A stretch of DNA of 63,962 nt, the filler included, from Asterionella formosa (Eukaryota), in NCBI GenBank assembly GCA_002256025.1. It is 27 parts of 27 records of this genome, joined end to end, with 100 filler letters (N's around TTAATTAATTAA, not from the genome) between each part and the next. Parts side by side here need not be neighbours in the genome. Positions count along the whole stretch, not along the records: positions 1,559 to 3,013 come from NKIB01002361.1; 26 more parts are not named here. The stretch is one strand, 5' to 3'. The notes beneath the pieces were generated by a model. That model saw only the letters and a list, made by a program, of their open reading frames with translations. It made no database searches and was not told the origin of the DNA. Positions within the stretch are counted from its first letter, which is position 1, and the number at the start of each line of letters is the position of its first letter. Position numbers and translations under genes: made by a program. Positions 1-63,962 of the stretch are shown here, one piece after another.

Positions 1-1458
1 CAACCCTGATCATTCCATTCTGAGCAAGCGTGATCGCCACGCTGCTCCAGAACTATTGACTCTCTCTAGCTGAGTATTCGTCATGTAGCTTCTGATACGA
101 ACTCGTAGTAGAAATGTAGCAAAGCGCGTTACTATAAGAAAAGCATTGCTTGGCGGCAATATTGACATCATTATCAACGACGACTATACAAATCAACAAA
201 TACGATCAACAACGGCACAATACCACATCTTCAATGAGTAGTCATTGATAAATGCATTGGTTCTCATGTAGATATGTACAATCGAAACAAAACGACAATG
301 CGTAACGACAAACAACGATGGAAGCGATCAAAACAAACCACGGAAGCAATCAAATCGGAAAGTCGATAAATACGATCTACAATCCACATTCAGTATTTCA
401 CTGTTGTACTCACCGATCCGCTTCAACTAGCATAACAAGCAGCAGACGATGGCATAAAAGAAAGACGAACGTTGCCTATTGCAAGCCCGAATAGAGCAAA
501 GGCAGGCAAGATAGAGTGAGAACTACATTTGTGAGGACGAAATCGGGCATACGGTACGTAAAATCAATGAATATGTGTTTTAAAGTGAGCTCATCTACGT
601 AGTTAGGACTCGGAGTCAAACGAGTCAAACGATTTGAATGAGTCAACTTTGATGTACCAAGCTCTCATCAACCACACATTATTCTTTGTTACTCCGACTA
701 TAATGAGCCGGACAATATAAGCTATTTCGGAAGACCGATAGTTTGAAATGAATGATCATGGTTAAATACCTATGATCAGTAAGTGTGAGATAGACATGGG
801 TCTATCTATGATTGTATGTTCCTAGAAATGCAAACAGCATTTGGAGAATAGTTCGTTTGTTTTGTTCAAACAGAACAACCTAAACTAGATTAGTAAACTC
901 ACAATAAGAATATAGAAACGGAAAGAGAAACGAACGTCTCTATCTATAGTCTTCTTTGTCTAACGATATAGATCTATACAAAAGGTAATACTTTAACATA
1001 TGTGAACGATATAATTCAACATTTCAGGTCTCGTAAAAATAATACTGAGTCTACAGAGATAATATTATAACGTGTTCAAAGTAAGCGTTAAAGCATGCAT
1101 GGTTGTTTTTAGTACCACGTACGTATGTAGACTACTAGATGACTGCCGGTACCGGTAGAATATCCGTTAAGCATCATTGCATACATGACCGGAGCAAAAA
1201 CTTGCCACCAACATCAGATGTATCGATATCATTGTGCATCCGACGAAATATGGACGATGCGACTACCGGTACATGAATACCTCGAGAAGACAAGCAATCC
1301 AACAATCAACCGCATCTGTCAGGCAAAGAATCGCTACTGGCGTCATCGCGGAACTGATTTCGCTTCAAACCGGTCATGATGGACGACGATTGGCATGGTG
1401 AAAGGTGAATTGCCGGAGTCCACTTTTCAGGAGACGAACAAAAACGAGGTGAATTCTA

Positions 1459-1558
1459 NNNNNNNNNNNNNNNNNNNNNNNNNNNNNNNNNNNNNNNNNN
1501 NNTTAATTAATTAANNNNNNNNNNNNNNNNNNNNNNNNNNNNNNNNNNNNNNNNNNNN
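1459..1558. other. Artificial contig linker (N44-TTAATTAATTAA-N44), first of 26
   Basis: Identical 100-nt spacer with stops in all six frames. It also occurs at 3014, 4569, 6121, 7675, 9228, 10780, 12332, 13885, 37868, 39420, 40717, 42268, 43819, 45370, 46919, 48469, 50019, 51569, 53119, 54669, 56218, 57767, 59316, 60865 and 62414 (start positions). Confidence 0.99.
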
Positions 1559-1716
1559 TACATTTAGAAACTTTACAATCTTCTAGATATTAACCATACT
1601 GAAAACTAATGAACCATTTCAAAGCCACTGCTACCAAACAGGCATTGTTGGTTTTATGTGTACCAAGGTTCCTAAAGACATGCTGAAACATCCTTGTCCT
1701 CCATCAGCCATACGAC

Positions 1717-3013
1717 CTATTCAATATCAAACCCAGTGGAAGCCATAGGGACTGCCAACTTCAACTTCTCCTTCAAATCCTGTCGTGTCTCATACATTGG
1801 TAAATCAATTCGATTGAAACTAGTGCTACAGCAGTAGAAAGGGGAGAGAGAGGTGAGCAAAAGGTACACTCATTCAGCAAGGCAAGTGCAACAACAATAC
1901 ATGAGAGACTTACTGAGCTCGAGGATAAAGACAGACATCAACTCCTACTCCATGAATGGTAAATTTCCGAATATTCCCATCATTTCCTTGCAAACCTCCG
2001 AATCCTCGACTTGGAACACCACTGGTCCCTGTCACAAATTGCAACAATCGCGCCTTGGTTTCCCGATCAAATTCAGCAACAACCTCCCAAAACCAAATAC
2101 AAACTTGATGATCACCACCAACATGATCACATTCACCAGAATATTCTGTATGTTCTTTCCAATCTTCCAAGTCAATGTCAGGCAAACCACACATGAGTAG
2201 TTCCAATTCTTGAAAGTCGAAAATAGTCAAGAGTGGTTCTGGAATAACATCAAAGAATCCCAACAATAGTTCATTCAATTGTGGCTTGACTCGATCCAAC
2301 ATTCTGTATTTGAGACATGCTTCCAAATATTCTGGAAAGTTGTCATTGTCCACTTCAATTTTTGCACCATTTGGAATGAGTTCAATCTCTTCCTTGACTC
2401 CCATGATATCTTGAGTAGTGGTAAAGTCCAAGCACAGCATACTCAAATCTTCCCCACTCGTGGCCAAGGTCTGCAATTGCTTCAAATTGTTGTAATATTC
2501 GTCATCGACCATTGCCAAATCACCAAAAGTGACAGGCCAGCCCAAGATATGTTTGTAAATGTATCCAACCATGTGACCAGAAACAAGTTGTTGGTCAAAG
2601 AGTGCCTTGCCCATGACCCGACCCAAGAATCGATAATAAATCAAGTGATCTTCACAGCAATATTCTGTGCATGTATGCATAATAGTAAAAATGAAAAGAA
2701 TGAAAACATGTATGAGTGGAAAGTAAAATAAATATAATATATATATATATATATCTACAAATATCACATGATGTAAAAGACAAAGACACACCAAACAACA
2801 TTTCAAGCACATACCAGATGCTGGATTGACTTCCATACACATTTGATTGGCTGAACTACTTTGCCACAATCCCAAATTTGGATCAAATATTTCTTCAGTG
2901 ACAAGCTGAAACCATTCTCTCGCCAATCCACCAGCATCAACTCCCATTTCACTAACAAATTCGAATCTCCACAATTTATGTAAATCCTTACGTGACAATG
3001 ACATGATTGCATC
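1717..3013 (-). CDS. NEDD4-like HECT E3 ubiquitin ligase, 3' part (copy 1), catalytic Cys replaced by Ser
   Basis: HECT motifs GVDAGGLAREWF, YYRFLGRVMGKALF, ELELLMCG and ARLLQFVTGTS. GT-AG introns at 2665-2814 and 1826-1913. The spliced C-terminus reads YPRAHTSFNRIDLP...TGFDIE*, with TAG at 1717-1719. The 5' end is cut by the contig end. Confidence 0.93.
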
Positions 3014-3113
3014 NNNNNNNNNNNNNNNNNNNNNNNNNNNNNNNNNNNNNNNNNNNNTTAATTAATTAANNNNNNNNNNNNNNNNNNNNNNNNNNNNNNN
3101 NNNNNNNNNNNNN

Positions 3114-4117
3114 TTTTTTTTCAGAACACACCATTTTGTCTGAAGAAGACCAAATGCCATTTCTATTCTTATCCTTAGCTGTGAAAGGAAAAAGTTAAAT
3201 GTATCCTGTGTTGGATCATCACGTTGTGAGCCAACAAAGGGAACAAGCATTACATCAGACAATGTGTAAGCTGCATCGCCGACCAGATAAAAACCTGTGT
3301 TGAATGCTGCAACTTGATCGAAAATGGAAGTTTTTTCAAAAGCTACTTGGTCACTGCATTTTCCCGGTGCAATTACACCAAAATAAATAAATCTTGAGTC
3401 AGCATCACAAACAGCCTGGACATTGATTCCATAAGTCATGTAGTGACCGGAAAAAAATGAACCAGGGTTGTTGCCACTTTCAACTATAGTCGGGCGGTTG
3501 ATGGTGGCAAGGAAGCCGTCAATAGCACCAACACATCCTCTCATCACGCCCTCTGAGCTTTTGCATTCAAAGCTGGAAGCCAATTTGATAAATTCTTCTT
3601 TTTCTTTTGGAAAAATAATTTCGAGTTCTTCACAGTTTAGTACAGCATCAATGAACAAATCACGACATCGATAAAGTGAAGCAATGCTACAACCGTAGGC
3701 ATGACGAATGTCGATGTAACTGCCACCAGCCAGCCATCGCAAACCAATGGCTACCACAATTTCGGGAATTATGGGCTCAGAAGTGCCACATTTGGAATAA
3801 TTCCCTGCAATCTGAATTTCCAGCATGGAGGTGAGTTTTTTGAATGCTCTGTGTGACATTCTGTATGTCTTCTCGAAAGCAATCTCGTGATTGAGTTTCT
3901 CGACATGTGATTGCCAGGAGATTCTTTCGTGGTGCCACTTGTGCCTTCGTTGTCGTCGTCGTTCAGATGACTGAAGCTGCCGTTTACAGCGTCGCCTTTG
4001 TCGTTTGGATGAGTGTTCTTTTTCCTCTGCTTCCTTAGTTAAATGACAGAGGAAGAAGAAATCAAGATCACTACTGTCATCGTCATTATCATCAAGTAAA
4101 TCAAATGGCGACGACAT
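3114..4117 (-). CDS. PIF/Harbinger DDE transposase (DDE_Tnp_4, HARBI1-like), 3'-truncated
   Basis: Motifs GCVGAIDG, NVQAVCDA, YLVGDAAY and FNFFLSQLRIRIEMAFGLL, plus an N-terminal HTH-like region (LRWLAGGSY.DI). Confidence 0.92.
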
Positions 4118-4411
4118 GATTCATGCAAATGTGTGTTTTTAATATTATATTTAGTTTCCCGGTAATTATATTTTGTTGTTGCTTGATATCAAGACCATCA
4201 TTATATTCTGGAGGGATATACACATGATCTTCGCCAGCCTGTTGCCGTTGAAGATTCATTTTACTCCATGATACAATGTGATCACAAATTAGTGATACAG
4301 TGACACTTTTGGAATGAATGAAATTCAGTTCAAATCGAGTTACCGTTGCTGATACATTTTCAAAAAAATTCAAATTCCGTGATACACGAAAAAAAATGAT
4401 AAGAACGACCC
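3114..4411 (-). mobile_element. PIF/Harbinger transposon, 5' end with TIR
   Basis: Terminus GGGTCGTTCTTATCAT (4411-4396, minus strand) flanked by TTA at 4412-4414, matching the TWA target site of Harbingers. The same terminus recurs at about 57977-57992. Confidence 0.75.
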
Positions 4412-4668
4412 TTAAATCAACAATTTAATCTGGGATAAAAAGGTTCAACAAAATTACCGCAATTTGCAGGGAACTATCGCTCACAACTCACACCATTCAG
4501 TACAGGACCTGGTACGAAAACAATTTTGGTATCTGTTTTACATATTATGTTGATTATTTAAGCAAAATNNNNNNNNNNNNNNNNNNNNNNNNNNNNNNNN
4601 NNNNNNNNNNNNTTAATTAATTAANNNNNNNNNNNNNNNNNNNNNNNNNNNNNNNNNNNNNNNNNNNN

Positions 4669-5830
4669 CCCTGCCTGTTGTCAACAACAATGCGTGAGCT
4701 GACAAGCCATACTAGCATTTAGGTACACAACAAGAACACACTCACCATTCAACTGTATTGCAGAGTTCTTTCATTTGAGTCGAGGATTCAATTAAAATTG
4801 CAGCAACCTATGCAGCTACAGAAACAATGAGAAGGAATGATTTGTTAGCAAGTAGTCATGTTACATTGAAACAACGACACGCAATTCCATCGTATCCACT
4901 TGCTTCACTTACCACAAATCAATGCAACTGATGCATAAGTCTGTAATAGTAACTTGTCAGTAAGCCAAATTCTTGAATAAGTAAGTTTCGGGTATCCAAT
5001 GTTGTTGAATAAAACTTACCGGTACATTTTTGTCATCTTAACTTTGAGAGAAGGTAAACGTTTTGTCAGCTTTGTTCCAACAGAAGTGAATAGGTCCAAC
5101 GAGCGACAAGAGCACTTACGCAATTTGGTTTTGTTTTACATTGGTGCTCCCCAACAAGCGAAACGAGCTGTTTAATCAACTGAGAAAAAAGGAAATGTGG
5201 CTGCGTTTAGTTAACAATTTGTTGTTGTCCTGCCTCCCAACGATTGTCATCCAAGTAGCTACCACATTGATGGCTTCATTACCTTAAACATTCTCCATCC
5301 TTCGAAGGCGCAATGTGTCGAAGTCACAATGTTTTTCGTTATGTATTGCAAAAATTTTCTTTTCTTGTCATGTGCTTTACTACGACGTATCTTTTCATGA
5401 AGCAGCAGGCATTGTTTGTTAACATGACAGAACGATTTGAAAAATATATTGGCCATGAATATAGTAATAAAATTTGTAAATATATATATGTATATAGCGT
5501 TATACATTTTATAAAATTCAAAGGCGCTCTCGATATGGAACATCTGATATGGTTGAGATGGCCATACTTGCATATACATAATTCGAAAATACTCAATGCA
5601 CTATATATCCATTGTTTTCCACGACTACGTGTACCGGTATTATCTCTGAAATTTGTTTGCATCGATATTTTCTACGTCCGTTGAAACTAATTATTTAGAC
5701 CGTTCAAGTGCCCCTTTTTTGGGCGGGAGCTCTTCATGTGTACCGGTACATCATATGACAATAACAATGTATCATAAATATATTGTTTTGGTAGCAAATT
5801 GTTTAAGCCCCTTTTATTTAAGTACTATAG
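4669..5830. repeat. Dispersed repeat family A (unclassified, probably a non-autonomous TE)
   Basis: About 4882-5700 is near-identical to 12432-13250. About 5070-5628 matches 52552-53118. 4669-4805 matches about 51837-51973 in reverse complement. Confidence 0.9.
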
Positions 5831-5997
5831 GAGACAATCAATGCTCGTGATGTGTTGATTCACGGCATACCTACCCGGTAGTTATCATAATATTGCTTTT
5901 ATGAATTTAACTGGCGCGATAATTAGCCAGGCTGACGAGTTACTACCGGTACCAGGTAGTACGTCTACATCTTTTATCATCACCTTTAAGTAGCACC

Positions 5998-6120
5998 TAC
6001 GGTTATGGTGGTACTATGTTTTTCCCTATTATTTTCTGTTGCAGCTCTGTAGAGGCTGCCATGTACGGTTATGGTGGTACTATGTTTTTCCCTATTATTT
6101 TCTGTCGCAGCTCTGTAGAG
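5998..6120 (+). repeat. Tandem repeat, 66-bp unit, at least 2 copies
   Basis: tacggttatggtggtactatgtttttccctattattttctgt(t/c)gcagctctgtagag occurs twice and runs into the contig end. Confidence 0.9.
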
Positions 6121-6378
6121 NNNNNNNNNNNNNNNNNNNNNNNNNNNNNNNNNNNNNNNNNNNNTTAATTAATTAANNNNNNNNNNNNNNNNNNNNNNNN
6201 NNNNNNNNNNNNNNNNNNNNTACATTTAGAAACTTTACAATCTTCTAGATATTAACCATACTGAAAACTAATGAACCATTTCAAAACCACTGCTACCAAA
6301 CAGGCATTGTTGGTTTTATGTGTACCAAGGTTCCTAAAGACATGCTGAAACATCCTTGTCCTCCATCAGCCATACGAC

Positions 6379-7674
6379 CTATTCAATATCAAACCCAGTG
6401 GAAGCCATAGGGACTGCCAACTTCAACTTCTCCTTCAAATCCTGTCGTGTCTCATACATTGGTAAATCAATTCGATTGAAACTAGTGCTGCAGCAGTAGA
6501 AAGGGGAGAGAGAGGTGAGCAAAAGGTACACTCATTCAGCAAGGCGAGTGCAACAACAATACATGAGAGACTTACTGAGCTCGAGGATAAAGACAAACAT
6601 CAACTCCTACTCCATGAATGGTAAATTTCCGAATATTCCCATCATTTCCTTGCAAACCTCCGAATCCTCGACTTGGAACACCACTGGTCCCTGTCACAAA
6701 TTGCAACAATCGCGCCTTGGTTTCCCGATCAAATTCACCAACAACCTCCCAAAACCAAATACAAACTTGATGATCACCACCAACATGATCACATTCACCA
6801 GAATATTCTGTATGTCTTTCCAATCTTCCAAGTCAATGTCAGGCAAACCACACATGAGTAGTTCCAATTCTTGAAAGTCGAAAATAGTCAAGAGTGGTTC
6901 TGGAATAACATCAAAGAATCCCAACAATAGTTCATTCAATTGTGGCTTGACTCGATCCAACATTCTGTATTTGAGACATGCTTCCAAATATTCTGGAAAG
7001 TTGTCATTGTCCACTTCAATTTTTGCACCATTTGGAATGAGTTCAATCTCTTCCTTGACTCCCATGATATCTTGAGTAGTGGTAAAGTCCAAGCACAGCA
7101 TACTCAAATCTTCCCCACTCGTGGCCAAGGTCTGCAATTGCTTCAAATTGTTGTAATATTCGTCATCGACCATTGCCAAATCACCAAAAGTGACAGGCCA
7201 GCCCAAGATATGTTTGTAAATATATCCAACCATGTGACCAGCAACAAGTTGTCGGTCAAAGAGTGCCTTGCCCATGACCCGACCCAAGAATCGATAATAA
7301 ATCAAGTGATCTTCACAGCAATATTCTGTGCATGTATGCATAATAGTAAAAATGAAAAGAATGAAAACAAGTATGAGTGGAAAGTAAAATAAATATAATA
7401 TATATATATATATATCTACAAATATCACATGATGTAAAAGACAAAGACACAGCAAACAACATTTCAAGCACATACCAGATGCTGGATTGACTTCCATACA
7501 CATTTGATTGGCTGAACTACTTTGCCACAATCCCAAATTTGGATCAAATATTTTTTCAGTGACAAGCTGAAACCATTCTCTCGCCAATCCACCAGCATCA
7601 ACTCCCATTTCACTAACAAATTCGAATCTCCACAATTTATGTAAATCCTTACGTGACAATGACATGATTGCATC
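6379..7674 (-). pseudogene. HECT E3 ligase copy 2 (allele or recent duplicate), frameshifted
   Basis: About 99% identical to 1559-3013, with the same contig boundaries. A 1-nt deletion near 6815 (gtatgtctttcc versus gtatgttctttcc) shifts the frame after DLEDWK. The same Ser codon lies at 6481-6483. Confidence 0.85.
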
Positions 7675-7774
7675 NNNNNNNNNNNNNNNNNNNNNNNNNN
7701 NNNNNNNNNNNNNNNNNNTTAATTAATTAANNNNNNNNNNNNNNNNNNNNNNNNNNNNNNNNNNNNNNNNNNNN

Positions 7775-8066
7775 CAACTTCAATAATTTCGTCAAGGTTT
7801 CCCAAGATAACGGAGAATGAGCTATCATCAGTAACATCTTCCCCAGAACCGGAACTCTCATCAGAAGAAGCTCGATCAGAACTCCCAGTAGTACTCCCGT
7901 CGTCCGAGCTATTGTGACTTTCAGTATGAGTGCTGACAGATGCACTGGATCCATCCCCAGTTCCACTGCTTGAAGATCCGCTATGGCCTATGCTTCCATC
8001 CACCGAAATACTATTGCATTCATCCGCATCGTTCTTCATTCGATCCAATCGTCGTGATGAATTCAT
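7775..8066 (-). CDS. Possible Ser/Asp-rich low-complexity N-terminal fragment
   Basis: ORF open to the contig end with S/D/G-rich composition and no recognisable domain. Confidence 0.3.
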
Positions 8067-11000
8067 CAGAGCTTGGTGATTCTATAATGTGTGAGCAAAG
8101 TATTGATAACTTGAGTTGGCGACAACAGAAAGTGATCAACCAATATAACAATGATAGCAAGAACTGATATGAAAAATAATTTAGTTCGTATATCTACGAA
8201 CTTTTGCAAAACAATGTCAAATGGTAAGGCGGGTGAAACGGAAAGGCATTAAATAAACTCAACGATCCAACTATTTTCGTTGGCGATTTGATATGTGAAA
8301 TTTTGGCATCTGGTGCTCCACATACGAGACATGTGAATAAAATCCAATATTATTCCACATATCGTCTGGCATGGCAGGGTAGGCGTTGCGCGATGTTTGG
8401 ACGCAACGGAGTTCTTGACGAAGTATATACTGCCGACAGGTGTGGTCAAAAATTTCTTCAACTAAAACTATGGTACTAGAATTTATATAATGTATACTTA
8501 GGATTTCCGATGCGTTGGCAAAATGTCGGTACTATTGTAGCAAGCAGGCACTGTACGTTATACACATTCTGATATATTCAAAAATACGGCCTTTCGTCAC
8601 GACAATTGGCCGACTTGTTTTCACATCACCATATGGAACGAATCTTGACGTATGTGGGAGATCCAATTTCATAAAATATCATTACCGGTAAGGACGATTT
8701 CGCAAGCTATGATATATGAAAAAAATTTAGTCTATGGATATACCGTATATGATATTGTTGATGGAACCATGGTTTTCCTTTGAAATCCTGCATATGCTAT
8801 AAAAGTACAGTATGGTACCCCCTAGCACCTGGTACTCCAGTACCTGGTAGTATTCTAACTACGCACTTCCATCATACCCTCCCGCTGTGACCCACATACA
8901 AACATTTATAATACTACTCAGTACATACGTATGATGGTGTACTGGAATTATAGAGGATCTTCAGTTTTGTTTTACCGTAATGACTAATAAGGATGAATAC
9001 GGTAATGAGCAGATCATTGATTGACACCCGATGACAACGGCAGTATATAAGTCTATCGGTAGATTAGTCTACTCTCTCCACCGATACATGTATTAATGAG
9101 ACTATACGCATCAAAGACATCAACCATCATGATGATGCAATCTTTACGACTTCACTCTTTCGATTGTTTAGGAATAATCAGCAAACGGACGTTTTTTGCG
9201 TCGTCGACGGATCACACACAATTATTGNNNNNNNNNNNNNNNNNNNNNNNNNNNNNNNNNNNNNNNNNNNNTTAATTAATTAANNNNNNNNNNNNNNNNN
9301 NNNNNNNNNNNNNNNNNNNNNNNNNNNGCCAAAACCATAAGCAAGGATCACAATCCAACCGTTGATACTACCACCATCAGGTACTACGTACCGTGCTACA
9401 TTCGTTGGTAGTCTCTACCGTGATGATTCGGCTGTGAGGAATCACATCCTTTTTAGTTCTGGTGCTTGACGATGATTGGCGCTTAAATATTATTCCCCAT
9501 TTTGGCAGCTTGTGAGTGTTACCTCGTGTTTTATGTACATGATACGAACATGAATATATTGAAACATCTATCCTATGTTCATATCTGAGTACATGCGATG
9601 TGTGGTAAACGGAGTATCGCTCCCTTACGACCGCCGTGAAAATTAATGTAAGTACATGTGTTGGAGTAGGTACTATTTACGAAATGTACCATCATCATGC
9701 ATGAACGGAGTAGAAGCTATTTTTAAATATACATACTATTGAGCCAAGAATAAATCATATAGCGGTATGGCTGTTTACGACGATTTTTATTTACATGTGT
9801 GCTCGGAGTATGATATGCCATATTTGGACCATCATCACATTTAGGCTACGTAAACGAATATAGAGATGAATACTGGTACTTTAAACCAGTAAGTAGGCAG
9901 GTGCGCCAAAGACTGGACTTGAGTCACTCCACACACAGACAGAGACAAACACACACACAACCCTAAATGCACAACAACATGAATTCCTTGTGTAAAGGAA
10001 GTTGCAGCTCCACCCCATAGATACAAATTAAGAGGTCTGTTCATTTCCAAAACATATTTATGATGTACCTCAATCAACATATTACATACAACTAAATAAA
10101 AGAGTAAAGAGCATAATTAGCTTTCACCAACAATACTACAACCAGTCATTGGTTGAGCAACTTAGGGGTAGTAGGTTCTATATTCAGATTTTGTAAGAAC
10201 CGCATTTCTGGAGAGAAAGTGCAGATATGTATTGTAAATTCATAGATACGAGGGAACTCAAGGAAATCAGAGGTAAGGATGCAATGGCCATAATGGTCAC
10301 TGCTCCCGGGACTGTAGATAATGTTGATACAACTGAGCTGTAGTATGCCCTTGAAAATTACTTCTAGATCATTTTCGATGGTGATCCAGACACCTTTTAC
10401 TATGATGAAGGCGATTATTTACTTGAGGAGGCAGCAGAAGGTAAAGTGATGCCTTCAGAGCTTCTCAAACTTGGAAAGTGTGCGTACTACTGGCGCAGTT
10501 CTTGACACTGATGACATTGCCATCCCAGCTAGATTTGTTGATATTGATGTTGACAATGCCCCAGCATCTGAACAAGGTTTTTTCACAATGAAGTTGCAAA
10601 CAATTTGTTTCACAATGAGTGGGATATGTCAGGAATTTGCAACAGGAGCCAGTTGAATGAATCAAAGGCAGAGCATCCAATATATTCATCATTTCCAATT
10701 CATTTGAAGTCGACTGCCTTCCAGTTATTTTATTTAATCTATCCTTCGGAGCTCTGGAATGATTCAATTATGTTTATCANNNNNNNNNNNNNNNNNNNNN
10801 NNNNNNNNNNNNNNNNNNNNNNNTTAATTAATTAANNNNNNNNNNNNNNNNNNNNNNNNNNNNNNNNNNNNNNNNNNNNATCGGTACGGGTTCGAACGAG
10901 GTCGCTTTCCTAGGTATCCTTTCGTCTTGGGCGGTTCAGAGGACGAGACCATTTGCAATGTCGATTGCCCCATATTAAAACAATGCGGCTGCATGACTAG

Positions 11001-11124
11001 GGCGTTTGCTGTCACAAGCAATAGATGCATCCGAAGTAGTACTGTCAACATTCTGACCCGCTGCCTGTTTTGCTTCTGCGCCAAAGGAGACAGAGCTGCC
11101 CTTGATGGCCTTGATGGCCCTTGA

Positions 11125-11410
11125 TGTACCGGTAGTCAGCTGTTAAATGATGTCAACACCAGGTACCAGGTACCAGGGTTACTGTAGTTCGGGCATTGAC
11201 GATGGATCAAATTACCGGTGTACCGGAATGGAACATAGTCTTATTTTAGATCTGGTACCTGGTACCAGGTACAGGTACATGGGTACTACTACCAGGTACC
11301 ATCAAGTACCAGGTACATTATTTTATCATCTGCCGGTATATACCACTGGCAGTCGTCACCTTGTAGCTCATTATACTCCCTCAGTACCCCTGGTACCAGG
11401 TACCCTGGCA
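11125..11410. repeat. GGTACC/TACCAGG/TACCGGTA-rich low-complexity tract
   Basis: Repeated gtaccag/ctggtac units, e.g. ggtacctggtaccaggtacaggtac. Confidence 0.8.
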
Positions 11411-12431
11411 CTTGCTTCATATTTTGGCTATTTTTGTACAGTATATGCAATCAGCACCCCATGACTGTCATTTTCACATCCAAGATTGATTCACCATTTG
11501 GTTGCAGCCCTTTGAAATCCTATACATATACCATATAATACATTTATATTTGAAACCCTATACATTTGCAAAGTAATTATTTAAGTACACATCATAGAGC
11601 CTTGACTATGGTGGAGTTCTTCAGGTTGCTCTATAGTACACTGTGGTTTGATTCTGCCTTTTCATTGATCTGCTTTGATTGTTTTGTCTCTAAAGTAACA
11701 ATGCAAAGCAATTACTTGTTTGTCATGATATTTTTATGCCATAACATGCAGTTCCATTCTATCTTCACTAACCACAAATCGATGTACTCTTTTCGCTTAT
11801 TCCTGTAATATAACGAGTCAGTCGATCCATTTTGTTTGTCATCACTGTAGTAACAAATGGGAAGTAGTTACTTGTTAGTCTTGTTTTGCTTAGATTACAA
11901 CATGCAGTTCCAGTCATTGTACTGTCACTTACCACCACAAATCCATGTTCTGTTCGCATATTCCTGTTAAGTATTGTTTGAGTCCAATATTGCAGAAAGT
12001 ATTCATCAATAAAGCGTGCACACGCTGTTGGGCTGTTTCGAACTTACAAATACTTTTTGTGTACCATTATCCTGATAGATAAAAGGCGCATGTGTCATTT
12101 ATGTTATAACAGGTGTTCCTGGTGTGAATTGAAACAATGACAGCACTTACAAATGGTCTTTTTTCCACATTGATGCTGTCCCACCAAATTCACATATTCA
12201 GCTTTTCAATCACTTGGAGGAGAAAGCACTCATTTAGTCAGTATTGTCAACCCAACAATCAAAGATCCTGATATATTCCCTTGACCTACCTTGGCTTATT
12301 TCGTTCACCTTTGGTATGTATTTTCAGTACCNNNNNNNNNNNNNNNNNNNNNNNNNNNNNNNNNNNNNNNNNNNNTTAATTAATTAANNNNNNNNNNNNN
12401 NNNNNNNNNNNNNNNNNNNNNNNNNNNNNNN

Positions 12432-13345
12432 CAATTCCATCGTATCCTCTTGCTTCACTTACCACAAATCAATGCAACTGATGCATAAGTCTGTAATAGT
12501 AACTTGTCAGTAAATTCTTGAATAAGTAAGTTTCGGGTATCCAATGTTGTTGAATAAAACTTACCGGTACATTTTTGTCATCTTAACTTTGAGAGAAGGT
12601 AAACGTTTTGTCAGCTTTGTTCCAACAGAAGTGAATAGGTCCAACGAGCGACAAGAGCACTTACGCAATTTGGTTTTGTTTTACATTGGTGCTCCCCAAC
12701 AAGCGAAACGAGCTGTTTAATCAACTGAGAAAAAAGGAAATGTGGCTGCGTTTAGTTAACAATTTGTTGTTGTCCTGCCTCCCAACGATTGTCATCCAAG
12801 TAGCTACCACATTGATGGCTTCATTACCTTAAACATTCTCCATCCTTCGAATGCGCAATGTGTCGAAGTCACAATGTTTTTCGTTATGTATTGTGAAAAT
12901 TTTCTTTCTCTTAATGTGCTTTACTACGACGTATCTTTTCATGAAGCAGCAGGCATTGTTTGTTAACATGACAGAACGATTTCAAAAATATATATATGCC
13001 ATGAATATAGAAATAAAATTTGTAAATATATATATATATTAAGTGTTGTACATTTATAAAATTCAAACGCGCTCTTGACATGGAACATCTGATATGGTTG
13101 AGATGATCATACTCCCATATACATAATTCGAAAATACTCAATGCACTATATGTCCATTGTTTTCCACGACTACGTGTACCGGAATTGTTTCTGAAATTTT
13201 TTTGCATCGATATTTTCTACATCCGTTGAAACTAATTATTTAGACCGTTAAATAGCCGCCAGGGTTTTGGTAGCAAATTGTTTAAGCCCCTTTTTTGGTC
13301 GGGAGCTCTTCATGTGTACCGGTACATCATATGACAATAACAATA
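12432..13345 (+). repeat. Dispersed repeat family A, second copy
   Basis: Direct match to 4882-5830 with scattered SNPs and indels, and a local rearrangement near its 3' end. Confidence 0.9.
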
Positions 13346-13399
13346 TATCATATATATATACAGAGTACCAGTAGCAGGTAGTAAGTGATATACTGGGGG

Positions 13400-13830
13400 T
13401 AGTCGGAGTAGTAAACTAGCAACAGAACACCATATGTTCAGGACTGTTGCTACTGCAGTGGGACAGTAAATCATCATATTTTTAGGATAGTATGATCGTA
13501 AAATTAAAACACCAAAAAAACACCATATGTTTATGACTCTTGTAATGACATTGGGACAGTAAATCATCATAGTTTTAGGATCAAATGATCGTAAAACTAA
13601 AAACAAATAGAACACCATATGTTCATGACTGTTGCAATTACAGTGGGACAGTAAATCATCATAGTTTTAGGATTGTATGATCGTAAAACTGAAAAGCGGT
13701 ACCGGTAGTCGGAGTAATAAGCAAGCAATAGAACACCATAGTAAATCATCATAGTTTTAGGATTGTATAAATAGAACACCATATACATATGTCTATGACT
13801 GCTGCTACTACAGCGGGACAGTACCGGTAA
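13400..13830 (+). repeat. Degenerate tandem array, about 90-bp unit
   Basis: Recurrent aacaccatatgttcatgactg...gggacagtaaatcatcatagttttaggat..tatgatcgtaaaa, about 4 copies. Confidence 0.85.
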
Positions 13831-14353
13831 ATGAATTTAAGATCATCGAACTTTAAGGAAGACAACGACAACAGCTGGTCGTGTNNNNNNNNNNNNNNNN
13901 NNNNNNNNNNNNNNNNNNNNNNNNNNNNTTAATTAATTAANNNNNNNNNNNNNNNNNNNNNNNNNNNNNNNNNNNNNNNNNNNNAATGCCTTACCGGTAC
14001 TTCAAAATCATATTTGTATACCGTAATAATACCGCTTTGAAAGAGAACATAATACCCGTACACGTGTATGCATGAATCGATACACTGTTATTTAGCTACC
14101 AGTAAATGATTCTTGTGGTCGTCGACTCGATCCGCCCCACCTGTACAGTACTTGTAGGTGACATATTTGCAGTAAGCAAATAAGCAAAATATTTATAGCA
14201 TACAGGTATTTCCCCATCATCAATTTTCTGTTGCAAGCAAAAAAAAAAGACCAAGAGTCATCTTCCATTTGTTATAAATTTTTTAATATAAAAATCCATT
14301 GTCGAATCTGAAACCCAATCACTACAGTTAGTCAAACAATATATAAAGGCACC

Positions 14354-15410
14354 ATGAATGTCATTCGAATCCTCAGCATCCTCTCTCTACTTGTTCCGGT
14401 ATGTTCAGCGATGCTGTGTGTGTGAATGTGTTTTACAATCAAGCTCGAAAGGACTCTCAACGTTTCAACTCCTTCACATCAAAATATAAATTATATTTTT
14501 TTTTCTGCCGCGTTGCAAATTTATTTGGTCCGATTTTAATTACATTTATACTACTGCTACTTATCTATGATTCTTACTTACTAAATTTGTGTACTTATAA
14601 TAGTCTGTCTTGGGCCAGTTTGGCCTAGCCGGAAATCGAGCCAAAAAGGGAGTCGCAACCTCCTTTGAGGCACTCCAAGAAATGGCACAAAAGGACACGA
14701 GAGGAGACGACGATGACATGGGGGCACTCCAAGAACTATTGGCAGGAGCATTTGACAAGAATCCAGACATGATGAAAGCGTTTGAAAATATGGGTGAAGA
14801 TGTGATGCAAATGATGCAAGAAATGGCCAAAATGTCCCCTGGGGAACTACAATCACAAATGGAACAAGCCATGAAACTCATGACCTCGGGAGATATTCTG
14901 GACAATATTGTGGAAAAGAAGGATGAAGTCCTTGCCAACCTTGAAGCGACTGGTCTTGTTGGAAAGGAAGAGATTGCCAAGTATCGGGCAGATCCGAAAT
15001 ACTTTGAGGAACAAATGAAGGGGGCGTTTGATCAAATGAAGGGCATTTTCTCTGATCCGGACCTTATGAAGACAGCGACCGAAGCCATGAGCGGCTTTCA
15101 AAACGCGGTCAACAACCCTCTTTTGAAAGATTTGCAAGACCTTTTGATGAGAAAGAAGACTCCATCAGATTTGGAAATTGAAGAGATGCGTCTTAAACTA
15201 ATTCAAAGCAAGGATTCGGATGATGCCATTATGGCTACCATGTTTGGAGCTGGGGACTTTTCTGACAGAATTGCAAGCGCGAAATCGTGGAAGGCATCAG
15301 TTATGGAAGGACGTGAGGCCATTGCAGGATTAGGAGATTTGGGGCTTGGTGGTATGGGAGCTGGTATGGCTGGGATGGGAGCTGGTATGGCTGGAATGCG
15401 CGAGCTTTAA
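14354..15410 (+). CDS. Signal-peptide, Met-rich (STI1-like) helical protein with a C-terminal ER-retention-like REL
   Basis: Exon 1 (14354-14398, MNVIRILSILSLLVP) and an intron at 14399-14603 join in frame to SVLGQFG. The protein has DPDLM/NNPLL-type STI1-like motifs, a GM repeat tail, and ends MREL*. Confidence 0.8.
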
Positions 15411-15604
15411 TCCTAATATTCTCCTTCCTACTCGGCGAGCCACATTTCTATAGAGAGAGAGAGAGAAGAAACGCATTTATTCCTATTAAACGCGTAAAAG
15501 TCTAACATATCGCCATGTACGTTCAGATAGTAATGTAATTGCTGTTATACATACATTTGGCGACGTTTTAAACTATAGCAAGAAACTATACTTTAATAGA
15601 CAGT

Positions 15605-17134
15605 CTAGAGTCCAAATCGCTTCAAAAAATCCAAAATGGGTTTGAGCTTCTTTGTCTTGGCATAGTTGATCTCCGCAGCCATTATCTGCAGTGCAATACT
15701 GTAGGCAGGATAGGAATGCACAACATAGCTCAACTTGTCAAAAGGCATTTTGGCGCGTATCGCCACACTGAGTTCGGAAATGAGTTCACCAGCTGATGGA
15801 CTCATGACAGTTGCTCCAATGATAAAAAGGTTCTTTTTCAGATAAATAATCTTGATGAAACCCTTCTCTTCTCCGTCACAAACGGCTCTATCAACACGGT
15901 CGAGTCTCTTGAACGCCACTCCAATCTTATCAGCCCCATATTCAGCAATTGCCCGTGCTTCCAACAGACCAATCGATGATACTTCTGGGGACGTAAAAGT
16001 TGCCGAGGGAATATCCTGAAGTACACCACCATCACTGAAAGGAAGAAGAATGTTGCGAGCAGCGATAGCTCCTTGAAACCCAGCGTAGTGTGTGAATTGC
16101 TTGTCTCCAGTACAGTCCCCTGCGGCATAAATACCCTTGACCGTGGTCTGAAGTGTGCTGTCGGTCTCAATCCCACCTGTTGAACTGAACTGAACTCCCA
16201 AATCTTCAAGTCCAAATCCTTTGACATTAGGTGTGCGTCCAACTGCTACCAAGATAGTATCCCCTTCAATGGCAACTGATGTTCCATCGTCACAAGTGCA
16301 CATCGCCAAGTGACCGTCGCCTTTCCTCTCGACATTGACTAGATTGCCTTTCACTCTCTTAACGCCTTCACTTGCAAATACTTCCTCCAAAGTCGAACTC
16401 ACTTCAGGTTCTTCATTGGGAAGGAGCGTGGTAGCAATCTGTGTCACTGTAGAACCCAACCTAGCAAATGCCTGAGCCAATTCACAACCGATTGGACCAC
16501 CTCCGACAACAGTCAATTTCTTTGGCAAGGTATCAAGCTCCCAAATTTCTTCATAAGTCAAATAGTTCACATTTTTTAACCCAGGAATCGTATCCTCTGG
16601 TTTTCTCGGTTTGGCACCCGTGCACACCACAACTCCCTCGGTGGCTTCAATTACTATTTTTTCTGACGATCCCACCAACGTAACTTCTAACTGTGACTTA
16701 CTTACAAATGTTGCCTTGCCCATGAGTGTATCGATTCCAAGTGCTGCCATGGCCTCCGGTGAATCATCTTCATCATGAATTCTTTCAATATTATCAAAAA
16801 TACGCTTTTTGATCGCTTTCATATCCACTTGTACCTTTTCTGTCTTGATACCATACCTGTTGCTGTTCCGAGCATAGTGTGCGACTTTAGCCGAAGCGAT
16901 CAATGTCTTACTTGGAACACATCCAGTCCACGTGCAATCTCCTCCCATGCGCGCTTGTTCGATAATCAATGCCGACTTTTCAAATGTGGCTGCAAGTTTG
17001 GCTGCTGTCAGACCAGCAGCACCTCCACCAATGACCACCAAATCGTAGGTGGTCTTGGGGGAGAGATCCATTGCAAGTACGGAGGGAAGTAGAGCTGCCA
17101 ATACTAGGCAGAGAGGCCGGGCTAGTATGTACAT
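15605..17134 (-). CDS. Class I pyridine nucleotide-disulfide oxidoreductase (MerA/DLD-like) with signal peptide
   Basis: FAD-binding GGGAAG, redox-active GGDCTWTGCVPSK, NAD(P)-binding GGGPIGCE, IYAAGDC and C-terminal HSYP. Hydrophobic N-terminus, no intron. Confidence 0.92.
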   Translation of the reverse strand: MYILARPLCLVLAALLPSVLAMDLSPKTTYDLVVIGGGAAGLTAAKLAATFEKSALIIEQARMGGDCTWTGCVPSKTLIASAKVAHYARNSNRYGIKTEKVQVDMKAIKKRIFDNIERIHDEDDSPEAMAALGIDTLMGKATFVSKSQLEVTLVGSSEKIVIEATEGVVVCTGAKPRKPEDTIPGLKNVNYLTYEEIWELDTLPKKLTVVGGGPIGCELAQAFARLGSTVTQIATTLLPNEEPEVSSTLEEVFASEGVKRVKGNLVNVERKGDGHLAMCTCDDGTSVAIEGDTILVAVGRTPNVKGFGLEDLGVQFSSTGGIETDSTLQTTVKGIYAAGDCTGDKQFTHYAGFQGAIAARNILLPFSDGGVLQDIPSATFTSPEVSSIGLLEARAIAEYGADKIGVAFKRLDRVDRAVCDGEEKGFIKIIYLKKNLFIIGATVMSPSAGELISELSVAIRAKMPFDKLSYVVHSYPAYSIALQIMAAEINYAKTKKLKPILDFLKRFGL

Positions 17135-17579
17135 TTTGGAACAATACTACGAGGTACCTATGGTCCGAAATGAAGATACTCGGGACGAGAATCAGCAGCT
17201 CAAAGAGTGTTCCATGTGGAGAAACGAAGAAGGATCATAAAATAATAAATAAGACATGTCAGCATTTTGTCCATATGTATCTATACAGGTATATTCGCAT
17301 ATGTTCTGCAATCAAAATTCAACCAAGAATCTTCATCTTTTTGTTGATGAGATCTTTCTTTGTTTTGCTGCTTCCGTGCTTCACACCCATAGTCTGCTAC
17401 TACATATTTCTTTTGTTTTGGTTGTTGCATCGTATTCCATCGAGCTTTATTTAGTCTACCAGCATATGGGTATAAATAACTTGGAGAAAGCATATTGGTA
17501 TTAGACATGGAAACAAAAAGTTCTCGTTTAATTCTTTGTCGTCGACAGGTGTTCTCATTTGATTAATATACTATTACCA

Positions 17580-18582
17580 TTACTTCAACTGAGATAAAAG
17601 CAGAGTATCCATGACACCGTCACCAAACCATGCACGTATGAACAACATTGGGCTTGCAAAGGCTCCAGCAACATAGCGGCGCCTTGGCTTCGCCACACTC
17701 ACAGCAAGGGACACGACATTGGCAATTACAGATGGAGGCGAGGCATATTTTATCATGTCCCTGCCTGCATTCATAAATGCAATCGCGTTACTTTCGTATG
17801 GACTGCCTTTGCTTCTGTCCAAAAATGGCTGTGACATTACCCCTTCAAACTCAGTTCCAATGGCTCCAGGTTCAATGATGACAACTTTGATGTTAAATTG
17901 ATTGACATCCAATCTCAAGCAGTCAGACCAGCCCTCAAGGGCGTGCTTGGTAGCATGATACCTGTTTAAAGTCAAGTAAGACAATTTTATAAGTCGATAT
18001 CATGAATTTCACTTATACTGAAATAGCTAGTTCCTCTTACCATGCTCCAAATGGAGTATAAATCTTTCCTCCCACTGAGCTCACATTGATTATCTTTCCG
18101 TTCATTTGCGCTCTCATAGTTGGTAGCACCTCTTTTGTAAGGCGCGCCAAGCCAAAGATGTTGACTTCGAATTGACTCCGAGCTTCCTCCATGGTGACAT
18201 CCTCAATAGAACCATAAACAGCGAATCCAGCATTGTTAATGAGGACATCAATCCTCTTTTGCTCGTCAAGAATCTTCGTTACAGCGGAAACAATTTGGTC
18301 TTCCTTTGTCACGTCCATTTCAATCGCATGACCTCCAGCATCCACAAGGTCCTGCATGTGAGCAATGCGCCTTGCTGCCCCATACACACAGTGCCCATCA
18401 GCAATTAACTTCAATGCAGTTGCTTTGCCAATTCCAGAGCTAGCGCCTGTGATGAGAATCACCTGCGGTCCAGTACGTTTTTTCGGTCCAACCAACGCCT
18501 TGAGGAGAACAAAGCCGAGACCAATACCAGCAGCGGCAGTGGCGACGAGTGTCAACTTGTCTTGCTCTTGAAAACGTTGCAT
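17580..18582 (-). CDS. Short-chain dehydrogenase/reductase (classical SDR)
   Basis: TGASSGIG, NNAG, NVSS. An intron at 17962-18040 restores W-YHATK (YxxxK). N-terminal hydrophobic anchor; likely start ATG at 18582. Confidence 0.93.
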
Positions 18583-19196
18583 GAGAGATCTTGGGGTGGT
18601 GCAGATATGAGTTGTATTTTTTTGTTGTATTATAATTAAATCACTACCGGTATTTTGTGAGCGATGCAAATCATGGTACATTATTTCGATTCGCAAAACG
18701 GCTGGCCTGTCCCGCAAACACAGCGGCAACTATTTAAGTCACCCTTCCACGGCCTTCCTGTCTTGTAACGTGTGGGAGTACGGTACTGGTGAGGAGGCTG
18801 TACGTGGATATCTACCGGTAGTATCCAACCGTACACTTGTTGGCTGTTGCTCTGAACAAATGTGAGATTGTTTGTCATTCATGTCCTAGATCTGCTGTGC
18901 GTCGACTTCTGCTTCAAGGATAAAAGGTAAGGTTTAAGTGTACGGAGTAACCTGTTACTGTATATACCGGTACTCCTTAGGAGTACAAGGTACCACCGGT
19001 ATTTGACGAGGCTACGACCATACCTACGTACTGTAAGTCGAGTTACCGGTAGTTCAGGCTATGAGGACCCCTCGACAGTTCTCTGTGGCATACATCGTCA
19101 GGTGCCGCTTGGTGAGCTCGGACGGGGCTGTTGCTACAGCACGCCAAGACAAATACTGGTTAGTATAGGTAGACGAAGAATACAAATGCAGTTCTT

Positions 19197-19295
19197 TTGC
19201 TTGACAGGTGAATAGAAATGGTTCTTTGCTTCTTGTTCCTGATCATTTGCTTGACAGGTGAATAGAAATGGTTCTTTGCTTCTTGTTCCTGATCA
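19197..19295 (+). repeat. Tandem duplication, about 50 bp x2
   Basis: ttgcttgacaggtgaatagaaatggttctttgcttcttgttcctgatca occurs twice. Confidence 0.9.
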
Positions 19296-21037
19296 AGATG
19301 TAGTGAACAATCCTTGCTTTACTTGATCTGTGGTTCCAGTCTCACACCTAGTACAGGCATAGTTCAAGATCTGAATTTAATCAAATATTGCTCTATTTGA
19401 TGAACTTCAGCTAATGATACCTTGCTTTCATGATGTACAAAAATAGTTGAAGCAAGGTAAAATTAGCTTTCACCATGATTAAAACCAATTTATAAATAAA
19501 TCAATATATTTCTATATTGAGAGGGAATGGCTTTATTGGTTGAGTATGTGGACTTTGATCTGAAGTTGTGTGGTCGATTCCTGCAATTTTTTTGAGAAGC
19601 AGTTGTTGGGTTCAATTCCCACACTCCTTACTGTCCCACACAGTCTTCACTGGTCAGCAAGAAATAGTGGGTTTGCCCCGCCCCTACAAGCAGCTTGTGC
19701 CGCCTTCCTAGGTGGTCAGAGTTTCCCCTAATGCTGCAGATAAGACAATTATCTTTTGCAAAAGGTGGTTGGGGACTCATCTAGTATGCTAACGAAACTA
19801 GGGAAACACATGTTTTGTCAGGAGCAAGTAGCTAGCACAATGAATACTTGCCTCGAGAAAGGGGAGTATGAATGGGCTATAAACCATACTATCCTTTTTA
19901 TGAGCATATATTAGTCCTCCAAGGCACATTGATGCGTTTGTCATTTTTATGGGGAAATGGCCAGTTATCAACATGGTCAGCCAATGCATTGACGAGAAGG
20001 TGATGATGAGTCTACCAGTATCATGTATAGACAATCCCCGTCACATGGTGTATTTGTTTTATATCCCAGTTATGTGGGCTACTTATCTCTATATTTAGTA
20101 TTAGGATGAACTGCCATCATTTGATCCGATGTACTAGGTATAATGATGTCAGAGTTTAAAAAACCTGACCAACCCCAAGAATGATCATTAGTACTCCTCA
20201 TCTAGAAATATATTTGGCCATTCAATTGTTGTTTCTCCTACAGGTGTTCTGGAAAGAATCCTGCCTTATCCAATGCTGACTTTTTCACCAAGTGCGGCAT
20301 TTCAAAATTGTGGTCTCCATTTACCAAAACGATTTCCTCTGAGCAATCCTGTAAAGTGAAGAAAGGACAATTTAATTTTACAGATCAATTTAAATGTAAG
20401 CTGTTAGCATTGCCTCTATCAATTCATCAATGTCATTGCAAGCTTCCTCCACTGAATCCTATTGACCTGATTGTAGTGCTCAGAAAAAAGAGATCATTCA
20501 TGTTCATATCAAGAATGGTCGCTGGTTGTTTTTCTAATTGAATATCCCTCTCATCAACTTTTACTGCGGCTGCAAGAGGAAGGTAATTCGAAATGAAATG
20601 GGTGGATTCATTCCCAACGATTTCGAAACCGTTAATTAAGATAGATTATTTTCATCACTTCAACCGAAAAAGGAGAACAATTTTTGAGTTTGGCAAGAAT
20701 AAAGCAAAGTAGGAAGCAACACTTGCTTACTTTTGTTTATTTTCGCTTTTACTTTGCTTCGGGCCCCTTACTGGTCATCGTCATATGCATTATTTAAGCC
20801 ATTTGCCCATGTTTTGATGTTTCCCGCCTGTTTGGAAGAACAAAAGATTTAGCAAAAAACTTAAGTCATCACTAAACTGGTAATCATACATGTTACAGAC
20901 TATTTTGAAGAGTGCATTGATGACGTTTTCTATGTACCGGGACCAGGTACTTAAGCGCCTGCCTTTATTATGTATGATCAATTTCAGCAAAATCGCCGCA
21001 ACTTGCTGGGAGCCGTACAGGTAAATTGATTGCAGCA

Positions 21038-22237
21038 ATGCAAAATGTTAATGATGAATTCGGCGAAAGTGTATCTACCGGCAAGTTCCTGCACTCAATG
21101 AAAAAGAGCTGTGATGACGGAGTGCCGGCCCTTTCATATAGTTCAGTGTGGGTGCCATTTGGGATTGTCACGGCTTATTTAATCACTTGGGTAGCGAACT
21201 GTGAGTGCTATCAGGGAATAGCGAACGGTTGGCTAACAGGAAAGCCCTACGACAAGCCTGTTTATTTGACCTGGAATGCCTACTGTTACATGCTGCTAAG
21301 TTTTCTTTTTGTGTATCCGTATGCCAAATGGAGCAAATGCTGTTCTTTGGGTCATTTCTACTTCGTCATATGGCCCGGAAAGCTGAGCTTTCGAAAGTCA
21401 TTGCTGGCATGTCTCACTATGATGTACACATTGATTGTACTCAATATTTTGTGGGTCTATGGACTGGTCAATATTTCGGTAGCAGCGGTGAATGCTGTGA
21501 ACCAAACTCAAGCGGGCATGACTGTTGCGCTTTCTATTTGGTGGCTTGGAGATCGACTCGTCCCATCGGAAGGGATCGGAGTATTGATGTCTCTCTTGGG
21601 GGTGTCTCTGATTGTTTTGCCTCCTCTTTTTGACGCATCACGTGAAGTAGATGACAGCAAATTAATTGGAATTATCATGATCATTGCTTCATCTTTTTTA
21701 TGGGCTGTCTATCAGTTATCATGGCGTGTATTGTCGGAAGCCAAAAATGTTGAAAAACTGACGAGATTGGAAGGACTAATGGACACATTAGCCACTCTTT
21801 CAGTTATGGGCTGCTGCAACCTTTTCTTTGGTTGGCCTTTAATTTTTATTTTTCACTTGACGGGGATAGAGAACTTTGAGTTTCCATCTGAATGGATGGC
21901 GTTGACTCTCAATGGTTTGGTTGAGTACTCATTCGATGCGTCTTGTGCCACTGCAATCTTCCTAACATCACCAGTTGTGACTGCAATCACAGCACCTTTG
22001 ACTATTCCAATCTCGTTCCTTTGGGACAGCTTGATGTATAACAAGCCTCTCAAAGTGGAATCGTCGTCAGTGTTCGGAGTGGTTCTGCTATTGGTCGGGG
22101 TTGCTATGATTGAATTAAAGCCACAAATATGGGGTGAGACTATCTGCACAGTAGACGAGAAACGATCCCTATTAATCTTAACCGACGAGAAACGATGCAT
22201 ATTAACCTCAACCGACAACGAGCTTAACATGAGCTGA
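21038..22237 (+). CDS. DMT/EamA superfamily transporter, SLC35F-like (paralog 1)
   Basis: About 10 hydrophobic segments, YDKP.YLTW and LTSPVVTA..PLTIPISFLWD, typical of SLC35F3-5/Thi74-like proteins. First ATG at 21038. Confidence 0.85.
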   Translation: MQNVNDEFGESVSTGKFLHSMKKSCDDGVPALSYSSVWVPFGIVTAYLITWVANCECYQGIANGWLTGKPYDKPVYLTWNAYCYMLLSFLFVYPYAKWSKCCSLGHFYFVIWPGKLSFRKSLLACLTMMYTLIVLNILWVYGLVNISVAAVNAVNQTQAGMTVALSIWWLGDRLVPSEGIGVLMSLLGVSLIVLPPLFDASREVDDSKLIGIIMIIASSFLWAVYQLSWRVLSEAKNVEKLTRLEGLMDTLATLSVMGCCNLFFGWPLIFIFHLTGIENFEFPSEWMALTLNGLVEYSFDASCATAIFLTSPVVTAITAPLTIPISFLWDSLMYNKPLKVESSSVFGVVLLLVGVAMIELKPQIWGETICTVDEKRSLLILTDEKRCILTSTDNELNMS

Positions 22238-22889
22238 TGGCAAGAATCTGCCTTCGCCTGTGCACATACGATCCTGGTTTCTAGGATGTTAGAAGGCCTT
22301 GAGTTTTTCGTCCACGTTGCACGTTGATGAGAAAATGTGAAGGAATGAACATTCCACTATCTCAAGATGTTGCACTCCCTTTAATAAAACAAGAGACTGT
22401 TTGTCCTTATTATGTGTACCGGTATATAGTAGCTTATAGATTATTTCTAGCAAGTAATGCACCTCGTCTATTTTTAGGTACCTGGTAGCGTACCAACGGT
22501 TGATCATACGCGTAATACTTTTATACCGGTAATTCATTTTCAAAATGATAGCTACTATAGTATACCGGTATCGTTTCAACATATTCATACCTAAATATAC
22601 TTAACCTGTATGTGGTATTGCCCTGATCGTCGTGGTACTGTATGTATAGGTATCATTGAATATTCTCATTTCTATGTACCGTTATTCTGGTATTATTTTA
22701 AATACGAATATATATACATATATTTTGTTAAGCCACGAACACTTTGTTGTTGCGACTACCGGTATGATACACACCACATGGTACCAGGTACAGGGTACCT
22801 GGTACTGCAAAGGAATCATACACCAATTTCGGCGACAATGATGATGGTGTGTTTGTGACAGTGCAGCAAAAGAGAATTTTGATACGTCC

Positions 22890-24122
22890 ATGGAACAATC
22901 CCAGCTAAAGCAAGATGGTTCACTGCACCTCAAAAGATTTTGGCTGCCGATATTTGCAATTGTGGTGTATTTGATCACTTGGGTTGCAAACTGCGAGTGC
23001 TATCAAGGAATTGCCAACGGGTGGATCGGGAAGGACCCTTACGACAAGCCAGCATACATGACTTGGAATGCATATTGCTTCATGCTTATCAGCCCCATAT
23101 TTCTGTATCCGTATGCAAAATGGTGCAAACGCTGTTCGCTGAGTCACTATTTCTTCACCATTTGGCCTGGCAAATTAGGCTTTCGCAAGGCTGTCCTTGC
23201 CAGCTTTGCCATGATGTACACACTGATTATCCTCAATATTTTGTGGGTCTATGGACTGGTTAACATTTCAGTAGCCACAGCAAATGCTGTAAACCAAACA
23301 CAAACGGGTATGACAGTTGCACTCTCGGTTTTCATTCTGGGGGATCGATTTGTTTACTCAGAGGGTCTTGGGGTGTTGATATCGTTGTTTGGAGTGTTCT
23401 TGATTGTCGTTCCTCCACTATGGAACACATCCGACGAAGAAATCCAACAAGGCAGGAAATTTTTTGGGCTTATTTCCTCCGTCGCTTCTTCTTTCTTTTG
23501 GGCGATCTACCAACTTTCATGGCGCGTCTTGTCAGAAGCAAAAAATAGTCAAGACATCACCAGGTTGGAAGGCTTGATGGACACACTAGCGACGCTTTCC
23601 GTTATGGGGTTCTGCAATCTATTCTTCGGATGGATTTTCGTCGTGATCTTTCACTTTACAGGAGTAGAGACCTATCAGTATCCCACTGAATGGCTGCCAT
23701 TGACCCTCAATGGCTTGGTGGAGTACGCATTTGATGTGTCTTGCTCATTTGCGATCTTTCTTACATCACCGGTGGTAACTGCAATGACTGCTCCATTGAC
23801 GATTCCAATCTCATTCCTATGGGACAGCTTAATGTACAACGAACCACTTAATGTTGCACTCATGGATATTTATGGAGTGCTGTTGGTGTTGTTCGGTGTT
23901 GGGTTGGTTGAATTGAAACCACGATATTTCAGCTGTGATGCCATTTGTACAACCAGTCCCATCGACAAAAACAGTGCTCTACTCCCAGGAGAGGACGACT
24001 ATGTGGTTTCTGACAATGCCTTTGCACGCCAAGTGGATGAGTTGCCTGATAATGTCCTTGTGCCCAAGCCAACTAGTGTCAAAGTTTCTTCTGACTACGT
24101 CTTTGTGCGGGAGATCACTTGA
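22890..24122 (+). CDS. DMT/EamA superfamily transporter, SLC35F-like (paralog 2)
   Basis: Clearly paralogous to 21038-22237, sharing YLITWVANCECYQGIANGW and RLEGLMDTLATLSVMG. Confidence 0.87.
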   Translation: MEQSQLKQDGSLHLKRFWLPIFAIVVYLITWVANCECYQGIANGWIGKDPYDKPAYMTWNAYCFMLISPIFLYPYAKWCKRCSLSHYFFTIWPGKLGFRKAVLASFAMMYTLIILNILWVYGLVNISVATANAVNQTQTGMTVALSVFILGDRFVYSEGLGVLISLFGVFLIVVPPLWNTSDEEIQQGRKFFGLISSVASSFFWAIYQLSWRVLSEAKNSQDITRLEGLMDTLATLSVMGFCNLFFGWIFVVIFHFTGVETYQYPTEWLPLTLNGLVEYAFDVSCSFAIFLTSPVVTAMTAPLTIPISFLWDSLMYNEPLNVALMDIYGVLLVLFGVGLVELKPRYFSCDAICTTSPIDKNSALLPGEDDYVVSDNAFARQVDELPDNVLVPKPTSVKVSSDYVFVREIT

Positions 24123-25015
24123 AATGGATTTGGAATGTATGTGTATAATCTTTTCACCGAATGTACCGGTAATATGATGTCTCTGTAAATAGATAAATGT
24201 TGTTTATGTTCTTGTGGGTCGTCGCAATGACTAGAGTATTCTTATAGCTTACCAGGTACCGGTACCTGTTGTGGTACGTAGATCCCCCTCAAGAATATGA
24301 GCTATTTTCATTTCATGGCCTTCAAAAGTGTGTTGCAGTATTCTAATGGACAATGCATTATTAGTGAGTGCTTTCACATTTTCTAAGAACATGGTCTACA
24401 ATGACATTTTAGGACTCTTCCATCAGAAAAGTCTACGAGAGATCGTTTGTAACAATGAAATATATTTATCATATAAAATACCGGTATGAAGTACTGGGTA
24501 AGTAACACATTCTTACATTCTTTCTGTGCGAGAATATTGTACCATTTGTACCTGAAGTGGTGCGTAGTGCAACTTTTATTCTATGTTACGAAATGTATTC
24601 GTGCCGGTACATACATGAAAGGTACATAGAATAGTTACTCAAATCATGATTACCGGTAGTTAGTCCATTAATTCTACCGGTGCGTGGTACAATACACGTA
24701 CCTGGTACTCCGTACCAGGTAACAGTACCAGTACTCAAACTCATCAGACAGCACCACCAGTGCATTATGGTACCAGGTGCCAGTCTAGATCTTGAAGGTC
24801 AACTGCCTACCGGGTATTCTCATACCCAGTATTGACATTTGCTTCTACAGTACTCATGACGAATAGATTTGATATCATGGTTTGGTTTGTCAATCCTGAT
24901 GTGCAAAATATTAATAAATGCAATGCATTAGTTTCAGTGCGTTTTGCAAGCAATTAACACTTGGCAAAACCTTGGACTGATTTATGCAGTTCACTCGCTT
25001 AGAACACGGAACATA

Positions 25016-26315
25016 ATGACACTACCGTTAGAAGTATTGGCTATCCTTGCGCTTTGCTTTCGATGCGGCAATGCCTTTCTCATTACCCAACATAATGAGC
25101 CTCACAATTCGTTGACAGCAAGTGTACACGACGTTCACAAGCGCAAAATGATTCAATTGAAATCCCAGGAAAAATCGTATGCTTTTATGGCACTGGACGA
25201 CGCAACTCAACTCTGGGAAAACGACGTGTCTGCCTTCGTCTACTTGATCCCTCCAGTGGCGGCAGCAGGTGCCTTCAACGGCTACGAAGCAACAGCAGCG
25301 ACCTTTCATCGTTTTGTGGATGTCTTGTCGAACAATAATTGGTACGTTAGCAACCCATTCATTGGACTGCTTGAAATTATATACAACCAAAACAATTTGG
25401 ACCGTACCACTACTCATGAGCTTTGTGGGACATTTTGAATCCCAAACTAACAATGCAATTCATGTGATTTGCCTGCAGGGCTGCTGTAGATGGAGGATCG
25501 CTGAAGCTGGATGTAATAACCCCTGCGATCAATGGACCATTCTTGGCGTCAATTACAGTCCTATTTGCTACACTTACAGCAACGACAATTCAAGAGTTGT
25601 ACAATCGTCAACTCAAGTTACGCGATAATCTTGTTTACGAAGTGGATGCACTCCGTACTCTATCTCTGGCAATAGCATCTTTGCCAGATCCATATCGATC
25701 GGAAGCTGTCATGCACATGGTAGAGTATGTTGACTACTTTTACCTCGATGCAAAGACTGGCTTTAGAACTCCAGTCAGTCGACGACAATCTGGAATGGAT
25801 CAAATAACCGTACTACTGCACCGAGCAAGCAATGAATCCATGAATGGATCTGGAATTTCTGTCCCAGGTTTGATTTTGGGCGAGTGCTACCGCTCCGTAG
25901 CTGAAATCAACACCCAAAGGGTTTTTCTCGTCAATGGTCTAAAGACTACATTCCCCCCGATGCATTACTTTTCATTGGCACTGTTAGCAACTGCGATTTG
26001 TTTTGTCTTTTTCGTCGAGACGGATCGAGAGTTACTGTTCTTCCTTGCTGGATTTCAGCTCAGAGTGATTTGGAGCTTGCTGGTTGGGGTATTTGCGACC
26101 ATGGGGGTTGTCTTTTACGACCTCGCAACGCCATTCTCTGGTAGCTACAAGGTATGGTCTCTGATCTGTTCCTTGTAACATTTGTCTCCATTCGTTTTAT
26201 TCTGAAGATTGCACTCACACATTGTTGAAATCATATGATGTAGGTTTTCGAGGGAACTGACGATCTACTTAAGTCAACACGTGACTTCATTTTAAATCCC
26301 GTCAAGCATGTATAA
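25016..26315 (+). CDS. Plastid-targeted membrane protein, DUF4239-like
   Basis: Signal peptide ending GNA|FL (ASAFAP-type). Introns 25342-25478 and 26152-26243 give a continuous frame (NNWAAVDGG...TPAING...LFATL...DLATPFSGSYKV), with TAA at 26313-26315. Confidence 0.75.
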
Positions 26316-26389
26316 CAGAAATAATGCAACTCTATCTGTCATGACAACTAACAGATTATGAGAACTAGAATGCTCCGGGGTGGCGACTA

Positions 26390-27523
26390 CTATTTGTCCT
26401 TCTTGTGCAACACACAAACAAGTCGAAAGGCTTGCTCCTCGTCGCTCACGTCCACGTCTTGATTGAGAGCCCCATACATGCCAGCAACTTCAAACCCAGC
26501 GAGATTTGCAAGTGCGTCAATCTCTTGCGCTGTGTATTGTCGCATAGGCACAATTTCCTTGACAAACTGATCTTGCGTTCCACCCACCACTTGCATCTGA
26601 ACTGTAAAGTTTCGGACTTGGCGAATCGGGTCAAAATAGTCGTCTTCATCGCCCCACACAATTTGTAGTTCACCATCAGTACCATCTTCCAGAGGAACTT
26701 CCCATCCATTCCTGGTGCACTCTACCATCGTAAAGGTCTCACGAGGATGTGGGAGTTCCAGTATCAATGTTCCACCCGAATTGAGAGCCTCGTGGACAGT
26801 TCGAAAGCAATCAAGTGCGTCCTTGTTGGTCGTCATGTGCTGGAGTGAACCCAACAGTATCCAGGCTGTATCAAATGTGTTTGAAAAACAATCGAAATTT
26901 CGCATATCTCCTTGTAAATATTGAAAGGACGATCGCAGGTCAACGCCTAGGTCCCGATCCGCCAATTCAGTTCCATAGGTGACCATGTCCTTGCTAAAAT
27001 CTAGCGCTGTTGCAGTCTGTATTGGTGAGTTCTCGATGAGCAATGACTCAATGGCATGTCGTGCAGGTCCTGCCGCCAATTCTAATACATGTCTTGGTGC
27101 TTCGCCTGTGTACGAGTGCTTTTGATGCGCATACATAAGAAAGTCGACTTCGTCGTCAAAGTTGCGATACCCAAAAGCTAAATCATACAGAGCCGGTAGT
27201 GAGTAAATTTGTCCCCCAGGTACTACTGCCACTTGTTCGTCGTCTTCTTTGACACTTGCATTTTCTATCTTGGAACTAAATCCAGCAGCTTTTTTCATGC
27301 TATTGTTGGCGCCTCTGCGCTGGGCTGCCATTTTCAAAGCGACATGATGTCTCCTTGGTCCATTTTCATTTTGACACTCTTCATTATCATCATCGTGTAC
27401 TTGTATTGTTCTGAGTCTATTTGAAGCTACACCAAATGCATTTGCTTCCTTTTTATTGATTATTAAAAGAGATAGGAATAGGAGAATGAAAGTAATACCG
27501 TTCGATTTGGTGGACTTCGTCAT
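26390..27523 (-). CDS. Class I SAM-dependent methyltransferase, probably plastid-targeted
   Basis: VLELAAGPARH (motif I), ALDFS, GDMRNF, L..GG.LILE; signal peptide ending ANA|FG. Confidence 0.88.
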   Translation of the reverse strand: MTKSTKSNGITFILLFLSLLIINKKEANAFGVASNRLRTIQVHDDDNEECQNENGPRRHHVALKMAAQRRGANNSMKKAAGFSSKIENASVKEDDEQVAVVPGGQIYSLPALYDLAFGYRNFDDEVDFLMYAHQKHSYTGEAPRHVLELAAGPARHAIESLLIENSPIQTATALDFSKDMVTYGTELADRDLGVDLRSSFQYLQGDMRNFDCFSNTFDTAWILLGSLQHMTTNKDALDCFRTVHEALNSGGTLILELPHPRETFTMVECTRNGWEVPLEDGTDGELQIVWGDEDDYFDPIRQVRNFTVQMQVVGGTQDQFVKEIVPMRQYTAQEIDALANLAGFEVAGMYGALNQDVDVSDEEQAFRLVCVLHKKDK

Positions 27524-29461
27524 GGTGGCTTAGATGCCCGCCTCATTTGAATTTAATGTGATAAAGCTATTCCATTCAAAAAGGAGCAGGTGACAAATTC
27601 CTGGTAATACCCTGGTATTTACCGAATTACCTATGTATGTACCGTTTCACATACTGGGTAGCACCTATGTATGCACAAAAAACCATAATTGATGGTGCGA
27701 AAGTACAGTACTGGTATCCTAGCATCAGGAAGGTAAATACAGGAGGGAGTACATACCGGTAGTAGGTAGTAAAGGCAATAATAACCTTTGGAGCAGTGGT
27801 GATGGAGTGGTCATCATGCAATGTATGCAGCATGTTTGATGTGTTGTGAACTAGTACCTGGTATACCCCACAAAGCGATTTTCTTTTGGCCATGTGATTT
27901 GCTTTCCAAAATGGTACATATATCAAGCACAGCAAAGAAAATAGATGTATAAAAGAATAGTTGTATTTTATACTATACTACATGCAACATGTTGTGCTTC
28001 AAACTAGATGCAACAAGACGGGCAATTAATTTTGGTAGTAAAAAGAATTCTAACTTCGTTGCATTGTTTACACCAGCTAAACTAATTTTGTTTTGTTGCT
28101 GCAATCAAGAGAAAGGAAATGAGGGGTTTTATTGACAAGCCTCATCAAAAAACTTGGGGTAACTAGCAAAACAAGTTTTGGCTTTAACAATGAACCCGGA
28201 AAACTGGAAATTTTTGACTACGTGCATTGTAGCATGTGTAATATTGACAACAAAAATTGAAGTCGCTGCCGGCCCCTTTGATGTAATTTAGTGATCCACA
28301 ATTCAAGATGATACTTATGTTACAGATTTGAAGTAAACTTTCATGGTAGCTGTGCAACAAATACTGTAATGACTATAACAATAAAATGATTAATTGAAGC
28401 AAAAGTTGTGTGAAAACGTCATTTATCAACTGAAAATTGATCTGACTACTAGTACCAGCAATTTGTGTAGTCGCAAATGCAGGTAGCTATTGGTGCTGGC
28501 AAATGTGAAGTATGTCAAAACCAGCAACTTTGCTTGGGACTGCTGCTTCTCTTTGATGTTTCTACTCATCATTGCAATGATGAGGACATTGGCAGTCGAA
28601 GAAGCAGATGAATGCAATGACAGCAAGAGAAAAGCAAGAATGAATGAGTGCCATGGTGACTGGCATTTAGCAAGGAAATATTGTGTATAAAAGAGAGTTG
28701 GTAGGGTTATAGTAAATATACATATGTACCGGTACCAGCAAGTTGCGGTCATTTTGCTTAAACCAACATTCAAATCTTGGATAAAGACAGCTAAATCTTT
28801 AGGTTCAGGAAAATTACTGCAACTTGCACAGCAGGTCTAGACAAAGCTTGTGTTTCTTTACAATGCACACATTGCAATATATACCGTGCCGGTACTGGGA
28901 CCTGGTAGTATGCTTCTGTATGTGCGTACCGGTATGTATAAGCTCCCCGTGGTATCATCGTGGTCGCATGTGTGTGTGCAGGCAGTGTGAGCCATTGACA
29001 GACTCCACAACAAGGAAAGCAAAAGCTCGATTCAAAACGTATGTAATCTATGTTTCGATCGTCTGCATCATTATTTTGTACATACCGGTAGTTCGTCCCC
29101 TGGCGTATTTGCTTCATCATAAGGTATATAAACAGCTAAAATATGTACAGGACGGTATTGTTATATTTTTATCATCGTCACATCGTTTGAACTCATCTGT
29201 TGTCGACATTGATGTACAATAAATAACTTAACCTATCATCGGTAGGGCAGAACTGATCTGACGAGAATCAGATTTTTCTGTTGTGCAGTCGTCCACCTGA
29301 ACTCGGGGCGCTCATCTGGTGTAGAGATTCATTGCATTGATTTGCAGTGGCATCGATACCAGTGACACAGTCAAAGCGATCCTCGCGAAAAAGTGTTGAC
29401 AACAACCCTAGCAACTGTTGAGTCTGACAACTAACTCTCTGTTGACGAGAGCATCGAAGCC

Positions 29462-31495
29462 ATGATTTCCACACACGTTTTGATGGCAAGCCAACTGCTG
29501 CTGCTACTGGTGATGTCAAGTGGGGTCGAAAGTACCGGTACCTGGATAGACCCTGACACATCTGCCAACGATTACACAACTGATTCGTACGTACCCAGGG
29601 TTCCCACAGGCCAACGACCCCCTGAGAAAGCTACTAACCACACGAAAAAACCAAACAGACATCCAACAACATCTCGGCCGTCAAATATGCCCTCTGCCTC
29701 GCCCTCGGCCACTCCCAGCATGGTCGCCAGGAACTTCCAACTTGTCTTTTCAGATGAATTCAATACACCTGGACGAACATTCGGCGATGGCAAGGATCCA
29801 AGATGGACTGCCCTTGACAAGAACGATTACACCAACGACGCTCTGCACTACTACTCGCCGGACAATGCCGTCACCAACGACGATGGATGGCTAGTTATCA
29901 AAACAGAACCTGCCGACACGGAAGTGGTGGGCTTTGACGATGTCAAGCGGGAAAATACGATTGTGACCAAACACTTTAAATCCGCCATGCTGCAAACGTG
30001 GAACAAGTTTTGTTTTACAGGAGGGATTATTGAAGCTCAAGTCATTTTGCCAGGCAAGCACAATGTTGGAGGACTCTGGCCAGCCTTTTGGATGTTGGGC
30101 AATCTAGCAAGACATACGTTTGTGGGGTCGGCCGAGCATGTTTGGCCATGGAGTTCCACCACGTGCACCACAAAGTCCAGAACGGCACAGGCCATCTCGG
30201 GATGTGCCAATATTGCACATTATGGGATGGAAAAGAGATTTGGTAGAGGGGCACCGGAGATTGATATATTCGAGGTTCAGCCTGGAGCCACTCCTGCGAA
30301 TAAAGGGGCTTTCTTTTACATGCCGGTCGGTCAGCCATTCATGAGCGCTTCCTACCAGGTTGCTCCTGGAAGGCCTGTCAATCGGCCCGGACCTGGGCTC
30401 TGGCCAGGACCTGGCCAGTGGTATGAAGGATTGAAAGGGGGAGAAAATACATCGGTTAATATTTTGTTTTACGGAAACTATAATGCCTTCTTGAGTGACG
30501 TGGATCCGGCGAAACAAGACTATTGGAGTGATGCGATTAGTTACAATCGACAGCTATTTGAAGATCATTTCGAAAAACCTCATGTATACAGAGTGGAATG
30601 GGAACCGCCCTCTGACGTCCACGACGGTTATATCCATTGGTTCTTGGATGGAAGTTTGGTACTTGCTATCAACGGAACAGGAGTTGAAGCAGCCGGACTC
30701 GGAGGTGAGGTGTCATCAGAGCCAATGTACATTTTGTTGAATACTGCTATTTCGAAACAGTGGGGTAAGTTGCTTCTTGTGCAGATACTTCTTTCTACTT
30801 GATCCATCCCCATTGCCATAATAGAATCTTACAACATTTTCTTTGCGGTGTTCTCAGGATTTCCTGCCCACTGTCCCGAAGGTTGCGCTTGCAAAGAATT
30901 CGATTGTCACGACTTGTCATACGGATCTCAGTGCGGCTTCTCAGAAGGATTTTGCGACATGATGAAGACGATACCTGAGTACAAGATTGACTGGGTTCGT
31001 GTGTACCAAGACGTCGATAACAAAGAACATAAGGTTGGATGTTCAACACCTGAGCGACCTACCCGACAGTGGATTCAAGCACACGAGAAGCTTTATAAGA
31101 CTGACGCAGATGTGCATCCATTGAAGGAAATTCAAGTTGGCCATGGGAAATGCAACCCGAGAGATATTGGGACCCCGAGTCCAACGGAAGCAGATTTGTG
31201 CGGTGGCCCCACCAAAGGCCAATGTCGGCAGGGAGGTATTTGTGAATGCAATGCTGGATGGACCGGTCCACATTGTTTAGCACACCTGGGATCAGATCCT
31301 ATTGTGTATGATGCACCGGACAGAATTTCCGATCTTGGGTTTATACCACCAACTGTTCCTCCTTTTGCTCTCTTAGTTGGTTTGGGGGCGCTTGTTGTAA
31401 TGCTGTTAGTTAATATCCAATGGAGGACACGATTGGATGGATGGACGCCGTTTGTTGCCTCCGCTGCCGTCATCTCCGAGGAAGAGAAGCAATAA
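29462..31495 (+). CDS. GH16 KRE6/SKN1-like beta-1,6-transglycosylase (diatom TGS-type)
   Basis: LVFSDEF, WNKFCFTGG, GLWPAFW and catalytic EIDIFE. Intron 30765-30857. EGF-like CECNAGWTGPHC, C-terminal TM helix and signal peptide. Confidence 0.92.
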
Positions 31496-31626
31496 GTGTT
31501 TGCGATGTGTGATGAGTTTTGGCATGTCATTATTTCAGTACAATATTTAATTCTAGAGCTAGCATTGTGTTGTTCCATAAAGGCAATTTGCTCATTTTTG
31601 TGGTCTTCCTTGTGCTTAATTTTGAT

Positions 31627-34600
31627 TTAGAACAAAGTTAGGAAAACGGTTGCAAAAATCATTGCAGCAACCAGCATACGGTTCGTCGTCTCTTCTTCCC
31701 CTAAAAGTCTTGCTTCAAGGTCGGCTGCTGTTTCCTTCCCTATACTTGAGAAGGACTTCGGGGTGGGGATCAAATTTTCCTTGGCACTTGACCTTGCTGT
31801 AGACGCAAGACTAACTAGCCAGCAACCCACAATGTCGAGAAGAAACAGAGAAAGAATCAAGTATCTAGAACCGCGAGATGGCAAGGGTCGGAGCTCTAGC
31901 ATGGCATTAAGTGAAGGAATGATTTCCACAACACCAACAACTGAAAACAGAAAGGCAGTGCAAACAGCAATGGAAAGTTTCCTGCTTTCCAAAAAGCTTC
32001 CGCAGAATGGTTTTCCTTTGTGATTGACCAACGCTGCCACGCCGCTCTGAAATATTGATAAAAGGAAGACTACATTAGTGGCGAAGTTCGGCCGGAATTT
32101 AGGACGGCCGAACCAATCTTTATCTTCATGTTCTGCAAGTGGCACTGAAGATATGGCATGAGCAAGTGCCTCGATGAGAGGTCTTCGCTCTGCCCCGCTT
32201 GTCAATGGGCGTGATTGCCATTTGATCAGCAATGGAGTATCTTTGGTTCCAGATAATTCGAAGGAGTTCGCAATCTTGACTCCTGAAGTAAGAGCTGCCA
32301 AATGGATAAAGGCTTGCCCAAGAACTGATAAAATACTAGATGGATGAAACAATGACGCAGGTACCCTCGTGCTTGATAAATGCGGACGGGGAGTACACCA
32401 GGCTTGATAACCTGCTTGGTCGATTGCCATGTAGAACATCATTTCAACACTGAACATATGCTTGCCGTATCTAAATCCATCTCTATACAGTGTGGCAAGA
32501 TTGTACGCGGCCATTAAACAGCTCAGAGCAATCCCTTGCTGCGTGGAAAGGGCACACGCGGAAGCCGCGACTCCAACTCGCATTAGTCCATCAACACCAT
32601 CAATTGCTGGCCTCAAACAACTAAATGGCGACGCCAGCGATGCCTCTCCTGGCTTGATATCGAACTCTTCCATGAGCTCGAATTCTACTCCGGTTGAATC
32701 CAAGTGCTGCCGTTTTCGCTCGCTCTCTGCAAGTATTCTCGCTGCTGCAGCGCCTCCTTTTCGCAGAAGTTTGGACCGATTTCTTTCTGCTTTGATGACG
32801 GACATGGTAACCTCAAATTGGGCCCTAATATCGTCTGGGGTAAACCTAATTTCACGACTATTGAGATTTTGGATACCCTGTCGATGAGCGGCTTTTTTCT
32901 TAATCTCAAGTAAGGACTCATCAATCCTAGTTTTAATTCTTGCTCGTGAAGCAGCCGGAGACTCACCAATTCCTACTTTGGACATAGCACTTATCTGGTG
33001 AGATTTTCTGTTGCTACCGATAGGCTTCTCAGTGACCTTTTGCCTTCTTCGTTCATTCTCAAAGTCAATATTCTCATTTGATTCGCGCTCATCGCCGTAC
33101 CCATTTAATAAGGCAACGCTTACATCTGCGAGTTTCATGGCGGCTACGTCATTGACACCGTCGCCTTAAAGAAAATTTCGGATGAGACGCCATTTGAAAA
33201 TTACGTTGAAGAGAACAAGATCATGACTTACCACACATCAATACTTTTTTGCCTCCGTTCTTCTTCATCGTTGATATCGCATACTCCTTTTGTTTCGGTG
33301 ATGCTCGTGCGATGATTGAAAACCAGAATAACTTGCTGTAAATGGAAAAAAGAAGTGGCGAGTATTTACTTTTGGACTCAAGGCGTTCGATTACAGTTCC
33401 CGTCGTCGCTAGCGAACAGCGATTTTGACTAGCAAGAACCTGGAGTTTTGACCAATTGTCTTGCGTTAAAACCAATGATTGAACACTGTGTTTTTCGTGG
33501 ATTTTCCAAACCCATTCCTCCCCATCGAAATCCAGTACAGCAGTGGTAATATTATTGATCACCCCTGCTGATTTTGACGTGGATATCGCAGCTTCGATAC
33601 TATCACCTGTTAGCATCGTCACAAGTATACCAGCTTGGGTAAGTTCTTCGACAATTCTTTTTGTACTTGGACGAATCGAGGCTACAAAGCAACCAAAACC
33701 TATAAACTCAAATCCGTGTTGTTCTACGTCATTTCTGCCCAGATTTTGGGCACGATGACGGGCATCTTTGATAGCCAACAAGACCTCATTGTTGGAAGTG
33801 GGTGCACCATAGGGAAACAACGATTTTGCCATGTCATCGTTAAATGACAATTTCTTGGTTGCCATGGCAATAGTCCTTGTGCCTTCCATTCCGAGTTGTG
33901 AATTTGTCCGGTGATACCACTCCTTGGTGTTATTTTCAAGATTCAAAATCTCTTCGATCTTGTCTGGAGAACCTTTTATCACTTTCAATATCAGAATATT
34001 CCTATTTTTAGGATTGAAAACAAGAACAATAGCAGAAGATGTTCGTCTAGTCGGATCAAAAGGAAAGGCTTTCACTTGCCAAAGCTTTGTCCCAACATTG
34101 TTTCCCACCTTTTTCGTGTAGCAGTCTTCTTCATGACTGTAGGTCCAGCCGGAATACCTAAGTGAAGCCAAATCCAGAGGGTCCCCAATAAGCTTGCTTT
34201 CGGATTCATTTCCCTTTAAACTGACGAGCGAGTGGCATCCTCCAAGGACGGAATCGATCATCATTTCATTTGTTGTGCTGGAATTTATTGGTTGCACAAT
34301 GTTCGACAACGATTGTGTGTCTGCTGTGAGTGTGCCTGTCTTATCAAAAACAACCACGTCAATAGTAGCAGCTGTCAATAGTGCACCTGGTTCGCTACAT
34401 ACAACATCGGCTTCTTTTCGCAATTGAGCCGCACAAGATTGAGCAATAGCTGACAAGGCCATCGGAATATTGGATGGAATCGATGCGATCGCAATCCTGC
34501 TGCATTGAATAATTTTTCGAAACATCGAGGTCTGGTGATTGTTGTTCATAAGCGATCTCCAACAAGCTATAAGTGCAAAAACAGATAGCGAAACGATCAA

Positions 34601-36325
34601 TTTCAACGCGTCCTTCTCTGATTGGGGATTAGATATCGCTCCAACGCGACTTTTTGATAAAGCTCGCATCAGGTCTCCTCGTGATGAATAAGTTCCTGTT
34701 CGTAGTGCTAAACATTGCACGCCCTCACTTGCCTCACTCGGTATTTTTGGTATTCCTTTACTCGCCGGTTGCATTTCGTTGGTTAGATATAAAACGGATG
34801 TTCCAGCGAAGAGCACTGAACCTCGATGCCGGCCCATCATATCCAACAGCGTTGAATCGACCTCTTCAAGAGGCATCTTTGATTGAGGTACAGATTCTCC
34901 AGTTAGTACACTTTCATTAGTGACCACGTTTCCATTCAAGAGCAAAGCGTCGACAGGCATTATTTTGTCGGAATTGGAAAGGAGGAATACGTCGCCAGGT
35001 AGCAGTTCCACCGACGAAATCTTGGTCCATTCCATTTCGTTCATAACATTAGGACGAAGGGCTAACACACTTTGCGATCCCACATCGTCAATATTTCCTT
35101 GAACTTCCTGGGAAAGTTCTTTTGCCGAAACAATCGCCTGCCTGGCATTGAACCAATGCTGGCCTAACGTTGTTGCGATGCTGAAAAGGGACGATCCTAA
35201 GGATTCTTCTAGTGCTTGCAATAACTTTCCTAAAAGTTGCAATACAGATAGTGGCGAAATCAGGCGTGACTGAAATGCTTTGGTAATTGTTGGCTCTGGC
35301 AGTGATATAGATGCATATGGGCCATATCGATCTTGCGCAGATTGGAGTTGCTTCCTTGTACGCAATCCCATTGTTTCTGTGTTTGTCAGTTCTTTCAATG
35401 ATTTCGTAAGATGAAGTTTGGGTCCTCCATCAGTTGTTTGACATGTTCGGATATCAGTATAACGACGCCGATGGTTCAGATCAACGTAATAGGGAGCCAC
35501 ATCATTTGTCGTACCCTCATCGACTGTATATGTCTCATGAGATTTATGCAAGGGAAGAATTAGCTTAGCCTTTCCATCACTTTCCGTGACTCTAAACTCC
35601 CGAGGAATAGAAACCAATATGTCTGGCTTCGTTCCATGTAGCATATAATTTGTCAATATCTTTTGTGCATCATTCCTTTTGCTGATGTCATATTTCTTGT
35701 AGTGTAGAAATATATTCCAATCAATGAACCACTGAGGTAATAGTACACAACATGCTAACAAAATTGCCAAAGATCCCAATAGTGATAGAAGTGGGAATGC
35801 CGACGGCAAAAACATTGGCGGAATCACATCTTTGGATGACTCTGCAAACTTCCTAGCCAAAAATCGCTCTGTGCGAGACGGTTCGTAGTTCATGGGAGCT
35901 GGAAAATTAGTCTGATGGACCAGTCGAAACACGGCAGAGCAGTAGGGCCTTTTCGAAGTTGCGAAACAAGCTCCCATTGAGACGAATATGGCACCAAAGC
36001 AAATAGATTGAAGGAGTTTTCGTAAATTAATTCGTCGAGGTACCAAGATGGCTTCGACTTTTGGTTCCTTTCGGTTGCTCTCCCCTTCAGTGGCGGCTCG
36101 TTCCGCCTGCAGTTGTATAGTATTTGGGTCAGTAATAGGTATTGATCGTCGGCGATCCTTATTCCTCCTATGCTTTATGGAGCCTTCTCCGATTCTCTCC
36201 ATGGCCATTGATTTCTTTTTTGAAGCAGATCTCCTGGCGTGAGGGCGGGACGATGAACCCTCACAAATGCAAATCAAAGAAACGAGCAGTAGGACGATGA
36301 GCATCGTCCCCCTTGGTCGATTCAT
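31627..36325 (-). CDS. P-type ATPase, P5 subfamily (divergent)
   Basis: LTGES, phosphorylation site FDKTGTLT, KGSP, MLTGD. An intron at 33165-33231 joins MCG|DGVNDVAAMK. C-terminal TMs with NHKGKPF resemble P5A. Confidence 0.9.
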
Positions 36326-36838
36326 TCCAGGAGGATAGTGACCCCGATTACTAATCGTTTCTGATGATTAGTGATTGGCCACAAAAGCAATGAAGTTAGG
36401 GTGATCTGTTCATCGTCATCAATCAAATGATCGCTTTGTTTTTCTTGGCCAACAAAATAAAATAATTCGTGTATCATCGGTATCATAAAAATATCCACGT
36501 TTACAGGTTGTGCTACCGGTACCCTGGTACTTGGTATCTGGGTATCATATTCTGGTATGGTACGTGGTACCTGGTACCTGCATGCCCACGACATCGTGAC
36601 GTCTGGCTGTCTTTCCGGTTTGCTACCCAGGTCGCAGAAGCATTTCGTACAAAGGCTGCTGTTCGCGGAAAGCCAGCAGGAATCATGAGAAGGAGTACAT
36701 AAGTACATACACAAGGCTTTAGAACCTCCTACCGGTACCGGGATCTATGCTATACATAGAGTATTTATTTTTTATGTGCACTTGCTATGCATTATCTATA
36801 TTATGTAACTTACGTGTACTACCACACGACAAAAGTGG

Positions 36839-37867
36839 TGTGTGTGTTGAGAGGGAGAAACGCTTGCAACGGATGCCAGCGGCAGCTACATTAACAAGGA
36901 ACTGAGATTCTAAAGTAGTATTTAACTAGCTGTAGAGGGACCAGTACTCACGGGAATTAAGCACTTACAGGAATCTTGGTAGGATATACGGAGTAACCGG
37001 TATATGGTACCAACACCCCCCTCAAGTGAGAAAATTCCCATGAGACGGGACAATAATATTGCGGAGGCGGAGAAAATGGGCATCATCTTTATGTTCTTTG
37101 GTGAACAGATCAGCAACATTGGTATCCCCTGGGAGGTGGGTGACAAAGATTTCGGAAAAACGGTGAGCGTCGTGCACAGCCATGTTGCGGATATTAATAT
37201 GCCGCATCTTTTTGTTAGCACAGTTGTGGGACCAGTCCACAGCACCTCGGTTGTCATTCCAAAGAGGGGTGGGGAGAGTTACATCAGGCATGTGGAGGTC
37301 ACTAAGGATATGGCGGATGAATTGGGTAACCTTGGTGCCCTCATCTGCAGATTTGATTTCAGATTCGCAGGTACTGCGGCTCACACGAGGTGCACGAATG
37401 ACATGCCAGGCAATGGGGCCACCTGTACGTGTACTGATGGAACCAAGAAGGGAGCAACACTCGGCAAGAGAGATGATGTCGGTGGGGTTGGGTTTGGAAG
37501 CATCTTGGGGGCCCCAGTTGGCATCGGTGTAAGTGGTGAGAGTGGGAGTGTCCTTGGGCCAGCCAAAGGTGGTGGAGAGGTATGAGGAAGCAAATTGCGA
37601 GGTAAAGGCAATGCCATGATCGGCAGAGCCAGCCAGGTATCGTAACACATACTTGGCACCTAAAAGGTGAGCAGGGGTGGCATAGGAGTTGTGCTGAGCC
37701 AGGAGAGTGAGGGCCACAGAGACATCAGGACGTGTGCTGACAGCCAGCCAATTGAGAGCCCCAATGAGTGACTGGTATTGTGTAATAATGGCCGCGCGAG
37801 CTTTGGGGGAAAGTTCAGCACCATCAGGCACAATGCGGTCATAGACCAGGCCAGAGCGATAAGGGGT
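36839..37867 (-). mobile_element. Ty1/Copia LTR retrotransposon 3' end (RT C-terminus, RNase H, PPT, 177-bp LTR), copy 1
   Basis: YQSLIGALNWL..TRPD, YTDANW, STCESE, NDNRGA, ADLFTK. A GAGGGGGG polypurine tract abuts LTR TGTTGG at 37015. Identity with copy 2 ends at 36839 (...CA). Confidence 0.95.
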
Positions 37868-37967
37868 NNNNNNNNNNNNNNNNNNNNNNNNNNNNNNNNN
37901 NNNNNNNNNNNTTAATTAATTAANNNNNNNNNNNNNNNNNNNNNNNNNNNNNNNNNNNNNNNNNNNN

Positions 37968-39419
37968 CATTTGAACCCCAAATTTAAAACCAGCTCGGTG
38001 GTGTCTACTCTGTGTTGCCCTGATGATTCGTTTCTTGCGTCTTAAAACCATTGGAACCCACCAATCAAAAGCAGGCTCGGTTTCGATTTGGTTCGCTTTG
38101 GCATATTCAGCAACTTCAATTGGATTTGTTTGCTTCAAAGTCTTTAATGGGAGCCAGGATGTAGATCCGTCCCTCCATTCGACTTCTAGATCCCAACCAG
38201 TTGTTGTCTTCTTCTTATAATGTTTACCGTTTCTCTGGAAGTATTGATCACTCTTCTCCACAGCCTTCCTTGAATCACGGCGATGGTCCACAATTTCTTT
38301 GAAGAGTTGGTACTGTCTACCCTCCTCGTCTACCTGACTGAGGAGATGCTCTGCCAATATATTGTATGCGATTTGCTGTCGCTCACCATCTAAGAATTCG
38401 ACCTCATAAACCCTGGAATCTAACCTTGGAAACCTGTGCTTTCGCCCAACCAGGTTCCCGTTTGCATCCCGCTTTTGTTTAATGACCACTGCAATCATAT
38501 CGCCCTCCTTGTGTGGAAGTACGACCTGAGCCTTAATCAGTGGATCGAAACTTGGACCATTAGGATCTTCTTCCAGATCTTCATCTGTAGGGAGAATGCC
38601 ATCGGGGGTAGCCTCGAAGATCTCTTCTTCAGGCTCATCTACCTCAGACTGGAGGATAGCGTCATTATCATGGACCCCAACATGCTCCTTTATCCTAGTC
38701 TCAAATTCTTTCATTTCATCTCTCAGCATTGGATACTTTAAATAATCATCATCGACAATCGGCCTTACAGTCGACCGAGCGATGTACCGCCCATTCGCCT
38801 TAAGTACATAGTAACATAAAGCTTGCCCAACGCTCTTGGAGGGGCCAAGCCATCTCCCGAGTTTCCGTCGGGCCAGGCCACTCTCGTCCATATCATTGGG
38901 ATCATAGTAAATCACAAACTGATAGAAGTCGAAATCTGTATACTCCGAAATATCAGGAGTCTCACCTGTCATCACTTCATATGGAGATCGACCCTCAAGT
39001 GCAGGTCTAGACATGAGCTCACGGATGTTGGAGGTATATTCCGCTGCAAAACACCACAGCATGTCTGGACATCTGTACCTATTCATGATACGACGCCAAT
39101 GCGTCTTGAATTGTCCAATCTCGCTCTCAGCTCTGTTCATCCAGGGGCTGTGAGGCTCTGTTGTTGTGCGAGGAACTAAGTGGATCTTCCGGACTCTCTC
39201 GAACTCTGTGAAGTCCCCCGTTTCCGCAGCTGCATTGTCTGAGTGGATACCTAGTTCTGGAATCCCATATTGGCGGATGGCCGCATTGAATCTATCCCCA
39301 CAATCTGCCTCAGAGCGCATTGGATACACCTTGGCCCAACACTGATCATTACAGAAAAGTTGTGCACATGTGTGTCCCCTCACCGACTTCACCTTGTCCT
39401 TGGGAAACATGGTATCAGT
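37968..39419 (-). mobile_element. CoDi-type (Copia of diatoms) pol fragment: integrase core plus chromo-like region
   Basis: HSDNAAAE, TEPHSPWMNRAESEI, GETPDISEY, GRWLG, VEWRDGSTSWLPL, PAFDWWV. ORF open across the whole contig. Confidence 0.9.
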
Positions 39420-40189
39420 NNNNNNNNNNNNNNNNNNNNNNNNNNNNNNNNNNNNNNNNNNNNTTAATTAATTAANNNNNNNNNNNNNNNNNNNNNNNNN
39501 NNNNNNNNNNNNNNNNNNNAAAAAGCAAGAAAATAGAACAGTGGATAATCCACACAAGTCCTGTATCCCTTGCGGATCAGACTCATAGACTCAGGACACA
39601 CTGAAGGGGACCAACCAATAACGTTGAGGGAGAAAGGACTCATTCTCATACGCGTTGATCAATCGAAGATAGAGTTTCTTTATGGACAATTCAGGATCTC
39701 TCTGGAAATCCTTGAACATGCCAATCTCAAGTAACTTGTCCATACTGTCGCAAGTACTGTTAAACTGGTCAGTAGTGAAAGGAACACTGAAATTCGTCTT
39801 GATGTGGTTATGAGGATACATAGTATAATCATCACCATACTGAGCCCTGTGATCCTCGAAAGGACAGAAACCATCGCACATCTTGGCTGGTCTGTTCTTG
39901 AGCGAGAAAGAAGTCTCGAAGGGAGAAAAAAAAGAGAGAAGAGGAGAATAACGCAATTGTTGCGAAAAAATGCAATTATTAGAGAAATATAGAGTCACGT
40001 GAGGATGGCTGGCAGTTTTTCTGTTCCGGCAAACAGGCAGGAAGCCAGTAGTAGCTAGTGGCAATATTTTTGTGTCCAAATCCTAGCACCTGCATCTAGT
40101 ACCTACTAGATAAATAGTACAAGACGCACCAATACTCGGATGTACTATATCCAATTTCTATAAATCTCTGGCAAGCTAATTCGGATATC

Positions 40190-40716
40190 ATGTCAAAACA
40201 TATTCAGGAGCTGTCTCAGGCTGAAGCTTCCTCTGCATCTGACAGTGAAAGCGACAATGGAGTCTCTATTCCTGGAGCAGAGAACAGCGATTTCTTCAGT
40301 GACAAGGATGAAAGTCTCATTTAATCAACTGATGGTAAGAAAAACATTTCGACTATTTCTGATCACAAAGGAATTTCTTCAATTTGAGTTGAAGAAAAGT
40401 AGAAAGGAGATTGAAGAGCTTCGGGAAGTAACGAAGAAGCAAAGAATTCAACTTTCTGGTAACCATGGCATTGGAAGAGACAAGCACCATTGAACCCAAA
40501 ATGTTGGTCAATGGGTCAAACTTGAACTTTTTCCAAAAGTCAAGTTCATCACAGATGATATTGAACTTGATGAAAGGGGACCAACTAGTCTGGCACTCTC
40601 ATTTCGTGCTCACTTCCCAAGCCTATTCATGGGAACTGATAAGGACTTCGAGTCAATTTGGCAGACATATAAGAATAATATTAATTAAGTGATGTCTGAG
40701 AAAAGAAATGCCGTTG
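40190..40716 (+). pseudogene. Decayed ORF, possibly a TE-associated accessory gene
   Basis: Coding-like text (coiled-coil, then WVKLELFPKVKFIT...W.TYKN.IN*VMSEKRNAV) is interrupted by in-frame TGA/TAA stops and an upstream frame break. Confidence 0.35.
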
Positions 40717-40816
40717 NNNNNNNNNNNNNNNNNNNNNNNNNNNNNNNNNNNNNNNNNNNNTTAATTAATTAANNNNNNNNNNNNNNNNNNNNNNNNNNNN
40801 NNNNNNNNNNNNNNNN

Positions 40817-41238
40817 TCCTGTTGGTTGGTGACTGGTTTGAACATTTTCTCTAGTCCATCCGTTGGTACGTTTGTTCCATGCCACTCACTCCACTTTACG
40901 TCACGTGTATTGACCACAGTATTTGTCTCGTGATTATACATGCGATACGTATCTTGAGAGTGGTCATCTGAGTATCCCAAAAAGACACACTTGATGGAAC
41001 GTGCATCTAATTTCTTGACACCTTCTCTTATAGTAACCCAACCAACACGTCCAAATTGCCTGTAGAGCTTGTAGGGCCTCCTTGTATTCGTTTCTCCATA
41101 GAACACATCATCAGGACTCTTCTTAGTCACTGAATTCACTGTACTGTTCGTCAATCTTGTCGCAGTATGTACCGCTTCTGCCCACAATAGCCCCTGATAT
41201 TCATCTGTAAACTTCGCACTTAGCATCATAGCGAGTGC
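40817..41238 (-). mobile_element. Second Copia family, integrase C-terminal/SH3-like fragment, interrupted by a nested insertion
   Basis: ALAMM...LWAEAVHTATRL.N, KCVFLGY, YRMYN, TRDVKW. Abuts the LTR end at 41239. Confidence 0.88.
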
Positions 41239-42267
41239 TGTGTGTGTTGAGAGGGAGAAACGCTTGCAACGGATGCCAGCGGCAGCTACATTAACAAGGA
41301 ACTGAGATTCTAAAGTAGTATTTAACTAGCTGTAGAGGGACCAGTACTCACGGGAATTAAGCACTTACAGGAATCTTGGTAGGATATACGGAGTAACCGG
41401 TATATGGTACCAACACCCCCCTCAAGTGAGAAAATTCCCATGAGACGGGACAATAATATTGCGGAGGCGGAGAAAATGGGCATCATCTTTATGTTCTTTG
41501 GTGAACAGATCAGCAACATTGGTATCCCCTGGGAGGTGGGTGACAAAGATTTCGGAAAAACGGTGAGCGTCGCGCACAGCCATGTTGCGGATATTAATAT
41601 GCCGCATCTTTTTGTTAGCACAGTTGTGGGACCAGTCCACAGCACCTCGGTTGTCATTCCAAAGAGGGGTGGGGAGAGTTACATCAGGCATGTGGAGGTC
41701 ACTAAGGATATGGCGGATGAATTGGGTAACCTTGGTGCCCTCATCTGCAGATTTGATTTCAGATTCGCAGGTACTGCGGCTCACACGAGGTTCACGAATG
41801 ACATGCCAGGCAATGGGGCCACCTGTACGTGTACTGATGGAACCAAGAAGGGAGCAACACTCGGCAAGAGAGATGATGTCGGTGGGGTTGGGTTTGGAAG
41901 CATCTTGGGGGCCCCAGTTGGCATCGGTGTAAGGGGTGAGAGTGGGAGTGTCCTTGGGCCAGCCAAAGGTGGTGGAGAGGTATGAGGAAGCAAATTGCGA
42001 GGTAAAGGCAATGCCATGATCGGCAGAGCCAGCCAGGTATCGTAACACATACTTGGCACCTAAAAGGTGAGCAGGGGTGGCATAGGAGTTGTGCTGAGCC
42101 AGGAGAGTGAGGGCCACAGAGACATCAGGACGTGTGCTGACAGCCAGCCAATTGAGAGCCCCAATGAGTGACTGGTATTGTGTAATAATGGCCGCGCGAG
42201 CTTTGGGGGAAAGTTCAGCACCATCAGGCACAATGCGGTCATAGACCAGGCCAGAGCGATAAGGGGT
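41239..42267 (-). mobile_element. Ty1/Copia 3' end, copy 2 (LTR 41239-41415)
   Basis: Identical to 36839-37867 except for 3 substitutions seen by eye; the flank is different. Confidence 0.95.
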
Positions 42268-42367
42268 NNNNNNNNNNNNNNNNNNNNNNNNNNNNNNNNN
42301 NNNNNNNNNNNTTAATTAATTAANNNNNNNNNNNNNNNNNNNNNNNNNNNNNNNNNNNNNNNNNNNN

Positions 42368-43818
42368 ACATTGACGCAGTTCAGATCCTCAGCAGCCTGA
42401 CACAAACGCGCGGCCATGGCTTCCTCACCAGAACGGAGAGCCATACGAGGATCGTAATACTTCTTGTTGGGAACCTCAGGACCAGAGGGGTTTCCAATCT
42501 GCCCCTGAAGGTAATCGTGGTTTTTGGCCTCATATTGACGGATTCCGTCCCAGAACGCCCACTGGGTGTCGGTGTCAATGTTCATCTTGATGACACCAGC
42601 CTTGATGGCATACTTGATATCCTCAGCGGACGATCCAGATCCTCCGTGAAAAACAAACTTCATTGGCTTGTCATCATCACATCCAAGCTTCTCCTTGATG
42701 TACTCCTGGGAGTTGTAAAGGATGATAGGCTTCAAGTCGACATTTCCAGGGGCGTACACACCATGCACGTTTCCGAACGAAGCGGCGCAGGTGAATGCTG
42801 CGTTGGGCACCTTGCTCAACTCTTGGTAAGCATACCAGACCTCCTCGGGCTGAGTGTAAAGGCGACTGGAGTCAACATCGGAGTTATCGACACCATCTTC
42901 CTCTCCTCCAGTCACACCAAGCTCGAACTCGAGCAAAATATTGACCTTGGCCATTCGCTCCATGTACTTCTTGCAGATGGCAATGTTCTCCTCAAGAGGC
43001 TCCTCCGACAAGTCAAGCATGTGGGAAGAAAATAGTGGCTCACCGTGTTGGGCGAAGTACTCCTCGTTGGCATCCATGAGTCCATCCATCCATGGCAACC
43101 ATGCCTTTTGGCAATGGTCTGTGTGGAGAATAACAGGAACACCGTAAAGAGCAGCGACCTGACGAACGTGAAGGGCTCCAGCAATGGCTCCGGCAATGGA
43201 TGCCTTGTCATCACTGTTGTCTGCTTTCTTACCGGCGATGAACTGTCCTCCTCCCTTGGAAAAGGTGACCATGATGGGTCCACCGTACTTGGCAGCGGCC
43301 TCCATGCAGGCATTGATAGAGTTGGTTCCAACAATGTTAACTCCTGGAATGGCGAAACCCTTTTCCTTGGCATGATCGAGGAGGTCGACGAGTGCCTTTC
43401 CAGTGACGACACCAGGCTTGACAGAGGTAGGAAGCTTGGTGAAGACAACCTATGGAACAGATACAACCGGTTTGGTATGGTAGTCAGTTTTCAGTTAGTA
43501 AGATCAGTTTTAGTTAGTTGTAGTATCGAATGGAGCAAGCAAACAGTGAGTACCGGTACCAGTCAGATCCAATACGAGGAATGATCAAATCAATGTAATT
43601 GAGGAAAAAACAGGTACGAGTTGTGCTACCACAATCCAGCGCGCAAAAGCAAATCTTCCAGAGACAAGACCTTCAGCAGACTGGCCAGGCCACAACTGAA
43701 CCCTCTCTTTCTCACTCGAGGCACAGCAACTCATCTCATTTGTTCTTACATCAGAGGTTGCGACAGCGTTCAGGGCCGAACGGCGGGTGCCGAAGGTGGC
43801 AGCTGGGGCGAAAGCCAA
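42368..43818 (-). CDS. FBAC: Plastid class II fructose-bisphosphate aldolase (FBAC1/FBAC2-type), both ends truncated
   Basis: LA|FAP transit start, intron 43450-43749, KPGVVTG, HTDHC, SSHMLDLS, GVTGGEEDG, FGNVHGVY, FHGGSGS, KMNIDTD, KKYYDPR. Confidence 0.95.
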
Positions 43819-43918
43819 NNNNNNNNNNNNNNNNNNNNNNNNNNNNNNNNNNNNNNNNNNNNTTAATTAATTAANNNNNNNNNNNNNNNNNNNNNNNNNN
43901 NNNNNNNNNNNNNNNNNN

Positions 43919-44047
43919 TGTATTCAGATAATATATAGATATATTCAAGTAAGCATTTTGATGTATTCAACTAATTCATGTGATCCATTCAAAATCAACT
44001 AGGCTTATTTACGTGATGGTCACTTCACGTAATACGCGGCTTAGATG
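43919..44047 (+). repeat. Repeat segment shared with 52424-52552
   Basis: tgtattcaga...aaatcaactaggcttatttacgtgatggtcacttcacgtaatacgcggcttagatgt is present in both contigs. Confidence 0.85.
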
Positions 44048-46008
44048 TAGTAGGCTTATGTCATCGCTTAACTCTATCAAAGAATCATGTTATTTGTATG
44101 AATTTTTAACTACCCGACCTGCTTTATCAGCTTGCAACAACTGGTGGACCCGCAGTGACAAATTTGCATGACACAGTGATAGCGAATCCAGAAAGCTTCT
44201 TGATTCAATTCACCAATCAATAATGCGCCAGAGTTTAAAAACTTGAAGTCGGTAATTAATAGACAAACGCATTCGAATGCTTTTTTCTAGCAGTAAGAAC
44301 TGGGTGGTAAATCGATGATAGTTGGCAATCAATTGGGCTTGAATTGGTAACGAAAACGATGAAGTATGACACTAGCTATGCATACTAGGCATGGATGGTA
44401 AACAGAATAAATAATCAAACGAACATTTTCATGGCTGTCATGATATCTAGTCATCATCTTTCTATTTTAAAATCACATCCACACAAGCAACGAGCTGTTA
44501 GAATAGTGGTCGCATTCCCTACATGCAACTCTCACAACATACTACTACAACCCAAAGTTCACTTGCAATTTTGCTGCATACACTAGCTAGTATTTCAGAG
44601 ATCGACGAGACAACATGGACTTTGGTTGATTGCTGTGAGAAGCGATCGTCGCTTCATACAAGTAAGCACAACCGTAGCTAGCAATGAGAAAGGTGAAATG
44701 TGGCAAACTGTAGACCGATCATATGGTTTCGCAATATTTAATGACAAGGACAACGAAAAGTTCATGCCGACAAGATTGTATAACACACCGGTACGTCCTG
44801 ATATGTATGTATGCGCATTCATCAGGTACCAGGTACCATATGTACCGGTATTGGTACTGGTCCATAATATCATAATATGTCATAACTACAAGGTAGCAGG
44901 TACCGTCCAGTATAATTCTCTATTTATTTATCTACCGGTGGTACTTGGTATATATATATGCCAGGCAGAAAGTAGTACCAGGTACCTATACATCCAATCC
45001 ATCATGTACTGACCTCAAGATAATTACGCTATGAACCATCACAATCCGTCATCCGTTTTACACTGTACAAAAGTATTGAATGCAGCGAGTCATTAATAGG
45101 TTTTCCCGCACCTAAAATTCCAAGAACTGAAAAGGAAGTTTAACTATGTCTGTAGCCTTGTACCAATATTTGTCTGTATGGCTGGGTGCACCCACGAAGT
45201 ACATCGGGTAGCCGCCCGTACCTTGTAGTATGTTTGAAATTTAACAATAAGTCTTTGAATACTGATGCTTAGCGACCTTAACCTCTGACTACACATTTTT
45301 TGTTGTCGTCGAATTGAAATGTCAGAAATGTGAGATTGTGCCTGGAGGAACAGCAACTGATAAATAAATNNNNNNNNNNNNNNNNNNNNNNNNNNNNNNN
45401 NNNNNNNNNNNNNTTAATTAATTAANNNNNNNNNNNNNNNNNNNNNNNNNNNNNNNNNNNNNNNNNNNNCTACAATGAACATTCGTTTGTATGACCGACA
45501 TATATACTGTATACAGTACGTCAAAGTGTCGATCTGTTCGACCTGCCTTTTTTGGACAAAATAGCTGTTCTTTACCGTGTCCTCGGAGTATACAGGCATA
45601 TATACACATACATGAATTTGGTAAAGCTTACTACATATGATAAATTTACTTTGATTGCACTTACATTTATTTAGCCCCATAGTAATTACCCGTACATTAT
45701 TGACGAAATTCTACCAAAGTAGTATTTTTCTGTAGGGCTCCGGTAGTGTTCTACTCTGGACAGGTCAATACTGTCCGGTACCCCTCCCTTGCTTGACCGT
45801 GGTGAAAATATGGTATAGACAAAGGCAAAAATTCTACCCAGTAGTACTGGGGGTAGAATTTTTTTCACATTTTGGTAGAATATTCTACCAACGGACCAAT
45901 GGAACCCTGCAGTATGCCATGGTATTTTCCAAGAAATTCTACCACGATACAACATGGTATGAAATGGGATTGAAGTAAAAAATTAAACTAAATATCAACA
46001 TAGCGACA

Positions 46009-46918
46009 ATGCCAACAAGAAGAGTAAATGAACCTACACAATCCCCTGTTTACAAGAGTGTCCTAATTGCTATGATGTCATACAGAGATGGCATAGAATA
46101 TTCTAAAAGCTACGAGTTTAGTCCAGAGGAACTTGGGGAAGTTACACCTGAGGATGTCTACAAATGGATGGCTATGAAAGTCTATGGCCGTCCTGATCCA
46201 AACAATGATGACAATCCAACACATGGCCGGTCTTCTTCCCTGGAATACTACAAAAAGGCATTGTCGTATTTTATGCCAAATCGACTCTCCACTTGGAATG
46301 CTATTATGCACAGTGGCAATCCAACAAGGTCTGTGCCTGTCAATAATCTCATCAAGGCAGTAAAAAAGAAGGAAGTGTGCAGACAAGGGAAACCATCACA
46401 AGCAAGGCGACCCCTAGAATCCCAAGAGTTCTCCAGTACAATGCATATCCTTCATTCATTCAAGGACAGTATCCATCGGTATCAGTTGCCTGCACTATGT
46501 GTCTTTCAATTCCACATGGTCGGCCGAATTGACGATTGTGTGCAATTAACAAAAATAAACCTAACTGCGAATCTTCGATTTCCTTTCACTCTGATGGCCA
46601 AGCTGTGTTGGACAAAAAACGCTAAAGAAGAGAGGGAGGCACCAAACCAGGTACTCATTGCATCCATGTCGCAAGACTATTGCGTTCTCCTTGCCTTGGC
46701 TGTTCATCTTGAGACAGAATGTATGGAACAAGGCGCATCACCTGAAAATCCATGGGTGTTTTCGCTACAAACCAACAATCCATCAAATGCTAAAAGAAAG
46801 GCCTATACAATTCTGCGTGATGATGTATGGGAAAGTAGTGAGTTCAAACGAATGAACAATGGTTTGATTGGCACACACAGCCTTCGGAAGTACCCATCAA
46901 CACATGCACGTCGAAATG
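46009..46918 (+). mobile_element. Crypton-type (CryptonS-like) tyrosine recombinase, 3'-truncated
   Basis: RSSSLEYYKKALSYFMP, GNPTRS..VN.LIK.VKK.E, QFHMVGRIDD (catalytic Arg) and GTHSLRK (H-x-x-R box), as in stramenopile Cryptons. Confidence 0.8.
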
Positions 46919-47018
46919 NNNNNNNNNNNNNNNNNNNNNNNNNNNNNNNNNNNNNNNNNNNNTTAATTAATTAANNNNNNNNNNNNNNNNNNNNNNNNNN
47001 NNNNNNNNNNNNNNNNNN

Positions 47019-48468
47019 TCAACATGTTTATAATCGACTTTGCTGCCTGTCTCAAGACCTTAAAGAAGCTCCTAAAACTCATGATAACTCATCCAGAAGA
47101 TCAAGAGGTTTCCGCCAAGGAAGATTTGAGGTTGATTGTCATTTTGCTTGATCAACAATGCGTGGCAACAAGTGTTTGAATGGAACAATGAAAAGAACAC
47201 AAAATAATTGATTTGCTTGGTTTTGACTTACTTCGAGAGTCAACAATCATTAAAAGATCAACTCAAGCACATCCTCAAGCATGAGTTCTACCATAAGCCG
47301 AAATCGACTTCGCATCGCTTGTTGAAGGCAATCGTGTTATGTCGAGAGAACGCGCATGCCTGGTGTCGATTTTCTAACACAAAATCGTAAATAAATAGTT
47401 GAAGTTGAAGACAATTCCATGACGCATCAAGAAAATAAGCGTGACTGGTGTCAATTTTAACAAAAGATCGTCTTCGCATTGCTAAATGCAGTCCTGTGAT
47501 GTATCAAGAATACAAACTCCATTTCAAGCGTAAATTTGTACATGATAATTTTATACTCAGTGGTGATGGCAGGGCACATGCATTTTAGTGCAGCCGGCCA
47601 CGCATGGGATATGAAACAACGGTCAAACATAAGATTCATGGAGTTAACATTACTAACACTACTAACCTTGTTCCTGTTCGGAATCCTGTGCCTGTTCCAC
47701 ATGCTCGTATGTTAAATACATGGAGTCATAATACTCGTCCATCCGGTTGGGGTACCGTGCCACGTGCCGATCCTACCGAGAATACATCTGCCCAGGAAAT
47801 TTCAGTGGTCACGAACCCTCCTGCTGGCCAGATAGTGACTTTTGTCCCTACTATACAACAGCAGATTGCTGATCGCCATTACAGAGGTATGTGCGATAAT
47901 AGCGATGCTATTTATAATGACTCGTTGAGTATATCTCACGTTAGTCATCACCTGAATAATATTGTTTATTTACAGGTTGAATACACTATGAATACCGCGG
48001 TTAATGTTACGCGGGATATATATAACTGCATTGATGGACATGATGTTCCATATACATATCAGGGCCCAATTCCGGTTTCCTGTTTTACTTCTAAGGATAT
48101 ATTAACATCAATTGTTTCCAGAATCCTCGTACTCAAGGTGGTCGAGCAGGTCACATGACTGGTCGTCATAATGGATATGGCCGTTCCAGTTTTGGTAGAC
48201 GAGGACATTTTAGTGGTCATGAACCCTCCTGTTGGTCAGTTAGTGGCCGATGTGCCTAATAAAAAACCAGCAGAATGCTGAACATATCGCCTTAACAGAA
48301 TTATGTGCGACAATAGCAACAATGCTATGATTTTAATAATATACATATATATATATATTTATGAGCGACAGCACATTGAATATGTCTTACGTCAATCATT
48401 ACCTGAATAACTTTTGTTATTTACAGGATAATTACAGGTTGGATATCACCGCTATTTTAACACGGGAT
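47019..48468 (+). repeat. Dispersed repeat family B, copy 1
   Basis: 47019-47680 matches about 62817-63480. 48203-48468 matches about 63623-63902. 48361-48468 matches about 58913-59021. Confidence 0.9.
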
Positions 48469-48568
48469 NNNNNNNNNNNNNNNNNNNNNNNNNNNNNNNN
48501 NNNNNNNNNNNNTTAATTAATTAANNNNNNNNNNNNNNNNNNNNNNNNNNNNNNNNNNNNNNNNNNNN

Positions 48569-49468
48569 GGTGAACAACATAGTGGCAGTGTGCGGTATAA
48601 CTCTGTCATTATTGCTGGAGACATCATTGTAACCTGGTAGTAACAAGGACTTTATCATATGCCAAAATGGTTTTACATTTGGCAGATCCAGCTTTGAATA
48701 TTTTAAGCTGTCAGTATAATTCTTGAAAGGAAACACTTGCATGGCTTTTCCTTCCATAGTATTTGCAAGTTCTTTGTATTTTGCAGTTGTTTTGAATGTT
48801 TGTTGCAACAAACGAATAGGAGGGTGATAGATTTTCTCGGAAGTACAAAAAGATTTTGCCACATGTAAAAATGGATCGTCTTTTTCTTCTGTTCCAAAAA
48901 ACTCATCTGGAAGGAAAGATAAATTGAGGAAAAACACACGTTCTTGTTCAATTCCGTCAATAACATAAAGGAAGTTATCTGTTCTCAGAACTGTTTTGAT
49001 TAGCCGTAATGAATCAGTGATGAAACATAGGAAGTCTTCTATCTCTGCTGCATTTGGCGGCATATTGTTGTCTTTCTGATGTAGTCTAAAATCTCGAGGA
49101 AAGTGAGTCTTCCATAAAATCATCGCTGGTCCTATATGATTCCGAAATTTCCTTGAAATTCCAAATGATGTTTTGTTAAACAAGCCAGACTCTAGGACCA
49201 CATAGAATTTGTTGAGAACAAAATCCAGGACACTGTCATCTAGCCTCGTCTCCTTGCCTTTGTCATCATGATCAAAGTATCTAACCAGTAAGAGTCGTTC
49301 CTTACTTTTCCGTTGTCTCTTGAACAGGCATGAAATGCGCCATAGAAACACGTTTTTCCTGATTGAACAATCTGCAATTGGTACCCCCTTCACAACCATT
49401 ATCGTTCCATTCCTTGTAGCACTCGGAACATTTGCCATTCCGCCCAGATAACAAATGATATATTGCAC
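48569..49468 (-). CDS. Hypothetical protein (about 300 aa, 3'-truncated)
   Basis: Long stop-free ORF with globular composition; no recognised motif. Confidence 0.5.
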
Positions 49469-49599
49469 TATCGATAGCGTGCGAATGTCAAGAGAAACAA
49501 GGAAGCAGAAAGGGATAATGGTCTGTCAACAAAGGATTAAACAGTGGGCGAGTGCTGCATCGGAAGCGATGCAGCACCGACATACTCAGTAATATACAT

Positions 49600-50018
49600 T
49601 AGATTGGTAGCGCAAAGCTACAGTTTCATAGTACAAGCGTAGTAATAGGAATAGTTTCAGAGTAGACACGTCATGTTCCGACCGGGTATTGAAACAAGAG
49701 GAAGAAGGGAATACTGGTATGGCAAAACTACAGTCTCACAGTACTAACGTATCAATAGGTACAGTTTCTTAGTACCATCGTCATTTTCCGACCGGGTATT
49801 GAAACAAGAGGAAGAAGGGAATGCTGGTAGGGCAAAACTACAGTCTCACAGTACTAACGTAGCAATAACTACAGTTTCACATTAGCCACGTAATTTTCCG
49901 ACCGGGTATTGAAACAAGAGGAAGAAGGGAATGCTGGTAGGGCAAACCTACCGTCTCACAGTACTAACGTATCAATAGGTACAGTTTCACAGTAGCCACA
50001 TCATGTTCCGACCGGGTA
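49600..50018 (+). repeat. 110-bp tandem repeat (minisatellite), at least 3.8 units
   Basis: accgggta recurs at 49681, 49791, 49901 and 50011, an exact 110-bp period. Confidence 0.95.
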
Positions 50019-50118
50019 NNNNNNNNNNNNNNNNNNNNNNNNNNNNNNNNNNNNNNNNNNNNTTAATTAATTAANNNNNNNNNNNNNNNNNNNNNNNNNN
50101 NNNNNNNNNNNNNNNNNN

Positions 50119-51568
50119 AATTACATCAGGACCCTTTGGAAGCAAATACGGCGCACTAGCAATCTTAGCAGCATATGTAAGGGCCCCAATATTCTTTGGG
50201 ACAATGCTGTTGTTGAAATAGTTGCAGTCTTGGTAGAATGCAGTGCCAATCTCGAAGGACATAGCGGCAGCACCTAAGGTACCATATGCCCAATCATTAC
50301 TACCACCAGAAACGAGGTACAAAAATGCAGCTCTAGTAGGACCAGACAAAGCGTATCCATTGAAATGTTTGCACTTGTTAACAAGGGCCTCAAAGGCATA
50401 ATCATTGGGGCCCTTGGAATTTTGAAAACTCCACGGAAAAATCATGATTTCTTTATAGGAATGAATGTCCATGAAAACACCTTTGGCAGACTGGGGGTAA
50501 GCTACACCAAGTTGAGTACCTTCTGGATAAGTCTTGCGTTGGTCAGTGGGAAAGAGAGCTTTGGTGTATTCGACAATAGCCTTCACTTCGGGCTCCGAAG
50601 CGGCTGAAGGACCGCGGTACGTTTCAGCACATGGGTCGCTTGATGACCCAGAGCCAAGTCCCCATTTGAAGGGAAAGTTGCGATTCAGGTCTACACCCCC
50701 CGAGGTACCGCATTTGCCGGAGTAGTCATGCGTATTCTTTCGCTGCCAGACATTACGGTTCGTCTCGGCGATTTGGCGGCCGTCAGGGTTCGACTCCAGT
50801 ACAAGGTGGATTTCAGTGTGATCCAAGATGGACGTGATGTCGGCATCTGTGCTATATCCATTGACAAGGTATTCAGCCCATCGTGCGACAAGCTCAGGAG
50901 GAGCATACTCACGGGCATGGATACCAGCCATGATGAACATGGGAGCCTTGTTCGTTGATCGCCCTGCTGCCGACACCCCATTTCCAGTGAGAACGAGTGC
51001 CGTCATGTTGTATCCATTGTATGATTTTCCAAAGACATTTATCTTGATTGAGAGGTTGGGAATCTGCTGGGCCTTAGATACCATGTCATCCATCCAAGAC
51101 TTCATACCAGCAAGGCTTCGATAGCATGGGAAATCAGTGATGGTCGCGTAAGACTGAATACTTCTGGTCAGCTGGAAAAAGTTGCTGTCAGCAAGCGATT
51201 GATACATTCTATTAGTCTCCGCAAAATCTTGCTGCAAATTGAAAGCAGTCGAAAAGCGCCCGTTAACAGCAGATCGAGGCGCACCACCAGCAGCAGTCAA
51301 CAACTCAATGCGACGAAGTTCATTGGAGTTGCGAACCAAGAAGGAAATCCGACAGAAGGAAGATCCAGTTCCATTGTAAGGCGAAGGCATGTCCCACTCG
51401 ACGATATCAATCAAATCTACTTCGGCAGTAAAGTGAATGTTGTTCTGGGCTGATGAGGAGTCATCGCTCGCGGTGCCAGGACACGGAACTACCGCAGTAT
51501 ACATTCTAGGGAAACTCGCAATAGTCTTGTTTCTGACAAGAGATTGAGATCTCCTCTCGATGGATGGA
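50119..51568 (-). CDS. M14 zinc carboxypeptidase, partial
   Basis: GIHAREY (HxxE), NPDG, RKN, GVDLNRNF, DIHSY, GGSNDW, FEIG. Confidence 0.93.
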
Positions 51569-51811
51569 NNNNNNNNNNNNNNNNNNNNNNNNNNNNNNNN
51601 NNNNNNNNNNNNTTAATTAATTAANNNNNNNNNNNNNNNNNNNNNNNNNNNNNNNNNNNNNNNNNNNNATTCAGTAGAAATACAGCAGCAGCTGGCAGCA
51701 TGACAAACATCACGCCAAGGCACACTAACAACTCATGATTTACGGAGCCCTGTTATCATATGACATTAACACAGAATCAGAAAGCATCAATACTCAATCC
51801 TGAATTCCATC

Positions 51812-52119
51812 CGAATGCTCCTGAATTGAAAGGGTTTGCTGCAATGTCAATTGAATCCTCGACTCAAATAAAAGAACTCTGCAATACAGTTGAATGGTGA
51901 GTGTGTTCTTGTTGTTTACCTAAATGCTAGTATGGCTTGTCAGCTCACGCATTGTTGTTGACAACAGGCAGGGACAATGAGGTCCGGAATGAAAGTTGTT
52001 CTGGTAAGATTACTGCGCTATTTTGACGGCTATATAAGCAACGCTACTGATAACTCACACTGATCTTCCTCTACATTCAATTGACATTGCAGCAAACCCT
52101 TTCAGTGCAGGAGCATTCG
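51812..52119. repeat. 45-bp inverted repeat pair (MITE-like or fold-back)
   Basis: 51812-51856 is the reverse complement of 52075-52119, with 2 mismatches. Confidence 0.8.
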
Positions 52120-52234
52120 CATGCCGTTCCGAATGAGCAGGCTTTATTTCATTAATGAAACTCTTTAATTTAGTTGAATGAACTCCAGAAAATTACGTAA
52201 ACAAATGTTACATATTAAGTGAACTTTATTCTAG

Positions 52235-52356
52235 AATTATGTGAACGAAATTACAGAATAACGTGAAGTATTTCAAATAATTATGTGAAGTATTTTCAAA
52301 TAATTATGTGAAGTATTCCAAATAATTATGTGAAGTATTTCAAATAATTATGTGAA
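52235..52356 (+). repeat. 22-23-bp tandem repeat
   Basis: aataattatgtgaagtatt(t)tca, about 4-5 copies. Confidence 0.9.
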
Positions 52357-52551
52357 GGTGATCACATAATATAGTGATGATCAGGAATGCATGCATGATA
52401 CTTTGATCAAATATTTAACGTGATGTATTCAGATGATATATAGACATGTTCAACTACGTATTTTGATGTATTCAACTAATTCATGTGATGCATTCAAAAT
52501 CAACTAGGCTTATTTACGTGATGGTCACTTCACGTAATACGCGGCTTAGAT

Positions 52552-53118
52552 GTTTGTTCCAACAGAAGTGAATAGGTCCAACGAGCGACAAGAGCACTTA
52601 CGCAATTTGGTTTGGTTTTGTTTTACATTGGTGCTCCCCAACAAGCGAAACGAGCTGTTGAATCAACTGAGAAAAAAGGAAATGTGGCTGCGTTTAGTTA
52701 ACAATTTGTTGTTGTCCTGCCTGCCTCCCAACGATTGTCATCCAAGTACCACGCACATTGATGGCTTCATTACCTTAAACATTCTCCATCCTTCGAATGC
52801 GCAATGTGTCGAAGTCACAATGTTTTTCGTTATGTATTGCGTAAACTTTCTTTGCTGTCATGTGCTTTACTACGACGTATCTTTTCATGAAGCAGCAGGC
52901 ATTGATTGTTAACGTGACAGAACGATTTGAAAAATATATTGGCCATGAATATAGTAATAAAATTTGTAAATATATATATATATATAGCGTAATACATTTT
53001 ATAAAATTCAAAGGCGCTCTCGATATGGAACATCTGATATGGTTGAGATGATCATACTCGCATATACATAATTCGAAAATACTCAATGCACTATATGTCC
53101 ATTGTTTTCCACGACTAC
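52552..53118 (+). repeat. Dispersed repeat family A, third copy
   Basis: Matches 5070-5628 and 12617-13173. Confidence 0.9.
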
Positions 53119-53224
53119 NNNNNNNNNNNNNNNNNNNNNNNNNNNNNNNNNNNNNNNNNNNNTTAATTAATTAANNNNNNNNNNNNNNNNNNNNNNNNNN
53201 NNNNNNNNNNNNNNNNNNTTCGGT

Positions 53225-54225
53225 TCTTGTGGACTGCTGCATGACCAGTATCCCAAACCATCTTACTCCGCCAATTTAAGACCAATTTCTATCCAGCAAA
53301 GTTTTCGATGTACACGAGATCAAAGTCGTCATGAACAATGTCGATATTCTCAGAACGACTATATATTGATCAATGGAGGCATCAGGATGAGTAAAATTTT
53401 CGGATGCTTGTGGACTGATTATCAGTGCTGTGGCTGCAACAAGAATTCCAAACCTCCTCTCTCCACCAATGTAAGGCCGATTTCTATTCAGCACAGTATT
53501 CGATGTCCACGAGAGCAATACCTTCATGGAAAATATCCATGTTCTCAGAATGAACATATATTGATTCAATGGGTCATCAGGATATGAAATAAATATTCTT
53601 TGCTTGTGGACTGATCATAAGTACTGTGGCAACAAAACTTCCATGCCTCCTTTCTCCACCAATTTACAGCTGCTTATCCTTTCCTTCTTTTTCTATATTG
53701 TACTTGCTAGATTTATCGCTGTAGACTATTTGTAGCCGCTCCGAAAAGGAGAAGGCCATTGAGGCACATCTCAATTTTGACTCACCTTCGGCAACATGCA
53801 TTGAATGTTAAAATATGCAACAGCTGTTTCTAAACAATTTTACGAATTCATTTGTTGACAGTTGCTCCTCCTTTCATTCTTTTTCTATATTTTACTTGCT
53901 AGATTTATCGCTGTAGAATATTTGTAGCCGCTCCGAGAAGGAGACAGCCATTGCCGCACATCTCAATTTTGACTCACTATCATGGCAACATGCATTGAAT
54001 ATTTAAAACTATCATGGCAACATGCATTGAATATTTAAAATATGCAACAGCTGTTTCTTAACGAATTTACGAATTCAATTGTTGTCAGCTGCTTATCCTT
54101 TCCTTCTTTTTCTATATTGTACTTGCTAGAGTTATCTCTGTAGACTTTTTGTAGCTGCTCCGAAACGGAGAAGGCCATTGTGGCACATCTCAATTTCGAT
54201 TCACTACGGAGACATGCAATGCTCC
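53225..54225 (+). repeat. Two adjacent degenerate tandem arrays of about 180-220-bp units
   Basis: ttgtggactg...ctccaccaat recurs at about 53227, 53408 and 53604. tttttctatatt.tacttgctaga...cacatctcaatttt recurs at about 53688, 53880 and 54107. Confidence 0.8.
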
Positions 54226-55384
54226 ACGATGCTCAACGAGTACCAACGGTGCTTTATTTCCAATCTTTTAGGCTATTGTAATCTCTACAATCAACAATGA
54301 CTTAATAATGTGTCTTCAACATCAACTACTACTACGTGTGCTGAACTCTACTGTGTGAATCTTCCTCTTGCATGTGTTATTCTTTGCCAGTTCAGATCAA
54401 AGAAATATGTCGGAGCGGAAAAAATAATAAGTGAATCGGAATTGGCGACTCTTTCGTTCATTATATGGTGAAAGCAGCATAATATTGCGGCAGAGCAGCA
54501 TAATTTCGCTTTTAAACTGTTGCGATGGCTGGTTGGTCAACATATATTGTCACGAACACACATAATTATTGGTGTGATCACATAATTATTCGATAAGTGA
54601 AATAAATTTTTGTTTAACCCGAATAAATTAGGGAAAAAGTAGCATAATATTTCAAAAAAGTAACATAANNNNNNNNNNNNNNNNNNNNNNNNNNNNNNNN
54701 NNNNNNNNNNNNTTAATTAATTAANNNNNNNNNNNNNNNNNNNNNNNNNNNNNNNNNNNNNNNNNNNNAAGCTACAATGTAGCTAGCTAGCAGAACTGAA
54801 AACAATGGTGACATGGTACAAGCGCAACAGCAATGCGCCGCTTCCAACAACCAGACAGAACTTGTTGGCAAGATACTTGGAGACTTGTTGCTGCTGTCAC
54901 TTTTAGTATCCCAACAGTGAAAAGATGCGTTTCCATAATTATTCAAATATGAAAAGTAAACACGATTGATTCGTACACCAGTACCGGTAGTTGGTATCTT
55001 CCTATTACAACATAGGTTGCTTGATGTCAGCAACTTGAAGTTAGCAATTAGCGATTTAATGTCAGTAGTCAGCAAATGAAGTCAGCAGTCAGCGAATATT
55101 TCAAATTTTCAGCAAATCAAGTGAGCACCAGTTAGCAACAAGAGGTCCGCAGTCAGCAAGTTGAAGTTGGTAGTCAGCGATTCTGCTGTGAAAGATGGTA
55201 GCGCTTTTCCGTTTCAAACTTTATAATGGTTAAAGGTAACATGAATACACGGAAATATTTTGAGATTTTTCATCATTTCGGAATTGGTGAGCTGGTCAGA
55301 CTTCAAATGTTGTAGATTGAAACCGCTACGTAGAATTTTTAGTTCACAGTGCGCGCAATTCGCTGGTTACTGGACCTTCAAACA

Positions 55385-55870
55385 GGTATCATACAGGTAC
55401 CAGGTACCGGTGTATGTCCAGGGAAAGTTGGCTGGATTGATATCATTCCTTCGAGCTCTCTATGTATTTTGTATTTTACCGGTATGAACAAATCCTTTGA
55501 TTAATCATTCCACGAGCTCTGTGTATTGTTTATCCAAGTTCGATGCAAGGTACCAGGTACCTGATACCAGGCTCCACTACAAGGTACTACCGGTTAAGCA
55601 ATTTTCAATGCTTACCGGTAGGTGATCTTGCGTACTGTAGACAAAAATACCTCGTAATGGTACTTCCTGCACCGGTATTGGTACAATTAGTACCAGGTAC
55701 TCTACCCCTGGTACCAGGCACCAGGTAAAAACCCACCATGATACCGGTACCAGGGTTACCTCGTACCAGGTACCGGTACCAACCTCAATACAAAGTCAGG
55801 TACGAGGTACCTGGTACCAGGGATACTGAAATGATCAGGATGATTTATACAGCGTACCGGTACACTGGTG
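55385..55870. repeat. Dense GGTACC/TACCAGG/TACCGGTA tract
   Basis: Many gtaccagg, cctggtac and taccggta units in both orientations. Confidence 0.85.
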
Positions 55871-56317
55871 GTATGACCACGGAGTGGCTTGGCGGGTCAC
55901 TTGTGCATTCATTGCGTCGCCTTTCACGTACATCGTAGCTTTGCTCATGTTTAATTATTTCTCCCTTGTTTGTTTCTTGAATCAAACTGTACACACTGTC
56001 CATTTTATTCGTTCTGCTACCGGTATAGCAATATAGTACTACTATTATTGGATCCAGACAATTCCCATTGTTCAGACGTAGCCAGACAGTACAGTACAGT
56101 ACAGCACAGCACAGCGCACAACACAAAGACGGCTTTGGCGTGACGTGACCCGGGTTGCCCACCATTTTGCCACCTACAGACGGCCCAAGCAACAAGAGCA
56201 TCCTACTACGCCGGAAANNNNNNNNNNNNNNNNNNNNNNNNNNNNNNNNNNNNNNNNNNNNTTAATTAATTAANNNNNNNNNNNNNNNNNNNNNNNNNNN
56301 NNNNNNNNNNNNNNNNN

Positions 56318-57205
56318 TGGACGTACACGAAGGCAATAGAAGAGGAAAATGACAATAGAGAAACACCTGTCACAGTGGAGCCCAAAGATACCAAGAGAGA
56401 TCATAAATTTCACTCTTTCGTGTACAGATTCTTTACAAGACGCCCTGCTAATGCGACAGTATCCGATCCTGACGAAGACAACGAAACATCCCTGCCCCCA
56501 ATTGTGTTTTCTATCCTGGGTACCTCGGTTGAGGATTTTACGCGCCAGCCCCATGTATTGTCACCACCAATGATGGATTCTCTCAGATCCTACCTTCCAT
56601 TTGTAGTTCAACAAGATAATTTCTGGATCAAGTATTCTCTTGTTAGAGATGGAGCATCCTTGCGATGTCTTTTATCCAAAGTGAGAACGTCAGCGAGATG
56701 CTTGATTGCTATTGAAACTATGGACGGTCATGTCTTCGGATCTTTCACATCAACTCCATTTAGAGTCAACTCAAAGGGACCTTACGGCAGTGGCGAGGCG
56801 TTTGTGTGGAAACTAAGTCAGTCAAGACTGACGCCCTGTACTACTGTGGAGGATCAAGTAGCCCTCGAATCTACACTCCAAGTTTTTGAATGGACAGGGG
56901 AAAATCGAAATGTGCAATGCCTCCATACTGTAGATTCGTCGCTGATGATAGGTGGCGGCGGTCCCGACAGTGCTCCTGCACTTCCTGGAGGGTCAGCTCT
57001 GACGATTTCATCCTCCATGGACCATGGCTTCTCGGACCCATGTGTCACGTTTGATTCTCCTAGTCTCTGTACAGATAGCGGCATGTTTCAGATTGCCAAC
57101 TTAGAAGTATGGACCTTGACTCCTGTGAATCAGCAGGACCAAGCCGAACGGCTTGAGTTGAGTCGCCAGTTTGTCTTCGATCATGGACATTTCGCAGAAT
57201 ATTGA
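56318..57205 (+). CDS. TLDc-domain (OXR1/NCOA7-like) protein, 5'-truncated
   Basis: W.KYSLVRDGASL, AIETMDGHVFGSF, YGSGEAFVW, IGGGG, C.TF.SP.L, LEVW. The frame is open from the contig start. Confidence 0.92.
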   Translation, partial: WTYTKAIEEENDNRETPVTVEPKDTKRDHKFHSFVYRFFTRRPANATVSDPDEDNETSLPPIVFSILGTSVEDFTRQPHVLSPPMMDSLRSYLPFVVQQDNFWIKYSLVRDGASLRCLLSKVRTSARCLIAIETMDGHVFGSFTSTPFRVNSKGPYGSGEAFVWKLSQSRLTPCTTVEDQVALESTLQVFEWTGENRNVQCLHTVDSSLMIGGGGPDSAPALPGGSALTISSSMDHGFSDPCVTFDSPSLCTDSGMFQIANLEVWTLTPVNQQDQAERLELSRQFVFDHGHFAEY

Positions 57206-57519
57206 GAAAAGCAAATGTAGCTGGCATAGCATTACTAGTTGTTGACAGTGTGTAGAACAAGATGAGCTCTGAGAGTTCACTTTTTGCATCATCACCGGAG
57301 TCAGCGTTCGTCTGCAAGTAATTATTCGTTCACGTAGAAGCATTGAGGATTCATGGGTGATTCATCTATTGCTGATGTGGAGTTATTGCATCAATACTAA
57401 ACTTTGAAAAATAACCTAATACTTGAATAATCCTGAAATAACTCCATTCCATAAATTTTCTATACATTAATAATGCGAAATTCTTGCAATCCTGCTCCAT
57501 ATGTCCCAACTTCTGTTTC

Positions 57520-57766
57520 CTAAACAACATCCGCACTGTTCCCTCCTTCTTGTGACGTCAAAGCCACCGTTTCTTCCTCCTTCTCCAACAAAGAGGAGCT
57601 CTTGTCCCCGCCCTGCATAGGAAGACGGCGTTTCAGCAAGATAGCTTGCAACAACGTTGCAAGGGCCAACATACAGCCGTTTAAGGTGAAGGATTGAGTC
57701 GGAGTCAAGTCGGTCAACAAGGAGAACAAAACAATAAAATTCAATGGGATTCTGTATAGATTGTAA
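57520..57766 (-). CDS. MFS transporter C-terminus, MFSD5/MOT2 (molybdate-anion transporter)-like
   Basis: YNLYRIPLNFIVL followed by a final TM helix and an acidic tail. Confidence 0.65.
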
Positions 57767-57866
57767 NNNNNNNNNNNNNNNNNNNNNNNNNNNNNNNNNN
57801 NNNNNNNNNNTTAATTAATTAANNNNNNNNNNNNNNNNNNNNNNNNNNNNNNNNNNNNNNNNNNNN

Positions 57867-57992
57867 TTTTTGGTGATACAATTTTATTTTTATTTTTGTG
57901 GAGAATGGATTTTTTCGGTTTAAATCGAGTAGCCGTTACATGATACTTTTTCAAAAAAAATGATACCAAATCGAAAATGATAAGAACGACCC
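57867..57992 (-). mobile_element. Terminus of a related PIF/Harbinger element
   Basis: atgataagaacgaccc followed by TAA. The subterminal aaatcgagt..ccgtt..tgatac resembles 4333-4411. Confidence 0.7.
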
Positions 57993-58673
57993 TAAAATTC
58001 AACCTTCTCCTATATAACGATTTTTACATACCAGCTGGAGTAACACCGGTATTTTTCCAATAAATGTACCGGTTGTACTGACACCGTTGTTCCAGTACAC
58101 TGTCTAAAAAGTGTAATTAATAGCTCGTAATTTCTCAAAATGTCCTGTATAAGTTTATATTTCAACAACATATTTATTACTTTTATGTATGGTGTATATA
58201 CAATACAGGGCATATATACAAACATATTTTAGGATGGACAAAAGTTCCGGCATCATCATGGTGATGATTTCATGTAGAACTCAACGACATCAATTGGTAT
58301 AGAAATTAGTTTTCGGGTAGACTATGTTAGTACTACCGGTAGGATGTGTCAAGCAAATGAATCATATTTTTACCTATGCCCAAAGGTACATATAAGCCCT
58401 TTCTTTCATCATTCCCCTACTACCGGTAGTCGATGCCGTTAGTTAGTTCAATCGTATAGATACGATCATCCTTGTGCATCATATGTAGCTATATGTACTA
58501 AATATTGGTACCGATTTATGAGGATCGACAAAATTTCCGGCATCTTCCATCTATCCTGAATCTTTTACGTAGAAACCCAAAAAACTCTTTTTTCACTCGA
58601 ACAAGAACCAAAAAAAAGAAGTCGATCTGTTCGTCAACACAATAGACAACTTCCCTTTACAATCAAGACGATA

Positions 58674-59117
58674 TTGACAATGGAACCAGCATCAGCATTA
58701 GTCTCAGTATTGGGCCCTCTGATTTGCTTCTCGATGAGACCAATATTCTGTCATGTTCATACAGATATTCCACTTATTTTTAGGGGACAGCAAGTGAGAG
58801 AATTCTGCCACAGATGCGAAGCCGAATTCACTTCTGCTTCGCCGGGAACTCAGCCACCTCCGGGACCGCAGCCACCGCCGGGAACTCAGCCACCTCCGGG
58901 ACCGCAGCCACATATGAGTGACAGCACATTGAATATGTCTTACGTCAATCATTACCTGAATAACTTTTGTTATTTACAGGATAATTACAGGTTGGATATC
59001 ACCGCTATTTTAACACGGGATATTTTAAAATGCAAAGGTAGATTCAATATATCATTCCATATGCACATCTCAAGACCTGATTCCGGTCTCATCCTTTCTT
59101 TGCCTATGAATGCATAA
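58674..59117 (+). CDS. Hypothetical ORF in repeat family B with (QPPPG[T/P])4
   Basis: 18-bp tandem unit at about 58842-58910, CxxH...CxxC upstream, then the module MSDSTLNMSYVNHYLNN shared with other copies. Confidence 0.35.
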   Translation: MTMEPASALVSVLGPLICFSMRPIFCHVHTDIPLIFRGQQVREFCHRCEAEFTSASPGTQPPPGPQPPPGTQPPPGPQPHMSDSTLNMSYVNHYLNNFCYLQDNYRLDITAILTRDILKCKGRFNISFHMHISRPDSGLILSLPMNA

Positions 59118-60044
59118 GCTTAATTGCATCCCATTCTCATGTCATAAGTAACCCAAGCATTGGTGGCTGCGTTGTATATGCATGACAAAAGATGAATATT
59201 ATTTGATCGCGGTGGGTCCTGATCTTTAACTTATGAATGGATTGCACTTCAGGACATTTCGTTGTAAATCGAACATTTATAATTAATATATACCATGCAT
59301 AGCAGGTATGATCCCNNNNNNNNNNNNNNNNNNNNNNNNNNNNNNNNNNNNNNNNNNNNTTAATTAATTAANNNNNNNNNNNNNNNNNNNNNNNNNNNNN
59401 NNNNNNNNNNNNNNNACAAACACGTAGCTTTGATATTCATTGCGAAATAGCTAACATTGAAAATCGGCAGAAGCTACATGGTGTTCGACCGCAATGACAA
59501 TATCTCCATGATTTCTTGCTGGATCAATACCCAAGTAGCTAGTTCGCACATAACCGTTGTATATCAAGTAGACATATTCTATAATATCAGAAGCTGAAAA
59601 CAACTATTGGTTTGCTTTTAATTTGTGATTTATCTGTTAACAATAGGCATATCATCATTGTCATCATGTAAGCGGTACCAAACCAGCAAACATCATGTTC
59701 CTATGACATACATGCTTGTACTCCTAGTAGCTATTTACAAACAACCATATACTGACATGAAGTCAATTGTTCCAGGGTGGTATCTGGTAGTCTGGTACTG
59801 TACCAGCTAACATTATGAATCGGTATTTGATACCGGTATGCATAAAGGGAGTTCCGGGAAAGTCCGAATATTGCGAATATTTGTCCGAAGATGCAGACCG
59901 GGTACGCTATATACCGGTAATCAAACAAAATAACTGTACATTGTATAAATACAGTATATAGGAGTATACCCGAAGTTTATATTGTTTTATGATATTGTGT
60001 ACATGTATTATGCCTTGTATCGGTACCTGGTACAAGGTACGAGG

Positions 60045-60864
60045 TGTTAAATTCTTCTGCAGTTTGACTGCAATGCTAGCTCTTTCTAGACAAGCTCAGT
60101 GTAATAAAACCTTCTGCTCTAATCCCACCTTATTGTGAGCTTATCTGATCTATCTTGTAATCGTTCACATGACCAATTATTAAGGTTCTCTTCCCAAATT
60201 TGTATATAGATATTCATTGTGTTGTTAGACATTCAATTCTCAACTGACAACTCAACTCCACTCACTTAGTAGAACAATCGTGAATATTCAATGCTATATG
60301 CATTGCATATATACCTTTCCTTCATTGAAATATTTATTACTTAGAACATTCTCCATTCGAATATTTACCTTGGTTTGCTGATATAGTTCTTGGCAATCAA
60401 TGCTGTTCAAATTCTCACAGCATTTCAATACGGGATTTTGGCTGGAATATTATTCAAGATTGATTAGTTCGACTGAACTAATATGCACGCAGTACTAAAT
60501 CTTGACATCCTCCCTGTTCCAGTTCCAACAATCCATTGTCCCATTGCAAATATCATATGCATGCGATTCATGCACCTTCTGAGTTACATTCTTTGACAGC
60601 AGGTCACTAGGGTTTTCACATGTTTGTACAAAGACCACAACAACATATCCATCTTCAGTCTTCTCACGTATAAAATGATATCTGACATCAATATGCTTTG
60701 TCCTTGATCCAACTTGTTGGTTTTTGCTTAGGAAAGCAAATCGCTCCAGTGTTATCCTCAGCAATTATTGCTGGCAGTTCCACATAGTAGACCTCATCCA
60801 ATAGATTTGTAACAAATGTAGTATCCTTGACACCGTCGCTTAGGCTGACATACTCAGCTTCTGT
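60045..60864 (-). mobile_element. Copia 3' end: frameshifted RNase H, PPT and an LTR of about 463 bp
   Basis: TEAEY, EDNTGAI, then a frame break near 60737, then RTKHIDVRYHFIRE and NPSDLL. AGGGAGGA PPT before TGTCAAG at 60507; putative LTR end ...TTTAACA at 60045. Confidence 0.85.
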
Positions 60865-60964
60865 NNNNNNNNNNNNNNNNNNNNNNNNNNNNNNNNNNNN
60901 NNNNNNNNTTAATTAATTAANNNNNNNNNNNNNNNNNNNNNNNNNNNNNNNNNNNNNNNNNNNN

Positions 60965-61089
60965 TCGCCAATGGCAAGTCAGAAGAAGAGCTCAGCTTCG
61001 ATGACTTTGCCGACTGGTATACCAGAAAAGGATTCGGCAGCATTCCGTGGCTTGAACTCTTAGACCTACGGAAGTGGGTCCTGACATAA
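60965..61089 (+). CDS. 3' end of an unidentified gene (EF-hand-like C-terminus)
   Basis: ...ELSFDDFADWYTRKGFGSIPWLELLDLRKWVLT*; below the ORF-track size cutoff. Confidence 0.6.
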
Positions 61090-61523
61090 TCTTGATTTTT
61101 AAGATAGAAATGGGGTTAATCAACTGACCCTTTTGGATCGACAATTTTCTGTAAATATTGTTAAGCTGTTTGTATACTGCCGAAGGAACTTCTGTATCTC
61201 GAACTGCCTATTGCCACTATACTGATAAGTAAGCTTATGTCACACAAGAGTTTTTCATAGCTACCTCGCTAAGTCTGTCAACCACTAATGCTGCGAAACA
61301 GTTATAGCCGGTAATTTGCACACAATTATAGTCTCAAAATTTACCGGCAGGGAAATACTGGCATGAAGTGATCTAAAATATATCAAGTTTTGTCATCGCA
61401 CTCAAACGAGATTTTACCTCGTTCATATGAAAGAATTCTCCCATTCTGTATTGATCTGCCATCCGCCCTACCGTAGGTGCCTAGTCATAGCCATTCAATT
61501 GCAACTAAAATATATTAACATAT

Positions 61524-62413
61524 TTAGTCCTCTCGAGTGAAGACACGGACATGACCGGCATTGTCACCGTTGTTGTCATTAAAGAAACCTCCCCCAGCAA
61601 CAGTTTTTCCATCTCCAGACAATGCTCCTGAATAGCCGAACTGATCTTCCTTACTGACACCATCCAAATTCTGACCAACTTGTTGCCAATCAGTACCAGT
61701 AAAACGCCACACTTGAAGTACTCCTGCTTTAGGTTTTGTGCCATCTCCATCATTCCAGTCACCACCACTTGCCATTGTCAGACCATCACTAGACAAATCC
61801 AGAAAAATTCCAAATCGATCACCTGCTGCCTTGCCGACAATCGGCTTTCCTATATTCACCCATGTATTACCAGTTAGGTTAAACACTCTAACATGGCCTG
61901 CCCCGTCACCACTGTCGTCATTATCTGGTGCTCCACCAGCCACAATGTTTCCAGAACTTGAGAGTGCAACTGACCATCCAAACTGGTCACTTGACGCTAT
62001 TCCATCCAAGTCTTGACCGACCTGTCCCCAACTCGTGCCAATCAATCGAAACACTCTCACCCTGCCAATTTTGACTGTAGTTCCAGCAAAATACCTGGAA
62101 CCAACAGCCACCGTGAAACCATCTTGCGAAAGGGCCACAGAGAAGCCGAATTCCTCCCCAGCTGAAAATTTATCAATTGGACTACCCAATGACTGCCACT
62201 GGGTACCATTGAATTGAAAGATTTGGACCATTCCAGTGAACTTGTTTATACCATTTGCGTCTATGGTATGAGGTGCTCCACAAGCAACAATGCTTCCATC
62301 TCCCGAAAGTGCCAATGATTTGCCGAACAAGTCATTAGCAGTTGTTCCTTTCAAATCTTGACCAACTTGTTGCCAATCAGATCCAACGAAACGGAACACT
62401 CGGACGTAGCCGG
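61524..62413 (-). CDS. FG-GAP-like repeat beta-propeller protein, 5'-truncated
   Basis: At least five repeats of about 58 aa, W.QVGQDL.G....D.FG.S.ALS.DG..VA.G....G.VRVF. Confidence 0.88.
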
Positions 62414-62816
62414 NNNNNNNNNNNNNNNNNNNNNNNNNNNNNNNNNNNNNNNNNNNNTTAATTAATTAANNNNNNNNNNNNNNNNNNNNNNNNNNNNNNN
62501 NNNNNNNNNNNNNATGATCAATTGACGCTCAGGGGAAGCTTGTTTATTGATTTCAGTAAATCCTGTGATATGGCTAACACATATATCTTCAGTCCAGCAG
62601 ATTCCTTGCTTGTTCACCTACTGCTACAAAAGATGACTCATAGATATCGTCCTGTCTGACTGGATGAGCGTTGCAATACACTCAGATGCTCAGTCCCACC
62701 ATAACAGTCTCAACAAGAAAGTCATAGTGATGTGGCTGGAAGATTACCTTCTTCATGATATCTCTGAGAGTCAATAACAGTGGCTGGATGCCATGATATT
62801 ACTCAATAAAACATTT

Positions 62817-63758
62817 CAACATGTTTATAATCGACTTCGACTTTGCTGCCTGTCTCAAGACCTTAAAGAAGCTCCTAAAACTCATGATAACTCATCCAGA
62901 AGATCAAGAGGTTTCCGCCAAGGAAGATTTGAGGTTGATTGTCATTTTGCTTGATTGACAATGCGTGGCAACAAGTGTTTGAATGGAACAATGAAAAGAA
63001 CACAAAATAATTGATTCGCTTGGTTTTGGCTTACTTCGAGAGTCAACAATCATTCAATGATCAACTCAAGCACATCCTCAAGCATGAGTTCTACCATAAG
63101 CCGAAATCGACTTCGCATCGCTGAAGGCAGTCGTGTTATGTCGAGAGAACGCGCGTGCCTGGTGTCAATTTTCTAACACAAAATCGTAAATAAATAGTTG
63201 AAGTTGAAGACAATTCCATGACGTATCAAGAAAATAAGCGTGACTGGTGTCAATTTTAACAAAAGATCGTCTTCGCATTGCTAAATGCAGTCCTGTGATA
63301 TATCAAGAATACAAACACCATTTCAAGCGTAAATTTGTACATGATAATTTTATACTCAGGGGTGATGGCAGGGCACATGCATTTTAGTGCAGCCGGCCAC
63401 GCATGGGATATGAAACAACGGTCAAACATAAGGTTCATGGAGTTATCATTACTAACACTACTAACTCTGTTCCTGTTCCTATGGCATGGAACTTCGACAC
63501 GGAGCGAATTATCATACTAACACAGCTAACGCTATTCATGTTATTTGGGTTAACCCTATGATGATGTCTGGTTAGGGTACTGTGCCGAGGGCCATACCTG
63601 CCGACTTTTATGAATCTGCCCAGGAAATTTTAATGGTCATGAACCCTCCTGTTGGTCAGTTAGTGGCCGATGTGCCTAATAAAAAACCAGCAGAATGCTG
63701 AACATATCGCCTTAACAGAATTATGTGCGACAATAGCAACAATGCTATGATTTTAATA

Positions 63759-63796
<38 letters not shown>

Positions 63797-63962
63797 GAGC
63801 GACAGCACATTGAATATGTCTTACGTCAATCATTACCTGAATAACTTTTGTTATTTACAGGATAATTACAGGTTGGATATCACCGCTATTTTAACACGGG
63901 ATATTTTAAAATGCAAAGGTAGATTCAATATATCATTCCATATGCACATCTCAAGACCTGAT
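62817..63962 (+). repeat. Dispersed repeat family B, another copy
   Basis: Matches 47019-47680, 48203-48468 and 58913-59081. It lacks much of the internal duplication and has a longer (TA)n. Confidence 0.9.

What the first reader, a model, noticed from the sequence alone, without database searches (positions are those of the whole stretch)
1717..1920. HECT ligase with catalytic Cys replaced by Ser in both copies
Seen: after removing intron 1826-1913 the last exon reads R-A-H-T-S-F-N-R-I-D-L-P, with codon AGT at 1819-1821, and copy 2 has the same codon at 6481-6483. Established: NEDD4-family HECTs have HTCFN, and that Cys forms the ubiquitin thioester. The rest of copy 1, including the -4 Phe (GFDIE*), is intact. 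Inference: this is a natural pseudo-ligase or ubiquitin trap (Cys-to-Ser mutants can form stable oxyesters), or a paralog that lost activity before the two copies diverged. The ORF track hides this because the exon lies beyond an intron.
Basis: partly seen in the sequence, partly recalled or inferred. Interest (0 to 1): 0.7.

Follow-up and report, generated by a model that had tools for sequence, protein, structure and literature searches.

The report
Catalytically dead HECT ligase gene copies
A freshwater diatom carries transcribed copies of a conserved ubiquitin ligase gene whose essential catalytic cysteine is replaced by serine; some of these copies are broken in other ways too, so they look like young dying duplicates rather than a new kind of enzyme.

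Summary
On the minus strand the last exon reads H-T-S-F-N-R-I-D-L-P, with AGT at 1821-1819 and 6483-6481. RNA contigs from two studies skip intron 1826-1913 exactly. One polyA RNA contig carries AGT without any difference.

The window is an artificial chain of small unplaced contigs. The "two copies" are 1455- and 1454-base contigs, 99.2% identical, with the same end points. Copy 2 also lacks one base (frameshift).

All 98 other diatom homologs compared keep Cys. Near-identical Cys versions (TGT) exist in three lake metagenome contigs and, by their intron sequence, in one run that also holds the Ser type. Among 38 near-identical spliced proteins, 13 read HTSFN, 5 read HISFNRN* (Ser plus frameshift) and 20 read HTCFN.

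Ser is the only departure at the 102 most conserved sites. The Ser lineage also has five changes never seen elsewhere, and separate frameshifts in different copies.

Best reading: a recently inactivated, still transcribed duplicate or allele lineage that is decaying. A retained dominant-negative or trap function is not excluded.

The parts
1559..3013 (-). Contig 'copy 1': 3' part of a HECT E3 gene (last 349 codons plus 3' UTR). It is bounded by artificial N/TTAATTAATTAA linkers.
   Evidence: Pfam HECT E 4.3e-71
2815..3013 (-). Exon (5' end cut by the contig end), HECT N-lobe start. It carries the lineage-specific R9H and G18S changes.
2665..2814 (-). Intron 1, 150 nt. It is in frame with no stop, so the ORF track reads through it.
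   Evidence: skipped in RNA contigs of X17 and X15
1914..2664 (-). Exon 2, bulk of the HECT domain
1826..1913 (-). Intron 2, 88 nt, GT..AG
   Evidence: joint 1825->1914 in X17 and 1824->1914 in X15
1717..1825 (-). Last exon: (H)TSFNRIDLPMYETRQDLKEKLKLAVPMASTGFDIE, then stop
   Evidence: X17 RNA contig identical over 1655-1825
1819..1821 (-). AGT = Ser at the position of the catalytic Cys
   Evidence: Cys in 98 of 98 other diatom homologs; TGT in L002-L004
6221..7674 (-). Contig 'copy 2': same stretch, 99.2% identical to copy 1, same end points
6481..6483 (-). AGT = Ser in copy 2
6814..6816 (-). Site of a 1-nt deletion (GAACAT -> GACAT) that frameshifts the HECT domain of copy 2
   Evidence: The same deletion makes up 25% of DNA depth in X2 and is absent from the RNA contigs. 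The same frameshifted ORF (P0121) was seen on 15 contigs.

Best explanation
The Ser codon is genuine. It marks one lineage (here 'W/S type') of a group of near-identical HECT E3 gene versions in a freshwater pennate diatom. The ancestral version keeps Cys (TGT) and matches other diatoms at all diagnostic sites.

The W/S lineage lost the catalytic nucleophile by a single T-to-A change, before its present variants diverged. A HECT domain without that Cys cannot form the ubiquitin thioester (established knowledge of HECT mechanism), so the product is ligase-dead.

The W/S versions are still transcribed and correctly spliced (shown). They appear to be under relaxed constraint and are picking up separate disabling lesions (inferred from several variants). 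That would make them young, transcribed, decaying duplicates or null alleles rather than a maintained pseudo-enzyme.

Still unresolved:
- whether the versions are paralogs, alleles or both;
- how many copies exist.
For: 1. Cys-bearing sister. Three genomic metagenome contigs (L002, L003, L004; 93-96% identical over the whole stretch) read CAG|T ACT TGT TTC AAT. These are 3 of the 3 close loci that cover the codon. A loose end in DNA run X2 at 1840 equals the reverse complement of the Cys-type intron 2, so Cys-type DNA is also in a run that holds the Ser type.

2. Polarity. At 8 diagnostic blocks the Cys type agrees with Grammatophora (P0011) and the Ser type is derived. The W/S type has R9H, G18S, V287G, C316S and T340P, each seen in 0 of 98 other diatom homologs. 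L003, P0005 and P0007 have no such unique change.

3. Separate disabling lesions on the Ser lineage.
- Copy 2 has a 1-nt deletion. It accounts for 25% of X2 DNA depth but 0 of RNA depth in X17 and X15. The resulting ORF, P0121, was seen on 15 contigs.
- A 1-nt insertion two codons after the Ser codon gives HISFNRN* in 5 of 38 readable proteins and in the genomic ORF P0183.
- An N-terminal frameshift occurs in P0151-type gene models.

4. Ser is confined to this near-identical cluster: 5 of the 10 hits at 96% identity or more, and 0 of the other 110 listed.

5. Other family members are also broken. L004 has an in-frame stop. L005, L020 and L023 share a 4-nt insertion and a 12-nt duplication with a stop. 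L003 and L005 share a 5-nt insertion.
Against: 1. Apart from Cys316Ser the HECT domain of copy 1 is pristine. It shows 1 departure at 102 sites that are at least 95% conserved, and 4 at 148 sites that are at least 90% conserved.

2. Pairwise dN/dS against the Cys type is 0.16-0.30, not 1. Most of that divergence may predate the loss.

3. The Ser type is well expressed. In polyA run X17 the only contig over the junction and last exon is the Ser type (depth 1509.5) and no Cys contig was laid.

4. Full-length spliced Ser proteins exist with almost no other departure. P0008 shows 3 departures at 261 conserved sites, one of them C878S. These contigs could be assembly chimeras.

5. Ser occurs on several backgrounds (GID-S-P, VVD-S-P, VVN-S-T). 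It has therefore persisted long enough to recombine, or has spread by gene conversion.

6. Some Cys-type genomic contigs are broken too, so lesions are not specific to the Ser lineage.
Confidence: 0.55

Rival explanations
1. Retained non-catalytic HECT (pseudo-enzyme). The Ser version is kept by selection. It could act as a dominant-negative that binds E2~Ub or substrates through its intact N-lobe and N-terminal repeats, or it could form a slow, stable ubiquitin oxyester that acts as a trap.
For: - Only the nucleophile is changed among the 102 most conserved sites.
- It is correctly spliced and abundantly represented in RNA contigs.
- 13 of 38 readable near-identical spliced proteins are intact HTSFN forms.
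- P0008 and P0155 are full-length with few other departures.
- The frameshifted variant is absent from RNA contigs while the intact Ser form is present.
- The local motif PRAHTSFNR.DLP is the same as in the NEDD4L HECT chain of PDB 3jw0. From recall, that Ser was engineered to capture the E2~Ub complex.
Against: - No conservation beyond one species-level cluster (0 of 98 other diatoms).
- Several Ser copies carry frameshifts.
- There are extra unique substitutions at conserved sites.
- Transcript contigs cannot be phased over long distances.
- dN/dS within the Ser lineage rests on 6 changes.
Confidence: 0.22
2. Segregating loss-of-function allele at a single locus. Ser and Cys are alleles in natural populations of a diploid, largely clonal diatom. 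Some clones are homozygous for Ser and so lack this ligase activity.
For: - Run X1, labelled as one organism, gave only 3 contigs. All are at least 99% alike, at a depth of about 8, form one haplotype with Ser, and show no Cys type.
- X17 shows only Ser at the junction.
- Block-wise mosaic haplotypes (W or X exon 1 with S or C 3' end) are what recombination between alleles would give.
- Both forms occur in lake metatranscriptome proteins.
Against: - DNA run X2 shows variant fractions of about 2, 25, 60, 71 and 83% and up to 16 contigs over one position. That is more than two alleles, unless the sample is a mixture.
- Contigs show presence, not absence, so a missing Cys type in X1 or X17 is weak evidence.
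- Several differently broken versions coexist.
Confidence: 0.15
3. Sequencing or assembly artefact: the true codon is TGT.
For: The contigs are small unplaced pieces of a fragmented assembly.
Against: AGT is seen in two window contigs, in a DNA contig from another study (X1), in an RNA contig (X17), and in 13 HTSFN and 5 HISFN spliced proteins from public assemblies.
Confidence: 0.01

Closest known systems
NEDD4 / NEDD4L / Rsp5 HECT domains (PDB 3jw0, 3jvz, 5c7j, 4lcd)
   Same: They are the best solved-structure matches to the near-identical full-length relative P0155 (E 7.7e-89 to 2.3e-81 over the whole HECT domain). They share the C-lobe motif PRAHT-x-FNR-x-DLP and a Phe four residues from the C terminus.
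   Different: Pfam finds no C2 or WW domain in full-length relatives. The N-terminal half instead has four repeats of a roughly 40-residue motif with no Pfam match. The nucleophile is Ser, not Cys.
Engineered ligase-dead HECT mutants (Cys to Ser/Ala), e.g. the NEDD4L HECT chain of PDB 3jw0
   Same: The deposited chain reads PRAHTSFNRLDLP at the same aligned position. This is the same local sequence as the diatom gene.
   Different: That the PDB Ser is engineered is my recollection of Kamadurai et al. 2009. Of the citing eLife paper PMC3738095 I saw only passages. The diatom Ser is natural and heritable.
Orthologous diatom HECT E3s (Grammatophora oceanica P0011, Cylindrotheca closterium P0035, Nitzschia inconspicua P0053, Thalassiosira oceanica P0071)
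   Same: Identity is 82%, 73%, 71% and 66% over the 250-residue query. Where checked (P0011, P0035), Pfam finds the same HECT-only architecture.
   Different: All have HTCFN.
Catalytically inactive members of ubiquitin-system families (e.g. UEV E2 variants); recalled, not tested here
   Same: The fold and partner-binding surfaces are kept while the catalytic Cys is lost.
   Different: UEVs are ancient and conserved across eukaryotes. This Ser form is confined to one species-level cluster and partly broken.

Membership tests
HECT domain (Pfam PF00632) | Significant match to the HECT profile over N-lobe and C-lobe | tested here: met
   E 4.3e-71 (profile positions 1-261) plus the last exon at E 1.2e-5 (positions 273-305). 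The full-length relative P0155 gives E 5.6e-85 over positions 1-305.
HECT domain (active E3 ligase) | Catalytic Cys about 35 residues from the C terminus, which forms the ubiquitin thioester | tested here: not met
   AGT (Ser) at 1821-1819 and 6483-6481. The position is Cys in 98 of 98 other diatom homologs.
HECT domain (active E3 ligase) | Phe at position -4 from the C terminus | tested here: met
   The sequence ends ...STGFDIE*.
NEDD4 subfamily | N-terminal C2 domain and WW domains | tested here: not met
   Pfam finds only HECT in P0155, P0008, P0011 and P0035. The window contigs themselves lack the N-terminal part.
NEDD4 subfamily | HECT domain closest to NEDD4-type HECT domains | tested here: met
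   The top 11 PDB matches are NEDD4L or NEDD4, followed by Rsp5.
Pseudogene | Disabling lesion (frameshift or stop) in the coding sequence | tested here: met
   Copy 2 has a 1-nt deletion. Copy 1 has none within the 349 codons on its contig, so this feature is met for copy 2 only.
Pseudogene | Neutral evolution (dN/dS near 1) since inactivation | tested here: inconclusive
   Copy 1 versus copy 2 shows 2 synonymous and 4 nonsynonymous changes, ratio 0.51. There are too few changes to decide.
Pseudo-enzyme (maintained inactive paralog) | The inactive form is conserved across species or under purifying selection | tested here: not met
   Ser occurs only within the cluster at 96% identity or more. 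It is in 0 of 98 other diatom homologs. Selection within the lineage could not be tested.

The most novel reading that the evidence does not exclude
An otherwise intact, full-length, well-expressed HECT E3 (like P0008 or P0155, whose only unusual departure at 261 conserved sites is Cys878Ser) is maintained in this diatom as a natural ligase-dead regulator. It would act as a dominant-negative or as a ubiquitin-oxyester trap. The Ser codon would have spread among family members by recombination or gene conversion, so it now sits on several haplotype backgrounds and dominates the transcripts of some strains.
Probability: 0.15. Interest if true: 0.75.

Novelty: new member of a known kind. Interest (0 to 1): 0.35.

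Why it matters
If the Ser form were shown to be maintained, it would be a natural counterpart of the Cys-to-Ser mutants that laboratories use to kill or trap HECT ligases. It would also be a rare case of a HECT pseudo-enzyme. My four literature searches found no natural Cys-to-Ser HECT.

As it stands, the locus is mainly a clean example of the first step of gene death. The nucleophile is lost while expression, splicing and the rest of the fold are still intact, in a gene family that is turning over fast in one freshwater diatom.

It is also a caution for annotation. Automated pipelines would call these copies HECT ligases.

Tried and rejected
- Own-genome search: no genome is held for this window, so the assembly could not be searched for a TGT paralog. 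Public metagenome contigs were used instead.
- Earlier notes of this scan: none for this genome.
- Viral contigs: no match to the family. Prokaryote genome collection: an exact 40-mer and a protein-pattern scan both found nothing.
- Search with the 50-aa last-exon ORF: 10 hits. Only P0174 (spliced, Ser) and P0183 (genomic, Ser plus frameshift) belong to this species-level cluster. This was too few to count genomic Ser against Cys copies.
- Alternative acceptor restoring Cys: rejected, because ACT AGT lies directly before TTC AAT within the exon.
- Copy number from contig depth: in X2 the summed depth of the Ser type is about 65,000-200,000, against about 455 for pieces that look like the Cys type. 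Taken at face value this means a hundred-fold or greater amplification. Contig depths, an 'algae metagenome' label and possible amplification bias make this unreliable, so I make no copy-number claim.
- Absence of Cys-type contigs in X1 and X17: contigs show presence only, so this is not used as evidence of absence.
- X15 junction contig: it has the Cys-type letter at 1825 and one unlisted difference in 1750-1824. That difference may be TGT at 1821, but the output does not show it, so I do not count it.
- Phasing Ser with the 5' part of the gene from transcript contigs: rejected. Nearly all block combinations occur, as expected from chimeric assembly.
- Literature: four searches. I saw passages of PMC10506303, PMC3738095 and PMC13196369. 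None describes a natural Cys-to-Ser HECT or this diatom family. 'Not in print' rests only on these searches.

Full report
**What the window is.** The 63,962-base window is not one continuous piece of chromosome. A script that split it at runs of N found about 40 pieces. Most are 1,449-1,458 bases, one is 1,197 bases and one is 23.9 kb. They are joined by 44 N + TTAATTAATTAA + 44 N linkers. The two are 99.2% identical over 1,455 bases. They start and end at exactly the same sequence positions. Their closeness in the window says nothing about their place in the genome. No whole genome is held for this window.

**The observation.** The gene lies on the minus strand.
- Exon 1 runs from the contig end to 2815.
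- Intron 1 is 2814-2665. It is 150 nt, in frame and without a stop, which is why the ORF list reads through it.
- Exon 2 is 2664-1914.
- Intron 2 is 1913-1826. It is 88 nt, GT..AG, with a long pyrimidine tract.
- The last exon is 1825-1717.
- Across the junction the reading is CGA GCT CA|C ACT AGT TTC AAT CGA ATT GAT TTA CCA, that is R-A-H-T-S-F-N-R-I-D-L-P. AGT is at 1821-1819.
- Copy 2 has AGT at 6483-6481.
- The protein ends STGFDIE, so the Phe at -4 is present.
- Pfam HECT matches both parts (E 4.3e-71 and 1.2e-5).
- No other splice acceptor could restore Cys, because the Ser codon sits inside the exon directly before TTC AAT.

**Independent reads of the same letters (all four runs are Logan contigs, which show presence but not absence).**
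- PolyA RNA run X17 has a contig that covers 1655-1825 with no difference and then jumps to 1914. It therefore shows both the splice and the AGT codon in RNA.
- Lake metatranscriptome X15 has a contig that jumps 1824 to 1914 with one letter in place of 1825 (CAT, still His).
- Both RNA runs also skip intron 1.
- DNA run X1 comes from another study and is labelled as a single organism. Its 1,765-base contig covers 1750-3013, and all seven of its differences lie elsewhere, so it has AGT.
- No T>A at 1821 reached the 5% listing threshold in any run.
- The stretch was found in 20 of 24 listed runs from 12 studies, many labelled lake or freshwater metagenomes.
- The substitution is real.

**How unusual it is.** A search with the 250-residue exon 2 product among longer proteins gave 1,323 hits, of which 120 were listed.
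- Of the 120, 104 read HTCFN, 5 read HTSFN and 11 did not match my pattern.
- Of those 11, seven are genomic ORFs that stop at the intron. P0041 and P0091 do have the Cys. P0116 is truncated. P0109, from another diatom, reads HTHYN.
- All five HTSFN proteins are among the ten hits at 96-99% identity. The closest named ortholog is Grammatophora oceanica at 82%.
- I aligned 98 of the 110 more distant hits, dropping 12 that lacked a complete C-terminal tail. The position is Cys in 98 of 98.

**A Cys-bearing sister exists.**
- Among the ten closest hits, four read HTCFN.
- The members of five 90% clusters plus these ten give 63 proteins. Of these, 38 have a readable motif: 13 HTSFN, 5 HISFNRN* and 20 HTCFN.
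- A scan of metagenome contigs returned 24 loci, seven of them close. The three that cover the codon (L002, L003, L004) are genomic, with both introns present. All three read ...CTCCAG|T ACT TGT TTC AAT.
- Their intron 2 differs from the window's at 7-10 of 88 aligned sites plus two indels.
- A loose end reported for DNA run X2 at 1840 is the exact reverse complement of that Cys-type intron. Cys-type DNA is therefore also present in a run that holds the Ser type, at a share below the listing threshold.

**Which is derived.**
- Two sequence types recur. One has EEGGVR / IGI / EDM / V.V.N / Cys / Thr at the diagnostic blocks. It agrees with Grammatophora at these blocks, apart from Ile for the middle Val and Gly for Asn in V.V.N.
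- The other type, which includes both window contigs, has QDRRIH / VSV / KNL / G.I.D / Ser / Pro.
- Against 98 other diatoms the window type carries R9H, G18S, V287G, C316S and T340P, each seen in 0 of 98. Copy 2 also carries E38K. L003, P0005 and P0007 carry no such unique change.
- The Ser lineage is therefore the derived and faster-changing one.

**Signs of decay.**
- Copy 2 lacks one base at the equivalent of 2153/2154. The same deletion makes up 25% of DNA depth in X2 and none of the RNA depth in X17 or X15. The resulting ORF, P0121, was seen on 15 contigs from three sources.
- A different Ser variant has one extra base two codons after the Ser codon. It gives HISFNRN* in five spliced proteins and in the genomic ORF P0183.
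- Gene models such as P0151 end in another frameshift further upstream.
- Broken versions are not confined to the Ser lineage. L004 (Cys) has an in-frame stop. L005, L020 and L023 share a 4-base insertion and a 12-base duplication with a stop in the first N-terminal repeat. L003 and L005 share a 5-base ACAAG insertion.
- This looks like a family of very similar versions in rapid turnover.

**Signs against simple decay.**
- Apart from the nucleophile, the HECT domain of copy 1 is intact. There is one departure (C316S) at 102 sites that are at least 95% conserved, and four at 148 sites that are at least 90% conserved.
- Nei-Gojobori dN/dS against the Cys contigs is 0.16-0.30. For example, copy 1 versus L002 shows 11 synonymous and 13 nonsynonymous changes. 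Between the two Ser contigs the ratio is 0.51, from only 2 and 4 changes. The first figure may largely reflect divergence before the loss. The second is uninformative.
- In X17 the only contig over the junction is the Ser type, while about half of the exon 1 depth is of the ancestral-looking EDM type.
- Full-length spliced Ser proteins such as P0008 depart from 84 other diatoms at only 3 of 261 conserved sites. For that comparison I kept 84 of the 110 hits, by length and complete tail.
- Ser occurs on several local backgrounds (GID-S-P, VVD-S-P, VVN-S-T).
- These transcript contigs may be chimeric over distances longer than the assembler's word size, so I do not treat the long-range combinations as phased.

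**Mechanism.**
- *Shown:* the codon, the splice, the transcription, the existence of Cys-type sisters, and the extra lesions.
- *Established knowledge:* the HECT Cys receives ubiquitin from the E2 as a thioester, and replacing it abolishes ligase activity.
- *Recalled:* a Ser may at best form a slow, stable oxyester.
- *Inferred:* one T-to-A change killed the ligase in one lineage. Since then that lineage has been under relaxed constraint while remaining expressed.
- I put 0.55 on this reading. I put 0.22 on a maintained non-catalytic role, 0.15 on a single-locus null allele segregating in populations, and about 0.01 on artefact.
- Paralog versus allele and copy number stay open. X2 shows more than two variants, with fractions of about 2, 25, 60, 71 and 83% and up to 16 contigs over one position, at a very high summed depth. 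The sample is labelled a metagenome and contig depths are unreliable.

**Comparison with known families.**
- The HECT domain is closest to NEDD4L, NEDD4 and Rsp5 (E down to 7.7e-89).
- Full-length near-identical relatives have no C2 or WW domain in Pfam. Instead they carry four copies of an unassigned motif of about 40 residues.
- The best PDB chain, 3jw0_C, itself reads PRAHTSFNRLDLP. From recall, that Ser was engineered to capture the E2~ubiquitin complex.
- Four literature searches found no natural Cys-to-Ser HECT. I saw only listings, plus passages of three papers.

**Verdict.** The 'pseudo-ligase / trap' idea is unproven and currently less likely than early pseudogenisation. Interest is moderate to low (0.35).

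Noticed in passing
window 1-63962: The window is an artificial chain of about 40 unplaced contigs. Most are 1,449-1,458 bases, one is 1,197 bases and one is 23.9 kb (13985-37867). They are joined by N44 + TTAATTAATTAA + N44 linkers. Adjacency between pieces has no biological meaning.
   Followed up: yes
window 3140-4117 (-): The neighbouring contig encodes a DDE_Tnp_4 (Harbinger/PIF-like) transposase fragment, Pfam E 8e-21. The contig end cuts it off. It is unrelated to the HECT contig except through the artificial join.
   Followed up: partly
window 36834-37867 vs 41234-42267; 4882-5704 vs 12432-13249; 47019-47679 vs 62816-63478; 5071-5628 vs 52553-53118: Several other small contigs in the window are 94-99.6% identical to each other. 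The unplaced pieces are therefore enriched in repeats or alternative haplotypes.
   Followed up: no
P0155 residues about 160-420 (near-identical full-length relative; not on the window contigs): The N-terminal half has four repeats of a motif like VFRVTVPE..QPGQEFQIYAGGRIVRIRCP...RPGE.LQITVP, with no Pfam match. They are conserved in Grammatophora. This may be the substrate-binding module of this diatom HECT family.
   Followed up: no
run X2 laid on window 1559-3013: The summed contig depth of the Ser-type stretch is about 65,000-200,000, with 1,174 contigs laid. Pieces that look like the Cys type have depths of about 447-465. This could reflect massive amplification of the Ser-type sequence, a mixed sample or amplification bias. 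It remains unexplained.
   Followed up: partly
L005 about 1650-1700, L020, L023; L003 and L005 near the ACAAG repeat: Three metagenome contigs share a 4-base insertion and a 12-base duplication carrying a stop in the first N-terminal repeat. Two contigs share a 5-base ACAAG repeat expansion. These are fixed pseudogene lineages within the same family.
   Followed up: partly
P0109 (another diatom, 64% identical): This protein reads YPRSHTHYNRIDLP, so it has His instead of the catalytic Cys and Tyr instead of Phe. It may be a second, independent natural loss of the HECT nucleophile in diatoms.
   Followed up: no
P0155 residues 1-108: Some transcripts extend upstream of the likely start (MFSGFIKRKK...) with an in-frame MKVWFQLFLGDA... 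segment. P0008 and Grammatophora lack it. It may be a variant 5' end or an upstream ORF fused by an indel.
   Followed up: no
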